From contig CAVTRN010000002.1 in the NCBI GenBank assembly GCA_963737155.1, positions 2,368,001 through 2,432,000 of the forward strand: 64,000 nt of DNA, given 5' to 3'. The notes beneath the pieces were generated by a model, which saw only the letters and a program-made list of their open reading frames with translations, had not been told where the DNA came from and searched no databases. This DNA comes from Nitrospirota bacterium. Its GTDB lineage: Bacteria; Nitrospirota; UBA9217. Both the position numbers and the translations under genes were made by a program. Positions 1 to 64,000 of this stretch are shown here, one piece after another (position 1 is the stretch's first letter; each line of letters starts with the position of its first letter).

Positions 1-585
1 AAGAATTGATATCTGCTCCGTCGTCAACTCGCGAGACATGAAATCGGAGACAATGTTCAACTGTGCTCCCTGCGCTATGAGGTAAGCCACCGCCTGGGCA
101 TCCCGCTCTGTCGTTGAAACGAAAGTCAGCGAACCCGTTTCTTCATATATGCCGAGAGCCAGAACCGTTGCCTCGAGCGGGCTGATCTTAATTTCCTTTT
201 CACGAAGCAGCTCAACCATAATGGTCGTTGTCGCGCCTACCTCTGCAATTACCTCTTTCTCGCCATGTATGTCGCTGTCCTGAGAGGGATGATGATCGTA
301 AATATGGACGGAAATGCCAGGTCTCGTCAGCGCTTCCGCTAGTTTACCGATCCGCGTTGAATTCCGGTTGTCGACAATGATGAGCTTGGTGATGCTCTCC
401 ACATCGATCTTTTTCAACCGCTCGGCCTCCAAAGTGTAAAACATGGATTCGAGAAAAAAATCTCGCATGCTTTTTTCCAGCGAGCCGGGGAATACCAGTT
501 TCGCATCCGGATAGAGCTTCTTGGCCGCCACCATCGAGGCAAGTGCGTCGAAATCAGCATTCGTATGACTGGTAATAATTTCCAT
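1..585 (-). CDS. DHH-domain protein, probably the N-terminus of a DHH/CBS/tRNA nucleotidyltransferase (runs off the window edge)
   Basis: Manual translation from ATG at 585 gives MEIITSHTNADFDALASMVAAKKLYP...IIVDN...IYDHHP...EVGATTT, i.e. DHH phosphoesterase motifs. This N-terminus is typical of CBS-polyA polymerase family proteins. Not in the ORF track. Confidence 0.8.
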   Translation of the reverse strand, partial: MEIITSHTNADFDALASMVAAKKLYPDAKLVFPGSLEKSMRDFFLESMFYTLEAERLKKIDVESITKLIIVDNRNSTRIGKLAEALTRPGISVHIYDHHPSQDSDIHGEKEVIAEVGATTTIMVELLREKEIKISPLEATVLALGIYEETGSLTFVSTTERDAQAVAYLIAQGAQLNIVSDFMSRELTTEQISIL

Positions 586-705
586 AGCGTTTCCACTCAG
601 AAAAAGTTTGACGAACCTTAAAAGGAAAGTTACCGGCGAGTTCCAAAATATCTCTGTGGATTCAATTCATCAGCTCCACAGCCTAAATGAGTTATATAGA
701 TATCC

Positions 706-1587
706 TCACCCTCTCGGGTGATACTTCTCGTGAATTTTTTTTAACCTCTCCCTAGACACGTGCGTGTAAATCTGGGTCGTGGAAATGTCCGAGTGACCGA
801 GCATGGCTTGAACCGCGCGAAGATCGGCTCCGTTGTCAAGAAGATGGGTTGCGAAAGAGTGGCGCAGCGTGTGAGGCGAAACTGTTCTGGCGATTCCCGC
901 CTTGAATGCATAATATTTTATCCGTTCCCAGAACATCTGTCGAGTGATGGCCCTGTGCCTAGAACTGATGAACAGATAATCCGACTCTACATCACCAAGC
1001 AGGGAACGCCGTGTGTCAGCGAGATACTCCTTCAGTGCTGCGACGGCCGATTCCCCAAGCGGGACAACACGCTCTTTTGATCCTTTGCCCATGACAATAA
1101 GAAATCCCCGTTCCAGATTGATATCCTGATGTTTCAGACCCACCAGTTCGCTGACGCGCAGACCCGTGGCATATAAAAGCTCGAGCATTGCCTTGTCCCT
1201 CATCCCGATCGCAGTTTTCCGATCAGGCTGGTTGAGAAGTGAATCCACGTCAACAGTCGAGAGTGCTTTCGGTAGACGTTTCCATCCCCGGGGTGTCTCC
1301 ACATTTATCGTAGGGTCAATTGTCGCGAGGCCATCTGTCAAAAGAAACTTATGGAATCCTCTAATCGCGGCCAGGTACCGTGCACGAGAGGGCGGTGCCA
1401 TGCCGGACTCCGCCATTAAAGAGAGGAAGGCCACAATTTCGGATTGAGTAATATCATCAGACCCTTTGGCCTCCATGTTGTCCAGGTACTTGCGCAAGTC
1501 CCGTTCGTAGGCGTCGATGGTATTCCGCGCAAGCCCCTTTTCCACAGCAAGATAATTGAGAAATTTCCGCAGCAGTCCGTCGTCCAT
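706..1587 (-). CDS. xerD: Site-specific tyrosine recombinase XerD
   Basis: ELLYATGLRVSEL, GKGSKER, SPHTLRHSFATHLL, LGHSDISTTQIYTH, C-terminal HPRG. Start moved to MDDGLL at 1587. Confidence 0.93.
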   Translation of the reverse strand: MDDGLLRKFLNYLAVEKGLARNTIDAYERDLRKYLDNMEAKGSDDITQSEIVAFLSLMAESGMAPPSRARYLAAIRGFHKFLLTDGLATIDPTINVETPRGWKRLPKALSTVDVDSLLNQPDRKTAIGMRDKAMLELLYATGLRVSELVGLKHQDINLERGFLIVMGKGSKERVVPLGESAVAALKEYLADTRRSLLGDVESDYLFISSRHRAITRQMFWERIKYYAFKAGIARTVSPHTLRHSFATHLLDNGADLRAVQAMLGHSDISTTQIYTHVSRERLKKIHEKYHPRG

Positions 1588-1888
1588 AGGTTCGTGAGCG
1601 TGTACTCGTCTCTCATTCGATTGTAAGTTATTATTAACGAAAAAGCAAGGAAACTGAGGGGAAAAGAGCATAAAAGAAGGTTCTTACAGGTTCTGAATCA
1701 GGCAGAATAAATATAAACTTACCACGGAATACGAAAAACGCGGGAACAAGTTCCGGTCTGGTTTTACTCCTCTTAAATAAATCTGGAATCCTTCGCGACT
1801 CATCAGTTCACAAATTTTTCTTGTCTAAGAAACAGGTTCCTGAAGATAGAGACTGCAGACAACTGCCCTGACCGAGCCTCATCCAACA

Positions 1889-3268
1889 TTACTTGACCCC
1901 GAACCTCTTCATTCTTCTCCTGAAAGCATCTCGCGGCATCCGCAACAGCTGGGCGGCCTTTGTCTGATTTCCGCTCGCCATATCCAACGCTTTTCTTACC
2001 AAGGCATTTTCCACATCCTCCATAGACAACCCCTCTTCGGGAATAACAAATCCCTCGAGCGAAAGCGGCACTCTGGGCTGTGCCGGATCGTTGTGCCCGC
2101 TGTCGATGATCTCTGGGGGTAGATGTTCAGGCATAATTTCGTTTTCCATTTCCAGAATCATTGCCCGCTCGATAACGTTCCTCAGTTCACGGACGTTGCC
2201 CGGCCACGAATAGCCGATCATAATCTGCTCTGCATCCTTCGAAATCCCGAGCACATTTTTGTGGCATTCCCTGTTGAAATGATCAATAAAGAATTGCGCA
2301 AGTAGGAGGATGTCATGGCCCCGCTCGCGGAGGGGCGGCAAGTTTATGGGCACAACCTGGAGACGGTAGAACAGATCCTTTCTAACCCCCCCCTCATTCA
2401 TAAGCTTTGCGAGTTCCTGGTTTGTGGCCGAAACGACACGCACGTCCACTTTGATATCCTTCACTCCCCCAATCCTCTTGAAGGTTTTTTCCTCAAGCAG
2501 GCGCAACAACTTTGCCTGCATGCTCGCGTGCATATCTCCTATCTCGTCAAGGAAAACGGTACCACCGTTGGCAAGTTCGAATAATCCTTTTTTAAATGAT
2601 TTCGCATCGGTAAAAGCCCCTTTTTCATATCCCATGAGCTCGCTCTCGAGTAGCGTTACCGGCAGGGCAGCGCAGTTGATCGCCATAAACGGCTCATCGG
2701 CACGGGCGCTGCTGTAGTGCAGGGCCTGGGCCACCAGTTCCTTGCCAGTTCCACTCTCGCCCTGAATCAGGACCGTTGTGGTATCGCTCTTCGCGATCTG
2801 GAGGATGAGGTTCTTGATTTTCACTATTTCTTCGCAATCGCCGATGATCGAATCGACCCTGCTCCGGCATTCCTGGCGAAGCTGTTTAACCTGGCTCCGA
2901 AGTGACCTCGCTTCCAGCGCCTTCTTAATCACGAAGCTGATCTCCTCAAGAATAAAAGGTTTGCTGATATAGTCGTAGGCGCCTAGTTTCATGGCTTTAA
3001 CAGCGGTTTCAACCATGCCATAGGCCGTTATCATAATGACCATCAGGCCCCGTTCGTGGACATTGATCTTCTCGAGAAGTTCCAGGCCGGTCATCTCCTT
3101 CAGGCGGTTGTCCAGCAGGATGATGTCAGGCTGATCCTCGGAAATCAGTTCGAACCCTTTTTCTGCTGATTCAGCGCTTGACACCTCGTAGCCTTCCTTG
3201 ACCAGATGCTGTTCAAGCGTCCAGCGGATCAGTTTTTCATCATCAACGACAAGAATTTTGTATGCCAT
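1889..3268 (-). CDS. Sigma54-dependent response regulator (NtrC/AtoC family)
   Basis: Receiver domain (VVDDE, LLD), GESGTGKE, GAFTDA, LDEIG, WPGNVREL, C-terminal Fis-type HTH. Confidence 0.95.
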   Translation of the reverse strand: MAYKILVVDDEKLIRWTLEQHLVKEGYEVSSAESAEKGFELISEDQPDIILLDNRLKEMTGLELLEKINVHERGLMVIMITAYGMVETAVKAMKLGAYDYISKPFILEEISFVIKKALEARSLRSQVKQLRQECRSRVDSIIGDCEEIVKIKNLILQIAKSDTTTVLIQGESGTGKELVAQALHYSSARADEPFMAINCAALPVTLLESELMGYEKGAFTDAKSFKKGLFELANGGTVFLDEIGDMHASMQAKLLRLLEEKTFKRIGGVKDIKVDVRVVSATNQELAKLMNEGGVRKDLFYRLQVVPINLPPLRERGHDILLLAQFFIDHFNRECHKNVLGISKDAEQIMIGYSWPGNVRELRNVIERAMILEMENEIMPEHLPPEIIDSGHNDPAQPRVPLSLEGFVIPEEGLSMEDVENALVRKALDMASGNQTKAAQLLRMPRDAFRRRMKRFGVK

Positions 3269-3451
3269 GAACAAATGCTCCTTTTAGTTGATGACAAATG
3301 AAACAGCGTTTGAAAAGAAGGGATATTTTGCCACTACTTCACAAAGGACTCCAAGCAAATCTTGGACTCGAATCCCTCTTTTACTTGTTCCAACCAGTCG
3401 CAATCTTCATGCTGCGTTGGTTTAGTAAATTGCAGTCTTGGTATGACCGTA

Positions 3452-4930
3452 TCAGGATTCACTGCTTTTGGGACACGGGAATACAATGGTAAAGCTCGCT
3501 CCTTTGCCGGGAGCACTCGTCACGGAAATCTCTCCGTCGTGCTGTTCGATAATCCGTTGTGTTATGGACAGCCCTAAACCTGTCCCCTGCGGACGAGTCG
3601 TAAAGAATGGGCTGAATATGCTGCGCAAGTGCTCGCTGGAAATTCCCTTTCCTGTATCACTGAACACAATCCCAACTGATCCGGATTTCTCACCGGCCGA
3701 TTTGTTCGATTTTGTTTCCACCATAAAAGTTCCTCCATCTGGCATTGCCTGTATGGCGTTCAAAGCAATATTAATGAGGGCCTGCTGGATCAAATCTGGA
3801 TCAAGCATCAGCCAGGGCAGTCCCGGCGCCAGCTTACGTTCAACGGAAATGGCGTTCTTCGCGAACTGCGGTGCGAGAAAATCGAGCAGTTTCCCAATGA
3901 GATTATTGATGTCCACGAGAGTCATTTTGGGATCAGGCGGCCTTGAAAAGGCGAGTAGATTTCTGACCGCCTTGTCCATGCGATCAACCTGGGAAAGCAC
4001 TTCACCGAGTACTGCTCTCTTCTGTTCGTCGATGGCCGGTTCCTTCCTGAGCACCTGAATCACGCCTGCGATGCCGGCTAACGGGTTCTTTATCTCGTGG
4101 GCTATTCCCGCAGCCATCTCGCCAATTGATGCAAGACGGTCGGCCCTTTTCATCTGCTCGTAATGATATCGCTCTACTCTGCGCCGGGCTCGCTCCAGTT
4201 TGGACAGGAGCGAGTTGAAGGCTTCACCCAGCCTCCCGATATCATCGGAACTCTTTACCACAACCCGTGCCTCGAGACCGCGCTCTGCGCGCTCCATAGT
4301 GGCAATCAGTTCCTGAATGGGTTTCGTGACGAGATGGGTCAGGAACAACGACAGCGACACCGCCAGAATCGCTGCAACACCCAAAGCCCAAAGAAACATG
4401 GTTTTGCTGAGTTCACGCACGTTCTCCTGTGTCTGCGTCATAGAGACATCAATGGCAAGTATGCCGTTTATTTTCGCTTTCGAGCCATGGCAGTGATAAC
4501 AGCGTTCCTCGTTATGAATCGGGATAAGAACCGAGAAAACGCCTTCATCCCGTCGTTTAATCGGTTTTTTGAACTGGTTTAAGAGAAACCACATTTCCGT
4601 AGCTGCATCGACTTTTCTGCCGATCGTCCAGATTTTCGACGACTTCAGAATTATCCCGTTCGAACTGAATATCTTCACTTCTTTGATGTTGTGATAATCT
4701 CCCACGGCGCTGAGGATATGCTCTACCTCATTGCTTTTTCCATCCATCATGGCGCCAGCGAGACTGCGTTCTATGGTATTCGAAATAATAAGTGCGTTAT
4801 CCGCAAGCGCTTCTTCCAAATGCGCCTGCTGATACCCGATGTTGATCCACGTTCCAAGACCTATCGTTACCGCAAGAATCGCGGAAACGGCTATGATAAT
4901 CTTGCTTTTGAGGCTGGAAATGATCCTCAA
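3452..4930 (-). CDS. Membrane sensor histidine kinase with periplasmic CxxCH heme-c motif and HAMP domain
   Basis: Two TM segments, periplasmic ERCYHCHG, HAMP, H-box AHEIKNPL, N/G1/F/G2 boxes. TTG start overlaps the pyrD stop. Confidence 0.92.
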   Translation of the reverse strand: MRIISSLKSKIIIAVSAILAVTIGLGTWINIGYQQAHLEEALADNALIISNTIERSLAGAMMDGKSNEVEHILSAVGDYHNIKEVKIFSSNGIILKSSKIWTIGRKVDAATEMWFLLNQFKKPIKRRDEGVFSVLIPIHNEERCYHCHGSKAKINGILAIDVSMTQTQENVRELSKTMFLWALGVAAILAVSLSLFLTHLVTKPIQELIATMERAERGLEARVVVKSSDDIGRLGEAFNSLLSKLERARRRVERYHYEQMKRADRLASIGEMAAGIAHEIKNPLAGIAGVIQVLRKEPAIDEQKRAVLGEVLSQVDRMDKAVRNLLAFSRPPDPKMTLVDINNLIGKLLDFLAPQFAKNAISVERKLAPGLPWLMLDPDLIQQALINIALNAIQAMPDGGTFMVETKSNKSAGEKSGSVGIVFSDTGKGISSEHLRSIFSPFFTTRPQGTGLGLSITQRIIEQHDGEISVTSAPGKGASFTIVFPCPKSSES

Positions 4931-5862
4931 CCGGTTTCCACCTTCCCAATGAGGGAACTAACCCGTCCATGTCCCTGTTCCGCCATGAATTTCTCAATGT
5001 CGGACAGCACATCCAGGGTCGCACGGGGGTTCATGAAATTAGCAGTTCCGACCGCAACTGCCGATGCTCCGGCTAATATGAATTCCATTGCATCTTCTCC
5101 CGATATGATACCGCCCATGCCGATGATCGGAAGCGGGACCGCCTTTGCCGCCTGCCAAACCATGCGCACGGCAACTGGCCGGATTGCTGGTCCCGAAAGC
5201 CCCCCCGTGCAGTTGGCGATGCGCGGCCGCCGACACCGCACATCGATCGCCATGCCGAGGAGCGTGTTAATGAGCGACAAACCATCGCATCCCGCATCAT
5301 AGGCTGCCCTGGCGAATTCTGTAATATCGGCAACGTTCGGCGAGAGCTTCGCGATAACCGGAAGCTTCACAGCTTTTCGCACGGCCGACAAGAGTTCGAA
5401 CGCCGCCTGGACGTTCGTGCCGAACACCATGCCTCCCGCCTTGACATTGGGGCAGGAGATGTTGACTTCCAGGCCGTCTACACCAGGGACACCGTCCAGC
5501 CTCTTCGCGACGCCGACGTAATCCTCAAGACTGTATCCGAATATGTTCACGATTACCGCAGTGTCGAATTTTCTAAGATAGGGCAGCTTGTCGCGCAGAA
5601 AAACATCGATACCGGGATTTTCGAGGCCGATTGCGTTTAACATACCTGATGGCGTTTCCCAAATACGGGGTGGTGGATTCCCCTTGATCGGGTTCATCGA
5701 TATACCCTTAACGATGATACCGCCTAGTTTGTTAAGATCCACGAACGCCGCATATTCCTCGCCGTACCCGAAGGTGCCCGACGCAGTGAGCACGGGGTTC
5801 TTGAGCCTAATTCCGGCGAAATTTATGGAGAGATCCGGCTTTATATTTAATTTAGCTGCCAT
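4927..5862 (-). CDS. pyrD: Dihydroorotate dehydrogenase (class 1B) catalytic subunit
   Basis: NPVLTASGTFG, NAIGLENPG, EVNISCPN, KLSPN, GGLSGPAIRP. The ORF-track extension to 5901 lies in an IS-derived end. Confidence 0.95.
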   Translation of the reverse strand: MAAKLNIKPDLSINFAGIRLKNPVLTASGTFGYGEEYAAFVDLNKLGGIIVKGISMNPIKGNPPPRIWETPSGMLNAIGLENPGIDVFLRDKLPYLRKFDTAVIVNIFGYSLEDYVGVAKRLDGVPGVDGLEVNISCPNVKAGGMVFGTNVQAAFELLSAVRKAVKLPVIAKLSPNVADITEFARAAYDAGCDGLSLINTLLGMAIDVRCRRPRIANCTGGLSGPAIRPVAVRMVWQAAKAVPLPIIGMGGIISGEDAMEFILAGASAVAVGTANFMNPRATLDVLSDIEKFMAEQGHGRVSSLIGKVETG

Positions 5863-6262
5863 ACTTACCCGGCCATACGCGGCCCCCCCGGTTTTAACCA
5901 TGGGGTTGAATTCGGGATCTTAACAACTGATACTGGACAAATAATATTTCTATTGTATTCGGCCTCAAGAACAAGCATGACGTCCAGTCCTATGCATTCA
6001 GCCATCATGTCAAATCTGTCGAATCATCAAGAAAATCCGCAGCAAAGACTGACGGTCCGTCCGCATTGTGCTGAAAGGACGACCCAAAATAAAGTAAATG
6101 CACAAAATAGGCACCGAATCTGCTGATATGCAATCGGTCCTTCTACTGCCGTCGCTGTGCCGAATTCTGATGCTCTGCTAATCCCTTTTTCCCCTGAGAT
6201 TAAGTGCTCTGCTCGTTGCCAGGGAGATTGCTGGTATTGCCGTTAGAACCACCTGTCTTTAG

Positions 6263-7570
6263 GATAATCCGCGCGGGAAACCCCACATTCTTTAGCGGTG
6301 GGATGAAAGCGAGCTGTGTTAAAAGTGCTAATTTTTGCCAAAACAACATATCTGTGACCTATTTTTCAGAAGTGAGAAAAACGTTCAAATTTAAGCTTTA
6401 CCAGTCGCGCAAGAATCGATACCTGCATCGGCAGATTGATCTGGCAGCGAGCATATACAACCACTGCATCGCATTGCACAAACGGTACTACCGCATGTTT
6501 GGCAGGCACCTGAACGTATTTGCCCTGAAAAAACACATCACTAAGATCAAGCACTTCGATAAATACATCCACTGGAACGCTCTCGGGTCTCAAACGATTC
6601 AAGACGTTGTTATCAGAATCGACAAGGCGTACCAGAACTTCTTTCGATCCCTCAAAACGAAGCGTCGGGGTAAAGTTTCCACTCCCGGCTTTAAAAAGCG
6701 TCGACGGTATAAGTCGTTTACGTTGACCCAGGCCGGATATAAGGTGCTCGAAGGCAACCGCATCCGAATTGGGGAAAAGATATTCAACTACCACAAGCCC
6801 AGAGAGATCGAAGGCATCATAAAGACGCTCACAATCAAACGCGACGCACTGGGGGAGATATATCTGTTCTTTTCGTGTGACAGGATACCAGAGACAGCAG
6901 TACAAAATCGAGTCATGACGGGTAAAAGCGCAGGCTGCGATTTTGGGCTGAAACGGTATCTTACACTCAGCAATGGCAATTCAGTCGAGTCTCCCCATTT
7001 TTTCAAGGGTGGCATCAAGAAGGTCAAACAAGCTAACAAAGCATTATCCCGCAAAAAGAAAGGCTCAGAAAACAGGAGCCGGGCACGAAAGGATTATGTC
7101 CGCGCACACCGTAAGATCGCCAACCAGCGACTGGATTTCAGCTTCAAGCTGGCCCGCGAGATGGCGATAAAGCATGACTACCTGTTTTTCGAGGACCTCA
7201 ATATTGCGGCCATGAAACAGCTTTGGGGCCGGAAAGTATCCGACCTTGGTTTTGCCGACCACCTGATAATTCAGGAACACATGTGCCGGAAGCTCGGATC
7301 GACGTTTGTAAAAATAGCCCGATACTACCCGTCTTCCAAACAGTGCCACAAATGCGGCTGCATCAACAAAAATCTGGAGCTTCGAGACCGCACTTGGATC
7401 TGTCCGACATGCGGCGTAAAGCACAATCGCGACGGCAACGCGTCAAAAGTGATTCACATGGTTGGGGCGTCCGACCATTGGGAGAGGAGCAATAAGACTG
7501 CTTGTGTCGTCAGCAGCAGCTCCGCCAGCATCCCAGAATCCCACATGCTTTAGCGGTGGGAGTACGTCAA
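6263..7570 (+). mobile_element. IS200/IS605-family (IS1341-type, tnpB-only) element
   Basis: Near-identical subterminal hairpins CCCACATTCTTTAGCGGTGGG (6282-6302) and TCCCACATGCTTTAGCGGTGGGA (7539-7561). The right hairpin is preceded by GAAT and the element ends in TCAA (7567-7570), as in the IS608 right end. Confidence 0.88.
6372..7553 (+). CDS. tnpB: RNA-guided endonuclease TnpB
   Basis: GTG start VRKTFKFKLY, RuvC residues GCDFG / FFEDL / NRDGNA, zinc ribbon CHKC...CPTC; catalytic triad intact. Confidence 0.93.
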   Translation: MRKTFKFKLYQSRKNRYLHRQIDLAASIYNHCIALHKRYYRMFGRHLNVFALKKHITKIKHFDKYIHWNALGSQTIQDVVIRIDKAYQNFFRSLKTKRRGKVSTPGFKKRRRYKSFTLTQAGYKVLEGNRIRIGEKIFNYHKPREIEGIIKTLTIKRDALGEIYLFFSCDRIPETAVQNRVMTGKSAGCDFGLKRYLTLSNGNSVESPHFFKGGIKKVKQANKALSRKKKGSENRSRARKDYVRAHRKIANQRLDFSFKLAREMAIKHDYLFFEDLNIAAMKQLWGRKVSDLGFADHLIIQEHMCRKLGSTFVKIARYYPSSKQCHKCGCINKNLELRDRTWICPTCGVKHNRDGNASKVIHMVGASDHWERSNKTACVVSSSSASIPESHML

Positions 7571-7613
7571 GCATTGGGAGTGGTTTGACAGTCATTCCCC
7601 TTCTTGCTCCTAT

Positions 7614-8435
7614 CTACTTTCTACTGCCTGTTAGCTTCACCGCCACCTGCTCGCTCCACTCGATGTCCTGCGAAGCAAACACGGGCCCGTCTTTGCATAC
7701 CCTTTTGTAGCCGCCTATTTTCATGGTAACAGAACAACCCATGCATGCCCCAACTCCACAGGCCATGCGTTCCTCCATGGAAACGAAGCAGGGCAGTGAA
7801 TGTATTGAGGCAATTCTGCTTACAGCGCTAAGCATAGCATGGGGACCACACGCGTACAGTACTAAATGAGTTTTCCGCTCCATCGTAGTCAGAAACGCAT
7901 TCAGGAGGTCCGTTGTCATCCCCTGTTTTCCCGCGCTTCCGTCCTCCGTGGCAAGATGCACTTTCACCGCCGTATCGCGGAAACTCTTCACAATCCCGGC
8001 AGGTGGCAGACAATCCTTGTTCCTTGCGCCAATAAAGAGATGAGCGCGGAACCCTGCTTTGACAGAAAGAAAATGAAGGGGAGGAAATCCGCTTCCGCCG
8101 GCAATGAGCACCGGAGTCACGCCTTTTTCCGGCAGCGGAAATCCGTTACCAATCGGTCCGAGCAAGTGCAGCGAATCCCCCACCCTCCTTTGCGTCAGCA
8201 GCGAGGTTCCCCTGCCAACAACGCGATAAATAAGCTCAAGGGACGATCGTGAAGGAAGAGAAGATATACCGAAGGGCCGTGCCAGGAGAGGGTCCATGTT
8301 CTCCGATACGCGGAGCATCACGAACTGGCCCGGCAGAGCGACCGCGGATATATCCGGAGCTCGCAGCACAAGGCGATAGTATCCCCTGCCCACGGATTTA
8401 TTGACAAGAATTGTTGCCTTGCTGAACCTACTCAA
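7614..8435 (-). CDS. pyrK: Dihydroorotate dehydrogenase electron transfer subunit
   Basis: PGQFVML, RPFGI, GPIGNGF, YACGP, EERMACGVGACMGC...VCKDGPVF (2Fe-2S). Probable TTG start at 8435. Confidence 0.93.
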   Translation of the reverse strand: MSRFSKATILVNKSVGRGYYRLVLRAPDISAVALPGQFVMLRVSENMDPLLARPFGISSLPSRSSLELIYRVVGRGTSLLTQRRVGDSLHLLGPIGNGFPLPEKGVTPVLIAGGSGFPPLHFLSVKAGFRAHLFIGARNKDCLPPAGIVKSFRDTAVKVHLATEDGSAGKQGMTTDLLNAFLTTMERKTHLVLYACGPHAMLSAVSRIASIHSLPCFVSMEERMACGVGACMGCSVTMKIGGYKRVCKDGPVFASQDIEWSEQVAVKLTGSRK

Positions 8436-8910
8436 AGGCAATCTGAATCTCCCGGATTTCGTACTCGACTGTTTTGGCCGGGGTCTTGATCGTAACGCTA
8501 TCACCGACCTTGTGGCCGATAAGCGCCTTGCCTACCGGTGACTGTACAGATATTTTGCCCTTTTTGAGATCGGCCTCTTCCTGACCCACCAGAGTGTACT
8601 TCCTTATGTCTCCGGAATCGGTGTCCGCAAGCGTGACCGTCGCTCCAAAAACGACCTTTTCGTTCGTAAGCTTCGAAATGTCGATGATTTGAGCGTTGGA
8701 AAGCTTATGCTCTAGTTCCCGCTTCTTGGCGTCAAGATGGCCCTGCCGCTCTTTGGCTGCATGGTATTCCGCGTTTTCCGATAAATCACCATGAGCCCGC
8801 GCTTCCTCGATATCTTTTATATTCTTGGACCGTTCAACCTTGATGATACGGTCAAGCTCCTGTTTTAGCTTGTCATAGCCCTCTTTGGTCATCGGAATCT
8901 TCTGCGTCAT
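8428..8910 (-). CDS. greA: Transcription elongation factor GreA
   Basis: [31 protein letters not shown]. Confidence 0.97.
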
Positions 8911-11900
8911 GGTTTCTGATACTCCTGAATGGATTTAACTTGTATCGGCCGCGTCTTGATGGCCGAGATGCCCCGCACTGCCGCTTTTGCCGCAGATATG
9001 GTCGTAAAATAAGGGACCCCCTTGATCAGGGTCGTACGCCGTATCGAATAAGAATCTATCTGCGACTGAGCTCCATGGACCGTATTAATGACCAGGTCGA
9101 TCTGCATATCCGTGATCTGGTCCACGATATGCGGCCTCCCCTCGGTCACTTTATTCACCGTCTCGACCGTAATGCCCCGTTTCCTCAAATAGTCTGCAGT
9201 GCCGCGTGTGGCAACGATAGTGAAACCGGCGTTTTCCAGCCCTTGGGCGACTTCCAGCAAACCAGCCTTATCCTTATCTTTCACGCTCAGGAATACACGC
9301 CCTGAAACAGGCATAGGGTTGCCGGCCGCCATCTGGGACTTGGCGAAGGACATGCCGAAATCCGTGTCGATGCCCATCACCTCGCCCGTTGATTTCATTT
9401 CCGGCCCCAGCAGCGTGTCCACGCCCGGAAACTTCGCGAAAGGAAAAACTGCTTCCTTTACCGCGATGTGTTTGATGCTCACTTCTTTTGTAAAACCAAG
9501 TTGCACAAGGGTCTTACCGGCCATGACCCGGGAAGCGAGTTTGGCGAGCGGCACCCCAATCGCTTTGCTCACGAACGGTACGGTACGCGAGGCCCGGGGA
9601 TTCACCTCAAGCACGTAAACCCGGCCCTCCTTCACGGCAAACTGGATGTTCATGAGCCCGACGACACCCAGTTCAAAGGCGAGCACCCTCGCTTGCCTGT
9701 CGATTTCCCCGATGATTTCCGGCGAAAGAGAGAACGGCGGCAACGAGCAGGCGGAATCGCCGGAGTGGACACCCGCCTCTTCGATATGTTCCATGATCCC
9801 CGCCACGACCACGGTTTTCCCGTCGGAGATAGCGTCCACGTCTATCTCCACGGCATCTTCCAGATACTTGTCGACGAGCACAGGCCTTTCCGGTGAGGCC
9901 TTCACTGCCCGGCTCATATAGTTCCGGACGCTCTCCTCGTCATAGACAATCTCCATGGCCCGGCCGCCGAGCACGTAGGACGGGCGCACCATGACGGGGT
10001 AACCGATGCGGTTCGCCGCGAACACTGCCTCGTCGCAGGACACAGCCGTGCCGCTTTCGGCCTGCAAGAGACTGAGTTTGTCGAGCAATTCCTTAAACCG
10101 CTTCCGGTCCTCAGCACGGTCGATGCTGTCAGGCGTAGTACCAAGAATGCGGACGCCCTCTTTCTCAAGCGGTACTGCGAGCTTGAGTGGCGTCTGTCCG
10201 CCGAACTGCACTATCACGCCCACGGGCTTTTCTCGCTGTATAATATGTAAAACATCTTCGAGTGTCAAGGGTTCAAAATAGAGGCGGTCGGACGTATCGT
10301 AATCCGTGCTCACCGTCTCGGGGTTGCAGTTCACCATGATCGTCTCAAACCCGTCTTCCTTGAGCGCGAAGGCGGCATGGACGCAGCAGTAGTCAAATTC
10401 GATGCCCTGCCCGATCCGGTTCGGCCCACCCCCAAGGATTACAATCTTCTTCCGGTCAGTCGGATTCGCGTCGCATTCAGCATGTCCTTGTGCTATGCTG
10501 CTTGCCACCTGACCCTTGATTGTATAAAACGGTTTTTCATAGGTTGAATAGAGGTACGGCGTATGCGCCTCGAACTCAGCCGCACAGGTATCCACACTCT
10601 TGAAGACCGGCGTAATGCCAAGCTCATAGCGAACTCTACGCACCGTCTCTTCCGTGGTCGTCAGAAGCTTAGCAATCCTGCGGTCGGAAAATCCGTATTC
10701 CTTGGCGCGTCTGAGGGGATGATTTAGTGATGGCGTCCGGTCATTCAGAATATTCGCCGCCTGCTCCTTCAGTTCCTTTTCACGGTCGACAATCTGTTTG
10801 ATCTGATGGAGGAACCATGGGTCAATCTTCGATAAACTGAATATCTCCTCTACTGTCATGCCCATGCGAAAACCATCGGCAATGAACCATGCCCGTTCCC
10901 AGTTCGGCACACTGATCTTCTGGCGAATATCGGCGACTTCGTTTTCCCTGTCTCCATCACGATCCCGGCGGGACTCCAGTCCGTAGCGGTCAATTTCGAG
11001 CGAACGGAGCGCCTTCTGGAATGATTCCTTGAAAGTCCTGCCTATGGACATTGCCTCACCCACTGATTTCATCTGCGTTGTAAGCGTGGCGTCCGCCTGA
11101 GGGAATTTCTCGAAGGCAAAACGCGGGAACTTCACAACCACGTAATCGATCGTCGGTTCGAAAGACGCCGGCGTTGCCTTAGTGATATCGTTTGTGATTT
11201 CATCGAGAGTGTACCCGACCGCGAGTTTAGCGGCGAACTTGGCTATTGGAAAACCCGTGGCTTTGGACGCAAGCGCCGAACTCCTGGATACACGCGGGTT
11301 CATTTCAATCACTACGATCCTACCGTTGTCGGGGTTTACGGCGAACTGAATATTTGAGCCGCCGGTATCAACCCCTATTTCACGGATGATCCGGAGCGAT
11401 GCATCGCGCATAATCTGAAATTCTTTGTCCGTCAGTGTCTGTGCCGGGGCCACGGTGATACTGTCACCGGTGTGGATGCCCATAGGATCGAGGTTCTCGA
11501 TGGAACAGACGATCACGACATTGTCCTTGATGTCCCGCATGACTTCGAGCTCGAATTCCTTCCACCCGACCACAGACTCCTCGATCAACACCTGGTGAAC
11601 CGGACTGGCCTCGAGACCGCGCGAGATCAGATCATTGAACTCCTCCCGGTTATAGGCGATGCCACCGCCCGTGCCACCGAGCGTAAAAGCCGGGCGCAGA
11701 ATCGCGGGAAAGCCAACGTTCTCCAGGATTTCCAGAGCCTGTTCCCTGCTTGTCGCAAACCCGCTCTTGGGCACATCAAGCCTGATGTGTTCCATGGCCT
11801 TCTTGAACAGCTCCCGGTCTTCCGCTTTCCTGATCGACGGTAGTTTGGCGCCAATCAATTCGACATTGTATTTCTCCAGGACACCAGACTCCGCCAGAGC

Positions 11901-12200
11901 CACGGCCATATTGAGAGCGGTCTGGCCACCCATCGTGGGAAGCAGTGCATCGGGACGTTCGCGATCAATGATTTTTTCGACCACTGCCGTCGTGATCGGT
12001 TCGATGTAGGTACGGTGCGCCATATCCGGATCGGTCATGATCGTGGCTGGGTTCGAATTGACAAGCACGATCTCGTATCCCTCCTCCTTAAGCGCTTTGC
12101 AGGCCTGTACGCCCGAATAATCGAACTCGCAGGCCTGACCTATCACGATTGGCCCGGCGCCTATGATCAGGATCTTATTGATATCTGTCCGTTTCGGCAT
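8907..12200 (-). CDS. carB: Carbamoyl-phosphate synthase large subunit
   Basis: [24 protein letters not shown], duplicated ATP-grasp domains, MGS domain. Confidence 0.98.
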
Positions 12201-12229
12201 TTAATCCTTCCTCAATTCTGTACTTTAAA

Positions 12230-13168
12230 TCAGTCAAATTCCTGTATCCAGCCGTTCTCCAAACCATACTGTTCCATGATCCGGCGAGCATCTTCGTATT
12301 CGTCGGCTGTTGTTCTGCGTGAAAGTTCCTTGATCTCAATCGCCTTGTATGCCGGAAAGTACTGGGCCATAAGACTGATGAATATGTCCTTCGAGATTTC
12401 CTTTGACAGGAATTTCATAATGTTTTCTGTTCCCGACAAACCATTGGGAAGCACCAGATGGCGGATAATCAGTCCGCGTTTCGCAATTCCCTGCTCACCT
12501 AAAAGGAGATTGCCCACCTGTCTGAACATTTCCTTCACCGCTGCGCGGTTGATCTCCGGATAGTGCGAGGCATTCGAGTATTTTTTTGCGACTGCCTCAT
12601 CGGAATACCGCATGTCTGCCAGGTAGATATCAACAATCCCGTCTAGAATCTGAAGTGCCCTAAGCGACTCGTATCCGCTCGTATTATATGCTATAGGTAG
12701 GTTGAAACCTCGTTCCCGAGCAAGCCAAAGCGCCTTCAGAATCTGGGGCATAAAATGCGTCGGTGTTACTAGATTCACATTGTGACATCCCTGTTCCTGT
12801 AGCCAGACCATCTGGCAGGCAAGCTCGCCGGGAGTCCGCTCCGAGCCGTTCCCCAGTTGACTGATGGGATAATTCTGACAATAGATGCAGCGCAGATTGC
12901 AGTTGGTTAAAAAGATCGTACCGGAGCCTTTTGTTCCTGATAGGGGCGGTTCCTCGCCATGATGAGCACTCACGCTCGATATTACGGGATTAAGACCAGA
13001 CCTGCAAAATCCAAGTTTGTCGTTATTAAGCCGGTTCGCGCCGCATTCACGGGGACAAATGCAACAACTCCCAAGGAGCTCGTAAGCATCATTAATACGT
13101 TCGCTTAATTCAACCTGCGATAACAAGGAATTCACCCGAACATCCCAATAGCAAAACCCATAGTTCAA
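12230..13168 (-). CDS. Radical SAM protein (PflX-like)
   Basis: CNLRCIYCQN (CxxxCxxC), N-terminal CCICPRECG, HHGEEPPLSG, RHLVLP. Confidence 0.88.
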   Translation of the reverse strand: MNYGFCYWDVRVNSLLSQVELSERINDAYELLGSCCICPRECGANRLNNDKLGFCRSGLNPVISSVSAHHGEEPPLSGTKGSGTIFLTNCNLRCIYCQNYPISQLGNGSERTPGELACQMVWLQEQGCHNVNLVTPTHFMPQILKALWLARERGFNLPIAYNTSGYESLRALQILDGIVDIYLADMRYSDEAVAKKYSNASHYPEINRAAVKEMFRQVGNLLLGEQGIAKRGLIIRHLVLPNGLSGTENIMKFLSKEISKDIFISLMAQYFPAYKAIEIKELSRRTTADEYEDARRIMEQYGLENGWIQEFD

Positions 13169-13175
13169 AACAGCA

Positions 13176-14306
13176 TTATTGTATGTTCCTGTACTTTTCC
13201 ATCATGTCAATGAACCGTTTGAAAAGATATCTGCTATCATGCGGTCCCGGAGATGCCTCGGGATGATACTGCACCGAAAAAGCCGGAAGGGTTTTATGCT
13301 GAATACCTTCGCAGGTCTTGTCATTCAGATTCATATGCGTCATTATCACGTGGTCCTTCACCGTGTCCATGTCCACCGCAAAGCCGTGGTTTTCGGCGGC
13401 GATCTCGACCTTGCGCGTAGTCAGGTCCATGATTGGCTGGTTTCCGCCGTGATGACCGAACTTCAGTTTGTAGGTCCTGCCGCCCAGTGCAAGACCTAAC
13501 AGCTGCTGCCCCAGACAAATGCCGAAGATCGGTTTCCTGCCTAGAAGTATCCGGATGTTTTCTATTGCATAGGTGACCGGCTCCGGATCGCCAGGACCGT
13601 TTGACAGGAATACTCCGTCGGGGTTCATGACAAGCACTTCTTCAGCCGACATCGTTGCCGGCACTACAGTTACGTCGCATCCCGAGCTCGTGATCAGCCG
13701 GAGAATATTCCTCTTGATTCCATAATCATAGGCGACAACCTTGTATTTCTGCACAGACTTTTTCGTCGCGTACCCTTTTTCAAGGTCCCAGTCGCCCTCC
13801 TCCCAACAATAAGGTTCCTTGCAGGTGACGTCTTTTACCAGGTCGAGGCCGCTCATGGTGGGGAGCGCTTTTGCCTTCGCAACAATACTGACAGGATTCA
13901 TGTCCTTCGTCGTAATCACCCCGGGCTGTGCTCCATTGTCCCGAAGATGTTTCGTCAGTGCTCTTGTGTCGATTCCCTGGATGCCGACGATGCCGTTCTC
14001 GCGCAAATATTGATGAAGGGTTTTTTTCGAACGCCAGTTGCTGGGGATTTCAAGATATTCCTTCACAATGAAGCCTTCCACGAAGGGTTTTGCCGATTCC
14101 ACGTCCTCATCGTTCACGCCGTAGTTCCCGATTTGGGGGTAGGTCATGGTTACAATCTGCCCCTTGTACGATGGATCGGTCAGAATTTCTTGGTATCCTG
14201 TCATACTTGTGTTGAATACGATTTCTCCCGAGGTTTCCCCTTCCGCTCCAAAGGATTCTCCTTCGAACACCGTTCCATCAGCCAGAGCAAGTATCGCTTT
14301 TTTCAT
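13176..14306 (-). CDS. carA: Carbamoyl-phosphate synthase small subunit
   Basis: [39 protein letters not shown]. Confidence 0.98.
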
Positions 14307-14467
14307 AATCAGTTAGACTCTCTCATTCCGAAAATTTCCAATCACCCCACAGGCGGGGAGTGCCGTGAACCGCCATCAAAACCGGCACCGAACCTTTCCG
14401 CCACTATCCACGACCATCGCACGTACATTTTCCCCTGCTTCTTCTTCGCTTTTTGCTTACCACTTAA

Positions 14468-14847
14468 TCGGGCCATCCGCAAAGAGCTCTGGTTTTAACC
14501 ATGGGGATGAATGCGGGAACGTAACGACCGATACTGGACGAATGCTCCTCTTCATGCTTTGTTCCACGCCCGGAGCACGAAACTATCACAAACATGGACT
14601 GTGCGGAAACACAAAGAAAAAAACATTAAAGAACCGTTAGCGTGCATGCCAGAAATGCGGGACCAACGGTCAACGTAATTTTTTTTCCGCATTATCTGGC
14701 GAAGAATGCAACAATACGAACCAGAGACAGAGTTGCGACCCCCCGTTAAACGTCAACACTAATCAAGCTTGGCAATAAATTTCCGTTGCCATGTAGATTG
14801 CTAGTGCTGCCGTTAGAACCCCTGTCTTTAAACATGGACAATGGTCA
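14468..14847 (+). mobile_element. Non-autonomous IS200/IS605-derived element, copy 2 (uninterrupted, ~380 bp)
   Basis: Left end GGCCATCCGC..GGTTTTAACCATGGGGATGAATGCGGGA..GATACTGGAC and right end GATTGCTAGTGCTGCCGTTAGAACCCCTGTCTTTAAACATGG match copy 1. Lies between pyrC and carA. Confidence 0.75.
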
Positions 14848-14854
14848 TGCGGCC

Positions 14855-16117
14855 CTAAATGCTTCCCCCCAAAATCGTCTGCACAGCCCGTCCCCTCAAC
14901 TTCCACCCATTAAAAGGCGTGTTCCTTGATTTCGACTTGAACTCCGACACGTTCACGATCCATTCTAAATCCGGATCGATGATCGTGATGTCGGCCGCCG
15001 TTCCAACTGAGAGCGAACCTTTATCGATTTTAAGAATACCGGCGGGGTTGGCCGTAAGTTTCCGGATTGCCTCGGCAAGCGTCAGAATGCCTTCCTCGAC
15101 GAGTTTGATCGTAAGTCCCAATGCTGTTTCAAGTCCCACGATTCCAAAGGGCGCATAATCGAATTCACCATCTTTTTCATCCGCTGCATGGGGCGCATGG
15201 TCCGTGGCGATCACATCGAGGGTGCCATCCCTAAGTCCCTGCTTTATAGTGTCGACATCGGCAGCCGTGCGAAGCGGTGGGTTCATTTTTGCCATGGTAT
15301 TGTAACCCCGCACCGCCTCATCAGTCAAAGAAAAGTAATGCGGACAGGTCTCGGCGGTGACCTTAACTCCCCGCGCCTTTGCATTGCGAAGCATGTTCAC
15401 CGAACCGGCAGTGCTTACATGGGCTATATGCAACCTGCATCCGGTCAATTCGGCAAGAGCAATATCCCGCGCGGTCATAACATCCTCGGCCGCCCGCGGA
15501 ATACCCCGAAGCCCCAGTTCCGTTGAGATGATGCCTTCGTTCATCACGCCCTTGGCTGAAAGCGTGGTTTCTTCGCAGTGCGAGATGACAAGCATATCGA
15601 ATATTTTCGAATATTCCAGAGCGCGGCGCATTACTGCCGCATTCATGACCGGCTTTCCATCGTCCGAGACGGCGATGCAACCCGCCGAGCACAGTTCAGC
15701 CATTTCAGCAAGTTCCTCGCCTTTCGACCCCTTGGTTATTGCGCCGACAGGATATACCCTCGTCAATGCATTTCGGGTTTTAGAAAGGATGAACTCCGTA
15801 ACCGAGCGGTTGTCGTTCACCGGGTTCGTATTCGGCATGCAGCAGACCGAAGTGAACCCTCCGGCCTTTGCCGCAGCTGTACCGGTGGCGATGGTTTCCT
15901 TGTATTCGAAACCCGGTTCTCTCAGATGCACGTGCATGTCGATGAGACCGGGGACAACGATTTTTCCAACAGCGTCGAGGACCTGTGCACCGGTCTCCGA
16001 AATCGATCCCTGCCTGCCGAGTCTGGCGACCTTCCCCCCGGATATGAGGAGATCAAGTACGCCGTCGACATTATTCGCGGGATCGATGATACGGCCATTT
16101 TTTATCAAGATGTTCAT
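14855..16117 (-). CDS. pyrC: Dihydroorotase
   Basis: [38 protein letters not shown]. Confidence 0.97.
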
Positions 16118-16181
16118 AGCTATTCAACAGTGGAGGCCATGAGTCGGCATGCACCTGCCTCTAGCTCCCAACCCCTTTCTT

Positions 16182-17111
16182 TCAAGCTTCCGCCTTCGTG
16201 CCTCCGGACAACAAGAACATCACCGCCATGCGGACCGCAACGCCGTTCGTTACCTGATCGAGAATGACCGGCGTGGCATCGGCAACCTCGGATGATATTT
16301 CTACTCCGCGGTTCATGGGGCCCGGGTGCATTACGAGTGCATGACCGGCCGCCCTGGCTCGCCTTGCGGTATTTAGACCGTACAGCCCGGCATACTCGCG
16401 TACACCAGGGAAAAGTCCGGCAGCCTGCCGTTCCAGCTGGAGGCGAAGCATCATAACCACATCTGCTCCCTCAACGGCCCGGTCCATATCATAGGTGACA
16501 TCTACTCCCAGATATTCCATGCCTGGCGGTATCATCGTGGGCGGCCCGCAGACCCGCACTTTCGCGCCCATTGCAGTAAGTCCGTAGACGTTCGACCGCG
16601 CCACCCTGCTGTGTGCGATATCTCCCACAATGGCAACAGTCAGCCCCTCCAGTCTGCCCAACTTTTCCCTAATGGTGAACATATCGAGCAATGCCTGGGT
16701 CGGATGTTCATGAAAACCATCTCCCGCATTGATTACCGCACTTTTCAGCATTTTGGATAGATACTCGGGCGCCCCAGAACAGGAATGGCGGACGATGATG
16801 ATGTCGCACTTCATGGCTTCAATGTTCCTGGCTGTATCGAGAAGAGTCTCACCCTTAACCACACTGCTGGTCGATGTTGAAATGTTGATCACATCGGCTG
16901 AAAGCCGTTTGCCCGCAAGTTCGAAGGATGTCCGGGTCCGTGTGCTGGCCTCATAGAAGAGGTTGATAACCGTCTTACCGCGCAGCGCCGGTACTTTCTT
17001 AATGTCCCGCTCAGACACGTCCTTGAATGTCGCAGCTGTGTCTAGAATAAGCTTGATCTCATCCGCCGTCATTCCTTTCATGCTGAGCAGATCTTTTGTT
17101 CTGAGCGCCAT
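16182..17111 (-). CDS. pyrB: Aspartate carbamoyltransferase catalytic subunit
   Basis: [25 protein letters not shown]. Confidence 0.97.
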
Positions 17112-17207
17112 TGCCGCACCTTTCAGGAGGATGGAACCGGAGTTCGGAGTGTTAAAACCCTCTATGTTGCATTCCCCAACATCTGCCGTCTATCGTTTGC
17201 CGCCTTC

Positions 17208-17750
17208 TCACTCCCCCAGAATCACAACTTTTTCTTCACCGCCATTCTCAGCCAGCATGACTTCAACCTTTTCCTTCGCTGAGGTTGGAAGGTTCTTGCC
17301 GACATAATCTGCGCGAATCGGGAGTTCCCGGTGCCCCCTGTCCACGAGGACAGCCAGCTGAATCCGCTTCGGTCTCCCATAATCCATAATGCTGTTCAAA
17401 GCCGCGCGAATGGTCCTGCCGGTAAAAAGCACGTCATCGACCAGCACCATGATTTTATCCTGGATGTCAAAGGTTATGTCCGTGGCCTGGGGAACCGGCT
17501 GAGATTTGCGCGTTGACAGATCATCGCGGTACATAGTGATATCCAAGCTGCCTACCGGTATGTCAATTTTCTCTATTTGCCGGATTTTTCCCACTAGCCG
17601 CTTGGATAGATGGACGCCACCCCTCTGTATGCCAACGAGGACAAGATCGCCTGCCCCCTTGTTTTTTTCGAGGATCTCATGGGCAATCCGCGTTAGGGCC
17701 CGGTCTATGCCGGTCTTGTCGAGAATCAGCGCTTTTTCCCTTATGCTCAT
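17208..17750 (-). CDS. pyrR: Bifunctional pyr operon attenuation regulator / uracil phosphoribosyltransferase
   Basis: [48 protein letters not shown]. Start MSIREK at 17750. Confidence 0.96.
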
Positions 17751-17785
17751 GGCAGCAGCTCCCGTTTTTTCACAAAAAAAGACAC

Positions 17786-17903
17786 AAAAAAACCCTCTCC
17801 CCAAAACACATGAAGAAGGTATGCGTACTGATTGCAGGCATGACTCCGCTTTTGATATGTTCCATCTCGAACCCTTCCTAGCCTCACAGGACCAGACTTA
17901 AAG
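17786..17903 (-). promoter_or_regulatory. PyrR-binding RNA attenuator (binding loop plus terminator)
   Basis: Minus-strand CUUUAAGUCUGGUCCUGUGAGGCUAGGAAGGG (17872-17903) fits the PyrR loop consensus (..RUCCNGNGAGGYU). It is followed by an imperfect hairpin ACCUUCUUC..GGGGAGAGGG with a U7 tail (17786-17820) before pyrR. Confidence 0.9.
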
Positions 17904-18007
17904 AGAATTATTGTTGCATTCACAATATCTCAACAACCTGTTCCTGTCAAGCGTTTTCTCGGGATGAAGGCATCAAGTTCAATTTGCATGATGAAAACTC
18001 ACTGCCA

Positions 18008-19240
18008 TCACCAGGGAGGACGTTTCAACATCCGCTCGCCCTTGGGTATGATTGCGATACCCGAAGGGTCGCGATGGCAGGCGCAGTGCAGTTTGTCCTC
18101 TTCCGGGTGGATCCCGATCTGCTCTCCTTCCGTCAATACATTGAACTTGTCCACGATCACCCGCTTGAGGCGGCAGCCTTTCTTCACAACGTTATGGTCC
18201 ATGATGACGCTATCTTCGATAACGACATCGTCCTCAATTACGACATCCCTTCGTATTACTGAATTAACAATCCTGGCACGTCCGATGACTACACCTTCAG
18301 CAATAAAACTGTTCTGGATCTCACCATGAAGGATTTTAGCTGCCGGCCCCTCATATTCGGCTGGATGGATGGGCCATTGCTGGTTATTGAGTTCAAAAAG
18401 CGGCTCCTTGCCAAGCATATCCATATGAGCATCATAGAAAGCGGGGATGGTACCTACATCGCGCCAGTAGCCCTTCTCCTCGTACGCCTGGAAGCCCGGG
18501 ATATTATTGGAGCCAAAGTCATAGGCGAATACGCTTCCGGTTTTGATTAGGTCCGGAATAAGATGTGTCCCGAAGTCATGCTGGTTCTTTTCCTGACCCC
18601 TGATAAGCGCTTCCATGAGCACGTCCTTATTGAATATGTAGTTCCCCATCGAGACATAGGCGCGCTTCGGATCATCGGGCATGGGAGCCGGGTGTTCCGG
18701 CTTCTCCTGAAAGCCGGTAATCCTCCGGTCTGCATCGGTAACGATCACTCCAAAAGACGACGCCTGATCAAGAGGAACGGGGCGTGCAGCGACCGTTACC
18801 ATGGCATTCTTTTCAAGATGGAAATCCATCAATTGCCTGATGTCCATACGGTATATATGGTCGGCACCGAAAACCGCAACGAGTTCCGGACGCTGATCAT
18901 GAATTAGATTGATATTCTGATACACCGCGTCCGCTGTCCCCTGGAACCATTCAGGCCCCATGCGCATCTGCGGCGGCACGACCGTTACAAAATGTTCTTT
19001 GACGATGGGCGACAAGGTCCAGTTCTGGCGCACGTGTTCGATCAGGGATTGTGACTTGTACTGCACCAGGAGATATATGGAATAGATCCGGGAATTGACG
19101 AAGTTGCTCAGGACGAAATCAACAATCCGATATCTTCCGCCAAACGGCACGGCAGGTTTGGAGCGGTAATCAGTGAGAGGGGCGAGCCGCTCGCCTTTGC
19201 CTCCTGCAAGAACAAATGCCAATATTTTTGGATGCGCCAT
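18008..19240 (-). CDS. glgC: Glucose-1-phosphate adenylyltransferase
   Basis: LAGGKGERL..PAVPFGGRYRI, GTADAVYQN, SMGNYIF, YWRDVGT. GGAGG SD before MAHPK. Confidence 0.97.
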   Translation of the reverse strand: MAHPKILAFVLAGGKGERLAPLTDYRSKPAVPFGGRYRIVDFVLSNFVNSRIYSIYLLVQYKSQSLIEHVRQNWTLSPIVKEHFVTVVPPQMRMGPEWFQGTADAVYQNINLIHDQRPELVAVFGADHIYRMDIRQLMDFHLEKNAMVTVAARPVPLDQASSFGVIVTDADRRITGFQEKPEHPAPMPDDPKRAYVSMGNYIFNKDVLMEALIRGQEKNQHDFGTHLIPDLIKTGSVFAYDFGSNNIPGFQAYEEKGYWRDVGTIPAFYDAHMDMLGKEPLFELNNQQWPIHPAEYEGPAAKILHGEIQNSFIAEGVVIGRARIVNSVIRRDVVIEDDVVIEDSVIMDHNVVKKGCRLKRVIVDKFNVLTEGEQIGIHPEEDKLHCACHRDPSGIAIIPKGERMLKRPPW

Positions 19241-19331
19241 GGCAGCCTCCAATGTTTTTCTATATAATGACTGCTAGTTTTGCCGGGTAAAATGCAAACA
19301 GACAGAACGAAGCCGGATCGGCATCCTGCAT

Positions 19332-20399
19332 TTATGAATCTGATGTCGTCATTGACTTCCCTACCCGTTCCTCCCGGACATACACGATTCGCTGAGGGTA
19401 AGGAATCTCAATGCCTTCGTCTTTAAAACGTTTGAATATCCTCTTCCTCAAATCATGCTGCACGGGGTTCTGATCGGTGAATTCGGCAACCTGGCAGGTC
19501 AGGGTAAAGTCCAGGGAACTCTCGCCGAAACCGGGAATGAAGCGTGCGAGCGGCTCGGGTTCGCCTAGGAGACCAGGAATATCTCGAACACCTTTTTTTG
19601 CCTCCTCCACTAATATTTTTTCTACCTGATCCGGATCCGAAGAGTAACTGACGCTGATGGGAATAAGCAGAGCCATCTTTCTATCCGGCAGGAAGTAGTT
19701 CGTCACCACGCTCTGGGCAAGTTTGTTGTTCGGGATCACGACAATATTGTTCGGCAGCATGCGTATGCGCGTTGTACGCCACGTAATGTCGTCAACATAG
19801 CCTTCCTGGCCGGACTCGAGTCTGACAAAATCGCCGATTCTGATAGACTTTTCCATGAGGATGTGGATACCCGCGAAAAGGTTCGCCAGCGTGTCTTGAA
19901 GCGCTAACGCGACGGCAAGTCCTCCAACGCCCAGTGCGGTAATGAGGGGGGCGATCGATATGCCTAGGTCGGTGAGCATAATCAGAATGCCAATGGCGAA
20001 GATAGTCCCCTTTAAAATACCGTATGCAAGGCCGGTTGTTGGAATCGGGATATTACTTTTTTGAACATAATTCCTGAATAGCCTGCCGGCTAGGGTCGCG
20101 GACGCAACGGTAACGGACATAATAATAATGGCATGCAGCATATTGCCAATATACCCTATCTGTTTCTCCGGAATTCCTGAAAAAGACAAGCCGATAAGGA
20201 TGCCGATTGCCACCGCGAGAAGTATTGAGGTGTTTTTTGTTGAGTCGATGATGATTTCGTCGAGCTGCGTCGCCGTTTTCCTCGCCCAGGTATGCAGAAA
20301 CCTGTAAGTCACAAAGCGGAGAAGCATCAGAGCCAATATACATGTCAGCGTCGTTGCCACGGGCACAATAAACTTCATTGATGTGCTGTCCACACGCAT
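19332..20399 (-). CDS. Small-conductance mechanosensitive channel (MscS family)
   Basis: LGVGGLAVALALQDTLANLFAG, IGDFV, IPNNKL, FGESSLDF, GIEIPYPQR. Confidence 0.93.
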   Translation of the reverse strand: MRVDSTSMKFIVPVATTLTCILALMLLRFVTYRFLHTWARKTATQLDEIIIDSTKNTSILLAVAIGILIGLSFSGIPEKQIGYIGNMLHAIIIMSVTVASATLAGRLFRNYVQKSNIPIPTTGLAYGILKGTIFAIGILIMLTDLGISIAPLITALGVGGLAVALALQDTLANLFAGIHILMEKSIRIGDFVRLESGQEGYVDDITWRTTRIRMLPNNIVVIPNNKLAQSVVTNYFLPDRKMALLIPISVSYSSDPDQVEKILVEEAKKGVRDIPGLLGEPEPLARFIPGFGESSLDFTLTCQVAEFTDQNPVQHDLRKRIFKRFKDEGIEIPYPQRIVYVREERVGKSMTTSDS

Positions 20400-20420
20400 A
20401 TTCCTCCGTTATCGATCTCG

Positions 20421-20672
20421 TTATTTCGCTTGAGAAGCTTTAGAACGATCCGTGTTGGATAACCTTTTTTGACTTAGGGACCGTTTCAACCGGACCCAAG
20501 ACACCAGGATCAAGCCCGTAATGATGCCAGCCAGGAGTGAAAGCACGATTACCAGGGCAAGAGAAGCTTCGAAACGCCAGGAAAGAAACGCGACAGCGAC
20601 CGGAGTTGCATTTTGAACCGAAAAAGCCGCCACCACGGCGATAATGAAAATCAGCAGGATAAGCGTTATCAT
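20421..20672 (-). CDS. LapA-family small membrane protein
   Basis: Two TM helices with FSVQNATPVAVAFLSWRFEASL. GGGGAG SD. Confidence 0.8.
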   Translation of the reverse strand: MITLILLIFIIAVVAAFSVQNATPVAVAFLSWRFEASLALVIVLSLLAGIITGLILVSWVRLKRSLSQKRLSNTDRSKASQAK

Positions 20673-20988
20673 GTCTCCCCCTCGCGCACAAAACCCAGGA
20701 ACTAAACATTATAACTAAGTATATCGTTGATCGAAAGACAAAGCAAGAGATCCATTGCTGTAGATTCAGAAATGCCTCACCGAGAGCTACTTGAAATGGA
20801 AGTCAAGATGATAATGTGCAGCGCGACAAGTCAATAAAGATTGATCCTGTCAAGCAGGACCAAATAAATATTGTAACTTTTGCAAACGCCTCCTGCTGCC
20901 GTCTTGCATCACCTGATGACACCCGGGTCTTGCTTCAGCTGCTAAAAAGAAGTACAATAAAGCGAAAAAAGATAACTGCGTAAATTCA

Positions 20989-22032
20989 ATGGCAAATTCC
21001 CAATACGACGAAAAGAACAAAATCACTATCAACCGGTCCTTTCTGCTGACCCTGGTGGCGGGAGCTTTTGCGCTCGGCATATTCATTGGCGCCGCAACAG
21101 GACTGTTCTCCCCTCTTCTGCCGGTTCAAGGTGAAGCTTTGTCGGATGGATCGGAAGGGACCTTCCGGTTTATCCGGACTTCGCTAGAAGCGAAGCATGC
21201 CGGCGAAAAGCGGACGACGAACCAGGAGCTGAAACCATTTCTGTACAAAGTCAACAGCCTAATCGAAAGCGACCTGAAAAATGACGATGTCGCATCCATA
21301 TCAGTATACTTTCGTGATTTGAACAACGGGAACCGGTTCGTCGCCGGAGAACATGATGCTTTCAAGGGTGAGAATCATCTTAAACTGCCCCTTATGATCG
21401 CCTATTTTAAATGGGCTGAATCAAATCCCTTTGTTTTACGCAAAAAACTGATCTTTAGCGTTAAACCGGAAACGGTGCAGCGCCACGAAACAACAATGAA
21501 GATACTTGAACCGGGGAGATCGTATTCTATCAACGACCTTATTTTCAGGATGATCGCTTATGACGATAATTCCGCTTATGCGATGCTATCGGCCAACTTG
21601 CCCGCAAATCGCATGGAAAAGATTCTCAAGGACCTTGATGGGGAATACGATCCGCAGAAGCCGAACAAGTCTTTGTCATTAAATGCCTACGCAGATCTCT
21701 TTCGGGTTCTCTTCAACGCTTCTTATCTATCTGAAGAAATGTCCGAAAAAGCGCTGCGTTATCTTTCGAAGACCGCCTTTAAAGACGGCATTGTATCAGC
21801 CGTACCGCCGAATGTCGACAAAGCCTTGGATTATGAGGTGGTGCCGATCAAGATTGCTAACGAGGGAGAGAAGAGCGATGTCCGCCAGTTGCAGGAGTTC
21901 GGCATTATCTATCATCAGAGTCGGCCCTTTCTCCTCGGGGTCATTGTACAGGGCAGCGATGACAGTCGTCTCAAAACAGTGATACGCGATGTCACCCAGT
22001 TGGTATACCGGGAAGTGGACCAGCAGTCGTGA
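20989..22032 (+). CDS. Membrane-anchored class A beta-lactamase-like (serine hydrolase fold) protein with degenerate active site
   Basis: ISVYFRDLNNG, LKLPLMIAY, MIAYDDN, FRVLFNASYLS, FGIIYH..PFLLGV match the beta-lactamase-like fold, but the SxxK/SDN/KTG motifs are substituted. Confidence 0.8.
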   Translation: MANSQYDEKNKITINRSFLLTLVAGAFALGIFIGAATGLFSPLLPVQGEALSDGSEGTFRFIRTSLEAKHAGEKRTTNQELKPFLYKVNSLIESDLKNDDVASISVYFRDLNNGNRFVAGEHDAFKGENHLKLPLMIAYFKWAESNPFVLRKKLIFSVKPETVQRHETTMKILEPGRSYSINDLIFRMIAYDDNSAYAMLSANLPANRMEKILKDLDGEYDPQKPNKSLSLNAYADLFRVLFNASYLSEEMSEKALRYLSKTAFKDGIVSAVPPNVDKALDYEVVPIKIANEGEKSDVRQLQEFGIIYHQSRPFLLGVIVQGSDDSRLKTVIRDVTQLVYREVDQQS

Positions 22033-22077
22033 TTCTTTTCTTTGCAAGCTATGAGTAAAGAGTCATGGGAAGTTTTG

Positions 22078-22236
22078 CTACGGCCGTCTGCTTCTTCGGG
22101 ACACTACCCGCATATCGATATGGCGTTCAGCGCCTGTCTTGCCAGTTTTTAATTCCTGATATGAGACGACGTCATTCGAAAAACCGTGCAGAACCTCATG
22201 GATAAGTATTGGGATGGTCCTGACAATGTTGGACAT
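22078..22236 (-). pseudogene. Remnant of a cation diffusion facilitator C-terminal domain
   Basis: Manual translation LIHEVLHGFSNDVVSYQELKTGKTGAERHIDMRVV resembles the CDF C-terminal motif (..YHDLRTRKAG..RHIDLHLVV). No TM part is present. Confidence 0.5.
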
Positions 22237-22352
22237 GGTGGAGCGTCAGGCTGCACTTACTTTTTTATTTACCATGGGAGATGTTCCTATTTTGAAGCGA
22301 GGATCAGAGGTCAGCGTCATTTTTCTCACGATACTCTTGCCGACTTAAAAAT

Positions 22353-22943
22353 TTATTCATTCTCAAAACACGGGATGCAGACAATCTTCCCGTTTTTTAA
22401 TCTTCCGCGAGATTCCATAAATTTTTCACCGCAGTTCGCGCACCTGACCGAGCCGCGAATCCTTGCTTCATGGGGAAGACCTGCGTTTGCCGGTGTAATG
22501 GTCAGGAATTCCTTTTCCTCCGCGTTAATAATTGCAGCGGCCTCCTCCATTTTGTACGCCTCCATGTCCTGCGATACGTTCTCACCGGCTTCCTGTCTCT
22601 TTTTCAGATCAGGGAAACGCTGATCACTTTCAAACCCGCGATAGTCTTCTGATATACGGATACCTTTTTTTGTCCTGCGATTATAGAAGGTGTAAATATG
22701 CTTACCGAAATCGCGAAATATCAGGTTTCCTTTACCAAACGTGCAGCCAGTAATGAATTGGATGGCATCGGCAGCACAGGAATCATTCTCCACAACGGCT
22801 ACGAGTTCCTCGTCCTGCGGACGGCCTGCCCCGAGTACCCGAAGCGCCGCTTTTGCCACGCGGTAGCCGAGGGCAAGCCCAGGGCAAAGATGGCCGTGGA
22901 ACTGGATCGCGTCACGAAGATCGTCATTGTTCATTACGTTCAT
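22353..22943 (-). CDS. FmdE-family protein with C-terminal zinc finger
   Basis: FHGHLCPGLALG, ENDSCAADAIQFITGCTFGKGN, CANC...CIPC. Confidence 0.92.
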   Translation of the reverse strand: MNVMNNDDLRDAIQFHGHLCPGLALGYRVAKAALRVLGAGRPQDEELVAVVENDSCAADAIQFITGCTFGKGNLIFRDFGKHIYTFYNRRTKKGIRISEDYRGFESDQRFPDLKKRQEAGENVSQDMEAYKMEEAAAIINAEEKEFLTITPANAGLPHEARIRGSVRCANCGEKFMESRGRLKNGKIVCIPCFENE

Positions 22944-22964
22944 GAAAAAACCTCCAGAGTCTTT

Positions 22965-24059
22965 TTATTTCCTCAATATCGATTTCGCAGCCAGGATAGC
23001 CTTTGCTCGTTTTAAATGGCCTTTTACCGAATCATTATTTGTAATGGCAAGATATATCTCCTTTGCAACCTCCTCCTCGCCGGCCGCACTCGCCTTGCCG
23101 GCCCACTCAAGGTAGCTCTCCGTATGGCTGTCGCCATGCTCAATCCAGTGTTCCAGCATGATCTGCATTTTTTTCAAAAGCTCATCTTCATGTCTGTGCT
23201 CGTTATCATGCTCATGACTATGGTGTTTGCTATTGTCGTGCATCGTGCCTCCCGTCAAGTGAATGTGCCCGTAGTGACCGTGCCGGTGCACATGGGCTGA
23301 TTTTCCGTGGTAGTGAGCGTGCTCGTGGATCAGATTAACTTTGAGCAATAATTCATCGTTTTGAATAATGTCTCCGAAATCTCCGTCCGCAGCAATGGTG
23401 TGATCCTCCGAAAAGACCACTGCGCGGTCAGCGATATCGCCCGCAATAGACAGGTCGTGTGTCGCCGAAATTATCGTTTTCCCACTCTCGTGCAGTTCGT
23501 GCAGCACCTCGATGAGCCAGACCTGCGTCCGGGGATCGAGGCCATTCGTCGGTTCGTCGAGCAACAGCACGTCGGGATCGGTTGCCAGGCTCGATGCAAT
23601 AGCCACTTTCTTTTTCTGCCCGTCGGAAAGCATGTAAGGAGCACGGTCGCGAAGATCGGTGATCCGAAGCGTTTCGAGCTGCCGCTCCACAATATCGCGG
23701 ACCATCTCCGGAGTCAGACCGAGCTGCAGGGGGCCGAATGCAATTTCGTCCCAGACCGTTGACGAGAAGAGTTGCACATCGGGATTCGAAAATACAAAAG
23801 CAACTCGTTTTCTGAAATCCATCGAGAACATCCGGTCTTCAAGGCTATTCTCGGTCAGCGGTTTTCCAAAAGCATGAATTGTTCCTGATCGAGGAAATAC
23901 TAGCCCGTCGAGCAGGGAAAGCAGCGTGGATTTGCCCGTGCCGTTTGCTCCGAGTATCACGGTACGTCCGCCGAGCGTAAAATCTGCAGTCAGATCGTTC
24001 AGGACGGGGGTTCCGCCGGAATAGGAGTAGACAATGTTGCGCAGGCTGAAGACATTCAT
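22965..24059 (-). CDS. Nickel/cobalt ECF transporter ATPase (NikO/CbiO) with His-rich linker and extra C-terminal helical domain
   Basis: GANGTGKS, LSDGQKK, LLLDEPT, ATHD, followed by HEHAHYH..HVHRHGHYGH and an EHWIEH..H..SY.EWA domain. Confidence 0.9.
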   Translation of the reverse strand: MNVFSLRNIVYSYSGGTPVLNDLTADFTLGGRTVILGANGTGKSTLLSLLDGLVFPRSGTIHAFGKPLTENSLEDRMFSMDFRKRVAFVFSNPDVQLFSSTVWDEIAFGPLQLGLTPEMVRDIVERQLETLRITDLRDRAPYMLSDGQKKKVAIASSLATDPDVLLLDEPTNGLDPRTQVWLIEVLHELHESGKTIISATHDLSIAGDIADRAVVFSEDHTIAADGDFGDIIQNDELLLKVNLIHEHAHYHGKSAHVHRHGHYGHIHLTGGTMHDNSKHHSHEHDNEHRHEDELLKKMQIMLEHWIEHGDSHTESYLEWAGKASAAGEEEVAKEIYLAITNNDSVKGHLKRAKAILAAKSILRK

Positions 24060-24934
24060 CCGTGGAACAAGATCCTCTCAAAAAAAAGTAGTACACAACC
24101 AAAACCGACCACAGCCACTAGCCACAGGTAGTCAATCAACCTTGCATGGAACCGCTCTATATAGCGGAACTCGCCATGAAATCCGCGAGAGAGCATTGCT
24201 CTGTAAACATTCTCGCTCATATCCATGGATTTTTTAAACGTAATACCAATACGCGATGCAGTCCAGTTCCTGTCATTGGCCACGGAAAGTGGCCTAATTG
24301 TCCGGCTCTTCCTCGCGCGGTACATGTCCTGGATCAGCCGCAAAAAAACAAAGAGGTACCGCTCAGTCATGCTGAGCGTCATGACGAATATCCTTGGCAC
24401 TGCAAGCGCACGAAGGCCGGAGAATGCCACGGTCCACCTGGTCGTGAGTGTGAACAAAATGGCGAAAGAAACCGACGTTGCCACCCGGGAAACAAAGGTG
24501 ATCGAGCCCCACAGCCCCTGGCGGGTAATTGCAATTTTCGCTGGGATGACATAGGGTCCCCATGAATGGGCACTGTTCAGTTTGAGAAGTATCCATATCG
24601 GCTCTCCCGGAGTCACGATATTCAGCATTGCAGGTAGAACTACAGCGGCCGAGAAAAGCGGGACGAAGAGCCAAACCCTCTTCTGTAGAAACAGGATCGG
24701 CACCCGCGAGGCCGCTGCTAGCGCCAGACTCAGGCCGTACATGATCCACAGAGCACGGGTTGAATGGAAAGTACTGGTCAGAATGATGAGGGAAAGAAAA
24801 CCGAAAAGCTTGATGCGGACGTCGATCCTCTGGAGCAAGCCCTCCTTCCGGGCGTAGGCCTCGGAGAATAGGGATTGCTCCGCTATCTTCGCGACCGCCA
24901 ACAGGGACTTGTCTAAGAAATTCGTTTTTGACAA
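24056..24934 (-). CDS. ECF transporter T component (NikQ/CbiQ)
   Basis: LLQRIDVRIK, TERYL..., ARKSR, VYRAMLSRGF. Confidence 0.92.
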   Translation of the reverse strand: MSKTNFLDKSLLAVAKIAEQSLFSEAYARKEGLLQRIDVRIKLFGFLSLIILTSTFHSTRALWIMYGLSLALAAASRVPILFLQKRVWLFVPLFSAAVVLPAMLNIVTPGEPIWILLKLNSAHSWGPYVIPAKIAITRQGLWGSITFVSRVATSVSFAILFTLTTRWTVAFSGLRALAVPRIFVMTLSMTERYLFVFLRLIQDMYRARKSRTIRPLSVANDRNWTASRIGITFKKSMDMSENVYRAMLSRGFHGEFRYIERFHARLIDYLWLVAVVGFGCVLLFFERILFHG

Positions 24935-24962
24935 TAACGCACCGGCTGATCGTATTGGATTG

Positions 24963-25298
24963 TTATTCTTTCTTCTTGCGAACCATCAATCTTGTCAAAA
25001 GATACATCATTCCTGCTGCAAAGGCAACGCCGATGATTGCTGAAACAATGTATCCTATACTCTGGCTGCCCAGTGCCTCGCTCTGCCCGGGAAGCCCATA
25101 ATCGGGCAGTGGCGCGTTCCACCGTTTTCCTATATGTTTCATGCCCTCGGGAACAAAGCCCGCCAACTTTTCAATTTTGTCAAGCCCCCACTCACCCCAC
25201 GCTCCTTCCGCGTTGAACAGCTTTGGCAGTATGATTCCGAGGGGCGACACGATCACTAAGATACCGACAGTGATCCACAATTTTTTCAAGTTAGACAT
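24963..25298 (-). CDS. PDGLE-domain ECF accessory component (NikN-like)
   Basis: SPLGI, AWGEWG, WNAPLPDY, two TM helices; lies between the M and Q components. Confidence 0.85.
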   Translation of the reverse strand: MSNLKKLWITVGILVIVSPLGIILPKLFNAEGAWGEWGLDKIEKLAGFVPEGMKHIGKRWNAPLPDYGLPGQSEALGSQSIGYIVSAIIGVAFAAGMMYLLTRLMVRKKKE

Positions 25299-25340
25299 AG
25301 TTCATCGCGTTGTTGCTCGGTGTAATTTCCGCCTGTATTA

Positions 25341-26012
25341 TTAAACGCCAAGCATGGACGGATCGCTCTTCTGAAAATATTTTACCACGAGCGCTGTCAC
25401 CAGGGCTTCGGCAAAACCGAAAACCATCAGATGTTCTATTACCATCGCCGGCACCGCAACACTCAGCGGAAAGGGTGAATAGAGGGGCTGTCCGGCAGGG
25501 GTCTTTTCAAGCAGGGGCTGAATCCCGAACTCTATACCGGCAAAAAGGGCGGAAAGGTTCAAACTGATATACGCAGCAATCGCGGCTGCAACCCAACGCC
25601 TCGCGCTTTTAATATCCGAGCCAGCCGCTATGAGCCGGTACATGCCGTATCCCGCCAGACAGCCGATGACTCCCATGTTAAAGCAGTTTGCACCAAGTGC
25701 GGTGATGCCCCCATCACCGAACAGCAGGGCCTGAATAATCAGTGCGACCGACACGGCAATCATCGCGGCCCAAGGTCCCAGCAGTATGGCGATCAATGTA
25801 GCTCCCGTTGCATGGCCCGTCGTTCCTCCCACGATGGGAACGTTAAACATCATGATGACGAAGCTAAATGACGCGCCGAGGGCAAGATAAGGTACTTGCC
25901 TCGTCTTGAGCGTTTTGTTCAGTTTCCGTGCTGCAATTGCCCAGAACGGGATAGTAACGGCATACATTGTGCCGTACGTGGTGGGGCCCAGATACCCGTC
26001 TGGAATATGCAA
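25341..26012 (-). CDS. ECF nickel/cobalt S component (NikM/CbiM)
   Basis: The N-terminus MHIPDGYL is obtained if TTG at 26012 is the start (AAGGAG SD 6 nt upstream). Also GGTTGH and QALLFGDGG. Confidence 0.93.
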   Translation of the reverse strand: MHIPDGYLGPTTYGTMYAVTIPFWAIAARKLNKTLKTRQVPYLALGASFSFVIMMFNVPIVGGTTGHATGATLIAILLGPWAAMIAVSVALIIQALLFGDGGITALGANCFNMGVIGCLAGYGMYRLIAAGSDIKSARRWVAAAIAAYISLNLSALFAGIEFGIQPLLEKTPAGQPLYSPFPLSVAVPAMVIEHLMVFGFAEALVTALVVKYFQKSDPSMLGV

Positions 26013-26138
26013 CATTTTCTCCTTTGCAAACTCGTTTTTTCCCTGGTTCTGGAAGGCTGAAACTGACCGTTTTTTTGTACACTCTCGGACCACGACATCC
26101 GCTGATAAGAACCATGCATATCATCAGCGAGGTTTTTA

Positions 26139-26195
26139 GTGTTACGAATAATAATTAAGTAGTTAGAAGTGTTACGTTTTTTATTTTTGTAACAC
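26139..26195. promoter_or_regulatory. NikR operator(s) upstream of the ECF operon
   Basis: Perfect palindrome GTGTTAC-N13-GTAACAC at 26169-26195, plus a degenerate copy GTGTTAC-N13-GTAGTTA at 26139-26165. Confidence 0.85.
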
Positions 26196-26328
26196 AACAG
26201 AAGGCAACTGTCAAGCGGATTTTAATCACCGCGGGCTAGGCTGTCTATAGAACGACCAGCGGATTATTAAGAGAAACAGGAAGGTCAACGTCCGGCCCTT
26301 CCCGAGCCAGACAGTCTGCAGGCACTGG

Positions 26329-27093
26329 TTAAAACCTCAACGCCGCACCGGCAAGCGTCGTATAATCAGTGATATCGTCGAGCCCTACCCGGACAGCAAG
26401 ATCAACATACCAGGATTTTGAGATATCGTATTTAAAACCGGCCATGTACGTGAAAGGGCGCATCTCGTGATCGACATCCCTCCCTCTCCGGTCCTCACCA
26501 TTCAGTTCAGTCAGTAGGTGGAAGGTCTCCGTAAGTTTATGTTCTAGAGCAAAGCCGAACTGGATCATGAAATCCTCGTCGAAATGACGTTCCTTCAAAT
26601 CTCCGGCAAAGGATTCATAGCCCAGGCTCACATGATAAATAGTGTTGCAGCATCCCTGTTGATCTATTAACTTGAATCCGGTAACAAACTTATTCGTTCC
26701 AAGCCCCTGATCGCTCTTGCCCGTTGGCATGCGGGTATACAACTCGTATCCGAATGACTGGTTTACCTCGTTTTCATAGATCCGCTGCTTGAGATCGAAT
26801 TGAATGTCACCGAGGCCATTGGCATTCCTGTCTGTGATTGGGCTCGGATTAAGGTAAAGATACGGCACATCGAGGGACAGGTCCAGGTTGTTGATCACAC
26901 CCCCGTGCAGGATGGTGGAATATGCGAACTTTTCCAGACCGCTGTCTTTTGTGAAGTCACCGTTCATTTCGAGCAAAAAGTTGCCTGCGCCCTGTGTGTC
27001 AGTATCCTCCACATGGAAAGGATGGACAGCCCAGACAGTTACCGGGGCCAGAACGAACATCCCGACAATCCATCCCATGATCACGGTGCGCAT
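26329..27093 (-). CDS. Putative outer-membrane beta-barrel channel
   Basis: Signal peptide ending VWA, amphipathic beta-strands, GLGDI and PTG motifs, C-terminal Phe (ALRF). AGGAG SD before MRTV. Confidence 0.75.
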   Translation of the reverse strand: MRTVIMGWIVGMFVLAPVTVWAVHPFHVEDTDTQGAGNFLLEMNGDFTKDSGLEKFAYSTILHGGVINNLDLSLDVPYLYLNPSPITDRNANGLGDIQFDLKQRIYENEVNQSFGYELYTRMPTGKSDQGLGTNKFVTGFKLIDQQGCCNTIYHVSLGYESFAGDLKERHFDEDFMIQFGFALEHKLTETFHLLTELNGEDRRGRDVDHEMRPFTYMAGFKYDISKSWYVDLAVRVGLDDITDYTTLAGAALRF

Positions 27094-27150
27094 ATACGTT
27101 CTCCTGCCATTTATCTTCATAGAAGACAGCTTCCTTATCCTAATCCATTT

Positions 27151-27570
27151 TCAAACAAGTTCTTTTCCCGTCGTTGTTGTGGTGAGTTTGCCATGTTTGA
27201 CTCCCCGGGTTCCGATCAGGCGGTCCGCAATTTTTCTGATCTCGCTGCTTTTCCCCTTCACAACGAGGACCTCGAGACAGTTATGCGCGTCAAGGTGAAC
27301 ATGAAGCGCCGAGATGATCTGGTGAAAGGATTTGTGCTGCATATCCGTAAGCGCATGGTCAAGCTCCCTCGTATGATGGTTATAGACGAGCGTGATCGTA
27401 CCCACCGTTTCCCGTTCCTCGTTCTCCCATTCCTGTTCGACTAGGCTGTCGCGGATCATGTCACGAATTGCTTCAGAGCGGGTAGTATACCCTTTCCTCG
27501 CAATGAGCGCATCAAATTTCATGATCAATTGGCTATCAATCGAAACGCCAAAACGTGTTATTTCTGACAT
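27151..27570 (-). CDS. nikR: Nickel-responsive transcriptional regulator NikR
   Basis: RFGVSI ribbon-helix-helix, [23 protein letters not shown]. Confidence 0.97.
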
Positions 27571-27579
27571 AAAGCCTCC

Positions 27580-27606
27580 GTGCTACAATTCGAAAATAAG
27601 TAGCAC
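27580..27606. promoter_or_regulatory. NikR operator (autoregulation)
   Basis: Perfect palindrome GTGCTAC-N13-GTAGCAC 10 nt upstream of the nikR start, with the same geometry as the site at 26169. Confidence 0.85.
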
Positions 27607-27744
27607 ACTTACGCAGCTCCTGTCAAGGTAATTTCTCGGGAATCCATATTAAACTTGACAAACCCGTGCTCCTTTGATACGTTTTTAAAAACTGATGAAG
27701 CATCATCACTTATTCGCGAACCATTTCGTTCGAGGAGATTGCCA

Positions 27745-28521
27745 ATGAAGAGAGAGTACCATTATGCTGCATACTTGCTGGTTCTTTCAATGCTCGTGAT
27801 CCCCTATAAAGCTTTTGCATTTATCGGTGTTGAAGCGAGTGTAGGAGGCTGGAGGCAGTCTCCTACAGGTACGTTGGAGTACCAGGGTGACTCTCTCGAT
27901 CTCAAAAATGATCTGAATCTCAGCAACAAAAACCAGGTTTTCGCACGCTTGAAGGTAGAGCTTCCGCTGATCCTGCCGAACATCTACTTGATGGCAACAC
28001 CGATGTCATTTGACGGCACCAAGCAGTTATCAAGACAAATAACTTTTGGAAACACGACATTTGATACCACTGCCCCGATCCAATCAAAACTCCAAATGGA
28101 TCAATACGATTTGGCGTTATACTATCCGATTCCCTTTTTGAAAACAGCGACGCTTGGAAAACTCAATGTCGACCTCGGCCTGAACGCCCGGCAAATCAGG
28201 TTTGATGGTTCTATAACCGAAACGGTTCCAGATCTGATGACAGCAACTGCCTCCAAGAGTGTCACCTTTTATGTACCAATGATCTATGCCGGTGTCCAGG
28301 TGAAACCCCTTTCAGAGTTCAGTATCGAAGCTGAAGTCAGAGGAATAACCTACGGATCAAACCATTGCTACGATTATATAGGCAGGCTCAAATTAATGCC
28401 GATCGGGCCGCTCTTTATCAGCGGAGGTTACCGGTACGAGGTTGTAAAAATCGATCAGAGCGACATTAGGGCCGACGCCACTGTCAGCGGTCCCTTTATT
28501 GAAGCAGGCGTAAATTTCTAA
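27745..28521 (+). CDS. Outer-membrane beta-barrel protein (TIGR04219-like)
   Basis: Signal peptide (AFA), GAGGAG SD, LPNIYL, D.ALYY, GGYR, C-terminal Phe. Confidence 0.75.
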   Translation: MKREYHYAAYLLVLSMLVIPYKAFAFIGVEASVGGWRQSPTGTLEYQGDSLDLKNDLNLSNKNQVFARLKVELPLILPNIYLMATPMSFDGTKQLSRQITFGNTTFDTTAPIQSKLQMDQYDLALYYPIPFLKTATLGKLNVDLGLNARQIRFDGSITETVPDLMTATASKSVTFYVPMIYAGVQVKPLSEFSIEAEVRGITYGSNHCYDYIGRLKLMPIGPLFISGGYRYEVVKIDQSDIRADATVSGPFIEAGVNF

Positions 28522-28717
28522 TCTTTTCACGTAATATAAGACCCTTCACAAACCCACAACCGTAAACCGCTGGTTTTTTGTTTCCTTGCTTCTTCCTCTT
28601 GCTACTTGACTCTCTGTCCTTCAGAGTTTGGCCTTGTTGCTTGCTCTTCTCTTTTTTCCACCTCACCATGCTACTTATCCGTTGCCCCATCTCCCGGCTT
28701 TATGTTATATTCCCTTC

Positions 28718-29503
28718 GTGGAAACGAAGAGAGACACGCCGGTGATCAAAGTAACCGGCAATGCAGTTGAAGGAGTCATTGACGAAGTTGCGTCGGAGCT
28801 CCCAATCAGGCTCGTCCTGAATGGTGAACCACTCGTGACACTTTTGTGCACACCTTCAGAACTTGAGGAACTAGCCATCGGATTTCTCCTTTCCGAAGGA
28901 CTGCTCCGCAGTCGATCGGCAATAACAAAACTAGATGTCGATGAACGGGAAACTACGGTGCGCATCAAACTTACCGGTCTTCCCCCTGACTTTTCCAGAC
29001 TCTTCGAGAAGCGTACCATTTCGTCCGGCTGCGGAAAGGGCGTGACCTTTACCCAGTATCGGATGGAAACGGACGGCAGAATTCAAGTCAAGGAACCGCT
29101 CATGACACTCGACGATGTCAGGCGGTTGCTCAAAAACTTCAGGGACATCTCAGCTCTCTACCTGGAGACCGGTGGGGTTCACAGTGCCGCTCTTTCAGAT
29201 GGCAAGGAAATCCTTTTCTTTTCCGAAGACATCGGCAGACATAACGCCGTGGACAAGCTTATTGGCAAGGCATTCCTGAAATCTGTCTCCGTAGAAAATA
29301 AAATCTTGCTTACCAGCGGCAGAGTTACTTCTGAAATCATGACCAAAGCGGGCAGAAACCGTTTCCCTATCCTCGTCAGCCGCGCCGCACCGTCTTGCAT
29401 GGCTATTAGCTACGCCGAGGACATGGGAATTACGCTGATTGGATTTGCCCGGGGGGACCGCATGAACATCTATACATGGCCAAAAAGAATCAAGCTCGTC
29501 TGA
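28718..29503 (+). CDS. fdhD: Formate dehydrogenase accessory sulfurtransferase
   Basis: SSGCG, TGGVHSAA, EDIGRHNAVDKLIG, TSGR, GFARG. GTG start at 28718. Confidence 0.95.
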   Translation: METKRDTPVIKVTGNAVEGVIDEVASELPIRLVLNGEPLVTLLCTPSELEELAIGFLLSEGLLRSRSAITKLDVDERETTVRIKLTGLPPDFSRLFEKRTISSGCGKGVTFTQYRMETDGRIQVKEPLMTLDDVRRLLKNFRDISALYLETGGVHSAALSDGKEILFFSEDIGRHNAVDKLIGKAFLKSVSVENKILLTSGRVTSEIMTKAGRNRFPILVSRAAPSCMAISYAEDMGITLIGFARGDRMNIYTWPKRIKLV

Positions 29504-29805
29504 ACCGTTTTTTAATCGCGCCAACCCCGCCCTTAGGAATCACAAGTTAAGGCATCGCATCCATTATCCCACTTGTGCAGAAAGCTGGCGTTGTAGGGAA
29601 CAAGCCCGGTTTGCAAGTCGAAAACGGAATCCTAGTTTATATCTCGTCCGCGTATGTCGTGATCTACCTGGCTAAATCCGCTTGAGTCTGGAGAGTTCGC
29701 CTGCACGCTTTACTCCTATTGAAATATCGACCGGATTCTGTTATCTTTGTTGCTCAAGTTCCTCTGGTTGGAAAGTCCGCTTTTAATTTTGTTTGAAGGA
29801 GGCAT

Positions 29806-31524
29806 ATGAGCAATCTGCACGACTTTACTGATGAACCCCTGATCGCTTATTTTTCCATGGAGATCGGCGTTAAGAATGACATCCCCACCTACAGCGGCGG
29901 CCTCGGCATTCTGGCCGGCGACACGATCAAATCAGCCGCCGACTTGGACCTTCCCCTCGTTGCAGTCACTCTTATCAGCCACAAAGGATATTTTTCCCAG
30001 CAAATCGACACCAGCGGATGGCAAAAGGAGATACCGGTCGCTTGGGACCCCGCTGCCTATATGAAGCTCCTGCCGGAGAAAGTCGTCGTTTCCATCGAGG
30101 GGAGGGATGTTTACGTTCAGGCCTGGCTCTATATCGTAGAGAGTCCCACAGGCGGCAAAGTGCCCATTCTCTTCCTTGATACCGATCTTCCCGAGAATTC
30201 GCCGGAAGATCGGGTAATTACTGATTCTTTATACGGGGGCGACAGCACATATCGCATCAAGCAGGAAATCGTGCTGGGTATGGGCGGAGTACGCATGCTT
30301 CAAACGCTCGAATTCCATATTAAAAAATTCCATATGAATGAAGGGCATGCAAGTTTCCTCGCCCTTGAGCTGCTCCTCCGGTTCAGGCGAGATATCGAAA
30401 GCGTCTGGGATGAGCGGTCGGTCTGGGACGTTGCCCGCGTCCGCGATCTCTGCGTATTTACGACACATACCCCGGTCGAAGCAGGCCATGATAAATTCCC
30501 CTATCCCCTCGTAAAACAGGTGCTCGGCGATATATTTCCCCTAGACGTGCTCAAAGACCTCGCTGGCAAAGAAAACCTGAACATGACGCTGCTTGCACTC
30601 AGCCTGAGCAAGTACGTCAACGGAGTTGCGAAAAAACACGGTGAGGTTTCCCAACATATGTTTCCCGGCTATCACATCCACGCCATCACAAACGGCGTTC
30701 ACACCTTTACCTGGACCTGTCATGACATGGCAAAACTCTTCAACAAGTACATACCGGGGTGGGCGAACGAGCCGGAGCTTTTCGTGCGTTCCGGCAGTAT
30801 TCCTGAACTGGAGCTGTGGGAAGCCCATCGCGAGGCAAAAAGAAAACTGCTGACTTATGTCGGGGAAACAACGGGCATTGTCATGGATACGAATGTCCTT
30901 ACACTTGGTTTTGCACGCCGCGCGACAGCATACAAACGACCACATCTGCTCTTTCACGATATAGACCGTCTGCTCGAAGTCAACGCGAAGGGGAGGCTCC
31001 AAATCATTTACGCGGGTAAATCGCATCCCCATGATGATAATGGAAAACGGCTGATCCAAGGGATCTACGGCTATCGCGACAAACTCAAGGGGAAAATATC
31101 CATCGCGTTCCTGTCCGGTTACGATATGGACATCGCGCTCAAACTAGTGTCAGGCGTCGATGTGTGGCTCAACACTCCGCTCAGGCCTCTTGAGGCTTCA
31201 GGCACCAGCGGCATGAAAGCCGCCCATAACGGCGTGGTTAACTTCAGTGTTCTTGATGGCTGGTGGATTGAAGGGCATATCGAGGGGTTCACCGGATGGT
31301 CCATCGGAGGACTAGCATCGGAGACGACCCTGCCGGGCATGTCAGATGTAGAGGATGCGGCGGACCTTTACATGAAGCTCGAGCAGCACATCATCCCTCG
31401 CTACTATGATCCGAACAAGAGCCACTGGAGCCGCATGATGAAGAACGCCATCAGTAAGAATGCCTACTACTTCAACAGTCACCGTATGATGAGAAGATAT
31501 GTGACGGAAGCGTATATAAGATAG
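29806..31524 (+). CDS. glgP: Alpha-glucan (glycogen) phosphorylase
   Basis: AYFSME, YSGGLG, HMNEGH, FTTHTP, ARRATAYKR, EASGTSGMKA (PLP lysine). Confidence 0.95.
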   Translation: MSNLHDFTDEPLIAYFSMEIGVKNDIPTYSGGLGILAGDTIKSAADLDLPLVAVTLISHKGYFSQQIDTSGWQKEIPVAWDPAAYMKLLPEKVVVSIEGRDVYVQAWLYIVESPTGGKVPILFLDTDLPENSPEDRVITDSLYGGDSTYRIKQEIVLGMGGVRMLQTLEFHIKKFHMNEGHASFLALELLLRFRRDIESVWDERSVWDVARVRDLCVFTTHTPVEAGHDKFPYPLVKQVLGDIFPLDVLKDLAGKENLNMTLLALSLSKYVNGVAKKHGEVSQHMFPGYHIHAITNGVHTFTWTCHDMAKLFNKYIPGWANEPELFVRSGSIPELELWEAHREAKRKLLTYVGETTGIVMDTNVLTLGFARRATAYKRPHLLFHDIDRLLEVNAKGRLQIIYAGKSHPHDDNGKRLIQGIYGYRDKLKGKISIAFLSGYDMDIALKLVSGVDVWLNTPLRPLEASGTSGMKAAHNGVVNFSVLDGWWIEGHIEGFTGWSIGGLASETTLPGMSDVEDAADLYMKLEQHIIPRYYDPNKSHWSRMMKNAISKNAYYFNSHRMMRRYVTEAYIR

Positions 31525-31565
31525 TTTTTTGAGCGCGTTGGGTCAGGAGTCGTGTGAGTGAAATA

Positions 31566-31770
31566 TTGGTTCTTATCGAATGCTTCGAGGATATTCCTGT
31601 CTGGCAGAATGCGAGGGAATTTACGTGATCAACCTATCATGAAACAGACAGTGGCGCTTTTGCAAAAGTTTATTCCCTTCGAGATCCCTTGCGGCGTCCG
31701 GCAGTGTTAATCATTCTGAATATCACCTAGGGATTCGGTAAAAAACCGATAAGTAAATGAACAAACATAC
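31566..31770 (+). pseudogene. Four-helix-bundle (23S rRNA IVP-like) protein remnant
   Basis: IECFEDIPVWQNAREFT*STY...FAKVYSLRDPLRRPAVLIILNIT*GFG matches the family pattern FEDL.VWQ.A...LRDQ.RRAAVSI..NIAEGF, with in-frame stops. End coordinate approximate. Confidence 0.75.
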
Positions 31771-31954
31771 ATCAAGCTGCATGGAAATTGCGAGTTAAAA
31801 GTATCTTGCAAGTGAGCATATGCGTACTTATAACTTATGTTTAGTTGAAGAATATTTCCATTATAATTTCTCACAAAGAAAACCAGCACAAAAACGAAAA
31901 GACCTGCCCGCTTGCCACCCCTCACGCTTTATGCCTCGTAGAGGAACGCGGACA

Positions 31955-32289
31955 GATGTTCAACAGATCAGCCATGGCCATTACAAGCGTCGATTTGTCC
32001 CTATTCAGAGAATTGCCGATATACGTTTTGTCGTGTCTCCTTAAGTGAGTCTCACACTCTCCGCATCGACGAGCTGATTGACAATATCAATAAAGGGAAT
32101 AGGAAACTGCCGGCGGAGAAAGATCGCGATGGTATACCCGCTGATGAATCTGAGATGGCCAAGAATTTCTCCTGCCTTGGCACCTCCCTTTTTTCTCGTC
32201 AAGGACGCGTTTGAGTTGGCTCTCCTTGATCATACTGCCGGCAACGAGCATTTCTCCGACCATCTTTCTCTTTCATAAGGAACAATCAT
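31955..32289 (-). pseudogene. Decayed PilB/GspE N-terminal (MshEN-type) fragment
   Basis: GAGG SD, then MIVPYEKRKMVGEMLVAGSMIKESQLKRVLDEKK / GGAKAGEILGHLRFIS...RQFPIPFIDI..VDAESVRLT* ... TLVMAMADLLNI; frameshifts and stops present. Confidence 0.75.
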
Positions 32290-32613
32290 AGTCCTCTTCC
32301 CGTAATGCCCCCATCCCCTTGAATATTAAGCAGATGGCGGTTGTATCAGATTGTATGATAATACTGAAATTGAGTCACGAAAATAGTGTCGATGCATTTT
32401 CATATTAATAGAGAAAAGTATGCTTTTTTTACTCAGGAAATTAAAGATAATTCGTTGCCATCCCGATAAGATAAATGCTTCGCGTCCATAGGCAAGCTTG
32501 AACAGCGGCCTTGTGTAGGATTCATCTTTTACTTTTACTTTTAATCTCAATAGGTTATATTGTGCCAAGTCGATATAATTCACGCAAACCCTGACAAAAT
32601 AGCGCAAAAATTT

Positions 32614-34137
32614 ATGAACTTAGATCATTTGACAAGTGAGCATTGGCTGCGGGCTATCATTGGAACGGCTCCGGAATGCCTTATGATCCTTGCCGCCAAC
32701 GGATCAATTCAGGAAATGAATCCAGCCGGTCTCGCGTTGCTGGGAGCAAATTCCCCCGGCCAGGCCGTTGGTATTTCACTGTACGACTTCGTTGCTCCGG
32801 ATTATCATGCGGCCGTTCATTTGCATCTGGATGAAATTCTTGGAGGCTGTACCGATATTCTCGAATACGAACTTATCGGCTTCAAGAAAAATCGCCTGTG
32901 GGTTGAAATGCATTCCGCGCTGCTTAAAGAAGGGCGCACTGCGCATCCAGCAATCCTGAGCATCTGCCGTAACATAACAAAGCACAAAAAAATGGAGGCG
33001 CAACTCCGTCATGCCCAGAAGATGGAGGCCATCGGTACGCTGTCAGGCGGTATCGCCCACGATTTCAACAATATTCTCACGGCGATCATCGGATACAGCA
33101 ATATCCTCAAGCTGAAACTCAAGCCGGATGACCCGGTACGAAGTTTTGTCGATCAAATCCTGGCCTCATCGGAGCGGGCTACGGGGCTCACGCAGAGCCT
33201 CCTAACCTTTAGCCGGAAAACGGCCACATCGATGCGATCTACGATGTTAAATGAGACGGTAGCGAGAGCTGAAAAGCTCATCCGCCAGTTCATAGGAGAT
33301 ATCATAGAGTTGAAGATTGAACTGGTCAAGGCCGATACGACGGTGGTAGCGGACTCGGGCCAGATCGGTCAACTTCTGGCAAATCTGGCGACGAACGCGC
33401 GGGATGCCATGCCGAACGGCGGGTTGTTCTCGCTTTCTACGGAAATCAAAGAGATAAATAATGAATTCATTCGCAATTACGGATATGGGAAGCTGGGATT
33501 CTATGTGGTCATGAATGTCACCGATACGGGAACGGGCATGGACGAGAAAACACGGGATAGGATTTTTGAACCGTTCTTCACGACAAAAGAAATCGGGAAA
33601 GGAACAGGGCTGGGCTGTTCAATCGTTTACGGAATAGTCAAACAACACCATGGGTTCATCAGCTGCAGCAGTGAACCAGGTCAGGGAACGGCATTCAGCA
33701 TCTACCTTCCGCTCGTGAATCCCTCAGCCCTCGAACCGGAATCGAAAACCTCAGTTATTCCCCGGGGCGGCACGGAAACAATTCTGATTGCCGAGGACGA
33801 TCAAGAAGTCAGAAAACTCGCCGTAACATTTTTGCATGATTTTGGGTATACCATAGTCGAGTCTGAAAACGGAGAAGAAGCCGTCCAGCAGTTTCTGCAA
33901 TATAAGAATAAGATCTGTTTGCTCTTATTCGATGTCGTCATGCCGAAAATAAATGGGAAAGAAGCCTATGAAGAAATCAGGCGCCTGTCACCGGGGATTA
34001 AAATCCTTTTCATGAGCGGGTACAGCACCAGTACAATGATCAATAAAAGCATCATAGGAGAAGGGCTTGATTTTGTTTTAAAACCCACATCACCCGAAAC
34101 TCTCCTGAAAAAAGTTAGGGAGGTCCTTGATAAATGA
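32614..34137 (+). CDS. Cytoplasmic PAS-domain hybrid histidine kinase
   Basis: [37 protein letters not shown]-terminal receiver domain. Confidence 0.93.
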
Positions 34138-35207
34138 TTAATAAGGATAAAAGTACCCTCCTGATCGTTGATGACGATCCCTACGTTCTTGAATCCATTT
34201 CGACATTACTGAGAGAATATGGGTATAACGTCTTCGCCTGCCAGAACGCAAACGACGCATTCAGAATGGTAGAAAAAGTTCATTTTGACGTCGTCCTCAC
34301 CGACATCAAAATGCCTCAGGTGACGGGAATCGAACTCCTTCAAAACATCCACTCTTACAACCAGCAGATCCCCGTTATTTTGATGACTGCTTTCGCCGAG
34401 TTGGATGTAGCCGTTGATGCCATCAAACGCGGAGCATTTGATTTTATCACGAAACCCTACAACCCCGACTACCTAATGCACTCCGTGGAAAAAGCCGTTA
34501 AATATACACGTTTCGTCCAGATGGAAAAAAACTACAAATCCATGCTCGAAGACACGGTTAGGCTCAGGACACAGGAACTGGCCGATGCACTCATGATGGT
34601 CAAGAACATGAGCGCTGAAATCATTCAACGGCTGACGGCCGTTGCGGAATACCGCGATACGGACACCGGTGCTCACATTGCTAGGATCGGCCTCTATTCA
34701 GGCAGGATCGCAGAAAGTATGGGCATGCCCATTGATTTTATTGAGATGCTTATCTTTGCGAGTCCCATGCATGACCTTGGCAAAATCGGCATCCCCGACA
34801 GCATCCTGCTCAAACCGGGGGCTCTCAGCAGAGAGGAGTTTGAAGTCATGAAAACCCATACAACGATCGGTGAGAAAATGCTCACGGGCTCTTCCTACCC
34901 AGGCATTAAAGTGGCGGCGGCGGTTGCGTTAAGCCACCATGAACGATGGGACGGCAATGGATATCCGCGCGGGCTAAAAGGTGAAGAGATCCCCATTGAA
35001 GGCAGGATCGTCATGATTGTGGACCAGTACGACGCGTTGAGGAGCACGAGACCGTACAAGCCCGCATTTGACCACGACAAAACAGTGAAAATTATCACTG
35101 AAGGTGACGGGCGCACGATGCCTGAGCATTTCGATCCCACCGTTTTAAAGGCTTTCAAAGAAATAGCTCCTCTTTTTGACGAGATTTACGAGTCTCATCA
35201 AGATTAG
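34134..35207 (+). CDS. Response regulator with HD-GYP c-di-GMP phosphodiesterase domain (RpfG-like)
   Basis: Receiver domain, [31 protein letters not shown] overlap with the kinase. Confidence 0.95.
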
Positions 35208-35478
35208 AAAAGATACAGGCCCGTATGGAACTTTTCTTTACTCGTAGGTCTAAGCCAAGTGCCTGCCGCGTCCTTCCTGAAAAAGCATTTAACCAGGGAT
35301 GAACGGAGCGCGACTTGATATCCGAATCATGAATCGTCGGCCGGGCAAAGTACGATCATGGTGCAGTCTCTCGCGCTGTCGTTTTTACGCCGTTTTTGTT
35401 AGTGGTCCCATAAGTTGTTTTCTGTTTCAACGATTCATCTTGACTTGATTTCCCGAGCTATTTGCATTATAGTTCCAT

Positions 35479-35958
35479 ATGCAGAACAAAATAAAAACTC
35501 CGGAAGAGCTCCGTCCTCTCCTCGCTGTCTTACATGCCATCGGGAAAAAGATCGTTTTCACGAACGGTTGTTTCGACATCCTCCATACGGGCCACACACG
35601 CTATCTCATGAAAGCCAAGTCGCTCGGCCAAGTGCTGGTCGTTGCTGTCAATAGTGATTCCTCGGTGCGTATGATCAAAGGGGAGAAGAGACCAATCAAT
35701 TCAGAAACGGAACGAATGGAAACCCTTGCCGCCCTGGAATCGGTTGATTTCGTTACCCTTTTTGACGAGCCCGATCCCTACAATATCATATCGATTCTCA
35801 ATCCCGATGTCCTGGCCAAGGGGGGAGATTGGCCTGTGGAAAAAATTATCGGCGGCGACTTTGTTACGTCGCATGGGGGGCAAGTCATGAATGTGCCCTA
35901 CCTCGAAGGAGCTTCCACGACGGGGATTATTGAAAAAATATTGAAAAAATACAAATAA
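35479..35958 (+). CDS. rfaE2: D-glycero-beta-D-manno-heptose 1-phosphate adenylyltransferase
   Basis: VFTNGCFDILHTGH, NSDSSV..KG..RP, KGGDW, STTGII. Confidence 0.93.
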   Translation: MQNKIKTPEELRPLLAVLHAIGKKIVFTNGCFDILHTGHTRYLMKAKSLGQVLVVAVNSDSSVRMIKGEKRPINSETERMETLAALESVDFVTLFDEPDPYNIISILNPDVLAKGGDWPVEKIIGGDFVTSHGGQVMNVPYLEGASTTGIIEKILKKYK

Positions 35959-35984
35959 GGGACCTTCTCATTTGCCTCCTGTCC

Positions 35985-36389
35985 TCATTCCTCCTTTCGT
36001 TCTTTTTTCCCTTCCTTCTTGCTCTTCTCCCTCTCAATTGAATACAAGGTTGCATCATCAAACCCGAAATAATGTCCAATTTCATGAATCACCGTATCCA
36101 TGATCAGCCTTTCAATATTCCCGGACGCTTCGGCAGCACTTTCGATGGGATGCTGGTAAATGACGATCCGGTCAGGGAGTACATTCCCGTAATTCCACCC
36201 TCGTGATGTCAACGGTACACCTTGGTAGAGGCCGAAAAGCGTGCCTGACTTTATACCCAGATTATTAAGGATTTCCTGAGAAGGACGGTCATCAACCTCA
36301 ATAATGATATTGCGTAGTTTGCTTTTAAATTTTTTAGGAAGTTTTTCGAGTGATTTTTCAACAAGGAGTTCAAAGGCTAGGCGGTCCAT
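35985..36389 (-). CDS. Zincin-like minimal metallopeptidase family protein
   Basis: GLYQGVPL, PDRIVIYQ, HEIGHYFG. Confidence 0.88.
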   Translation of the reverse strand: MDRLAFELLVEKSLEKLPKKFKSKLRNIIIEVDDRPSQEILNNLGIKSGTLFGLYQGVPLTSRGWNYGNVLPDRIVIYQHPIESAAEASGNIERLIMDTVIHEIGHYFGFDDATLYSIEREKSKKEGKKERKEE

Positions 36390-36397
36390 GGCATAAA

Positions 36398-36476
36398 GCA
36401 GATTACAGTCAATCAGAGTACAGACTTAACCTCGCTCATGTCTGTCTTCTGTCAGCTGTCAACTGTCCTCTATCAT
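36398..36476. repeat. Degenerate heptamer tandem repeats in two opposed orientations
   Basis: cagatta/cagagta/cagactt, then ctgtctt ctgtcag ctgtcaa ctgtcct ctatcat (36442-36476). Confidence 0.6.
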
Positions 36477-37802
<1,326 letters not shown>

Positions 37803-37855
37803 TTAGAGCTGACAAGATCATGAAAATGTGCGCTACGCATGTATGACTCCCCTTT

Positions 37856-39286
37856 TTATACGCCCAGGATGAACCGTTTGCCGGCGTCTATAAGATTTTT
37901 CATTTTCTCCTCGGAGGAGGACTCCGCGTACACCCTCACCACCGGCTCCGTACCGGAGGCGCGCATCAGGACCCAGCTGTCGTCTTCGAGCATGTATTTC
38001 GTGCCATCGGCCGTGGTTTTTTTCCCTTTTACCCGCAGCCCTCCGAGTTCGTTCAGGGGCTGGCTGAGGCGATCGCCGACCGTTTTTCTGTTCTGCTCAG
38101 TCAAATGAATGTCGATTCGTTCGTTGAGGATGGTTCCTGTCTCCTTGTACAGCCGCTTAAGCAGTTCCTTGATTGTTTTCTTTTCCAGCGCGATGATTTC
38201 TGTTACCAGCAGGCAGGCAAGAATCCCGTCCTTCTCGGGGACATGATCCTTGATCGTCATGCCCGCGCTCTCTTCCCCGCCGAAGATAATCTTGCCCTGG
38301 ACCAGAAGATCTCCGATGAACTTGAATCCCACACCGGTCTCATATACGTCAATGCCATGTTTCTTCGCAACTGCATCGATCAAATGTGACGTTGCAATGG
38401 AACGAGCAGCACCGCCCTTCCAGCCGCGAGTGCGACAGAGAAAGTCTAGAACGAGTGCAAGCACCTGATTGGGGTTGATATACGTCCCATCCACATCCAA
38501 TATTCCGAAGCGGTCGGCGTCGCCGTCTACTGACAGACCGATATCGAACTTCCCTTTCTTCATCATTGCCGAAAGCTCGGCAAGATTTCCTTCCGACGGT
38601 TCGGGAGAATGACCGCCGAACATTGTGTCGCGATTACCGTGAATGGCCGTGACCGTACACCCCGCATCCCGGAGCGCTGTATCGAGATAATCACGGCCTG
38701 TACCATATAGGAGATCTACGGCAACTTTCAGTTTCGCTTTCCTGATCGATTCAACATCGATTTTTTTCCTGAGGTCGTCCAGATAGTTCTTGCGAAGATC
38801 CACTTCCTCCGCCAACCCTTTATTCAATGCTTCCGGAAGAGACAAAGGTGTTATACAGTTCTTTTCCAGAAGCGCATTAGCTCTTAGTTCAATGTCTTTT
38901 GTCGTTTCGGGAAGAGCAGGTCCTCCCCAGGCTGGAGAAAATTTCAGGCCGTTGTACTGAGGGGGGTTGTGGCTTGCCGTAAAGTTGATACCTCCGGCAG
39001 CCTTTCTACGGATTATCTCGAAGGAAATTGCCGGGGTGGGCGCATCGCGATTCGAAAGATAGGCGTGGATGCCATTTGCACAGACCACCTTGACGGCTTC
39101 TTCCGCAAAGTGCTCGGACATAAAGCGTGTATCATATCCGACAATAACGCCTCTTTCCTTCAGCCCCTGGGAAATAATATGGTCGGCGATGGATTGCGTG
39201 ACGATACGGACCCTTGCGACCGTAAAATCATCGGCAATGACACCGCGCCATCCCGATGTTCCGAATTTTATTTTATCGATAACCAT
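37856..39286 (-). CDS. Phosphoglucomutase/phosphomannomutase family protein
   Basis: FGTSGWRG, TASHNP, DGDADR, GEESAG, RASGTEP. Confidence 0.95.
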   Translation of the reverse strand: MVIDKIKFGTSGWRGVIADDFTVARVRIVTQSIADHIISQGLKERGVIVGYDTRFMSEHFAEEAVKVVCANGIHAYLSNRDAPTPAISFEIIRRKAAGGINFTASHNPPQYNGLKFSPAWGGPALPETTKDIELRANALLEKNCITPLSLPEALNKGLAEEVDLRKNYLDDLRKKIDVESIRKAKLKVAVDLLYGTGRDYLDTALRDAGCTVTAIHGNRDTMFGGHSPEPSEGNLAELSAMMKKGKFDIGLSVDGDADRFGILDVDGTYINPNQVLALVLDFLCRTRGWKGGAARSIATSHLIDAVAKKHGIDVYETGVGFKFIGDLLVQGKIIFGGEESAGMTIKDHVPEKDGILACLLVTEIIALEKKTIKELLKRLYKETGTILNERIDIHLTEQNRKTVGDRLSQPLNELGGLRVKGKKTTADGTKYMLEDDSWVLMRASGTEPVVRVYAESSSEEKMKNLIDAGKRFILGV

Positions 39287-39388
39287 GCTAATTAAAAATT
39301 TATCATAAACAGGAAACCTTTGCAACTTAAAACCAGGAAGCGATTCGCTGACGCTTGGTGATGAAACAATCAACGAGAATGGCGAAGC

Positions 39389-39878
39389 CTAAACAACTTC
39401 TATCCTGATGATTTCTGCCTTGAGCCCTTCTCCTACTTCAAGGAGAGCTACCGAATTATACGGCGCATAACGCTTATCCGTGGGGCTTCCCGGATTCAGA
39501 TAGTAGACGCCGTTTACTTTGCCCCAGAACGGCGTATGAGAATGCCCGTACACGATCAGAATCCACGTCTCCGAACTCTTTCCTGATCATCTCTTGCTGC
39601 ACATCGATTTTAAATTTCCCATGAATGATGCCGGCTTTATACCTCCCGAGGGTGATGACTTTTTTATAGGGGAGCTTTCCTTGGGCTTCCGAGTCATCCA
39701 TATTTCCGGCAACTGCCTCCACTGGCGCGATTGCGCCCAGTTCTTCGAGGACAGACATCTCCACAATATCGCCCGCATGAAGAATAAGATCTACATCCCT
39801 AAAAATATCGAAGATAATGGGGGGGAGGGCCTTCATGATGGTCGGCACATGGGTATCGGAGAGAACTCCTACTTTCAT
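39389..39878 (-). pseudogene. YfcE/MJ0936-family metallophosphoesterase, frameshifted near 39560
   Basis: SDTH, HAGD, GNMD, HG. Removing one base after FGDVD restores LIVYGHSHTP..YLNPGSPTDKRY..., ending at TAG 39389. Confidence 0.85.
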
Positions 39879-39972
39879 GATGACTCCGGTAGAAAAAGAT
39901 TGGGACAGCATCCTTCCGGGATAAGGAACCGCATCATACCGCGGCCCCTTTCGTTCCTCTGAACAGGATTTA

Positions 39973-41226
39973 TCAGATTCCTTTAAATTTTGATTTTAAT
40001 TCTTCAACAACATTGGACAGGGAAACAGAGATCTGCTCTTTGGTCTGCATATTACGGAGAACAGCATGCTGCGACTGTATTTCCTGAGCGCCGACGATCA
40101 GAGTATGGAGTGCCCCGATTTTATCCGCTTTTTTCATCTGGCTTTTAAGACTGCCCCCGGCATAATCAGTGTCAACGCGGATACCTGAGGATTTAAGGGC
40201 ATGCAAGAGCGGAAGCGTGAATGCCACAGCATCGGGACCCAGCGCAGCAATGAACAGTGCCGGCCGCGTGGTCTGAAAGTTGCTGCTGTCCATGAGCGAC
40301 ACGGCCCGCTCGACACCGAGCGCAAAACCGATGCCTGGTGTTGCCGGCCCACCGATTTCCTGGACAAGTCCGTCGTACCTGCCGCCCGCGGCCACGGTGT
40401 TCTGAGCGCCGAGATGCCCCATCACAAGCTCAAAGGTGGTCCGGGTATAGTAATCGAGGCCCCTGACCAGTCGAGGATTTACCTCGAAGGGGATTTCGAG
40501 TCTCTTCAAGCCTCCTTCGACCGTCTCGAAATGTGTTTTACAGGGACCGCAAAGATAATCGAGCATGGCCGGCGAATCGCCAAACTTGTCCGCATCCACC
40601 TTGCAGTCCAGCACACGCAGTGGATTTGTCTCATAGCGTCTCTGGCAATCGCTACACAACGTCGGCAGCTTGGCTTCGAGATACTTTTTGAGTTTTTCAC
40701 GGTAGACACTCCGGCATGCGTTGTCGCCCAGAGAGTTGATCTGCAGAGTGAGGCCGGTGATGCCGAGCTGTGAAAACAATGCATGGAGCATCGCCAGCAT
40801 CTCTATATCGACATGCGGATGGTCGATTCCCAATGCTTCTGCACCAATCTGGTAAAACTGCCGATACCTTCCTTTCTGCGGACGCTCGTGTCTGAACATG
40901 GGCCCCTGGTAATACAGCTTAACGAGTTGACTGTCTGCATAGAGCTTATGCTCGACGAATGCCCGAACTACCCCGGCGGTGCCCTCTGGCCGAAGCGTAA
41001 TTTTTTTGCCGTCCCGGTCCTCGAAGGTATACATCTCTTTCTCGACAATGTCCGTGGACGCCCCAATGCTCCGGGCAAACAGCTCGGTATATTCGAATAT
41101 AGGGACGCGGATTTCAGAAAAACCAAAATCCTCGAACACTCCTCGCGCTGTTTTTTCGAGGAATTGCCAGGATGGGATGTCGACCGGCAATATATCTTTA
41201 ACACCCTTGATTGCCTGAATTGCCAT
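39973..41226 (-). CDS. hisS: Histidine--tRNA ligase
   Basis: LRPEGTA, FRHERPQKGRYRQF, LVRGLDYY, GGRYDGL. Confidence 0.98.
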   Translation of the reverse strand: MAIQAIKGVKDILPVDIPSWQFLEKTARGVFEDFGFSEIRVPIFEYTELFARSIGASTDIVEKEMYTFEDRDGKKITLRPEGTAGVVRAFVEHKLYADSQLVKLYYQGPMFRHERPQKGRYRQFYQIGAEALGIDHPHVDIEMLAMLHALFSQLGITGLTLQINSLGDNACRSVYREKLKKYLEAKLPTLCSDCQRRYETNPLRVLDCKVDADKFGDSPAMLDYLCGPCKTHFETVEGGLKRLEIPFEVNPRLVRGLDYYTRTTFELVMGHLGAQNTVAAGGRYDGLVQEIGGPATPGIGFALGVERAVSLMDSSNFQTTRPALFIAALGPDAVAFTLPLLHALKSSGIRVDTDYAGGSLKSQMKKADKIGALHTLIVGAQEIQSQHAVLRNMQTKEQISVSLSNVVEELKSKFKGI

Positions 41227-41538
41227 TCAAGCTCCTTTATCCCTGCGGCCAATGATTTCAGCCGCAAAGCATTATGTTTTTTCGAGCCATTTCCATAGAT
41301 GGCTCTTGACATCATCCGTTGATTCTTGCAAATTCTGGGTCGTTTGTTTAAATATTATCGAGGGTTTCGTCGATTTTCTTTTTTATTATCGCGACTAGAA
41401 GCTAAAAATATCACATTAAGATGATAATGGTCAATCACAAAGTGATAATACAGAAGACACATTACAGAGTAAACAGTATACTGAGTATTGGAAACATGCT
41501 GTATGGCATTTTTTCTTGCTTCTTCCATTGGCCGTCTA

Positions 41539-42777
41539 CTATTTGCCGTCTGCTATCCTTAATCGTCTGATTCTCTCTGGAACAGGAGGGTGCGAGTAGT
41601 AGAATTTTGCATAGAATGGATGAGGGTGGAGATTGGAAAGGTTCTCGCTCGAAAGTTTAATCAACGCGGACGCCAAGGCTTCGGGTTGGCCGGTCAAATC
41701 GGACGCGAACCTGTCTGCCTCGTTTTCATTCCTGCGTGATATGAAACTGAACAGTGGCGTAAGCGGAAACATAACCAGGGAACCGATAAAACCGGTAACA
41801 ACAACCCGCGCATAGAATGATGCTGCGGATAAATGAACCAGTTGCGGCAACCCATTCCAGGAAACGAGATGAAAGCCCAGAAAGAGACCGCAAAATGCCA
41901 GGGCTTCAGTCAAGACGATGCTCTTCAGCACATGTCTTTTTTTCCAGTGACCAACCTCATGAGCGAGTACCGCAAGGATTTCGTCTTGCGACATCTGTTC
42001 AATAAGCGTATCAAAAAGGACGATGCGTTTTACTTTACCGATGCCGGTAAAGTAAGCATTTGAATGACGGCTCCTGCGTGAGGCATCAACCTGAAAAACG
42101 CTACTGACCTTGAGACCTGCCCGTTCCATGAGCTTGCGAACTTTTTCCTCCAGACCTTCGGCTTTAACCGGCCCAAATTTGAAAAAAAGCGGCTCGATCA
42201 CATAAGGAGCGAGGTACATAATGAAAATACCGAAGACAAGGAAAAATGCCCAGACCCAGAGCCACCACCAATGAGGGCTGGCACTCACGATTGCCAATGC
42301 GACACCGACAACAATGCATCCTAAAACCGAGGAAAGCAGAATCGTTTTAATGAAATCGGTGAGCCACAAACGGAAGGTCATGGTATTGAAACCGTATTTG
42401 TTTTCAATTTTGAAGTTTTTGTAGAGGCTGAAGGGTATATCTAGAAACGTCTCAGCATAGAGCAAGAATAAAAAGAAAAAAAGACCTTCTATGATCAAAG
42501 AACCAGAAAGGGATGATATCCAGCGGTCATAAATTCCGAGGAAACCCCCAAAAAGAAAAAAGAACATTATGACGTTCCCGAATAGAGACTCTACAATACC
42601 TGCCCTGCTGTTTTCCACAGTATAAGTCGTTATTTTCCGCAAGCGCTCGGGGTCAATAACGTCCGAAAATTCGGGCGGTATGGACTGACCATGTGCTTTC
42701 AGATAGGCAAGATTTAATGAAAGAAGCCAGTAGCGAAATGCGAGAATGACGACATAAAAAATAATAAGGGCAAGCAT
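41539..42777 (-). CDS. M48 (Ste24-like) membrane zinc metalloprotease
   Basis: Multiple TM helices, NAYFTG, LFDTL, AHEVGH, ENEAD, YSHPP..RI. Confidence 0.94.
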   Translation of the reverse strand: MLALIIFYVVILAFRYWLLSLNLAYLKAHGQSIPPEFSDVIDPERLRKITTYTVENSRAGIVESLFGNVIMFFFLFGGFLGIYDRWISSLSGSLIIEGLFFFLFLLYAETFLDIPFSLYKNFKIENKYGFNTMTFRLWLTDFIKTILLSSVLGCIVVGVALAIVSASPHWWWLWVWAFFLVFGIFIMYLAPYVIEPLFFKFGPVKAEGLEEKVRKLMERAGLKVSSVFQVDASRRSRHSNAYFTGIGKVKRIVLFDTLIEQMSQDEILAVLAHEVGHWKKRHVLKSIVLTEALAFCGLFLGFHLVSWNGLPQLVHLSAASFYARVVVTGFIGSLVMFPLTPLFSFISRRNENEADRFASDLTGQPEALASALIKLSSENLSNLHPHPFYAKFYYSHPPVPERIRRLRIADGK

Positions 42778-42869
42778 GGGCTCATCATACCGGTAAACGA
42801 TTACGGGGTCAAGAAGTACTGTGTTTATTTCGGATGGTGAACGGTGAGCTTATAAAAGGGGTAATAGTG

Positions 42870-42930
42870 AAAAAGGCGTCTCGAATATCGTGGACAAATT
42901 TTTGTCTCGTAGCTGTATCGAGACGCCTTT
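42870..42930 (-). terminator. Long hairpin with U-tract closing the candidate ncRNA
   Basis: 13-bp perfect stem AAAGGCGTCTCGA / TCGAGACGCCTTT with an inner GACAAA/TTTGTC stem, ending in U5 on the minus strand. Confidence 0.75.
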
Positions 42931-42932
42931 AT

Positions 42933-43101
42933 GACTGTACTGTCAGTTCTTTGGTGTTTATCCTGATGTTCGTACGAACGCCAACCATCGATTATCTCGT
43001 GCTGTTGATCTGTGACTGCGGCTAAATCAACGCTGGGGGGGAAGAAGTTGCCGCAGCAGTCTTGTTCCTGAATTCGATGGTATGTAACCAACAGTACAGT
43101 C
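42933..43101 (-). ncRNA. Candidate stand-alone structured non-coding RNA (~169 nt), family not recognised
   Basis: 16-bp closing stem with two G-U pairs on the minus strand, inner ACCAUCGA/UCGAUGGU stem, possible pseudoknot, own promoter and terminator. Confidence 0.7.
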
Positions 43102-43108
43102 TTATTTA

Positions 43109-43136
43109 AGCTTAGCAGTTAATAGCAACCCGTCAA
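43109..43136 (-). promoter_or_regulatory. Sigma70-type promoter of the candidate ncRNA
   Basis: TTGACG-N16-TAAGCT with TG extension (TGCTAAGCT). Predicted start site ~43102 coincides with the 5' end of the closing stem. Confidence 0.65.
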
Positions 43137-43172
43137 TACGACAAAAGTTGCATTTTATGGAGTCGCATACGC

Positions 43173-43817
43173 CTAGGAATGCGACAGCAGGGCGATGGCT
43201 TTTGTCCTACTTTTAACATTCAGCTTCCTGTAAACACGGTACAGATGAGTCTTGACCGTTCTCTCACTGATAGCGTTGCTGTTCGCGATTTCCCTATTAG
43301 AAGCTCCCTGCAATACCATGGTCAGCACTTCCATTTCCCTGTTTGTAAGCGGGGTCAGGCCTGGAATCTGGGCTTGGACCGTTTCCGGAAGAAGCATGGG
43401 TTTGGATATGGCTTTTTCCAGAATTCTTCGCTCCGCCCAGATCTCACCGCTCTGAACTGCATGGAGAGCCTTGATCATGGTCACCGGAGTATCTGTCGTT
43501 TTGATGTACCCTCGTATCCCGCCCTTTATATCCGTAATGAGGTGCTCATCTGAAGTTGTTTTGCTGAGAAGATACATTACGCGCGTTTGAGGGGATTTTG
43601 TTTGTATTGACCGGATAAATCGCGACAGCGTATGCCCTTTCAGAATGTCTGGGTCTAAAATCAATAAATCAGGCGTCATAGAAAGTTGTTTAATCGCCGA
43701 TTCCCGCGAGGAAACTGTTGAAACTACTTCAATATCCGTTTCTTTATTAAACGCTGACAAAACAGCCTGCATTTCGGCCTGGTCATTTTCTGCTATCATA
43801 ATACGAATAGGCAACAC
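43173..43817 (-). CDS. NarL/LuxR-family response regulator
   Basis: Receiver domain (IAEND, LILD, GYIK) and LuxR HTH LTNREMEVL..SNREIA..ISERTVKTHL. Confidence 0.92.
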   Translation of the reverse strand: MLPIRIMIAENDQAEMQAVLSAFNKETDIEVVSTVSSRESAIKQLSMTPDLLILDPDILKGHTLSRFIRSIQTKSPQTRVMYLLSKTTSDEHLITDIKGGIRGYIKTTDTPVTMIKALHAVQSGEIWAERRILEKAISKPMLLPETVQAQIPGLTPLTNREMEVLTMVLQGASNREIANSNAISERTVKTHLYRVYRKLNVKSRTKAIALLSHS

Positions 43818-43967
43818 AGTAAGTACCTCCCTATCCTAAGATTGCCTTCTGCAAACTTTCTCTAATACTATTTTAAGAGCTGCCACAAGAGATGTCAAGG
43901 CGGGAGCGAAATAATTATTGTGGCATGATATGGCAGAAAAAGATATTTCAGCTTCTATATAATTGAT

Positions 43968-44648
43968 TTATAAGAGTTTAATGCAGTATTTCCGTAACAT
44001 CTCATCTAAAAGAGGGAGCGGAAGTCCGACAACGTTGTTATAGCATCCATCAATCCGGGCCACCAGAAGCGCTCCTTTTCCCTGGATGCCATAGGCACCT
44101 GCTTTATCCATCGGTTCTCCAGATAGAACATACTTTTGAACTTCATCCTCATCGAGATTTCGAAACCAGACCTTGGTTGTCGATGTTTTGCATGATACCA
44201 TCCCGGTAGCCGCGTTCATGACCACTAACCCAGTAATAACTCTGTGCATCTTCCCCGAGAGCATCTTGAGCATGCGCTTGGCATCATGGGAGTCGGCAGG
44301 CTTCCCAAGAATAATATTCTTGAAAACTACGATGGTATCTGCTGCAATGACGATTCCCTCACCCGCTTTTTTTGCCGAGACCCTGGCTTTATCAAGAGAT
44401 ACCCTAATCGCATACGCTTCAGGCAATTCTCCAGACAAAATGCTTTCATCCACATCGGCGGGATCTACTGTAAAATCAATACCGATCTGGCGTAAAAGAT
44501 CCCTGCGTCGCGGCGAACCGGAGGCAAGTATGATTGAAGACGTCTTTTTAGTCGTTGCCAGTATAATAGCGATTGCCCCCTGGGAGTCGGCACCTCGAAT
44601 TTTTCGAAGCTGCTGCCGAAAAATACACGATATACCCCATATCAGCAC
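43968..44648 (-). CDS. maf: Maf-family nucleoside triphosphate pyrophosphatase (true start probably further downstream)
   Basis: IILASGSPRR, AADTIV, LGKP, DKAGAYGIQG, NVVGLP. Confidence 0.93.
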   Translation of the reverse strand: MLIWGISCIFRQQLRKIRGADSQGAIAIILATTKKTSSIILASGSPRRRDLLRQIGIDFTVDPADVDESILSGELPEAYAIRVSLDKARVSAKKAGEGIVIAADTIVVFKNIILGKPADSHDAKRMLKMLSGKMHRVITGLVVMNAATGMVSCKTSTTKVWFRNLDEDEVQKYVLSGEPMDKAGAYGIQGKGALLVARIDGCYNNVVGLPLPLLDEMLRKYCIKLL

Positions 44649-44758
44649 GCAATGATAAGGATCTTGCTGCAGACCGAGGAAATCATTGCTTACTTATTTT
44701 TCTATAATTGCATTAATATCTTTGGTGCCTTAATGCTGGCGAGGGTTGTTCCATTGGC

Positions 44759-45517
44759 CTACGGTGATGTGTTTTGTAAAGCAGTCAATCTGGTTAGCCA
44801 AGGCACTTTTTTTATCAATACATATGAATTATCATCCCACTTGTATATGGATGCTGATTGCCATATGAATCTTCGACCCTTATCAACAACGCTTCGAATG
44901 CTGCCTTTCGTTTTAGCATCAACCTCAAAGCAGCGGCCCCAGATTAAAATGTCTGCCACACCGTCGTTATCTAGATTGGCGATTTCAGGAAGTGCTTTCG
45001 ATCCCGTCATGAGGGCAACCTTCAGCGTTTTTCCGACTACTGCAAAAATGACGATATGATACACATTACTACCGTTCCAAACTGTTAGGAGGCGTCCGCC
45101 TGGTTCTTCCATTGAATAAGATGATGAAAACCGATCCATCGTTTCATATTCGTATTTCGGAATTAATTTAGCTCCAGCCTCTTTGTAAAAACGAAGATGT
45201 CTGCTTGGCATCCAGTGGCCACTGAAAAATTTACGACCATCAGTAGTTATGCACAAAAGTTCCTCATCGTTCACGTCCCATCTGGTCATGCCAAGAATAG
45301 TTTCATTTTTCGAAATATCTGCAATAGTGGTTTCTATGGTATGCTGCACAGGCATAAATATGCCGAAATCTGCATCATCGTCATCTGCTGCAGCCGCACA
45401 TGAGTTGGTTGTCCTGTAAAAGATGGTAGCACTGATCATACCCAGCAAACAAATAATAAAATAAAGCACCTTTCTATTCAGGAAGAACCCTAGCCTGCTT
45501 TCTGTTACAGAGTTCAT
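44759..45517 (-). CDS. Hypothetical exported protein with an FG-GAP-like motif
   Basis: N-terminal hydrophobic segment and ANLDNDGVADIL; last gene of the pilus-associated run. Confidence 0.6.
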   Translation of the reverse strand: MNSVTESRLGFFLNRKVLYFIICLLGMISATIFYRTTNSCAAAADDDDADFGIFMPVQHTIETTIADISKNETILGMTRWDVNDEELLCITTDGRKFFSGHWMPSRHLRFYKEAGAKLIPKYEYETMDRFSSSYSMEEPGGRLLTVWNGSNVYHIVIFAVVGKTLKVALMTGSKALPEIANLDNDGVADILIWGRCFEVDAKTKGSIRSVVDKGRRFIWQSASIYKWDDNSYVLIKKVPWLTRLTALQNTSP

Positions 45518-46250
45518 CGGTTTTCCCCTTCTTGCGCTTTACTTCCAAATTGAAGTTTTAACGGCAACGATAGGATCATTTCCGCATTATCGCTGTCTTT
45601 GACAGATATTGATATGGTGTGCATTCCAGCGTCTTCCGATTGGAAATCCCACATTATCTCACCTGTTCTTTGATTTACCGTCATTCCCTTTGGTCCTTCT
45701 AAAAGCGTATACGTAAGTGGGTCTCCGTCCGGATCTGGGCTTGGATCTTACCGGAATAATGATTGCCGCTGATAGTTACATCAGCGAGTGTTGGGCTCAC
45801 TACTGGTGGAGAGTTGCCGATTACCGTCATCTGGGTTAATGTCATTCCCTGAATCCCGTCAACCTCTGGGGTTATGGCTACGACGACTTTGTCGCTTTTC
45901 ACGAAGGGCACTTTCAAGTTCGGTCCATTTTCCGCATATAAAATATTCCCATTCACGCTCCATTGGTATCGAAAAGTAACGGGGGAATCACTGTTCGTTT
46001 CGGCTACGACTTCTACATGGAGTTCGTCTCCTTTTCGTGGTAAGGCCGGCAATAATTTTAGGTTTACAATCCTTGGTGGTTTTACAGCCACCTTTGATTT
46101 ACCCTCATCGTCCTGTAAGGATGACACCTGCGATGTAACTGGTTGTGGAGCCAACTTCATCCCGGCTTTGTCGGAATTTTCACAGGCGTGAAATAAAGCG
46201 ACACAGACGAAAGCGATACCTAAAAAGATTGCTAACGGACGATAACCCAT
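45514..46250 (-). pseudogene. Lipoprotein with Ig/cadherin-like domains, frameshifted near 45738
   Basis: Lipobox-like FHAC, YQWSVNG, NSPP. The adjacent frame continues DPDGDPLTYTLLEGPKGMTVNQRTGEIMW... to a TGA overlapping the next ATG. Confidence 0.8.
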
Positions 46251-46912
46251 GCCTCAGCTCCTTGCGGCCATTTACATACGGTGATAAGACCGGCTGCATT
46301 CATATTGACAGCAAAGGTGTCAATATTGTTAGTGAGATATACCGTCCCCCCTACCAGTGACGAGTTACCATTGTCAGGCAAAGGGAACCCATTGGAATCT
46401 ATTTCCACACATGGCCATGCGCCACCGCAGTTTGGTGGGACACCGTTCCCGCCGGGCTGTCCACCGTTGTTACCGAAAGCAGCACCTGATGTATTATTGT
46501 TCCAACATGCATTTTTCGTAACACTAACACCTGTAGCAGTTCCAAATATTACGGAATCAGGCAACACCATGGTGTTGCCGACCTGTGTAGCCTCGCCAGC
46601 ATCCCTTACTCCATTGCCGTTCAAGTCTTCATATGTATATGTTTGGTATGAGTTGGCACTGTTGAAAACCACAAAGACGCTACTCCGTACCAGCACACCG
46701 TTAACCATATCACCCCCACCCGCGCGAATTGATGCATTCTGTGCTGTTTTGAGGTCCGCTTCCAGTTGTTTTGCCGCCTGCTGCACAATATTGCTCGACC
46801 GGAGTGTTTTGAACACAACCGGGAACGCGATAGCGGTTATGATACTTGCTATCCCGATAACGACAAGCAACTCGACCAATGTGAAACCTGCATAATCCGG
46901 GTTTCGTGCCAT
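46232..46912 (-). CDS. Type IV minor pilin, FimT/FimU (GspH)-like
   Basis: Class III signal AG|FTLVELLVVIGI. Confidence 0.88.
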   Translation of the reverse strand: MARNPDYAGFTLVELLVVIGIASIITAIAFPVVFKTLRSSNIVQQAAKQLEADLKTAQNASIRAGGGDMVNGVLVRSSVFVVFNSANSYQTYTYEDLNGNGVRDAGEATQVGNTMVLPDSVIFGTATGVSVTKNACWNNNTSGAAFGNNGGQPGGNGVPPNCGGAWPCVEIDSNGFPLPDNGNSSLVGGTVYLTNNIDTFAVNMNAAGLITVCKWPQGAEAWVIVR

Positions 46913-46914
46913 AC

Positions 46915-49900
46915 TTACAATTTCCTCCACCAAAGTGTCTTCACCGGGTTTGTTGGTGTAATGTTTGATGTAAAGCTCGTGCTTGAGCTTGACCCGACTT
47001 GGATAACCTGCCCATTAAAAAGCTGGAGGGTTACGTGATTGTTTTCTACTGCAATATTGCCCAACACAGCACTGCTCAGACTAATGGGATTAATAGTAGC
47101 TCCTGAACTAGTCTTAGCCAATTGTCCAGTCGCCAAACTCAGGACCAAGAACCTTCCAGTACTGGTTGACACTACCGTGTTGGGGGCACCCACATCGGTA
47201 AATCCGCTGGCTGTGCCGACATAGACATAGCCGTTCGCGTCAATCACAGGAGTACTCCAAACCTTCTCTCCAGGATTCAGGGCAAAAGCAGGATTCCAGA
47301 GATCCGTGATATTGCCCAAGTTATCGATGCTGACAGCGAAGAGATGATATGTGTAGGTGCTTTCATCATACAGACTATCCCTGCCACCCGTACCGAACAC
47401 GATGTCATGATCGTATATCGCCACCGGAACGCCGATTGGCTCATTCGCTCCAGCCCCCACGGTAAATGCTGGCCCTCCTCCAGACACCACGCTCTTACCG
47501 GTAAGCGCATTTAATATCCAGAGTCTTCCCTCCAAATCCCCAAAAATTACGTAATTATCCGTGCCGTTATTACCATAATCCATTAATGCTGGCAGCGGCG
47601 GGGTATCATTGACTCCTTCTGCATTACCGTCATACAATATTTTCGTTTCCCACTCCAGGTTGCCGTTGAAAAAGTTCAGAGCGAACACGCTCAATCCCCA
47701 GACCGGTTGCGGCGAGCTGGTTGTGCCGATGTTCACCTGGCGGATCCATTGTGATGTGAGAAACACATAGGTGTTAAGTGTGGTGCCGACCTGTACTTGC
47801 CCAATCGAAGTGCTCTGAGCGTTGCCCATGTTAGGATCAAATGTCTGCGTCGTATCAGTCGTTATATAGCTCGCGGGGAATCCCCCTGTTGGATAATAAT
47901 TTAACAACGCCGTGTTTGTCGAAGCGCTGATGAGGTTTTGATAGCTCCTCTCCCACAAAACCTGCGGATTATACGGATTGGACACATCAAGAGCGAAAAC
48001 AATGCCCTGGTCCACAACTTGGCTAGTGCTGCCCGGTACCATGATTTTGGCTGTTCCCGTGACAATTGTTCTCCACTGCTTTGGGGTAGTCGGGTTCCCG
48101 TCTGGTGAAACGAAGAAATCACCTAGTGCCGGGGAACCGTCAACGGAGACCGCAACGGTAAAGACCGGACAAGGCGTGGTGCCTCCAGGGCTGCAGTTCG
48201 TGAACGTCTCGTTTTGTATCGACGAAAGGAGTCCCGACGGGATATACGCCCATATTTCCGCGCCCGTTCCGGTATTATAAGTACATGTGCCCCCAGTCAA
48301 CAATGTGCCTGACCCGGCGTAAAAAGCGTGCAGCATACCGTCATCAGCCCCGACAAAAAGGATCTGGTCCCTACATCCGTTTTTTGATCCATTAATATTA
48401 ACCGGAACCCCCTCATTGGCCGCTGTTACCAGGGGGCTATCAACCATTAATGCCGGTGTGGAATGCTCTATGCCTCCGAGCCGCTTGGTCATTTCACCTG
48501 TTCCTGAAATATTAGTTGAAGAAGCGTTATTTCGTCCTCTGACCGAGTTAATCAGAGCTTCTACCTGTGGCAATGTCATTGCGGCCGCCGGATCGAGATA
48601 GTGCCAGAGTTTGGTTGTATCCGTTTGTGTCGCGCCAACGTTTGTAATGTCAAAATTGACAATGGTGGTGCCGGTCAAGTTGGTAAAAATATATCTCGTG
48701 ACATTATCATTTGATGGTGACGGTGGGTCCTGCGACCCCGCAACCGGCATGGTAGTTGATTTGCCGGCGTCCCAGTTTTGGACTGCCGGATCATCCTGCA
48801 TGTTGATGGAATAGACATGACCTTTGTATCCCGGGTACTCAAAGTCGGCTCTGTAGAGGATGTTATTGTTCGAAATATCTCCTGCCTTGTCATACTCGTA
48901 GGGGATAAGCTGGAACTGCAGGCCTAGAAGCGTATTCAAAACGTACTTCATCCCGCAGGTGTTGGTTAGCGCCCAATTGATGGTGCACTGGGTAACTGCC
49001 TGCCCGAGAACAAGATCTAAAGGAAGGGGTGCGGTCGCAAGCGATATTCCAAGAATGGGCGCGGGGTTTTGGGTAAGCGTTTCGGAAGGAGAAAAGCTGT
49101 TGGCATGGGCTACACTGGATTGGCCACTCCACCCGCCGGACCAGATTTGGGTGGCATTATCATAAACGTATGTCATTTTCCCCCCGCCCGGGAAAGTGAC
49201 ATAAAAATCCGTAATTGTCGTGCTGGCTGTCGCGGAAATCTTTACATCATCAAGAATGTATTTTCCCGAAACAGTATGGAATAGAGCGCTGGTCAAATCC
49301 ACGGTGACTCCGCTTGAACTAGTGGTTTTATGCCCAGAACCCCCAATCGTATATGAAGCTGATGGACAAGTAGAACCGTGACTACACCCGGTGTAATCGG
49401 CTTCGACGGTGAATGTGCCCGATGCGATACTGTTACTAAAATAGAATTGGTTGGTTGAAACGATTGGAGTAACAACTTGCGGAGGGCAGGCCGCTGTGGA
49501 CTGAGAATCCGATGTACAGACCGTCGTCGGAGAAGAAGTTACATTCTTTACCGTCGTAAGTTCTGTTGTCCCGTTTCCGGGAAAATAAACGTTGAAGTAA
49601 TTAAGCGTATAAGTTTGAGATGTACTCAGGTTACTGATCGCCACGCCCGTGAGCGAGTTACTGGCGAAAGCCGCTTCTGACATATCGACTTTTATATTGC
49701 TGTCATGCCCGATAGTCCCTGCCGACTGGCCGATTACGTAAGAAGCTTTAGGACAGTTCCCTATCGCCCCGGTGGTGCATGATCCGTATTGAGCTTCAAC
49801 GGTTACCGTGTCGCCACTCGCAAGAGAAGCATTGAAATTAAATTGAAAATCCTTTAAGGAAAGAGGATTGCACGACGCTGTGCTTGGTTCATTAGGTGAG

Positions 49901-51657
49901 CAAACATTCGTATCCGGAGGGCTTACCTCGTCGGAGGTGTCCCACATATTTGTAAGAATCGTTGTTGTCGGGTTTTTATTGTAGGTTACATTGATTGCGG
50001 TAATGGTATTGCCCGCGGAAGGGCTGCTGTTCCCTACAATAACGTTTGTGAGAGCATAGTAGTTGACAGTGACACCGTCCGATTCGTAGACAGGTCCATA
50101 TTGGGCGGAATCCAAGTCAACGAATAATGTGCCATCCGTTCCATACGTTCCGGACATTGAAGTCAGATTGAAGTTTGCCTTCGGGCAGGTGCTCCCGGCT
50201 GTGCAGCCTGAATAGACGGCTTCTACGGTAACTGTGGTAGTGGAGACCAGGCCAGGCGTATTAAAATCGAATTCGAAACTTCTCTCAACAGGGGTCGCAG
50301 TCGTGCTGTTTGTGCATGCGGCATACTGATGGCCACCGAGATAAGCAACAAACCCCTGTGTGGGGCTGCCGTTTATCCTTCCACCCATGTAATAATTGAA
50401 TCCCAGGGGGGCATAGCCAGTGAGCGTTTCGTTATCAGGATCATGAATATACCGCTCAATAGTGGTGTTAAAGGTGTAAGACGGGGTGTACTGCTGGCTG
50501 GCACGTACGTTTTCGGTAAGGCCTGTGACGGGAACATAGTTCCATCCACCGCATTGGGAAAGAGGGTCGGTTACATGCTCATAAACAAGGTTATTCAGAT
50601 AAGTCTGCTCACTCCTCCCGCTAGTAGGCAAGTTCCCGCCATTTTCCTCTATCCTGCCATATTTGCCGGATAGCGTCGGGCTTGTCAGGAGTCCCTCTCC
50701 CGTGAGATAGTTTGACGCGACAGGGCCTGTTAGATCCTCATTGGGACAGACGTCCGCCAGATTGCCGTGAGCCGTGGTGCCTGGGCAGGTAGTGCCTCCC
50801 AGATCATATGAACGTTCGAGTGTTTGGATGGACGCACATTCAAAAAATCCTGCGTTGCCGCCCGTTATGAAATTATAAATATTATTGATCACTGCATGCT
50901 CTTCCGCCACAGAAATGCCATCCAAATCGATCTGCCAGTGAGGCGCCCAGAGAAGCTGGTAGTCGCCGAGAATGCCATTAGGATGTGTCGTACTGTACGG
51001 CGCGCCTGCGATATCGTCGTCCGACACGTAATCAAATATAGTGTACAACTCATTCGCGAGACCTGACGCAAAGAGGTAATTTGTCAGAATCTGAGTTGAA
51101 CCCTCTCCGAGAACCGCGACCGTTGGCGGCGTCCCGCTCAACACCTCGTTCACTTGAGCAGAAAAATCGTAATTGGACTGGTGAATCTTTACATTCGGGT
51201 ACTTTTTGAAAAGAGCCAGCATATTGGCATCAACGGTGTTGCCGTCCAGGACAAAGGGGCCACCTATATATTGGACTGTAGTAGCTGCACCGGAGTTGGC
51301 CAGAGAACTGTTTTGAATGGTAACGACGGGCAAACTGCCAGCTTTTGTGATGCTTACATCCACGCCCTCCGGTGTCGTTTTGCCCGGGTTAATAATCCAG
51401 TAAACAGGGTAGCCTGCCTGCAAGATGTCGTAGATTAGTCCGATGGCCTGGAACATGCCCTGGTCGTTTTTGTTCGGATCACAGCCAGCAGGCTGCGCCA
51501 TCATCTCAGGATCATTGTTGGGCTGCCAGCAGTTGTCCTGGGGAATGATATAGGAACCTGCCGGAAACGTCGTGGTAGCCGCATGCGCAAGCGTTGGTCC
51601 GGATACTACGCACAGCATGATCGTGAAACAGATGACATATTTAAAAGAATTTTTCAT
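46915..51657 (-). CDS. PilY1/PilC-like type IV pilus tip adhesin (1580 aa)
   Basis: Signal peptide (LAHA). C-terminal PilY1 beta-propeller motifs LGGIEHSTP, VGADDGMLHAF, EIWAYIP, VDGSP, FALDVSNP, GDLEGRLW, FGTGG. Confidence 0.9.
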   Translation of the reverse strand: MKNSFKYVICFTIMLCVVSGPTLAHAATTTFPAGSYIIPQDNCWQPNNDPEMMAQPAGCDPNKNDQGMFQAIGLIYDILQAGYPVYWIINPGKTTPEGVDVSITKAGSLPVVTIQNSSLANSGAATTVQYIGGPFVLDGNTVDANMLALFKKYPNVKIHQSNYDFSAQVNEVLSGTPPTVAVLGEGSTQILTNYLFASGLANELYTIFDYVSDDDIAGAPYSTTHPNGILGDYQLLWAPHWQIDLDGISVAEEHAVINNIYNFITGGNAGFFECASIQTLERSYDLGGTTCPGTTAHGNLADVCPNEDLTGPVASNYLTGEGLLTSPTLSGKYGRIEENGGNLPTSGRSEQTYLNNLVYEHVTDPLSQCGGWNYVPVTGLTENVRASQQYTPSYTFNTTIERYIHDPDNETLTGYAPLGFNYYMGGRINGSPTQGFVAYLGGHQYAACTNSTTATPVERSFEFDFNTPGLVSTTTVTVEAVYSGCTAGSTCPKANFNLTSMSGTYGTDGTLFVDLDSAQYGPVYESDGVTVNYYALTNVIVGNSSPSAGNTITAINVTYNKNPTTTILTNMWDTSDEVSPPDTNVCSPNEPSTASCNPLSLKDFQFNFNASLASGDTVTVEAQYGSCTTGAIGNCPKASYVIGQSAGTIGHDSNIKVDMSEAAFASNSLTGVAISNLSTSQTYTLNYFNVYFPGNGTTELTTVKNVTSSPTTVCTSDSQSTAACPPQVVTPIVSTNQFYFSNSIASGTFTVEADYTGCSHGSTCPSASYTIGGSGHKTTSSSGVTVDLTSALFHTVSGKYILDDVKISATASTTITDFYVTFPGGGKMTYVYDNATQIWSGGWSGQSSVAHANSFSPSETLTQNPAPILGISLATAPLPLDLVLGQAVTQCTINWALTNTCGMKYVLNTLLGLQFQLIPYEYDKAGDISNNNILYRADFEYPGYKGHVYSINMQDDPAVQNWDAGKSTTMPVAGSQDPPSPSNDNVTRYIFTNLTGTTIVNFDITNVGATQTDTTKLWHYLDPAAAMTLPQVEALINSVRGRNNASSTNISGTGEMTKRLGGIEHSTPALMVDSPLVTAANEGVPVNINGSKNGCRDQILFVGADDGMLHAFYAGSGTLLTGGTCTYNTGTGAEIWAYIPSGLLSSIQNETFTNCSPGGTTPCPVFTVAVSVDGSPALGDFFVSPDGNPTTPKQWRTIVTGTAKIMVPGSTSQVVDQGIVFALDVSNPYNPQVLWERSYQNLISASTNTALLNYYPTGGFPASYITTDTTQTFDPNMGNAQSTSIGQVQVGTTLNTYVFLTSQWIRQVNIGTTSSPQPVWGLSVFALNFFNGNLEWETKILYDGNAEGVNDTPPLPALMDYGNNGTDNYVIFGDLEGRLWILNALTGKSVVSGGGPAFTVGAGANEPIGVPVAIYDHDIVFGTGGRDSLYDESTYTYHLFAVSIDNLGNITDLWNPAFALNPGEKVWSTPVIDANGYVYVGTASGFTDVGAPNTVVSTSTGRFLVLSLATGQLAKTSSGATINPISLSSAVLGNIAVENNHVTLQLFNGQVIQVGSSSSTSFTSNITPTNPVKTLWWRKL

Positions 51658-51727
51658 TATACACCTCCGAGTTCCACGATGTCTTTTTTATGGCTCATTT
51701 AAAATACAAATGCAGAACTCAGCTCCG

Positions 51728-52315
51728 TCAGTTTAAGCTTTGAACTATATTGCCTGAATTTACGCCGGAGCCGCTTTGTTGAGTGCTACTTGTCTTTTCC
51801 GGGCCTGCTCCTAGCTGAGAGTAGATGTTGTTGTTTGCTTGAAAAATAAACATCGCCTCTACCGTCGTCGTCGTGTTTTGGTGGGGATCTGTTGCCATTA
51901 CCGAGGCAAGGATGATCCCGTCATCGTCGACACTATAATTGCTGTCTCCATCATTATTATCCTTCATATATAGATTCCACACATAACCGGTAAGTGCAGA
52001 TGTGTTCATCGTTGAACTTACGACCATTTGCTGAGTGCGATTTTGATACGTAGCGTCTAACGGGTTTGAGGCCAGAAGCCCGCACCAGTTAGGCGGAGCA
52101 CAAGAGTTGTGCCAGAGATAGTCTCGCATCTCCTCGCTTCCGGCCCACGCAGCATAATAACCCTGGTTTTTTTCTCTGACCATGGCGAGATTCCTTAAGT
52201 AGGAGGCCATGGTATAGCACAGGGCGGCAGTCATCAAACCGACAACTGCCGTAATCAACAGCGCCACCACCAGTGCGATGCCCTTTTCACCCGATCGATG
52301 TTTAAAAACTGACAT
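51728..52315 (-). CDS. Type IV minor pilin PilX-like
   Basis: KG|IALVVALLI lacks Glu5, as is typical of PilX; directly upstream of pilY1. Confidence 0.85.
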   Translation of the reverse strand: MSVFKHRSGEKGIALVVALLITAVVGLMTAALCYTMASYLRNLAMVREKNQGYYAAWAGSEEMRDYLWHNSCAPPNWCGLLASNPLDATYQNRTQQMVVSSTMNTSALTGYVWNLYMKDNNDGDSNYSVDDDGIILASVMATDPHQNTTTTVEAMFIFQANNNIYSQLGAGPEKTSSTQQSGSGVNSGNIVQSLN

Positions 52316-53318
52316 TCATCACCTCTACGGACTTGTTCAGAAGCAGCCTTCTGTAATTATCATTAAACGGTCCGACGGTAATCGGATTTGCATTTCCCAA
52401 AGTATACGTACTACTATCCACATAACCATTGCTTGCCGGGAAATCGGAACGAAGAAGGATCCAGATTCTTATTTCCGTGACACTCGCTATATTAGTTGAG
52501 GCGATTGTCGGCGTCGGGATTCCGCCTGCCAATTCAAACTCAATTTCAAATCCATCAACACCTCCCATTGCATTATTCGGTCCATGAGATGAGATAAGAG
52601 GAAGTGAATAGGGGGTGCAGAGCCCTTGCGCTTTATTGTCCCATCTGGTGAGAATAAGGTCTCTGCTCCCGTCTACCGATATTTGTTTCATGACCACCGA
52701 GTAAAAATTGCTGTCTGCGTTTACATTTTGATTCAGCGGGGGTGTTATAGTCATCGCAGTCCCATTGAAATTAGTAACCTGATATACAAGGGTACCGAGA
52801 TTCGGCTGAAGGGAATCAAGTGTTATGAAAGCCCCGGCATTGGCCGTGAGACCGGCAGTATAGTTTATAGACGGGGCGTTTGTGTTGGTGTTCAGAAGAG
52901 TAGCCCCCGCAGAAGCATTCTGACTTGTCTGCAGATATGGATAACCTGGGTTTGGCGTTGTTATCCGTTCAGCAGTAAGGTAGGAAATCGATTCGTTCGG
53001 AGGTGCGTTCGGCGGTGTGTTCGTAAGCGCGAGCGAATTGATTGGGTTTGGATTAATATTAGTACAAAACTGGATGGAAGGCGTCGCAGCGATAAATAAT
53101 CCCGCCAATCGTAGTTGCTCAGCGACATAGTCCAATACCCGCTGTCCTTTCTGAGTCATTTCCTGCTTGACGGCCAGATCACTCACATTTTTGCTAGTGG
53201 GACTGAAGGATGCATAAAAGACAGCCATCAGGATACTGAATACTGCCATAGCAATTACCAACTCGACCAGAGTTATTCCCGAAGCCTTTTTTATTTTTTT
53301 TAAATTAAGTTTCAGCAT
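52302..53318 (-). CDS. Type IV minor pilin PilW-like
   Basis: SG|ITLVELVIAMAV, QLRLAG, C-terminal IRIWILLRS...YRRLL. Confidence 0.88.
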   Translation of the reverse strand: MLKLNLKKIKKASGITLVELVIAMAVFSILMAVFYASFSPTSKNVSDLAVKQEMTQKGQRVLDYVAEQLRLAGLFIAATPSIQFCTNINPNPINSLALTNTPPNAPPNESISYLTAERITTPNPGYPYLQTSQNASAGATLLNTNTNAPSINYTAGLTANAGAFITLDSLQPNLGTLVYQVTNFNGTAMTITPPLNQNVNADSNFYSVVMKQISVDGSRDLILTRWDNKAQGLCTPYSLPLISSHGPNNAMGGVDGFEIEFELAGGIPTPTIASTNIASVTEIRIWILLRSDFPASNGYVDSSTYTLGNANPITVGPFNDNYRRLLLNKSVEVMNVSF

Positions 53319-53319
53319 A

Positions 53320-53778
53320 CTAATGTCCCTTTTCTGAAACTAATTGAAATAATTTCGTATGCCCCTCATAGGTGAAGGCTGTGGCAACGCTGATCGTACA
53401 AAGGGACGTCACGGCAGGTGGCGACAGAGTAACCGGCCGGATTGTCCAGGTTCTTGTTAAAGCGGTCGTTACGCTTGAAATGGTCGGTTGCCCAGTCTCT
53501 AAATCAGTTACATCGGAATAGGGAATTCCGTCACAAACAAGATTTCCATTAGCAACGTTGATGGTGCTGCTGAGGGTTATAAGGTCTTCAAGTTTTTGCG
53601 CGGTGAGAGCCTGTGCCTTGACCCTGTACGAAGTTGATTTATCGACGTTAAAAGCTTGGACAAGAAGAGGCTCAATCGCCAACATTACTAATGCTATGAG
53701 GGCACCCGCAAAAATTACTTCCAGTAGCGTAAACCCCCGCTGGCTTCTATCCCTTCTTGCGAATTTCGTCTTCTTCAT
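53320..53778 (-). CDS. Type IV minor pilin PilV-like
   Basis: RG|FTLLEVIFA. GGAGGGG SD before MKKTKF. Confidence 0.85.
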   Translation of the reverse strand: MKKTKFARRDRSQRGFTLLEVIFAGALIALVMLAIEPLLVQAFNVDKSTSYRVKAQALTAQKLEDLITLSSTINVANGNLVCDGIPYSDVTDLETGQPTISSVTTALTRTWTIRPVTLSPPAVTSLCTISVATAFTYEGHTKLFQLVSEKGH

Positions 53779-54054
53779 GAAGTAACCCCTCCGGCAGTGG
53801 GCCCAATCAACGATTCTGCCTGAAAATTCAACCAACGTGACAAGCTATCCGCCCCTCGTCGTCAATGTTTCTAGATGGAACCGTCAGGAGGAACAGAATT
53901 CTGCACGAGCGGATAGGAAGTTGAATTATATAACGCAGCAAAGCCGCTAATGTATTTCATTTGCATATAGTAACCGTAGCAAGCAATTCCAGAAGAGTAA
54001 AGCCTTTTCAGTTGCGGGCAGCACTTTTCACTCATAACCGCATTGCCACAATTT

Positions 54055-54255
54055 CTAATGAGTATGCATTCTCACGCTCGATCTCTGATAGCGGCCGCGG
54101 GAAACACGCGGCTTTACTGCTTCCGCCATCATCAGATCGTAGAAGTCCCACGTATGTGATCCGCAGGCCGGACAACGTTCCCAAAGAAGGGCATCGGGCC
54201 GCATTGTGACAATAATAGCCGAACATTCCGGACATATAAATCTAGCTTCAATCAT
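54055..54255 (-). CDS. Small zinc-ribbon protein (66 aa)
   Basis: MIEARFICPECSA...ERCPACGSH, two CxxC pairs, AAAGG SD, upstream sigma54 promoter. Confidence 0.65.
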   Translation of the reverse strand: MIEARFICPECSAIIVTMRPDALLWERCPACGSHTWDFYDLMMAEAVKPRVSRGRYQRSSVRMHTH

Positions 54256-54302
54256 AGAATGACCTTTCACGTATGGCGCTTAAAAAATATTACAATATTT
54301 AA

Positions 54303-54318
54303 TGCAATAATCGTACCA
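54303..54318 (-). promoter_or_regulatory. Sigma54 (-24/-12) promoter
   Basis: TGGTAC-GATTA-TTGCA with exact GG/GC spacing, ~48 nt upstream of the small ORF. Confidence 0.7.
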
Positions 54319-54399
54319 TGTATGTTCCTTGTTTTTTTAGCGGGTTATAAATATAAACGAGGAGGAATTGTTATCTGCAGTTCTTAGATGTGTAATGTA

Positions 54400-55230
54400 T
54401 TACATAACGATTATGCCAGCATAACCTACGACCTGATCATAGTCACCGCTCGTATCTCCGGAGTTTGCGTATTTCACCATTTCAGCTTTCGTGGCGCCGA
54501 GCAATTGAGCGGCCGTCAGCATTGCCACGGCCGGGCCGCATCCGCACATAGTGATGCCGAACTCCTTGACCGTATGATAGAGTCCTACAGGGTCAAGGTT
54601 CAGTATGTGCTGAATTGCCTTGGAATCCTTTTCTTTTGCGGTAGATGCCTTCTCGTAATGGGTCATGTCCGAGCTGGCTACGATGAGCACACTATCCATG
54701 CCCTCCCTGCCCTTGATCCCTCCTCCCTTTTGGATAATCGCCGAAGCTACCGCTTTTCCCAGTTCCTGACATGTTTCGAGTCGGGTGTCGAGCATCTGGA
54801 TTGGAACAATCTTGAAATCGTTTTTCAAGTACTGAATAAAAGGAAGCTGAACTTCAAGGGAATGTTCACGGAGATGTGCAAGTTCGTCATCTCGAATACG
54901 AGGCGACTGCGATATAATCGCTGCGGCTAGCCTTTCATCGATGGCCACGATGCCAAGCGGCGTCTCCCATGCTCCCTTTGCCATAAGAGAAACAGGCGCG
55001 CCGAGCCCCGTATGATTCGGGCCGATGAGAACAATGGTATCGGGGAGTTCGATGCCTGAGTAGACGGCACCGGCCACAGATCCGGAATAGATCAGGCCGG
55101 CATGAGGAGCGACAATGCCGACTGCTTTTTTCCGCGTAACGGCCGGAGTTACAAATTCCGCGATCTGCTTTCTAAGCCCTTCAGAAGAGCCTTTATAGAA
55201 ATATCCTGCTACAGCCGATTGACGGACCAT
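54400..55230 (-). CDS. amrB: AmmeMemoRadiSam system protein B (MEMO1 family)
   Basis: RQSAVAGYFY, APHAG..YSG, GPNH, EHSLEVQLPF, SSDMTHY, TMCG, VVGYA. Confidence 0.93.
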   Translation of the reverse strand: MVRQSAVAGYFYKGSSEGLRKQIAEFVTPAVTRKKAVGIVAPHAGLIYSGSVAGAVYSGIELPDTIVLIGPNHTGLGAPVSLMAKGAWETPLGIVAIDERLAAAIISQSPRIRDDELAHLREHSLEVQLPFIQYLKNDFKIVPIQMLDTRLETCQELGKAVASAIIQKGGGIKGREGMDSVLIVASSDMTHYEKASTAKEKDSKAIQHILNLDPVGLYHTVKEFGITMCGCGPAVAMLTAAQLLGATKAEMVKYANSGDTSGDYDQVVGYAGIIVM

Positions 55231-55598
55231 GGCCTTCTCCGATGCATTAGTGGTTTATCCGCTGGTTTTTGTTCTATCCCAGTATTTTCGCTGTCGTTCC
55301 CTGCGAACGGATATCCGAAAGCGACTGGAACACTTCAGGGATGTGAGTATTTGGGGAAATGACTTCGCTAGGTTTGGCCTCCGTTTCCACCAAGATGATC
55401 GAATTTTCGGCCATCTCCCTGGTGGCTGTCCTGAACTTACCTGTCAAAAAAGACAATTCCCGAAGGAAAACCCCGGAGCACAACACGACTCGGTCGACCC
55501 TGCTAGCCTGACAGTATGTGGTATGTAGTATTAATTTTTATAGCAAATATTCCTTGCGATGAAAATCCTTTGGACGGTGCAAATAGTCCTGCGAAGTA

Positions 55599-56133
55599 AA
55601 TAACCCCGCAGCAAGCTGCGAGGCATTTTGACTAGAATCTAAAACCTATTTGCTCATCATGCTGATACCGAATATAGTTTCTAATCACTTCCGCCGTTAT
55701 TTTGTCGCCAACCGAACGGACAAAGTAACCATCGTTCCACAGTTCCCCTCCCCAGAGCTTTTTCTTTATCTCCGGGAACTCTTGGAACATTATTCTGGCG
55801 GAGATACTTTTAATCATTTGTACTACCTTCGCAGGCGCATACTTCGGAGGAACAACCAAAAACAAGTGTACATGGTCATCCATGACTTCCATCGTATCTA
55901 TTTCCAAATCGTACTGTTCAGCTATCTCACGAAAGATTTCTTTCAATCGTTTCGTCATCCGAACGTCGAACAGTTTTTTACAATATTTCGGTATCCATAC
56001 GAAATGGTACTTGAGATCATAGACACAATGTCTGCTTCTTCTCAATGGGCTCATGACCCGTATTGTATCAGAAAATCATCCTGACTTCGTCAGGATATCC
56101 TTTTCATCCCAGCAGCAAGCTGCTGGGTATTCA
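55599..56133. mobile_element. IS200-like element
   Basis: tnpA flanked by related hairpins CCCCGCAGCAAGCTGCGAGG (~55604-55623) and CCCAGCAGCAAGCTGCTGGG (~56108-56127); the latter is followed by TATTCAA. Confidence 0.85.
55632..56054 (-). CDS. tnpA: IS200/IS605 Y1 (HUH) transposase
   Basis: YHFVWIPKY, DHVHL (HUH), KSISAR, LWNDGYF, YIRYQ (catalytic Tyr). Confidence 0.95.
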   Translation of the reverse strand: MSPLRRSRHCVYDLKYHFVWIPKYCKKLFDVRMTKRLKEIFREIAEQYDLEIDTMEVMDDHVHLFLVVPPKYAPAKVVQMIKSISARIMFQEFPEIKKKLWGGELWNDGYFVRSVGDKITAEVIRNYIRYQHDEQIGFRF

Positions 56134-56289
56134 AGGATGTTTTTTATAAAGATCCAAAGACAGTACAACCAGACCATCCTGTTGTGTCGTTTGCGATGCT
56201 CCAAGTATGGCAGGAATCTTTCGGTCAGGATAGGGAATGATGGATTATGTGCTTTTGGAACATCAATGACCGTATCAGAATATCCTGCA

Positions 56290-56460
56290 TGGTTAATACG
56301 TGCTCTGTTTACATCGGCATAAAACACCGGTGTTGCGACATTTGCACTATATTTCGATTGAAGCCTCTATTGCCCTCGTCCACATATCAGCATACCAAAC
56401 ATTCCTGAGATGTATATGAAGGATTGGTTTAGGTAATCTTTGTGCCGAGACAACCACGGC
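56290..56460 (-). pseudogene. Decayed tnpB-like C-terminal fragment
   Basis: TNPSYTSQECLVC*YVDEGNR ... FYADVNRARIN resembles the TnpB pattern NPAYTSQ.C..CG.V...NR ... HADVNAARNI, with a stop and a frameshift. Confidence 0.6.
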
Positions 56461-56620
56461 AAACATCTTATCCGTCCCGCTGATGGCGGCTTTCCAGCCC
56501 GATTTCCTGCGATATTTCTAAACGCTTTTCGTAACCCGTAATTTTACAGAAACCAGGGCTATCTCCCTATAAGAATCGTATACGTTCCAAGCGTCAGATT
56601 CGACAACTGCGTCTCCGCAC

Positions 56621-58009
56621 CTAAAAATTTCTTTTCTCCGTGTTCTCAAAGCGGGTAAACTTGTTAATATAGGTCAAATCAACTTTCCCGATGGGCCCAT
56701 TTCGCTGTTTTCCGACGATGACTTCTGCGACGCCCCTCCTCCCACACAGACATTCTCCCTCATAGGGGCACTCGCATTTGTTATAGACCTCATCCCGGTA
56801 GATGAATAATATAACATCGGCATCCTGCTCGATGGCTCCCGATTCGCGAAGATCGGCAAGCATCGGCCGTTTTTCCTTTCCTGGCCGCGTTTCCACGGCG
56901 CGGTTCAATTGGGAAAGAGCAATGACGGGGACTTTCAGGTCCTTGGCGAGCATTTTGAGCGATCGCGATATATTGGATATTTCCTGCTCCCTGCTTGACT
57001 CGTTCTGACGGCCGCGCATGAGCTGGAGATAGTCTACAATGATAAGGTCAAGACCGCGTTCAGCCTTAAGTCTTCTTGATTTCGCCTGCATTTCAAGCAC
57101 GGAGAGGGCGGCCGTGTCATCGATGTATATTGGAGCTTCGGCGAGTCTTCCCGCGGCATTCGCAAGAGGGGTCCAGTCCCGTTCCGATAAATGCCCGGTC
57201 CGCAGCCGATGCGCGTCTACCCGAGCCTCAGACCCCAGCAAACGAAGTCCTAGGGCCTCCTTGGACATTTCAAGACTGAAAAAAGCGACAATCTTCTGTT
57301 TTTCGGCAGCGGCGTAAGCCGCGACGTTGAGGCAAAAAGCGGTCTTGCCCATGGATGGACGGCCCGCAACAATAACAAGGTCGCTCGGCTGGAGGCCTGA
57401 CGTCAGATGATCGAGATCGACGAAACCAGTAGGGATGCCCGTGATCATCTCTTTCCGCTCGTAAAGATCTTCGACCATTTTAAAGCTGTGACCGACGATG
57501 CTTTTCAAGGGTGAAAATGCCTCGCCGATTTTCTTTTGCGCTATGTCGAAAATGGAGCGTTCCGCCGTATTCAGCAGTTCATCAATGCTCTCGACCGTGC
57601 GTGAATCATCATAGCATTGCGTGATGATATCGGTAGACGCGTGAATAAGCCTTCTCAGGACAGACTTTTCGCGGATGATCTTCGCATGGTACTTGATGTT
57701 AGCCGCTGTGGGCACGAGGCTCACGAGATTCGCCAGGTAGGACGCTCCCCCTACGGTCTCGAGCGCAACTTTCCCGCGAAGGCTGTCCGTCAAGGTTACA
57801 AGATCGATCGCCTCCCGGCGTTCGAACATCTCGATCATGACGGCAAATATCCTCCGGTGAATGTCCTTGTAGAAATCCTCGGGCGACAACAGCGACATCA
57901 CGTTATTGAGTGAATCGTTTTCAATCAGGACGGCGCCAAGCACCATCTGTTCGGCTTCGATGTTCTGGGGAGGAAGTTTTTGGAGAGGAACTTCAGTCTG
58001 GACGGACAT
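56621..58009 (-). CDS. dnaB: Replicative DNA helicase
   Basis: PPQNIEAEQ, GRPSMGKT, FSLEM, VDYLQL, LSQLNR, DLRESGAIEQDAD, KQRNGP. Confidence 0.98.
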   Translation of the reverse strand: MSVQTEVPLQKLPPQNIEAEQMVLGAVLIENDSLNNVMSLLSPEDFYKDIHRRIFAVMIEMFERREAIDLVTLTDSLRGKVALETVGGASYLANLVSLVPTAANIKYHAKIIREKSVLRRLIHASTDIITQCYDDSRTVESIDELLNTAERSIFDIAQKKIGEAFSPLKSIVGHSFKMVEDLYERKEMITGIPTGFVDLDHLTSGLQPSDLVIVAGRPSMGKTAFCLNVAAYAAAEKQKIVAFFSLEMSKEALGLRLLGSEARVDAHRLRTGHLSERDWTPLANAAGRLAEAPIYIDDTAALSVLEMQAKSRRLKAERGLDLIIVDYLQLMRGRQNESSREQEISNISRSLKMLAKDLKVPVIALSQLNRAVETRPGKEKRPMLADLRESGAIEQDADVILFIYRDEVYNKCECPYEGECLCGRRGVAEVIVGKQRNGPIGKVDLTYINKFTRFENTEKRNF

Positions 58010-58167
58010 GATTCAACCTCAAATCTATTACAGGGAGTAGTTTCGTGGGAGGGAGTACCGTCAAAACCCCTGCGAAAGAACGACGACCATTCCGGTCATC
58101 AGCTCTTATTCAAGCCGCCTGCCGCAGGATAAATAGCCAGGGCGCCTTCCCACGGAGAGAAACAACG

Positions 58168-58191
58168 AAGGCTGGTGCAGGCACCAGCCTT
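58168..58191 (-). terminator. Perfect hairpin after rplI (probable terminator or processing stem)
   Basis: AAGGCTGGTGC-AG-GCACCAGCCTT, 11-bp arms, with a U-rich stretch downstream on the minus strand. Confidence 0.55.
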
Positions 58192-58243
58192 AGAAAAAAC
58201 AATTCAAGGATCATGATTCTACATCGGCGAATACGCTGGAGCG

Positions 58244-58690
58244 TTACCCCTCTGCAATTACTGTCAGCTTGAAATCCACCGTGACATCAGCATGCAGTTT
58301 CACGGAAATGCTATAATCCCCCAGCCGTTTGATCGGCTCATCAAGAATAATTTTCCTCTTATCGATGGCTACGCCCTGCACCTTCATAGCTTCGGCGATA
58401 TCCATGGTCGTAACGGAACCGAATAGTTTGCCCTCTTCGCCGCTTTTGGCCTTGATTGTAATCGCCAGGGCCTTGATTATATCGGCATCCGCTGCCACTT
58501 CCTTTTTCAACTTGCGAAGACGGTCGCTAATCATTTTCTTCGCATGCTCCATGGCATGGAGGTTTTTTGGCGTGGCCTCAATGGCTTTTTTGTTCGGCAC
58601 CAAATAATTTCTCGCATAACCATCAGCAACCTTGACGAGATCGCCAATCTTGCCTAATTTATCCATGTCTTCCCGTAAAATTACCTGCAT
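58244..58690 (-). CDS. rplI: 50S ribosomal protein L9
   Basis: MQVIL..LGKIGDLVKVADGYARNYL, GKLFGSVT, PIKRLG. Confidence 0.98.
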   Translation of the reverse strand: MQVILREDMDKLGKIGDLVKVADGYARNYLVPNKKAIEATPKNLHAMEHAKKMISDRLRKLKKEVAADADIIKALAITIKAKSGEEGKLFGSVTTMDIAEAMKVQGVAIDKRKIILDEPIKRLGDYSISVKLHADVTVDFKLTVIAEG

Positions 58691-58853
58691 TTCTGAAACT
58701 GCTCCTTTCGAATTCGTAATAGTGGTAGGATACTACCAGAAAGGGGGGCGAGGTGTCAATCAGAATCTGAATCGCGGCTGCTGTCTGGGGCACCTCGGAG
58801 TCAAAACCGCGGTGTAATGAACCTTACTGTATATTTTCGCCGCTCCTCTGATC

Positions 58854-61529
58854 TCAACCACCTGCTTTTTTCTTGAGTTCATGCAATTTGTTCATGGCTT
58901 CCAGCGGTGTCATGCTATTCAGGTTCAAGTCCTGCAGTTCCTTGAACAGGAGCCCCGCCTCGCTCGCGAAAAGGCCCAACTGCGGTTCAAACGTGGCTGC
59001 TTCATCGGTCTGGTTTGCTCTTATCTTTTGCCTGTCCTGCCTCTCCGTGTCTCCCCTTTCCGCTCCAAGTTTGGGAGCGGCCACGGGCTCGCCCAATTCA
59101 TTGAATTCAGCTTTTTCCAGGTTTGCGAGCACTTCTTTGGCACGCAGAATTACTGCTTGCGGAAGTCCTGCAAGCCGGGCCACCTGGATTCCGTAGGATT
59201 TATCCGCACCGCCTTCCACGACTCGCCGAAGAAATATGATCTGGTCATTCCATTCCTTTATGGCCACGGTGTAATTCTTGACGCGGTCCATGGTAAGCGT
59301 AAGTTCGGTCAACTCGTGGTAATGGGTGGCGAATAGAGTACGCGATCTGAGTGACATGTGGATATATTCCGCCACGGCCCAGGCGATGCTGATTCCGTCG
59401 AATGTGCTGGTACCCCTTCCGATCTCATCAAGGATAATAAGACTCTTGTCAGTGGCGTTGTTCAGAATGTTGGCAGTTTCAGTCATTTCCACCATGAATG
59501 TGCTCTGTCCGCGTGTGATGAAATCAGAGGCGCCTACTCGCGTGAAAATTCGGTCTATCAGTCCGATCTGGGCTTCCCGCGCCGGGACGAAGCTTCCCAT
59601 CTGCGCCATGATTGCAATAACGGCAACCTGGCGCATGTAGGTTGATTTGCCCGCCATGTTCGGACCGGTGAGAATAATCAGCTGATTTTCCTCGCAGTCG
59701 AGGATCGTGTCATTCGGGATAAACCGCTCATCAGCGGTGAGCTGTTCAAGGACCGGGTGCCTTCCCTCAACAATCTTCAACCCATCGCCATCGAGGATCA
59801 TGGGCCTCGTATAATTGTTCTTTGCCGCCGACTCGGACAGCGACGCCAGGCTATCGAGGATCGCCAGCCGACGGGCCATGTCCTGCACACGCACGGTCCA
59901 AGCCCCTAATTGTTCCCTCACTTGCTGAAAAAGTTTGAATTCCATTTCGAGGATTTTTTCTTCAGCTCCAAGCACCTTGTCCTCGTATTCCTTCAGCTCC
60001 GGAGTGATGAACCGTTCCGCATTGGTTAGCGTCTGTTTGCGGATGAAATCAGGCGGTATGTTGGAGAGATTCGTCTTCGTCACTTCGATATAGTATCCGA
60101 AGACCTTGTTGTAGCTTACTTTCAGCGAGCTGATGCGCGTTCGCTCCCGCTCACGCTTTTCGATGCCCGCGATCCATCCCTTTCCCTCAGAGCTGATGAA
60201 CCGCAGATCATCGAGCTCCGCGTCAAACCCTTTTTTAATCAATCTGCCTTCCCGAAAGGTATAGGGAGGATCGTCCGCGATGGCCTTCTCGATGAGCTCT
60301 GATGCGTCCTGAAGATCATCCCAGCCGTTTACCAGATCGTAGATCATTTTTGATCCCAAATCGGCGATCAACGCCCGGAGATTCGGCAGTGCGTCAAAGG
60401 ACCGCTTCAAGGCAAGTAGGTCCCTCGCGTTCGCGACGCCGAGTGACACCCTGCTGATAAGCCGCTCGAGATCATAAACTTCTCCAAGGGCTGTCCTCAA
60501 ATTGGTTCGAACCTGGTGACCGTTCTTCAGTTCACTGATGACGTCGAGACGCCGTTCGATTTCACCTGCATCCATAAGCGGGTTCAGCAGCCATTCACGC
60601 AGTTTTCTTCCACCCATGGATGTGACCGTAAAATCCAGTATTGCAAGAAGAGTTCCTCTCGACGAGCCGTCATATATATTCCTGATCAATTCGAGATTCC
60701 GCTGGCATGACGCGTCCAGCACCATATATTCCCGCAACCGAAAGGGCTTTACCTGCCTGAGGTTCGCGAGTCCGGTTTTCTGTGTTTCCTCCATGTATCG
60801 GAGCGCCGCTCCGGCAGAAGAGATACCCATTTTCATATCAGTGACACCGAACCCCTCAAGCGATACGGTCTTAAAATGATCCAGCAGCGTGCGGTAAGCG
60901 GTTTCATAATCAAAGGTCCAGTCGTCAAAGCCATTGACCGCCTGGGTATACTGACGCAACAGTGCCAACAAACCCCGTTCGGCCTGATAACCCCGAGGAT
61001 ACACGATTTCCCGCGGCGTAAAACGCGCAAGCACGTTGTCTAACTCCGCAAGATTGCCGGCGCCGCGGATTTCGGCAAGGAAGAACTCGCCCGTTGAAAT
61101 ATCAAGAAACGAAAGTCCGAATCCGTCCTTGGCCGGATAAAGAGAGGCGAGATAATTGTTGTCCTTTGCATCGAGAAGGTTTGAGTCCAGCACCGTTCCC
61201 GGCGTCACGATCCGGATGACTTCCCGCTTTACGATACCTTTCGCGAGTTTGGGGTCCTCCACCTGCTCGCAGACGGCGACTTTGAAACCGCGCCGGATCA
61301 GCTTGGCGATGTAGCCTTCCGCCGCGTGATAGGGAAACCCGCAGAGCGGCGTCTCGATGCCCTTGGATTTGTTCCGCGCTGTGAGCGTGATCTCAAGGAC
61401 TTTTGCTGCCGTCACTGCGTCCTCGTCGAACATCTCGTAAAAATCGCCCATGCGGAACAGCAGGATCGCATCCAGATGCCTGTGCTTGATCTCGCGATAT
61501 TGCTTCATTAAGGGAGTTAAGTCGGACAT
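58854..61529 (-). CDS. mutS: DNA mismatch repair protein MutS
   Basis: TPLMKQY, FRMGDFYE, TGPNMAGKST, STFMVEM, DEIGRGTST, SYGIQVA. Start MSDLTP. Confidence 0.98.
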   Translation of the reverse strand: MSDLTPLMKQYREIKHRHLDAILLFRMGDFYEMFDEDAVTAAKVLEITLTARNKSKGIETPLCGFPYHAAEGYIAKLIRRGFKVAVCEQVEDPKLAKGIVKREVIRIVTPGTVLDSNLLDAKDNNYLASLYPAKDGFGLSFLDISTGEFFLAEIRGAGNLAELDNVLARFTPREIVYPRGYQAERGLLALLRQYTQAVNGFDDWTFDYETAYRTLLDHFKTVSLEGFGVTDMKMGISSAGAALRYMEETQKTGLANLRQVKPFRLREYMVLDASCQRNLELIRNIYDGSSRGTLLAILDFTVTSMGGRKLREWLLNPLMDAGEIERRLDVISELKNGHQVRTNLRTALGEVYDLERLISRVSLGVANARDLLALKRSFDALPNLRALIADLGSKMIYDLVNGWDDLQDASELIEKAIADDPPYTFREGRLIKKGFDAELDDLRFISSEGKGWIAGIEKRERERTRISSLKVSYNKVFGYYIEVTKTNLSNIPPDFIRKQTLTNAERFITPELKEYEDKVLGAEEKILEMEFKLFQQVREQLGAWTVRVQDMARRLAILDSLASLSESAAKNNYTRPMILDGDGLKIVEGRHPVLEQLTADERFIPNDTILDCEENQLIILTGPNMAGKSTYMRQVAVIAIMAQMGSFVPAREAQIGLIDRIFTRVGASDFITRGQSTFMVEMTETANILNNATDKSLIILDEIGRGTSTFDGISIAWAVAEYIHMSLRSRTLFATHYHELTELTLTMDRVKNYTVAIKEWNDQIIFLRRVVEGGADKSYGIQVARLAGLPQAVILRAKEVLANLEKAEFNELGEPVAAPKLGAERGDTERQDRQKIRANQTDEAATFEPQLGLFASEAGLLFKELQDLNLNSMTPLEAMNKLHELKKKAGG

Positions 61530-61632
61530 AAGAAAAAAGAAGACGGAAAACCGACGCCAGACGACAGACACGCGAGAAATCCCCTTGTACCTCGGTCCGG
61601 CACCCGACATCGGGATTCCGACTGTCTGAGCA

Positions 61633-62385
61633 TCATCCTTTCGTCAGTATCCCAAGCTTCTTCATTACCTGCTGAACGTCCTCCCACACAAGTTTTTTGC
61701 CGCTGGGATTTCTCAGAAGATAGGCAGGGTGAAATGTCGGCATAAGCGGTATGCCTTGATAGCTTTGCCATTTGCCGCGTAGCGCGGTTATCCCCTCAGA
61801 GGTTCTAAGCAGGGTTTTAACGGCCGTGTTCCCGAGGGCCACGATAACAGCGGGGTTGATTGCCGCTAGCTGCTTTTTAAGAAAGGGTTCACAGGCCTCG
61901 ATCTCATCGGGTTCAGGATTCCTGTTGCCCGGAGGCCTGCACTTCACAATATTGCAAATGAAGACGTCCTCGCGTTTGATCTTCATGCCCTTGACGATGA
62001 TGTCCGTCAGAAGTTGCCCGGCGGCACCAACAAAAGGCCTGCCCTGCAGGTCTTCCTCCTGGCCCGGACCTTCCCCGACAAAAACCAGAACCGCATTCGG
62101 GTTCCCCTCGCCAAAAACAATGTTCGTTCTACCGCCGTATAGTTTGCACCGCGTGCAATCGCCAAGCTCCTCACGAATTGCTGAGAGTCCGGAGGGCGTC
62201 AACGATGGCTTCGAAATCGCTGGCTCGATTACTTTTCCCGCCGAAGCCAGAGGCACAGGAGACGCGCTGCCGATGCTGTGAGAAGATACGACTTCGATCA
62301 TGCGGACCCCGAGCGCTTTTTGATACTCGAGGTGTGTTCTGACTTGCGAAACGATATCCAGTAATTCACGCCAAATTTCAGTCAT
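61633..62385 (-). CDS. Uracil-DNA glycosylase family 4
   Basis: CTRCKL, VGEGPG..ED..GRPFVG, NIVKCRPPGNR, TFHPAYLLR. Confidence 0.94.
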   Translation of the reverse strand: MTEIWRELLDIVSQVRTHLEYQKALGVRMIEVVSSHSIGSASPVPLASAGKVIEPAISKPSLTPSGLSAIREELGDCTRCKLYGGRTNIVFGEGNPNAVLVFVGEGPGQEEDLQGRPFVGAAGQLLTDIIVKGMKIKREDVFICNIVKCRPPGNRNPEPDEIEACEPFLKKQLAAINPAVIVALGNTAVKTLLRTSEGITALRGKWQSYQGIPLMPTFHPAYLLRNPSGKKLVWEDVQQVMKKLGILTKG

Positions 62386-62426
62386 TTTCTTACCGTAAAG
62401 TTGAAATTTGCACTCCGACCTTTCAC

Positions 62427-63278
62427 TCAATTACCCCACTTGAGCTTCGTCCGTAGAATTTCGTAATAGCTTTTCGAAGGATGCTTGATCAGCTTCATTT
62501 TAGATCGCGATTTTCTGATCTCCACGATATCGTTCGGAATGAGAGGAAACCCTATCTGACCATCAAGCGTCAACGATACGTCTTCGCTTAGTGAAGTAAG
62601 ACATACCGTTACGACAACGGTATCGGGCAGTGCAATCGGCCTATTCGAGAGCGTGTGAGGACAAATCGGCGTTACCACGAAGCAATGAAGCGTAGGATGA
62701 ATGATAGGGCCTCCCGCAGAAAGCGAATATGCCGTCGATCCAGTCGGTGTCGCGACGATCAGTCCGTCCGCTCTGAGCGTTGTCAAGTGTCCGGTACCTA
62801 CTGATATTTTGAGCTCCATCATGCGTGCGAGCGCGCCTTTGTTGATCACTGCGTCGTTTAGCACTCGATACTGCGCCAACCGCTTTTCATCACGGATAAC
62901 CGCTGCGGAAAGCATCATCCGGTCCTCGGTCTCCAGTTTGCCCACAATGGCTTTTTCAAGATTGTCATAGAGTTCGTCGAGTGATACCTCAGCCATAAAG
63001 CCCAGGCTGCCGAGGTTAACTCCGAAAATCGGTACGTCCGTATGGGCATCTGCCACGTGTCTTGCAGCTGACAGGAGCGTGCCGTCCCCTCCGAGAATGA
63101 TCAGCATTTCAACGAGCTTGGGAATCTCTTCTTCTCCATATCCCTGAGCTTTGATGGCCGCGGCGGTTCCGTTATCAACATACACCTTCTTGCCGCGCGA
63201 CTCGAGCCATAAGGTCAGCTTTTTTGCCGCTTTCTGCGCTGCAGGAATATCTTTTGCAATGATACCGATCTTCTTCAT
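62427..63278 (-). CDS. nadK: NAD kinase
   Basis: LGGDGT, VNLGSLGF, LND, ADGLIVATPTGSTAYSLSAGGP. Confidence 0.96.
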   Translation of the reverse strand: MKKIGIIAKDIPAAQKAAKKLTLWLESRGKKVYVDNGTAAAIKAQGYGEEEIPKLVEMLIILGGDGTLLSAARHVADAHTDVPIFGVNLGSLGFMAEVSLDELYDNLEKAIVGKLETEDRMMLSAAVIRDEKRLAQYRVLNDAVINKGALARMMELKISVGTGHLTTLRADGLIVATPTGSTAYSLSAGGPIIHPTLHCFVVTPICPHTLSNRPIALPDTVVVTVCLTSLSEDVSLTLDGQIGFPLIPNDIVEIRKSRSKMKLIKHPSKSYYEILRTKLKWGN

Positions 63279-63315
63279 ACCGTTCCACCGATCACAATTT
63301 ACCGCTCTTGGTTCA

Positions 63316-63828
63316 TTAAAACGAACTGATCATGGGACCAGGAGCCCCTTTTTCCTTTTGTGTTTCCAGAGTTCGTTTAAGATCATCCAGAACCTTTTTA
63401 TATCGTTTTCCCTCCGAAAGAAATCCTATTTCCCGACTATGTTCATCAACATAAGACAGATAGACGCTCAGGCACTCTTGCGGAAGCTCATCGTCGGCAC
63501 GTTCAGCCCATTCTATCACGGTAACACCATCAGTATCGAGATATTGTGCAAAACCGATATTTTCCAGCTCTTCGGCACCCTTAAGACGGTAGAGATCGAT
63601 GTGATAAAAAGGCACCCTTCCTTTGTACTCGTTCACAAAGGTAAATGTAGGGCTTGTAATGTACTTCGTCTCCACGTCAAGGCCTTGGGCGATCCCATAA
63701 GAAAAACTTGTTTTACCGGCTCCAAGATCTCCATAGAGGCAAACGGTATCCCCGGCATCGAGCAGTTCCCCGAGCATCTCGCCGATCCGCCAGGTCTGTT
63801 CCTGGTCCGAAGTGATCACGCTAAACAT
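63316..63828 (-). CDS. tsaE: tRNA threonylcarbamoyladenosine biosynthesis ATPase
   Basis: LYGDLGAGKT, ITSPTF, YHIDLYRL, VIEWAE. Start MFSVIT at 63828. Confidence 0.95.
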   Translation of the reverse strand: MFSVITSDQEQTWRIGEMLGELLDAGDTVCLYGDLGAGKTSFSYGIAQGLDVETKYITSPTFTFVNEYKGRVPFYHIDLYRLKGAEELENIGFAQYLDTDGVTVIEWAERADDELPQECLSVYLSYVDEHSREIGFLSEGKRYKKVLDDLKRTLETQKEKGAPGPMISSF

Positions 63829-63831
63829 TAC

Positions 63832-64000
63832 CAAATACCTCAGCTGAACCCCCCTGGTTTCGACTAGTGGGGGTGAATGCGGGATCTTTAATGTTACTAA
63901 ACATTTATTCACTTCCATGATATACTTAAGGTAACAATGTAGCAAATCTTCAATTGTATCTTTCATCCACGGTTTCAATTCATAACGACTCCTAAAGACA
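63832..64000 (+). mobile_element. Left end of a third IS200/IS605-derived element (runs off the window edge)
   Basis: Follows TTAC (63828-63831). CCCCCTGGTTTCGACTAGTGGGGGTGAATGCGGGATCTT parallels the left ends at 5885 and 14490. Confidence 0.65.

Follow-up and report, generated by a model that had tools for sequence, protein, structure and literature searches.

A tnpB-only insertion sequence within the right-end palindrome of a sister-family relic, with a predicted guide of transposon origin

A tnpB-only element of 1308 bp (here family 1) occupies positions 6263–7570, forward strand, of the window, i.e. the 64,000-nucleotide stretch of a Nitrospirota genome that was analysed, and lies inside the right-end palindrome of a decayed element of a second family (family 2), such that the guide of its predicted omegaRNA would be the terminal 20 nt of this host relic. 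Very probably, this represents an ordinary, one-off nested insertion of family 1 in a family-2 relic followed by normal guarding of the donor joint, and not a weapon directed against other copies. The sequence-only reading of this DNA had described an intact tnpB-only element placed after TTTAG within the terminus of a different mobile element; this observation is confirmed, positions 5869 and 7590 being exactly the boundaries of the host element, while the interpretation attached to it is partly supported.

The tnpB gene (6372–7553, forward strand) encodes a protein of 393 aa from a GTG start that was placed by homology, and its stop codon, TAG, is part of the TTTAG loop of the right end. The reading frame matched the Pfam families OrfB_IS605 (7.6e-17) and Cas12f1-like_TNB (1.7e-15), and residues 3–361 aligned with the ISDra2 TnpB structures 8bf8, 8ex9, 8exa and 8h1j (E=5e-41). 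In the PDB alignment D190, E274 and D354 lie opposite positions 191, 278 and 361 of 8bf8_A, which we take to be the catalytic ones, and both CxxC pairs of the zinc finger (C325/C328/C344/C347) are kept. With the RuvC triad and the zinc finger conserved, the protein is intact and presumably active. A second copy of tnpB was not found in the same genome, and blastn of the element against that genome returned only itself. The best identity to the TnpB among 40 relatives was 33–38%, while two large contig collections yielded matches of at most ~30–37% identity (41 loci with TnpB relatives, best 34%, in the genome contigs; 211 relatives, of which 80 were retained, top identity 37%, in the metagenome contigs). 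As none of these proteins was close enough to define a target-adjacent motif (TAM), diverged DNA copies from a congeneric genome, G001, were used instead.

These copies define the boundaries of the element. At the right junction (...GTACGTCAA, ending at 7570 with the letters TCAA, followed by GCATTGGGAGTGGTTTGACA), 13 of the 14 related right ends in G001 run to ...(T/A)(C/T/A)AA and then into unrelated flanks, the exception (L174) being truncated. At the left junction (TTTAG, 6258–6262, followed by GATAATCC...), eight of nine left ends from diverged G001 copies were re-registered by eye, while L164 was dropped as rearranged; the 5-mers preceding the eight are TTTAG (twice), TTTCG, TTAAG, TCTAG, GTCAG, TTACG and TCTTG, the six other than TTTAG departing from it at one or two bases and G being invariant at position -1. 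The left boundary is less sharp than the right one, and TTTAG is likely both the target motif and the TAM of family 1, as had been proposed from the window alone. Target-site duplications were absent from the flanks of 6263–7570, and the element carries subterminal palindromes at both ends in place of terminal inverted repeats. The imperfect left-end palindrome (CCCAC...TTTAG...GTGGG, 6283–6304, forward strand) starts ~20 nt from the left boundary and is conserved in the G001 left ends; its folding was no better than that of shuffled sequences. The right-end palindrome (CCCACATGC-TTTA-GCGGTGGG, 7540–7561, forward strand), the fold of which (-5.5 kcal/mol, a value reached by 33 of 300 shuffles) likewise does not stand out from shuffled sequence, is conserved in 13 G001 copies and is followed by 9 nt ending in TCAA, which is also the layout of the right end of IS608. 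Based on the TnpB domains, the subterminal palindromes, the insertion 3' of a motif and the lack of a duplication, the element can be assigned to the IS200/IS605 family, as a tnpB-only member of the IS1341 group. G001 additionally contains mini-copies of ~50 nt (L171 and L173). Searches of the element's own genome by nhmmer with its left and right ends retrieved only the element itself, and the nine hairpins with a perfect 9-bp stem and a TTTA loop that a scan recovered were all unrelated.

None of the 22 Y1_Tnp matches in the genome was identified as a cognate TnpA for family 1. The abundant IS200 of this genome (nine copies, ~99% identical, by blastn of one copy) has a palindrome, CCCAGCAGC-TTG-CTGCTGGG, unlike that of family 1. 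The element may now be immobile, leaving its TnpB with nothing to guard. Four DNA sequencing runs (~2–3x depth) contained the same left junction, and neither a joined or empty form nor relic A without tnpB was found in them; these runs do not constitute independent support, since the source sample may be among them, and what is missing from them says nothing on excision or expression.

The host of the insertion, relic A, lies in the pyrimidine operon, between pyrK (electron-transfer subunit of dihydroorotate dehydrogenase B; 7614–8504, reverse strand; Pfam DHODB_Fe-S_bind, 6e-15), the upstream operon neighbour, and pyrD (dihydroorotate dehydrogenase; 4927–5862, reverse strand; Pfam DHO_dh, 8.7e-82). 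The ORF list had pyrD starting at 5901, which would run into relic A; alignment with the two nearest genomes, G011 and G003 (87–88% identity), places the start instead probably at the ATG of 5862–5860. In both of these genomes relic A is absent and the gap between pyrK and pyrD measures 27–37 bp. Comparison of the junctions (...CATACTTACAA|GTCATT in G011, ...CATACTTAC|CCGGCC in the window) revealed that the additional DNA begins directly past TTAC (5865–5868, forward strand), the target motif and putative TAM of relic A, which the nearest relative has retained at its unoccupied site, and ends at 7590, with homology to G011 resuming at 7591 with GTCATT. A second relic of the family, relic B, is located within a 463-bp segment (14386–14848) that is missing between pyrC and carA in G003 and G011, and thus both relics occupy intergenic spacers of the same operon. 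A search of Rfam over positions 5000–17000 at E<=1 produced no match, and an identification of the repeats with a known RNA, for instance a PyrR attenuator as suggested by their shared position in the pyr operon, was therefore rejected.

Relic A consists of 5869–6262 and 7571–7590 (both forward strand), ~410 bp in total. The left part comprises a left end with a palindrome (~5883–5905), a decayed interior, and the 5' arm and TTTAG loop of the right-end palindrome, the position of this loop having been set by alignment of family-2 right ends; the tail (GCATTGGGAGTGGTTTGACA) comprises the 3' arm and the terminal ~10 nt, and constitutes the predicted guide and donor-joint target. The family-1 element is thus inserted at the TTTA(G) loop. 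When 6263–7570 is removed, the rejoined right end is colinear with the family-2 consensus without an indel, its tail fits that consensus (...TTTAG(A/C)CATGGGGAGTGGTCAG), and the whole can be aligned both with the uninterrupted right end, located at 14811–14849 (14815–14845 in the sequence-only reading), and with eight other copies in the genome. This likeness is not due to chance, since a genome-wide comparison with TTTAG plus guide has a copy of this repeat as its best match. The hairpin formerly read into the rejoined site is retained on the basis of its homology with the subterminal palindromes of IS605-type elements and not on the basis of folding energy, which at -3.1 kcal/mol was matched or undercut by 138 of 300 shuffles.

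Relic B (14460–14849, start approximate, forward strand) is uninterrupted and carries TTAC (14456–14459) before its left end, a decayed interior and a right end in ...CTGTCTTTAAACATGGACAATGGTCATG; its ends are 87% identical to those of relic A, and neither relic contains an ORF. The ends of both are homologous to the two ends of a 1672-bp family-2 master in G001, which encodes a 511-aa TnpB with a Cas12f1-like_TNB domain and ends in ...TTTAGACATGGGGAGTGGTCAG. The G001 family-2 copies are close to the reference copy (seven at 97.5–98.4% and three at 83–88% identity), and all 11 of those with both ends are preceded by TTAC and terminate in ...GGTCAG. In view of the master-homologous ends, the lost coding core and the presence/absence polymorphism, relics A and B qualify as IS605-type relics of the PATE or MITE kind. 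The window's own genome holds nine protein matches to the family-2 TnpB (39–57% identical), eight of them interrupted by stop codons and one a fragment of 35 aa; all copies are decayed relics, and the family is extinct in this genome. The ends of families 1 and 2 are homologous (0 of 500 shuffles reached the observed score, left and right alike), while their TnpB proteins are 25% identical over 112 aa only; judged by their ends, the two are sister families. The sequence-only reading had noted that the TTTAG+CGGTGGGA loops in the element's own ends resemble the guide, and common ancestry of the end palindromes of both families accounts for this resemblance.

The predicted omegaRNA scaffold (7449–7570, forward strand) extends from the 3' part of tnpB through the right end of the element, has no Rfam match, and is kept in gene-less, MITE-like copies in G001, which match it at 72–81% identity. 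A hand-drawn four-helix model, the structure of which was drawn from the window's own sequence, paired in 81% of cells and contained five pairs changed on both sides (2.7 +/- 1.3 in shuffles, 46 of 500 reaching five), its covariation score being reached by 14 of 500 shuffles; covariation thus gives the model weak backing. RNAalifold, applied to ten right-end regions, returned a poor consensus (-3.06 kcal/mol) with zero compensatory pairs. Under the donor-joint model and the rule that the TAM equals the target motif, as set out in the parts of the preprint of Meers et al. (2023; PMC10055086) drawn on here, we infer an omegaRNA and the use of TTTAG as TAM by TnpB. The predicted guide would be the terminal 20 nt of relic A because the insertion sits in the loop of the relic's right-end palindrome, and the proposal that the guide is IS-derived is accordingly borne out, its source being a relic of a family-2 TnpB element.

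In the favoured course of events, IS200/IS605-type elements of the two sister families would have inserted one after the other by the single-strand ("peel-and-paste") route. A family-2 TnpB element, or a short derivative of it, would first have inserted 3' of TTAC in the 27–37-bp spacer between pyrK and pyrD and then decayed to the gene-less relic A, after which the family-1 element would have inserted 3' of the TTTAG loop in the right-end palindrome of this relic. An omegaRNA whose transcription continues beyond the right end into the adjoining DNA would acquire the last ~20 nt of relic A (7571–7590) as its guide, with TTTAG as TAM. If a Y1 TnpA excised the element and the donor site was sealed again, TnpB would cut the resulting joint TTTAG|GCATTGGG..., and the element would be restored by recombination between sister chromosomes.

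A different significance was attached to this arrangement by the sequence-only reading, which took the nuclease to be directed at a multicopy family, with homing or the cutting of siblings as possible outcomes. In this hyperparasitic scenario the loop of the family-2 right end offers the target motif, and a guide taken from the family-2 terminus directs cleavage of sibling copies, resulting in their colonisation or destruction. Several observations would suit it: the most strongly conserved stretch of the family-2 right ends contains the guide, the closest match to TAM plus guide elsewhere in the genome is a family-2 relic, G001 holds 22 identical TTTAG+ACATGGGGAGTGGT loops, and a recent preprint (PMC11870625; 10.1101/2025.02.20.638934) argues that TnpB can drive IS spread via multicopy plasmids. 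Furthermore, the insertion struck one of only five family-2 loops bearing TTTAG among the 5082 TTTAG sites of the genome, an event with a probability of ~0.1% under uniform choice, which hints at an unexplained target preference, with only one such insertion present in the genome. The scenario is nevertheless not supported and quite unlikely. No seed-matching site exists elsewhere, an outcome that the sequence-only reading had itself named as refuting. None of the 5082 TTTAG sites has fewer than two mismatches to the first 12 guide positions (one has two and three have three), the closest of them has four mismatches in 16, and the G001 consensus departs from the guide at positions 1, 5, 15 and 16; the guide is effectively unique in the genome, and therefore no sibling copy is a predicted target. 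The family-2 copies of this genome are all decayed. The nested junction was found in the window only among 64 genomes of the order (a pattern match in G047 lies within coding sequence and was set aside as a chance match), and of the family-1 copies in G001, the 13 whose right end is complete all lack a flank resembling family 2. Family-2 copies cease to be homologous to one another at the point where the guide ends, so that homing into siblings would find no template for repair on the right, a cut sibling having presumably less than 20 nt of homology on that side.

A still wider conjecture, which we rate as a long shot, is that TTTAG is the palindrome-loop sequence of an entire clade of IS605-type elements, family 1 included, that sister ISs are preferred landing pads, and that the window preserves a fossil of such parasitising or policing, in which the surviving copy has diverged and is not toxic to itself. 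Were this the case, an intact family-1 element nested among family-2 copies that are active and uniform, for which the 22 sites of G001 are an example, would carry a guide fitting every sibling right end, and a transposon with an RNA-guided nuclease would parasitise or police another transposon family.

It could also be argued that the arrangement is not nested, the 1.7-kb block having arrived as a composite unit or arisen by recombination between homologous palindromes of adjacent elements, given that the ends of the two families are homologous and that relic and tnpB element are both absent from the nearest kin, so that their order of arrival is not directly observed. A split right-end palindrome would, however, be unable to serve as a transposition end, judging from the IS608 mechanism as described in PMC10055086. 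The colinear family-2 right end that is recovered by deletion of 6263–7570 and the edges of the block, family-2 TTAC on the left and the family-2 terminal 20 nt on the right, likewise argue against this explanation, which we consider very unlikely. It is barely credible that tnpB is no longer selfish but domesticated, for example to control the pyr operon through a guide RNA or by antisense action, as might be read from its single copy, its antisense position within an essential operon and its lack of an identified cognate TnpA, since its catalytic triad is intact, unlike that of nuclease-dead TnpB-derived regulators, the transposon is complete at either end, the nearest relatives do not have the locus and the guide matches its own flank only.

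The one-off nested insertion opens no new class of biology; it does provide a fully delimited case in which the end palindrome of one TnpB insertion sequence houses another, and the history of this case is readable owing to the empty sites in close relatives and the living family-2 master in a congener. It illustrates that an omegaRNA guide can be transposon-derived as a mere by-product of nesting, and that such a guide need not imply the targeting of siblings, because here it has diverged and the copies share no homology on the right-hand side of the cut. The locus and its relatives add two TnpB systems, both uncharacterised, with putative TAMs, TTTAG for the 393-aa and TTAC for the 511-aa protein, and the combination of homologous ends with nearly unrelated nucleases constitutes a natural case of modular exchange of ends and cargo. 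A literature search, with supplementary tables outside its scope, found no paper on a TnpB guide derived from the end of another IS.

The family-1 element resembles ISDra2 and the ISGst elements (tnpB-only, IS1341-type, with guarding of the donor joint) in its TnpB with RuvC triad and zinc finger, in the palindromes at both ends, in the lack of inverted terminal repeats and target duplication, in its insertion 3' of a short AT-rich motif and in the guide from the 3' flank, predicted in the present case. It differs from them in its target motif, TTTAG, and in that its guide-supplying flank is itself an end of a different IS605-type element. Being gene-less with near-terminal palindromes kept, relics A and B, together with the G001 copies, are similar to the PATEs and core-deleted IS605-type relics of Haloquadratum walsbyi (PMC3119063, in the portion of it used here), where the terminal-only versions of 52 bp resemble the G001 mini-copies. 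Nested insertions of this kind are already documented there: Table 5 of that paper counts mutual insertions of IS605-type elements and PATEs, and small mobile repeats are described as inserting within near-terminal palindromes. In contrast to the PATEs of H. walsbyi, the host is bacterial and not a haloarchaeon, and the invader is an intact TnpB element; the same portion of the 2011 paper does not consider the consequence of nesting for an omegaRNA guide. Finally, the arrangement recalls the TnpB 'gene drive' in multicopy plasmids (10.1101/2025.02.20.638934), in that a TnpB nested in a multicopy host replicon could cut IS-free copies and spread by recombination; in the plasmids, identity among the host copies continues across the cut in both directions, whereas family-2 homology extends to the left of the cut only and the family-2 copies of this genome do not match the guide.

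Comparison with related genomes confirmed, to the base, that the tnpB-only element of the IS200/IS605 type at 6263–7570 (family 1) is nested within the end of another mobile element. The surrounding pyrimidine operon occupies the minus strand of the window (G000:C2:2368001–2432000) and comprises eight genes, six of which carry Pfam assignments: pyrC (14855–16117), carA (13176–14306), a radical-SAM gene (12230–13168), greA (8428–8910), pyrK (7614–8504) and pyrD (4927–5862). The remaining two, pyrB (16182–17111) and carB (8907–12200), were assigned from a reading of the translation and from size and position, respectively. Related non-coding inserts lie on the plus strand in two operon spacers, i.e. 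B (~14460–14849) in the pyrC–carA spacer and A in the pyrK–pyrD spacer, the latter insert being itself split by the tnpB element (5869–6262 and 7571–7590). In the two nearest genomes, G011 and G003, which are 87–88% identical to the window over the flanking genes, the pyrK–pyrD gap measures only 27–37 bp. Alignment of this spacer pairs ...CATACTTACAA/GTCATTTCC... of G011 with ...CATACTTAC/CCGGCC...(1.72 kb)...GGTTTGACA/GTCATTCCCC of the window (slashes mark the junctions), which delimits the foreign block as 5869–7590, G011 homology resuming at 7591. A sequence-only reading had proposed this same block and the same nesting, and both are borne out. Insert B is contained in a 463-bp segment (14386–14848) lacking in G003 and G011, in both of which pyrC is directly adjacent to carA.

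Insert A went in 2 nt upstream of the start codon of pyrD (ATG 5862–5860, minus strand), and the likely ribosome-binding site seen in the G011 spacer (AGGAAA) is consequently displaced 1.7 kb from pyrD in the window. An ATG at 5901, inside the left end of insert A, is in frame with pyrD and would lengthen the ORF by 13 codons. Transcription of the operon must cross two antisense insertion-sequence relics and one antisense tnpB.

The ORF of the nested element (6372–7553) encodes a 393-aa TnpB matching OrfB_IS605 and Cas12f1-like_TNB (Pfam), and its residues 3–361 match the solved ISDra2 TnpB structures (E=5e-41). D190, E274 and D354 align to positions 191, 278 and 361 of chain 8bf8_A, the positions at which ISDra2 TnpB has its catalytic RuvC residues, and both CxxC pairs are kept. 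The element is present as one copy in the 4.84-Mb genome, other TnpB-like genes of which display only 27–33% identity to this protein. Close relatives were found neither in 40 related genomes (best 33–38%), nor in genome_contigs (best 34% among 41 loci), nor in metagenome_contigs (best 37%; 80 kept of 211 relatives). Diverged DNA copies of both ends occur in a congener, G001, some as gene-less pairs 300–450 bp apart, together with one tnpB pseudogene. A contig of run X1 from the same soil metagenome, with loose ends at window positions 7514/7570, carries a family-1 right end followed by the flank of G001 locus L162, indicating that a G001-like organism is present in that sample alongside the organism of the window.

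The boundaries of the element were defined from these G001 copies. Thirteen of 14 right ends reach an identical endpoint and then diverge completely (the 14th, at L174, is truncated), which sets the right boundary at 7570; their terminal tetranucleotides are TCAA (n=8), TTAA (n=3), TAAA and ATAA (n=1 each). Eight of nine left ends were registered by eye on a GCGCG motif, L164 being left out as rearranged, and are preceded by TTTAG (twice), TTTCG, TTAAG, TCTAG, GTCAG, TTACG and TCTTG, with an invariant last G; these flanks support TTTAG as the putative target motif. In IS608, 20 nt separate the left cut from the palindrome, a palindrome stands at each end, and 9 nt separate the right palindrome from TCAA. 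The spacing of the present element is parallel (20 nt on the left; 9 nt to TCAA on the right), and target duplication is absent. The tnpB stop codon TAG (7551–7553) is also the TAG of the TTTAG loop in the right-end palindrome, such that coding sequence, presumed omegaRNA scaffold and transposition signal overlap up to the last codon.

Placing the left boundary between 6262 and 6263 restores the right end of insert A without any indel relative to the consensus of a second TnpB insertion-sequence family (family 2). In this family, the palindrome arms of the right end surround a TTTA(G) loop, and the nested element follows immediately on the TTTAG of that loop. The 20 nt beyond its right end (7571–7590) represent the 3' arm and terminal ~10 nt of insert A, in agreement with the earlier suggestion that the predicted guide is IS-derived. 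The rejoined right end folds at −3.1 kcal/mol (138/300 shuffles as low) and that of the G001 family-2 master element at −5.3 kcal/mol (111/300); since these energies do not single out the palindromes in question, the hairpin reading rests on homology rather than on energy.

Inserts A and B share 87% identity over 53 and 48 nt at their ends, and profile searches identified approximately ten diverged family-2 copies in the window's own genome, G000. The 32-nt left-end core is found at 100% identity in at least 13 places in G001, where it belongs to a 1672-bp element with seven further copies 97.5–98.4% identical to the reference copy and three at 83–88%. Its single ORF encodes 511 aa (Cas12f1-like_TNB, 1.1e-8). 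TTAC precedes all 11 G001 copies with both ends, which all terminate in ...CTTTAGACATGGGG(A/T)(G/A)(T/G)G(G)TCAG, and TTAC is also the remnant at the G011 empty site; insertion by family 2 is thus 3' of this motif. The nine family-2 TnpB protein matches in G000 (39–57% identity) are fragments, eight with stop codons and one a 35-aa piece. A and B are thus decayed relics with the core deleted, and their family is extinct in this genome but alive in G001.

Several further observations concern family 2 and related loops. A relic of ~774 bp extends from window 63848–64000 to G000:C2:2432621, with stop-riddled tnpB fragments of the 511-aa type and a right-end loop of TTTAG+CCATGGGAGTGGTTA. Preceding relic B, ~72 nt (14386–14459) lie between the end of G003 homology and TTAC plus the canonical left end; TTAC is not visible in the G003 empty site, and this stretch could be a longer left-end variant, flanking DNA mobilised along with the element, or a small insert in its own right. 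In G001, an abundant loop variant, GTTTTAAC(T/C)ATGGGGAGTGGT, in which TTTTAA replaces TTTAG, occurs at 20 places (e.g. C9:354897 and C9:494816); it is probably a marker of left ends or of a third sister subfamily, and would present no TTTAG target. Finally, one family-2 copy in G001 (C1, L218) is split beyond position 107 of its sequence by an insert of 1443 bp (269–1711) whose 450-aa ORF resembles a DDE transposase; this is a further nested IS, unrelated to family 1.

The ends of the two families align significantly, the observed score being reached by 0/500 shuffles for each end, while their TnpBs are barely related (25% over 112 aa, E=3e-4). Common to both families are ...GGGATGAA.GCG, which follows the left palindrome, and, in the right end, AGAA.CCC...CTTTAG...GGGAGT.GTCA(A/G). 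This homology accounts for the resemblance, noted from the sequence, between the guide and the element's own TTTAG+CGGTGGGA, these being homologous 3' arms of sister palindromes.

The sequence-only reading further held that the nuclease is programmed against a multicopy IS family. This is unsupported in G000, where none of the 39,632 TTTAN sites scanned on both strands (5082 of them TTTAG) had 0–1 mismatches to guide positions 1–12. The lone two-mismatch site (4 in 16, 7 in 20) is a family-2 relic at G000:C2:2182760 (minus strand), and three TTTAG sites have three mismatches to those 12 positions. Relative to the G001 family-2 consensus, the guide differs at positions 1, 5, 15 and 16. A benchmarking paper (PMC12908284) reports that TnpB has off-targets carrying three mismatches, of which one is TAM-proximal, and the preprint of Meers et al. 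(PMC10055086) notes that off-target binding depends only weakly on the seed; weak action on the 2182760 relic is therefore conceivable. The earlier interpretation was half right, in that the nesting and the IS-derived guide hold.

Under the donor-joint model, as outlined in PMC10055086, TnpA excises the element, TnpB cuts the resealed site and recombination restores the element. Here, a Y1 TnpA would excise the top strand and reseal TTTAG to GCATT..., TnpB-omegaRNA would recognise the TTTAG TAM with its 16–20-nt flank and cut the resealed joint, and sister-chromosome recombination would restore the element, the guide flank being transposon-derived by happenstance. Homing into sibling family-2 copies would require a guide match, absent in G000, and probably also homologous sequence to the left and right of the cut; these copies have at most 1.6 kb of common sequence to its left and none beyond the guide to its right. 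An omegaRNA at the right end is indirectly indicated by ~120 nt retained before that end in gene-less G001 copies and by a model with four helices based on the sequence of the window itself, in which 81% of cells are paired, two-sided pair changes number 5 versus 2.7 ± 1.3 in shuffles (46/500 as high) and the covariation score is reached by 14/500 shuffles. G000 contains 22 Y1_Tnp matches; its dominant IS200 (nine copies, ~99% identical) has a palindrome different from that of the nested element. One IS200-type tnpA (147 aa) lies at 55662–56027 (minus strand) in an element of ~557–561 bp (nine copies, 98.4–99.3% identical) with palindromes CCCAGCAGC-TTG-CTGCTGGG (left) and CCTCGCAGC-TTG-CTGCGGGG (right), and ~30 solo repeats of 73–82 nt, ~89% identical to its left end, are spread over both contigs.

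The sequence-only reading had also raised the question whether other copies sit in IS ends. A degenerate junction pattern (family-1 right end followed by the family-2 tail, up to two mismatches) returned a true junction among 64 genomes of the order in the window only; the remaining matches were either uninterrupted family-2-type loops, of which G001 has 22 identical ones, or due to chance; one of the latter, on inspection, was coding sequence. None of 13 G001 copies has a family-2 tail next to a complete family-1 right end, a comparison of little power as ~0.1 would be expected by chance. The window's one insertion fell in one of the five family-2 loops that carry TTTAG, out of 5082 TTTAG sites overall (~0.1% under uniform choice). 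This hints that palindrome loops may be preferred, which a single event cannot establish. We give only a small probability to the idea that sister IS605 families nest in one another's loops as a genuine strategy; if so, this would be of consequence in genomes like G001.

Elements of the tnpB-only IS605 type, and the logic of their guides, are established knowledge. Our literature search, which covered papers without their supplements, found no description of a TnpB guide that originates from the end of another IS. For plasmids, it has been proposed that TnpB can spread an IS across a host replicon present in multiple copies (10.1101/2025.02.20.638934). Haloquadratum has gene-less derivatives (PATEs) and core deletions reaching down to ~50 bp, and its IS605-type elements and PATEs are often nested, some of the insertions lying within near-terminal palindromes (PMC3119063). 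Two ~50-nt family-1 mini-copies in G001 (L171 ~951–1000 and L173 ~886–935) comprise a single palindrome, bases like those of the left end on its 5' side and the right-end terminus ...GTGCGTCAA on its 3' side, and are similar to the 52-bp, terminal-only PATE of Haloquadratum. The nested TnpB element of the window belongs to an already known kind of system.

Follow-up and report, generated by a model that had tools for sequence, protein, structure and literature searches.

Comparison with relatives indicates that a genuine and previously uncatalogued small non-coding RNA gene lies on the minus strand of the window (the whole 64,000-nucleotide stretch of Nitrospirota DNA analysed here), running from 43102 to approximately 42870 and predicted to yield a transcript of ~233 nt, in which a 170-nt core is followed by a terminator. 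We moderately favour reading it as a stand-alone sRNA that acts in trans and belongs, with 6C and sX13, to the C-rich-loop type; it would pair with G-rich ribosome-binding sites, and our model is that it probably silences mRNAs through an exposed run of cytosines. By the searches described below, the RNA is a new family of a known functional kind, absent from Rfam and confined almost wholly to a single uncultured lineage within the Nitrospirota.

Locus, Strand and Fold

For the predicted 233-nt transcript the fold energy is -79.3 kcal/mol (z = -7.56), a value equalled by none of 200 shuffles. For the plus strand z is -6.18, as expected for the reverse complement of any structured RNA; promoter, terminator and G-U pairs decide for the minus strand. 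At the sequence level, the RNA has both a promoter and an intrinsic terminator to itself, as an independent gene would. The only sizeable ORF, of 88 aa (42825-43091), is missing from all 12 relatives examined, by which a coding reading was ruled out. An earlier, sequence-only reading of this DNA had proposed a self-contained, independently terminated, structured ncRNA; all of the sequence elements that it listed are present in the window where it had placed them, and the fold z-score, the covariation, the RNA's own terminator and the lack of an Rfam match bear the proposal out. The elements of the locus are as follows.

43173-43817, minus strand: orphan LuxR/NarL-family regulator gene (214 aa), with a GerE helix-turn-helix and a weak, probably degenerate receiver
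43144-43156, minus strand: upstream promoter motif AAAATGCAACTTT, at about -55 to -43
43109-43136, minus strand: putative sRNA promoter, with -35 TTGACG (43136-43131), a 16-nt spacer and extended -10 TGC-TAAGCT (43117-43109; TGC 43117-43115, TAAGCT 43114-43109)
43086-43101, minus strand: 5' arm of the closing stem P1, GACUGUACUGUUGGUU, pairing with 42933-42948
43074-43081, minus strand: 5' arm of P2, ACCAUCGA, pairing with 42991-42984
43017-43055, minus strand: P4 hairpin, a stem of UGCGGC (43055-43050) and GCCGCA (43022-43017) with the C-rich loop inside
43035-43041, minus strand: C7 run inside ACUUCUUCCCCCCCAG, the proposed seed for G-rich RNA
42997-43004, minus strand: conserved motif CAGCACGA (CAnCAnGA), a predicted internal loop that shows little or no variation in the alignments
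42984-42991, minus strand: 3' arm of P2, UCGAUGGU, pairing with 43081-43074
42968-42979, minus strand: small side hairpin GUUCGUACGAAC of the predicted fold, on the 3' side between P2 and P1
42933-42948, minus strand: 3' arm of P1, AACUGACAGUACAGUC, with covariation and two G-U pairs
42870-42930, minus strand: intrinsic terminator, with stem GGCGUCUCGA (42927-42918) pairing with UCGAGACGCC (42884-42875), a variable inner hairpin, and U5 (42874-42870)
42784-42812, minus strand: promoter of the M48 gene, TTGACC-17-TATGAT, from a promoter scan, ending 6 nt before the ATG
41539-42777, minus strand: M48 (Ste24/HtpX-like) zinc protease gene (Pfam Peptidase_M48_N and Peptidase_M48)

Conservation of the Core Structure

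The 16 bp of P1 include two G-U pairs that fit only a minus-strand RNA. In a MAFFT alignment of 35 homologues, 85.0% of P1 cells pair and 13 of the 16 pairs change on both sides, such that the closing stem picked out from the sequence alone covaries in relatives. For P4 the same alignment gives 82.1% of cells paired (88.4% on the fitted alignment), with two-sided change at two of six pairs. Taken together, P1 and P4 pair in 84.2% of cells, compared with 25-48% in slid controls, and show two-sided changes at 15 of 22 pairs, a score reached by 0 of 500 shuffles. A model-fitted alignment presents the same picture, with 82.2% of cells paired and two-sided change at 24 of 30 pairs.

A column-wise covariation scan of the model-fitted alignment recovered only P1 and P4. 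The P2/P3 segments were tested by same-species versus cross-species pairing because they are too length-variable for column alignment, P2 extending into a longer P2/P3 rod in most other species. Within species these segments pair at a mean of -16.7 kcal/mol, as opposed to -11.3 kcal/mol for mismatched species pairs, and none of 5000 permutations was as low. At the place of the small side hairpin, other species carry a different hairpin, AGAUG/CAUCU (by reading).

The sequence-only reading had also described two interleaved helices forming an H-type pseudoknot or a two-state switch. The second of these, GUUGAUUU/AGAUCAAC, is present in the window sequence but is not conserved: across 28 homologues 44.4% of cells pair, 123 of 500 shuffles are as good and slid controls are equal or better, in a part where the alignment is imperfect. 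We therefore do not retain the pseudoknot or the switch in the structure.

Promoter, Upstream Motif and Terminator

The promoter TTGACG-N16-(TGC)TAAGCT that had been claimed for the RNA is present, and its predicted start at ~43102 coincides with the first base of P1. ATTGAC is found at the -35 position in 26 of 26 homologous loci, and most of these loci, by reading, show a -10 of the TGnTA type whose spacing to the closing stem is unchanged. The sRNA promoter went unflagged in a consensus promoter scan of the window, its -10 agreeing with the consensus at only three of six positions, and the case for what is likely a conserved, sigma-70-type promoter therefore rests on conservation.

Upstream of the -35, the motif AAAT-R-N-R-ACTT(T/A) stands at a fixed distance in most of the 26 loci, with departures in, for example, L030 and L034. 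The motif is palindromic only weakly. When the fixed spacing to ATTGAC is required as well, the 4.84-Mb genome contains a single instance, that of the sRNA promoter. The motif may serve as an UP-like element or as the binding site of a regulator; given the adjacency of the two genes and this one conserved motif, the neighbouring LuxR-family protein probably acts on the sRNA promoter through it.

The terminator stem and U-run were found in 27 of 27 loci examined, with 94.3% of stem cells pairing compared with 31-52% in slid controls, and with many U-A to U-G changes that are compatible with the minus strand only. The sequence of the terminator stem is itself conserved across genera. A simple terminator scan missed this terminator because its loop limit was 3-8 nt.

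Linkage to the LuxR-Family Regulator

The gene upstream of the RNA matches the Pfam GerE domain at 75 bits and Response_reg at 27.8 bits, the latter under the 30.2 cut-off. Orthologues of the regulator are single-copy in 49 of 64 genomes of the class, and in 37 of these 49 the RNA adjoins the regulator gene, lying ~75 nt (up to ~210 nt) downstream in the same orientation; it was never seen without the regulator. The suggestion of a regulator-sRNA module thus finds support in a fixed pair of neighbours.

Among regulator orthologues the helix-turn-helix is nearly invariant. At the presumed phospho-acceptor, which follows a hydrophobic strand and whose position was assigned by reading, 11 of 15 orthologues have Asn and four have Asp, and most of these orthologues have (E/D)N in place of the usual receiver DD (positions likewise assigned by reading). 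Given the Asn at the acceptor place, the protein resembles a pseudo-receiver more than a response regulator driven by a kinase. The analogy to GacA that had been drawn for this neighbour is consequently loose.

Database Status and Distribution

At the gathering score, Rfam 15 gave no matches in the 64-kb window and none in 19 homologous loci, and at E up to 10 the interval 42700-43300 returned only chance-level miRNA matches on the terminator hairpin. The comparison with Rfam that the sequence-only reading had proposed thus returned no known family, including 6C, sX13, SRP RNA, tmRNA, RNase P RNA and riboswitches. That reading had also set the RNA apart from 6S and SRP RNA, and both of these are found elsewhere in the genome; 6S RNA (RF00013) has no match at the locus (E up to 10, 42700-43300), and the genome's own 6S lies at G000 C2:1131951-1132132 (97.6 bits). 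Literature searches on small or non-coding RNAs of the Nitrospirota or Nitrospirae yielded no description of the present RNA.

The genome holds one full-length copy, the other eight matches being 15-22 nt long with E > 1. A dispersed repeat of the MITE or REP kind, for which many genomic copies would have spoken, was ruled out, as the model gives one match per genome (two in G002). Within one Nitrospirota class the covariance model R2 finds the RNA in 12 of 19 genera (31 of 64 genomes), and order- and class-level searches yielded the same 64 genomes as the family search. Synteny adds seven genomes, of which three have model matches beside the LuxR gene with filters off and four have divergent copies that keep the promoter, P1, a C-rich tract and the terminator, with a clear C7 run only in G020. 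Outside the class, only two weak matches were obtained in 123 sampled genomes of the phylum.

A pattern scan of a sequence collection (GCGGC-gap-ACTTCTTCCCCCC-gap-GCCGC) returned 33 loci. Ten match the model strongly (nine full-length and one partial), each from a record titled Nitrospirota or Nitrospirae. The remaining 23, of which 10 belong to Methanoregula or Methanoregulaceae, were treated as unrelated; these match the loop piece alone (eight matches in seven loci, E 0.014-0.79) or have no match at E up to 1.

Annotated sRNAs are very few in the Nitrospirota; a table in a 2022 review gives three distinct annotated sRNAs for the Nitrospirae (PMC9029176). The present lineage is known mostly from fragmented assemblies. 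The locus offers a well-supported new RNA family with a testable regulator, a testable seed in the poly-C loop and a testable target in a multihaem cytochrome. The alignment could found a new Rfam family and would also let annotation pipelines drop the spurious 88-aa ORF.

The C-Rich Loop and a Candidate Target

In the six genus members the 14 loop bases are invariant, and 30 of 35 homologues have a run of C6 or longer. The predicted unpaired probability of the C-run averages 0.81, compared with 0.40 for the whole RNA, and of the 33 homologues with a run of C4 or more, 32 have a value above the RNA's own mean. The run is exposed in an apical loop, as in sRNAs of the C-rich-loop type. On reading of the alignment, the most divergent homologues have a ACCCUCUU-type sequence instead of C7, which is still complementary to a purine-rich Shine-Dalgarno sequence.

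In the proposed mechanism, an sRNA of ~233 nt made from its own promoter would fold into the 16-bp closing stem, the P2/P3 rod and the GCGGC/GCCGC hairpin, which would present six to eight cytosines. This unpaired poly-C loop would pair in trans with G-rich Shine-Dalgarno regions, and the pairing would block translation or change mRNA stability. The leading candidate target is the mRNA of a multihaem cytochrome c with G7 before its start codon. Pairing of the C-rich loop with purine-rich ribosome-binding sites, as the sequence-only reading had suggested, is plausible and has some comparative support in the exposure of the loop and in the conservation of G7 in this candidate.

The best start-codon site in the genome by target prediction, a method that the purine-rich complement biases towards ribosome-binding sites, is the UUGGGGGGGAACAUGAAGUUG of a 337-aa multihaem cytochrome gene (-33.9 kcal/mol). 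The product is a membrane-anchored, multihaem cytochrome c, the gene has GGGGGGG directly before its start codon, and it neighbours a Rieske/cytochrome b cluster. The G7 tract is kept in five of five genus relatives (six of six species of the genus) despite a diverging flanking leader; as a control, three other genes with G7 or G8 at the ribosome-binding site have orthologues with G6 or more in 0/1, 0/5 and 0/5 cases. Were this a true target, the RNA would act after transcription as a switch for respiratory electron transfer in the lineage. Approximately 40 genes have a run of G6 or more before a plausible start, and those with G7 or more share no common function.

Outside the genus the link to the cytochrome is weak. 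RNA-bearing genera have G4-G6 runs at the site (G041, G069, G019 and G077), several start codons in this cross-genus comparison being placed by alignment alone, and no cytochrome orthologue was found in the RNA-bearing G073. In G007, where the RNA is lost, G6 is still present at the cytochrome site, and other RNA-less genomes have G2-G5. A second strong complementary site in the genome, at C2:954115 (-34 kcal/mol), is intergenic between convergent genes and probably a matter of chance; it had no blastn match in five genus relatives, a search of little weight.

Alternative Roles for the RNA

The position of the RNA between two genes allows it to be read as part of either. It could be mainly a 3'-UTR element of the LuxR-family mRNA that acts in cis on stability, processing or autoregulation, with the free RNA a by-product: it is always co-oriented with and directly downstream of the LuxR gene, and G007, which has lost the core, retains the terminator hairpin at this place. 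Moreover, no terminator was noticed between the LuxR stop (43173) and the RNA (the scan listed none, but missed a known one), and LuxR transcripts should therefore read into the RNA. This does not account well for the intervening promoter, which is better conserved than its surroundings in its -35, its extended -10 and its upstream motif, nor for a predicted start at the first P1 base, and no complement to the C-run was noticed on reading the LuxR message; we regard a mainly cis-acting role as rather improbable. Cis and trans roles are compatible. A cis-regulatory leader of the M48 gene, whether riboswitch or attenuator, would fit the upstream, co-oriented position of the RNA in most loci, and transcriptional riboswitches have a similar layout, with a terminator hairpin behind a structured domain. 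However, the next gene has its own promoter, as had been noted from the sequence, and its distance of 6 nt from the ATG implies an almost leaderless mRNA; TTGAC-N17-TATCAT/TATGAT just before the M48 start is found in RNA-less genomes as well. Within the sequence available, no M48 match lies downstream of the RNA in four of 27 loci with the full-length RNA, nor in L032, which has a partial RNA match, and at least nine RNA-less genomes still have the M48 and LuxR genes side by side. No alternative anti-terminator pairing was noticed on reading. Because M48 has its own promoter and the RNA follows LuxR, the leader reading is largely refuted and we give it very little credence; comparison of loci places the M48 gene as a neighbour outside the RNA unit.

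Other readings replace base pairing by protein binding. The trans-acting sRNA that we favour far exceeds typical seed-type sRNAs in size and is also more closed, and its closing stem, CAnCAnGA internal loop and sequence-conserved terminator stem would be equally suited to a protein-binding RNA. The RNA might thus bind or sequester a protein, the candidates being the adjacent LuxR-family regulator, Hfq or a poly-C-binding protein; the long closing stem and the conservation of loop and terminator exceed the needs of a seed and a terminator, the linkage to a regulator apparently without a phosphorylation site is strict, and the genome has three Hfq-domain genes, which also count in favour of the trans-acting sRNA. 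On the other hand, the RNA has no resemblance to the 6S, Y RNA, SRP RNA or CsrB-type families of Rfam, LuxR/GerE-type domains are DNA binders, and the conservation of G7 in the candidate target fits base pairing better, such that we judge protein binding unlikely. A narrower form, in which RNA and protein are a dedicated pair and a regulator without phosphorylation control senses, or is titrated by, an RNA from its own 3' flank, was considered because of the strict linkage, the degenerate-looking receiver, and conservation and closure beyond what a seed-type RNA needs. The protein would contact the poly-C loop, the terminator stem or the conserved internal loop. We hold such a pair to be a long shot, which, if true, would be a new control mode for a response-regulator-type transcription factor and a new structured bacterial RNA class. 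The least credible reading, which we consider refuted, is that the RNA titrates CsrA/RsmA under a GacA-like regulator. This idea came from two CAGGA motifs in the window and the NarL/LuxR-family neighbour, but the first motif is deleted in the two closest relatives (G011 and G003) and the place of the second has GGA in three of 27 aligned homologues, while CsrA (Pfam PF02599) was not found in the genome, scored 100% complete, by a search that was positive in three control genomes. It is the absence of both CsrA and conserved GGA motifs that refutes this reading, and the Asn at the presumed acceptor in most regulator orthologues also speaks against it.

Relation to Known Regulatory RNAs

Base pairing through a C-rich loop, the reading that we prefer, has described counterparts in other phyla. 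6C (B11) of the Actinobacteria shares with the present RNA the form of a structured sRNA with a C-rich apical loop, and is described as binding G-rich motifs at mRNA translation starts directly through its C-rich apical loops, and consecutive G-C pairs formed between single-stranded regions reportedly suffice without a chaperone (PMC6486639). The present RNA differs in having one C-run loop where 6C has two, in a 170-nt domain closed by a 16-bp stem, and in its phylum; it is fixed beside a LuxR-family gene and has no match to the Rfam 6C family, and its pairing is predicted.

Similarly, sX13 of Xanthomonas is reported to repress mRNAs with G-rich motifs near the translation start through C-rich loops (PMC3771888), and in both cases a minority of genes has G-rich ribosome-binding sites, here the genes with G6 or more noted above. 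Whereas sX13 has three stem-loops with 4C/5C motifs (PMC3771888), the present RNA has one C6-C8 loop on a long rod. The two have no sequence or covariance-model similarity.

The arrangement of the locus also has parallels. In OxyR-OxyS, GcvA-GcvB, SgrR-SgrS and LuxO-Qrr1, the sRNA gene lies beside the gene of its dedicated regulator. The present pair is like these in its conserved regulator and sRNA neighbours and in the motif upstream of the sRNA promoter, but it is tandem rather than divergent, and the receiver of its LuxR/NarL-type regulator is apparently not phosphorylatable. Given the tandem arrangement, the regulator transcript probably reads into the sRNA. With 6S RNA the present RNA shares a similar size (~170-180 nt), a long 5'/3' closing stem and a strong-looking promoter, while a branch hairpin and a poly-C loop take the place of the central bubble of 6S.

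A Conserved Structured RNA Gene

We inspected the minus strand of positions 42600-43400 of the window for the elements of a small RNA (sRNA) gene proposed from sequence-only reading, and all of them are present. They are listed here with the neighbouring genes, in transcriptional order.

Features of the sRNA locus, all on the minus strand
Upstream: Maf gene
43173-43817: LuxR-family regulator gene
43136-43131: sRNA promoter, TTGACG, followed after a 16-nt spacer by TGC-TAAGCT at 43117-43109
43101-43086 with 42948-42933: closing stem P1, 16 bp, two G-U pairs included
43081-43074 with 42991-42984: second stem ACCAUCGA/UCGAUGGU, from sequence reading
43055-43050 with 43022-43017: hairpin UGCGGC/GCCGCA, enclosing ACUUCUUCCCCCCCAG
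43041-43035: C7 run within ACUUCUUCCCCCCCAG
42874-42870: U5 following the long terminator hairpin, from sequence reading
42777-42812 region: M48 promoter TTGACC-17-TATGAT, flagged by a consensus scan
41539-42777: M48 protease gene
Downstream: histidyl-tRNA synthetase gene

From the promoter TTGACG-16-TGC-TAAGCT, transcription is predicted to start at ~43102, and the predicted 233-nt transcript has a folding energy of -79.3 kcal/mol (z = -7.56), which was equalled by 0/200 shuffles. The plus strand is likewise stable when folded (z = -6.18), as expected of a reverse complement, and the minus strand was chosen on account of its promoter, terminator and G-U pairs.

The feature is a genuine sRNA gene, both structured and conserved, and represents a new family. 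When 35 homologues were aligned with MAFFT independently of any structural model, the closing stem P1 and the GCGGC/GCCGC hairpin P4, which encloses the C7 run, pair in 84.2% of cells vs 25-48% in slid controls, with two-sided changes in 15 of 22 pairs (13 of these among P1's 16 pairs) and a covariation score reached by none of 500 shuffles. A model-fitted alignment is concordant (82.2% of cells pair; two-sided changes in 24/30 pairs). Between P1 and P4, length is too variable for column-wise alignment; the 5' and 3' segments of this region, which form the P2/P3 rod, pair at -16.7 kcal/mol within a species vs -11.3 kcal/mol between mismatched species (0/5000 permutations as low), indicating that the rod is conserved through compensating change.

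Single-sequence folds share this plan of P1, rod and GCGGC/GCCGC hairpin; a short ACUU/AAGU pairing extends the hairpin, and the C-run is left in the predicted apical loop. The C-run spans at least six residues in 30/35 homologues, with a predicted unpaired probability of 0.81 vs 0.40 for the whole RNA. In the first alignment, of genus members, 14 loop bases (ACTTCTTCCCCCCC) are invariant and P1 changes on both sides; in the most divergent homologues, read by eye, the C-run is replaced by ACCCUCUU-type sequence, which remains complementary to a purine-rich Shine-Dalgarno. The interleaved helix GUUGAUUU/AGAUCAAC, put forward as part of a pseudoknot or two-state switch, found no such backing: it pairs in 44.4% of cells, a level matched by 123/500 shuffles and equalled or exceeded by slid controls.

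The predicted expression signals are also conserved. The -35 element is ATTGAC in 26/26 homologous loci, most of which, by eye, carry an extended -10 of the TGnTA type, at constant spacing from the start of P1, and a motif AAAT-R-N-R-ACTT(T/A) just 5' of the promoter; in the source genome, this motif with its spacing to ATTGAC is unique to the sRNA promoter. The terminator stem AAGGCGUCUCGAU...AUCGGGACGCCUU keeps its sequence across genera, which is unusual, and pairs in 94.3% of cells vs 31-52% in slid controls; most of its variation follows the series U-A, U-G, C-G, and its G-U pairs become A-C mismatches if read on the opposite strand. Neither signal was flagged by automated scans, the consensus promoter scan passing over the sRNA promoter (-10 matches 3/6) and the simple terminator scan missing a loop larger than its limit.

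A search of Rfam 15 at gathering scores gave no matches on either strand of the whole 64-kb window and nothing in 19 homologous loci, and the only hits in 42700-43300 at E up to 10 were two miRNA matches at chance level, both on the terminator hairpin. The RNA's proposed novelty withstood this check, and the earlier reading that it lacks the hallmarks of SRP RNA and typical 6S geometry agrees with the mapping of the genome's own 6S (97.6 bits) and SRP RNA (74.6 bits) elsewhere. The main texts searched yielded no description of this sRNA; a table in one review includes three annotated sRNAs for Nitrospirae (PMC9029176). The 64-kb window is likewise free of matches to tRNAs, riboswitches and other catalogued RNAs at gathering scores.

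Distribution and Association With the Regulator

A blastn search of 14 other congeneric species found homologues in 5. A covariance model built from six sequences (R1) detected the sRNA in 27 of the family's 64 genomes, and a second, built from 28 R1 matches (R2), in 31/64 genomes and 12/19 genera; in the taxonomy used, order and class comprise the same 64 genomes. Within a phylum sample of 151 genomes, 2 of the 123 outside this family gave matches, both weak at ~21 bits (E ~2e-3 per genome), which we take as chance. A pattern scan across the genome collection returned 33 loci, ten of which are strong model matches (nine full length, one partial), all Nitrospirota/Nitrospirae. As far as sampled, the sRNA is confined to one class-level Nitrospirota lineage.

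The pattern GCGGC-gap-ACTTCTTCCCCCC-gap-GCCGC, in an identical 47-nt span, also occurs in ten Methanoregula/Methanoregulaceae contigs (L045, L047, L048, L049, L055, L058, L064, L068, L069, L072) and in Planctomycetota contig L062, none with an sRNA model match at E up to 1; the span may mark a coding or RNA element conserved within the archaeal genus. One genus member (G002) has a second, diverged regulator-RNA-M48 module on another contig (L041, C24:17594-17764), which may reflect a second strain rather than duplication, given that the assembly is scored at 6% contamination.

The regulator gene ends ~75 nt before the RNA in all 27 loci with upstream sequence (26 full-length, one partial match); at the 28th locus, the contig starts inside the RNA. 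Available downstream sequence contains no M48 match in 5/28 loci (four full-length, one partial RNA match). Searching with the regulator protein identified a single clear orthologue (51-100% identity) in each of 49/64 genomes, and we inspected its downstream flank in 20 R1-negative genomes, including G021 with its weak R2 match. A search with filters off added G052, G018 and G017 to the RNA-bearing genomes and bore out the G021 match; reading and folding the flanks revealed divergent versions in G020, G060, G053 and G024 that keep the promoter and terminator, a closing stem of the GGCGACGCUGU/ACAGCG..GCC type and a C-rich tract, with a clear C7 run in G020 only. The RNA is absent beside the regulator in twelve regulator-bearing genomes, with remnants in some. 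It therefore adjoins the regulator in 37/49 regulator-bearing genomes, in line with the regulator-sRNA module first proposed; the sole RNA match among the 15 genomes without a regulator match is on a contig beginning inside the RNA. G007 (L084) is a natural loss in which the terminator hairpin alone remains behind the regulator gene, and four genomes of genus g29 (L086, L089, L090, L093) have lost the RNA, leaving short remnants without the closing stem (in L090, for example, ATTGACA plus a CCCCCC tract).

The regulator has a GerE helix-turn-helix (75 bits, Pfam) and a receiver match below threshold (27.8 vs 30.2 bits). The C-terminal DNA-binding part hardly varies among 15 orthologues; 4 of them have Asp and 11 have Asn as the presumed phospho-acceptor at the end of a hydrophobic strand, and in most the usual acidic pair is (E/D)N, both positions being assigned by eye. 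No kinase gene adjoins the regulator; if these positions are right, it would be a pseudo-receiver without kinase input.

Proposed Mode of Action and Candidate Targets

The sRNAs 6C (PMC6486639) and sX13 (PMC3771888) use exposed C-rich loops to base-pair with G-rich motifs located at the translation starts of mRNAs. The likeness here is the C-rich exposed loop, the pairing being established there and predicted here. Since the mechanism is established for 6C and sX13, we favor a trans-acting sRNA of this type, whose loop would engage mRNA translation starts in this way and whose promoter the adjacent LuxR-family regulator may control; the mode of action is then probably of a known kind.

A protein-binding RNA is a plausible alternative, consistent with the closed architecture and with conservation of the CAnCAnGA loop and the terminator stem. 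A cis role in the 3' UTR of the regulator mRNA is possible, since no terminator was seen between the regulator gene and the RNA, and could coexist with a trans role. A leader of M48 is rejected: that gene was already read as having its own promoter, and TTGACC-17-TATGAT indeed ends 6 nt before its ATG, with TTGAC-N17-TATCAT/TATGAT recurring a few bases 5' of the ATG in relatives, genomes without the RNA included; this layout suggests a leaderless or nearly leaderless M48 mRNA. The CsrA sponge raised by the CAGGA motifs was dropped because the motifs are not conserved and no CsrA gene was found in the genome. A dispersed repeat is excluded by the element's single copy in the 4.84-Mb genome (blastn; eight other matches of 15-22 nt, E > 1), and a coding region by the sole sizeable ORF (88 aa, 42825-43091), which is not kept in 12 relatives.

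For the favored trans-acting sRNA, we searched the source genome for complements of the loop. The top start-codon site, UUGGGGGGGAACAUGAAGUUG (-33.9 kcal/mol), belongs to the gene for a 337-aa membrane-anchored multihaem c-type cytochrome, whose mRNA would be the leading candidate target. A c7-type cytochrome gene lies 3' of it and a Rieske/cytochrome b cluster is divergent beside it; the locus (L078, C2:2476500-2482500) is a compact electron-transfer cluster with Rieske, cytochrome b and another multihaem cytochrome. The G7 directly 5' of the cytochrome ATG is kept in 5/5 genus relatives while the remaining leader diverges. Among three control genes whose ribosome-binding sites contain G7 or G8, a run of at least G6 is kept in 0/1 aldehyde dehydrogenase, 0/5 phosphoglycerate kinase and 0/5 Rho_N-like orthologues. 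Beyond the genus, with some starts placed by alignment, the site has G4-G6 in RNA-bearing genera (one without the gene) and G2-G5 in RNA-less genomes, except G007 with G6, so that the G-tract pattern appears weaker there.

An intergenic site between convergent genes (C2:954115; L077 ~2590-2640) complements 14/15 loop bases at -34 kcal/mol; its opposite strand resembles the sRNA loop itself, it has a blastn match in none of five genus relatives, and the complementarity is probably chance. The genome encodes Hfq: a canonical gene lies at C2:1084359-1084544, and two side-by-side Hfq-domain matches (60.6 and 55.8 bits) at C2:1675227-1675630 (L129) may represent a tandem or duplicated Hfq-like gene.
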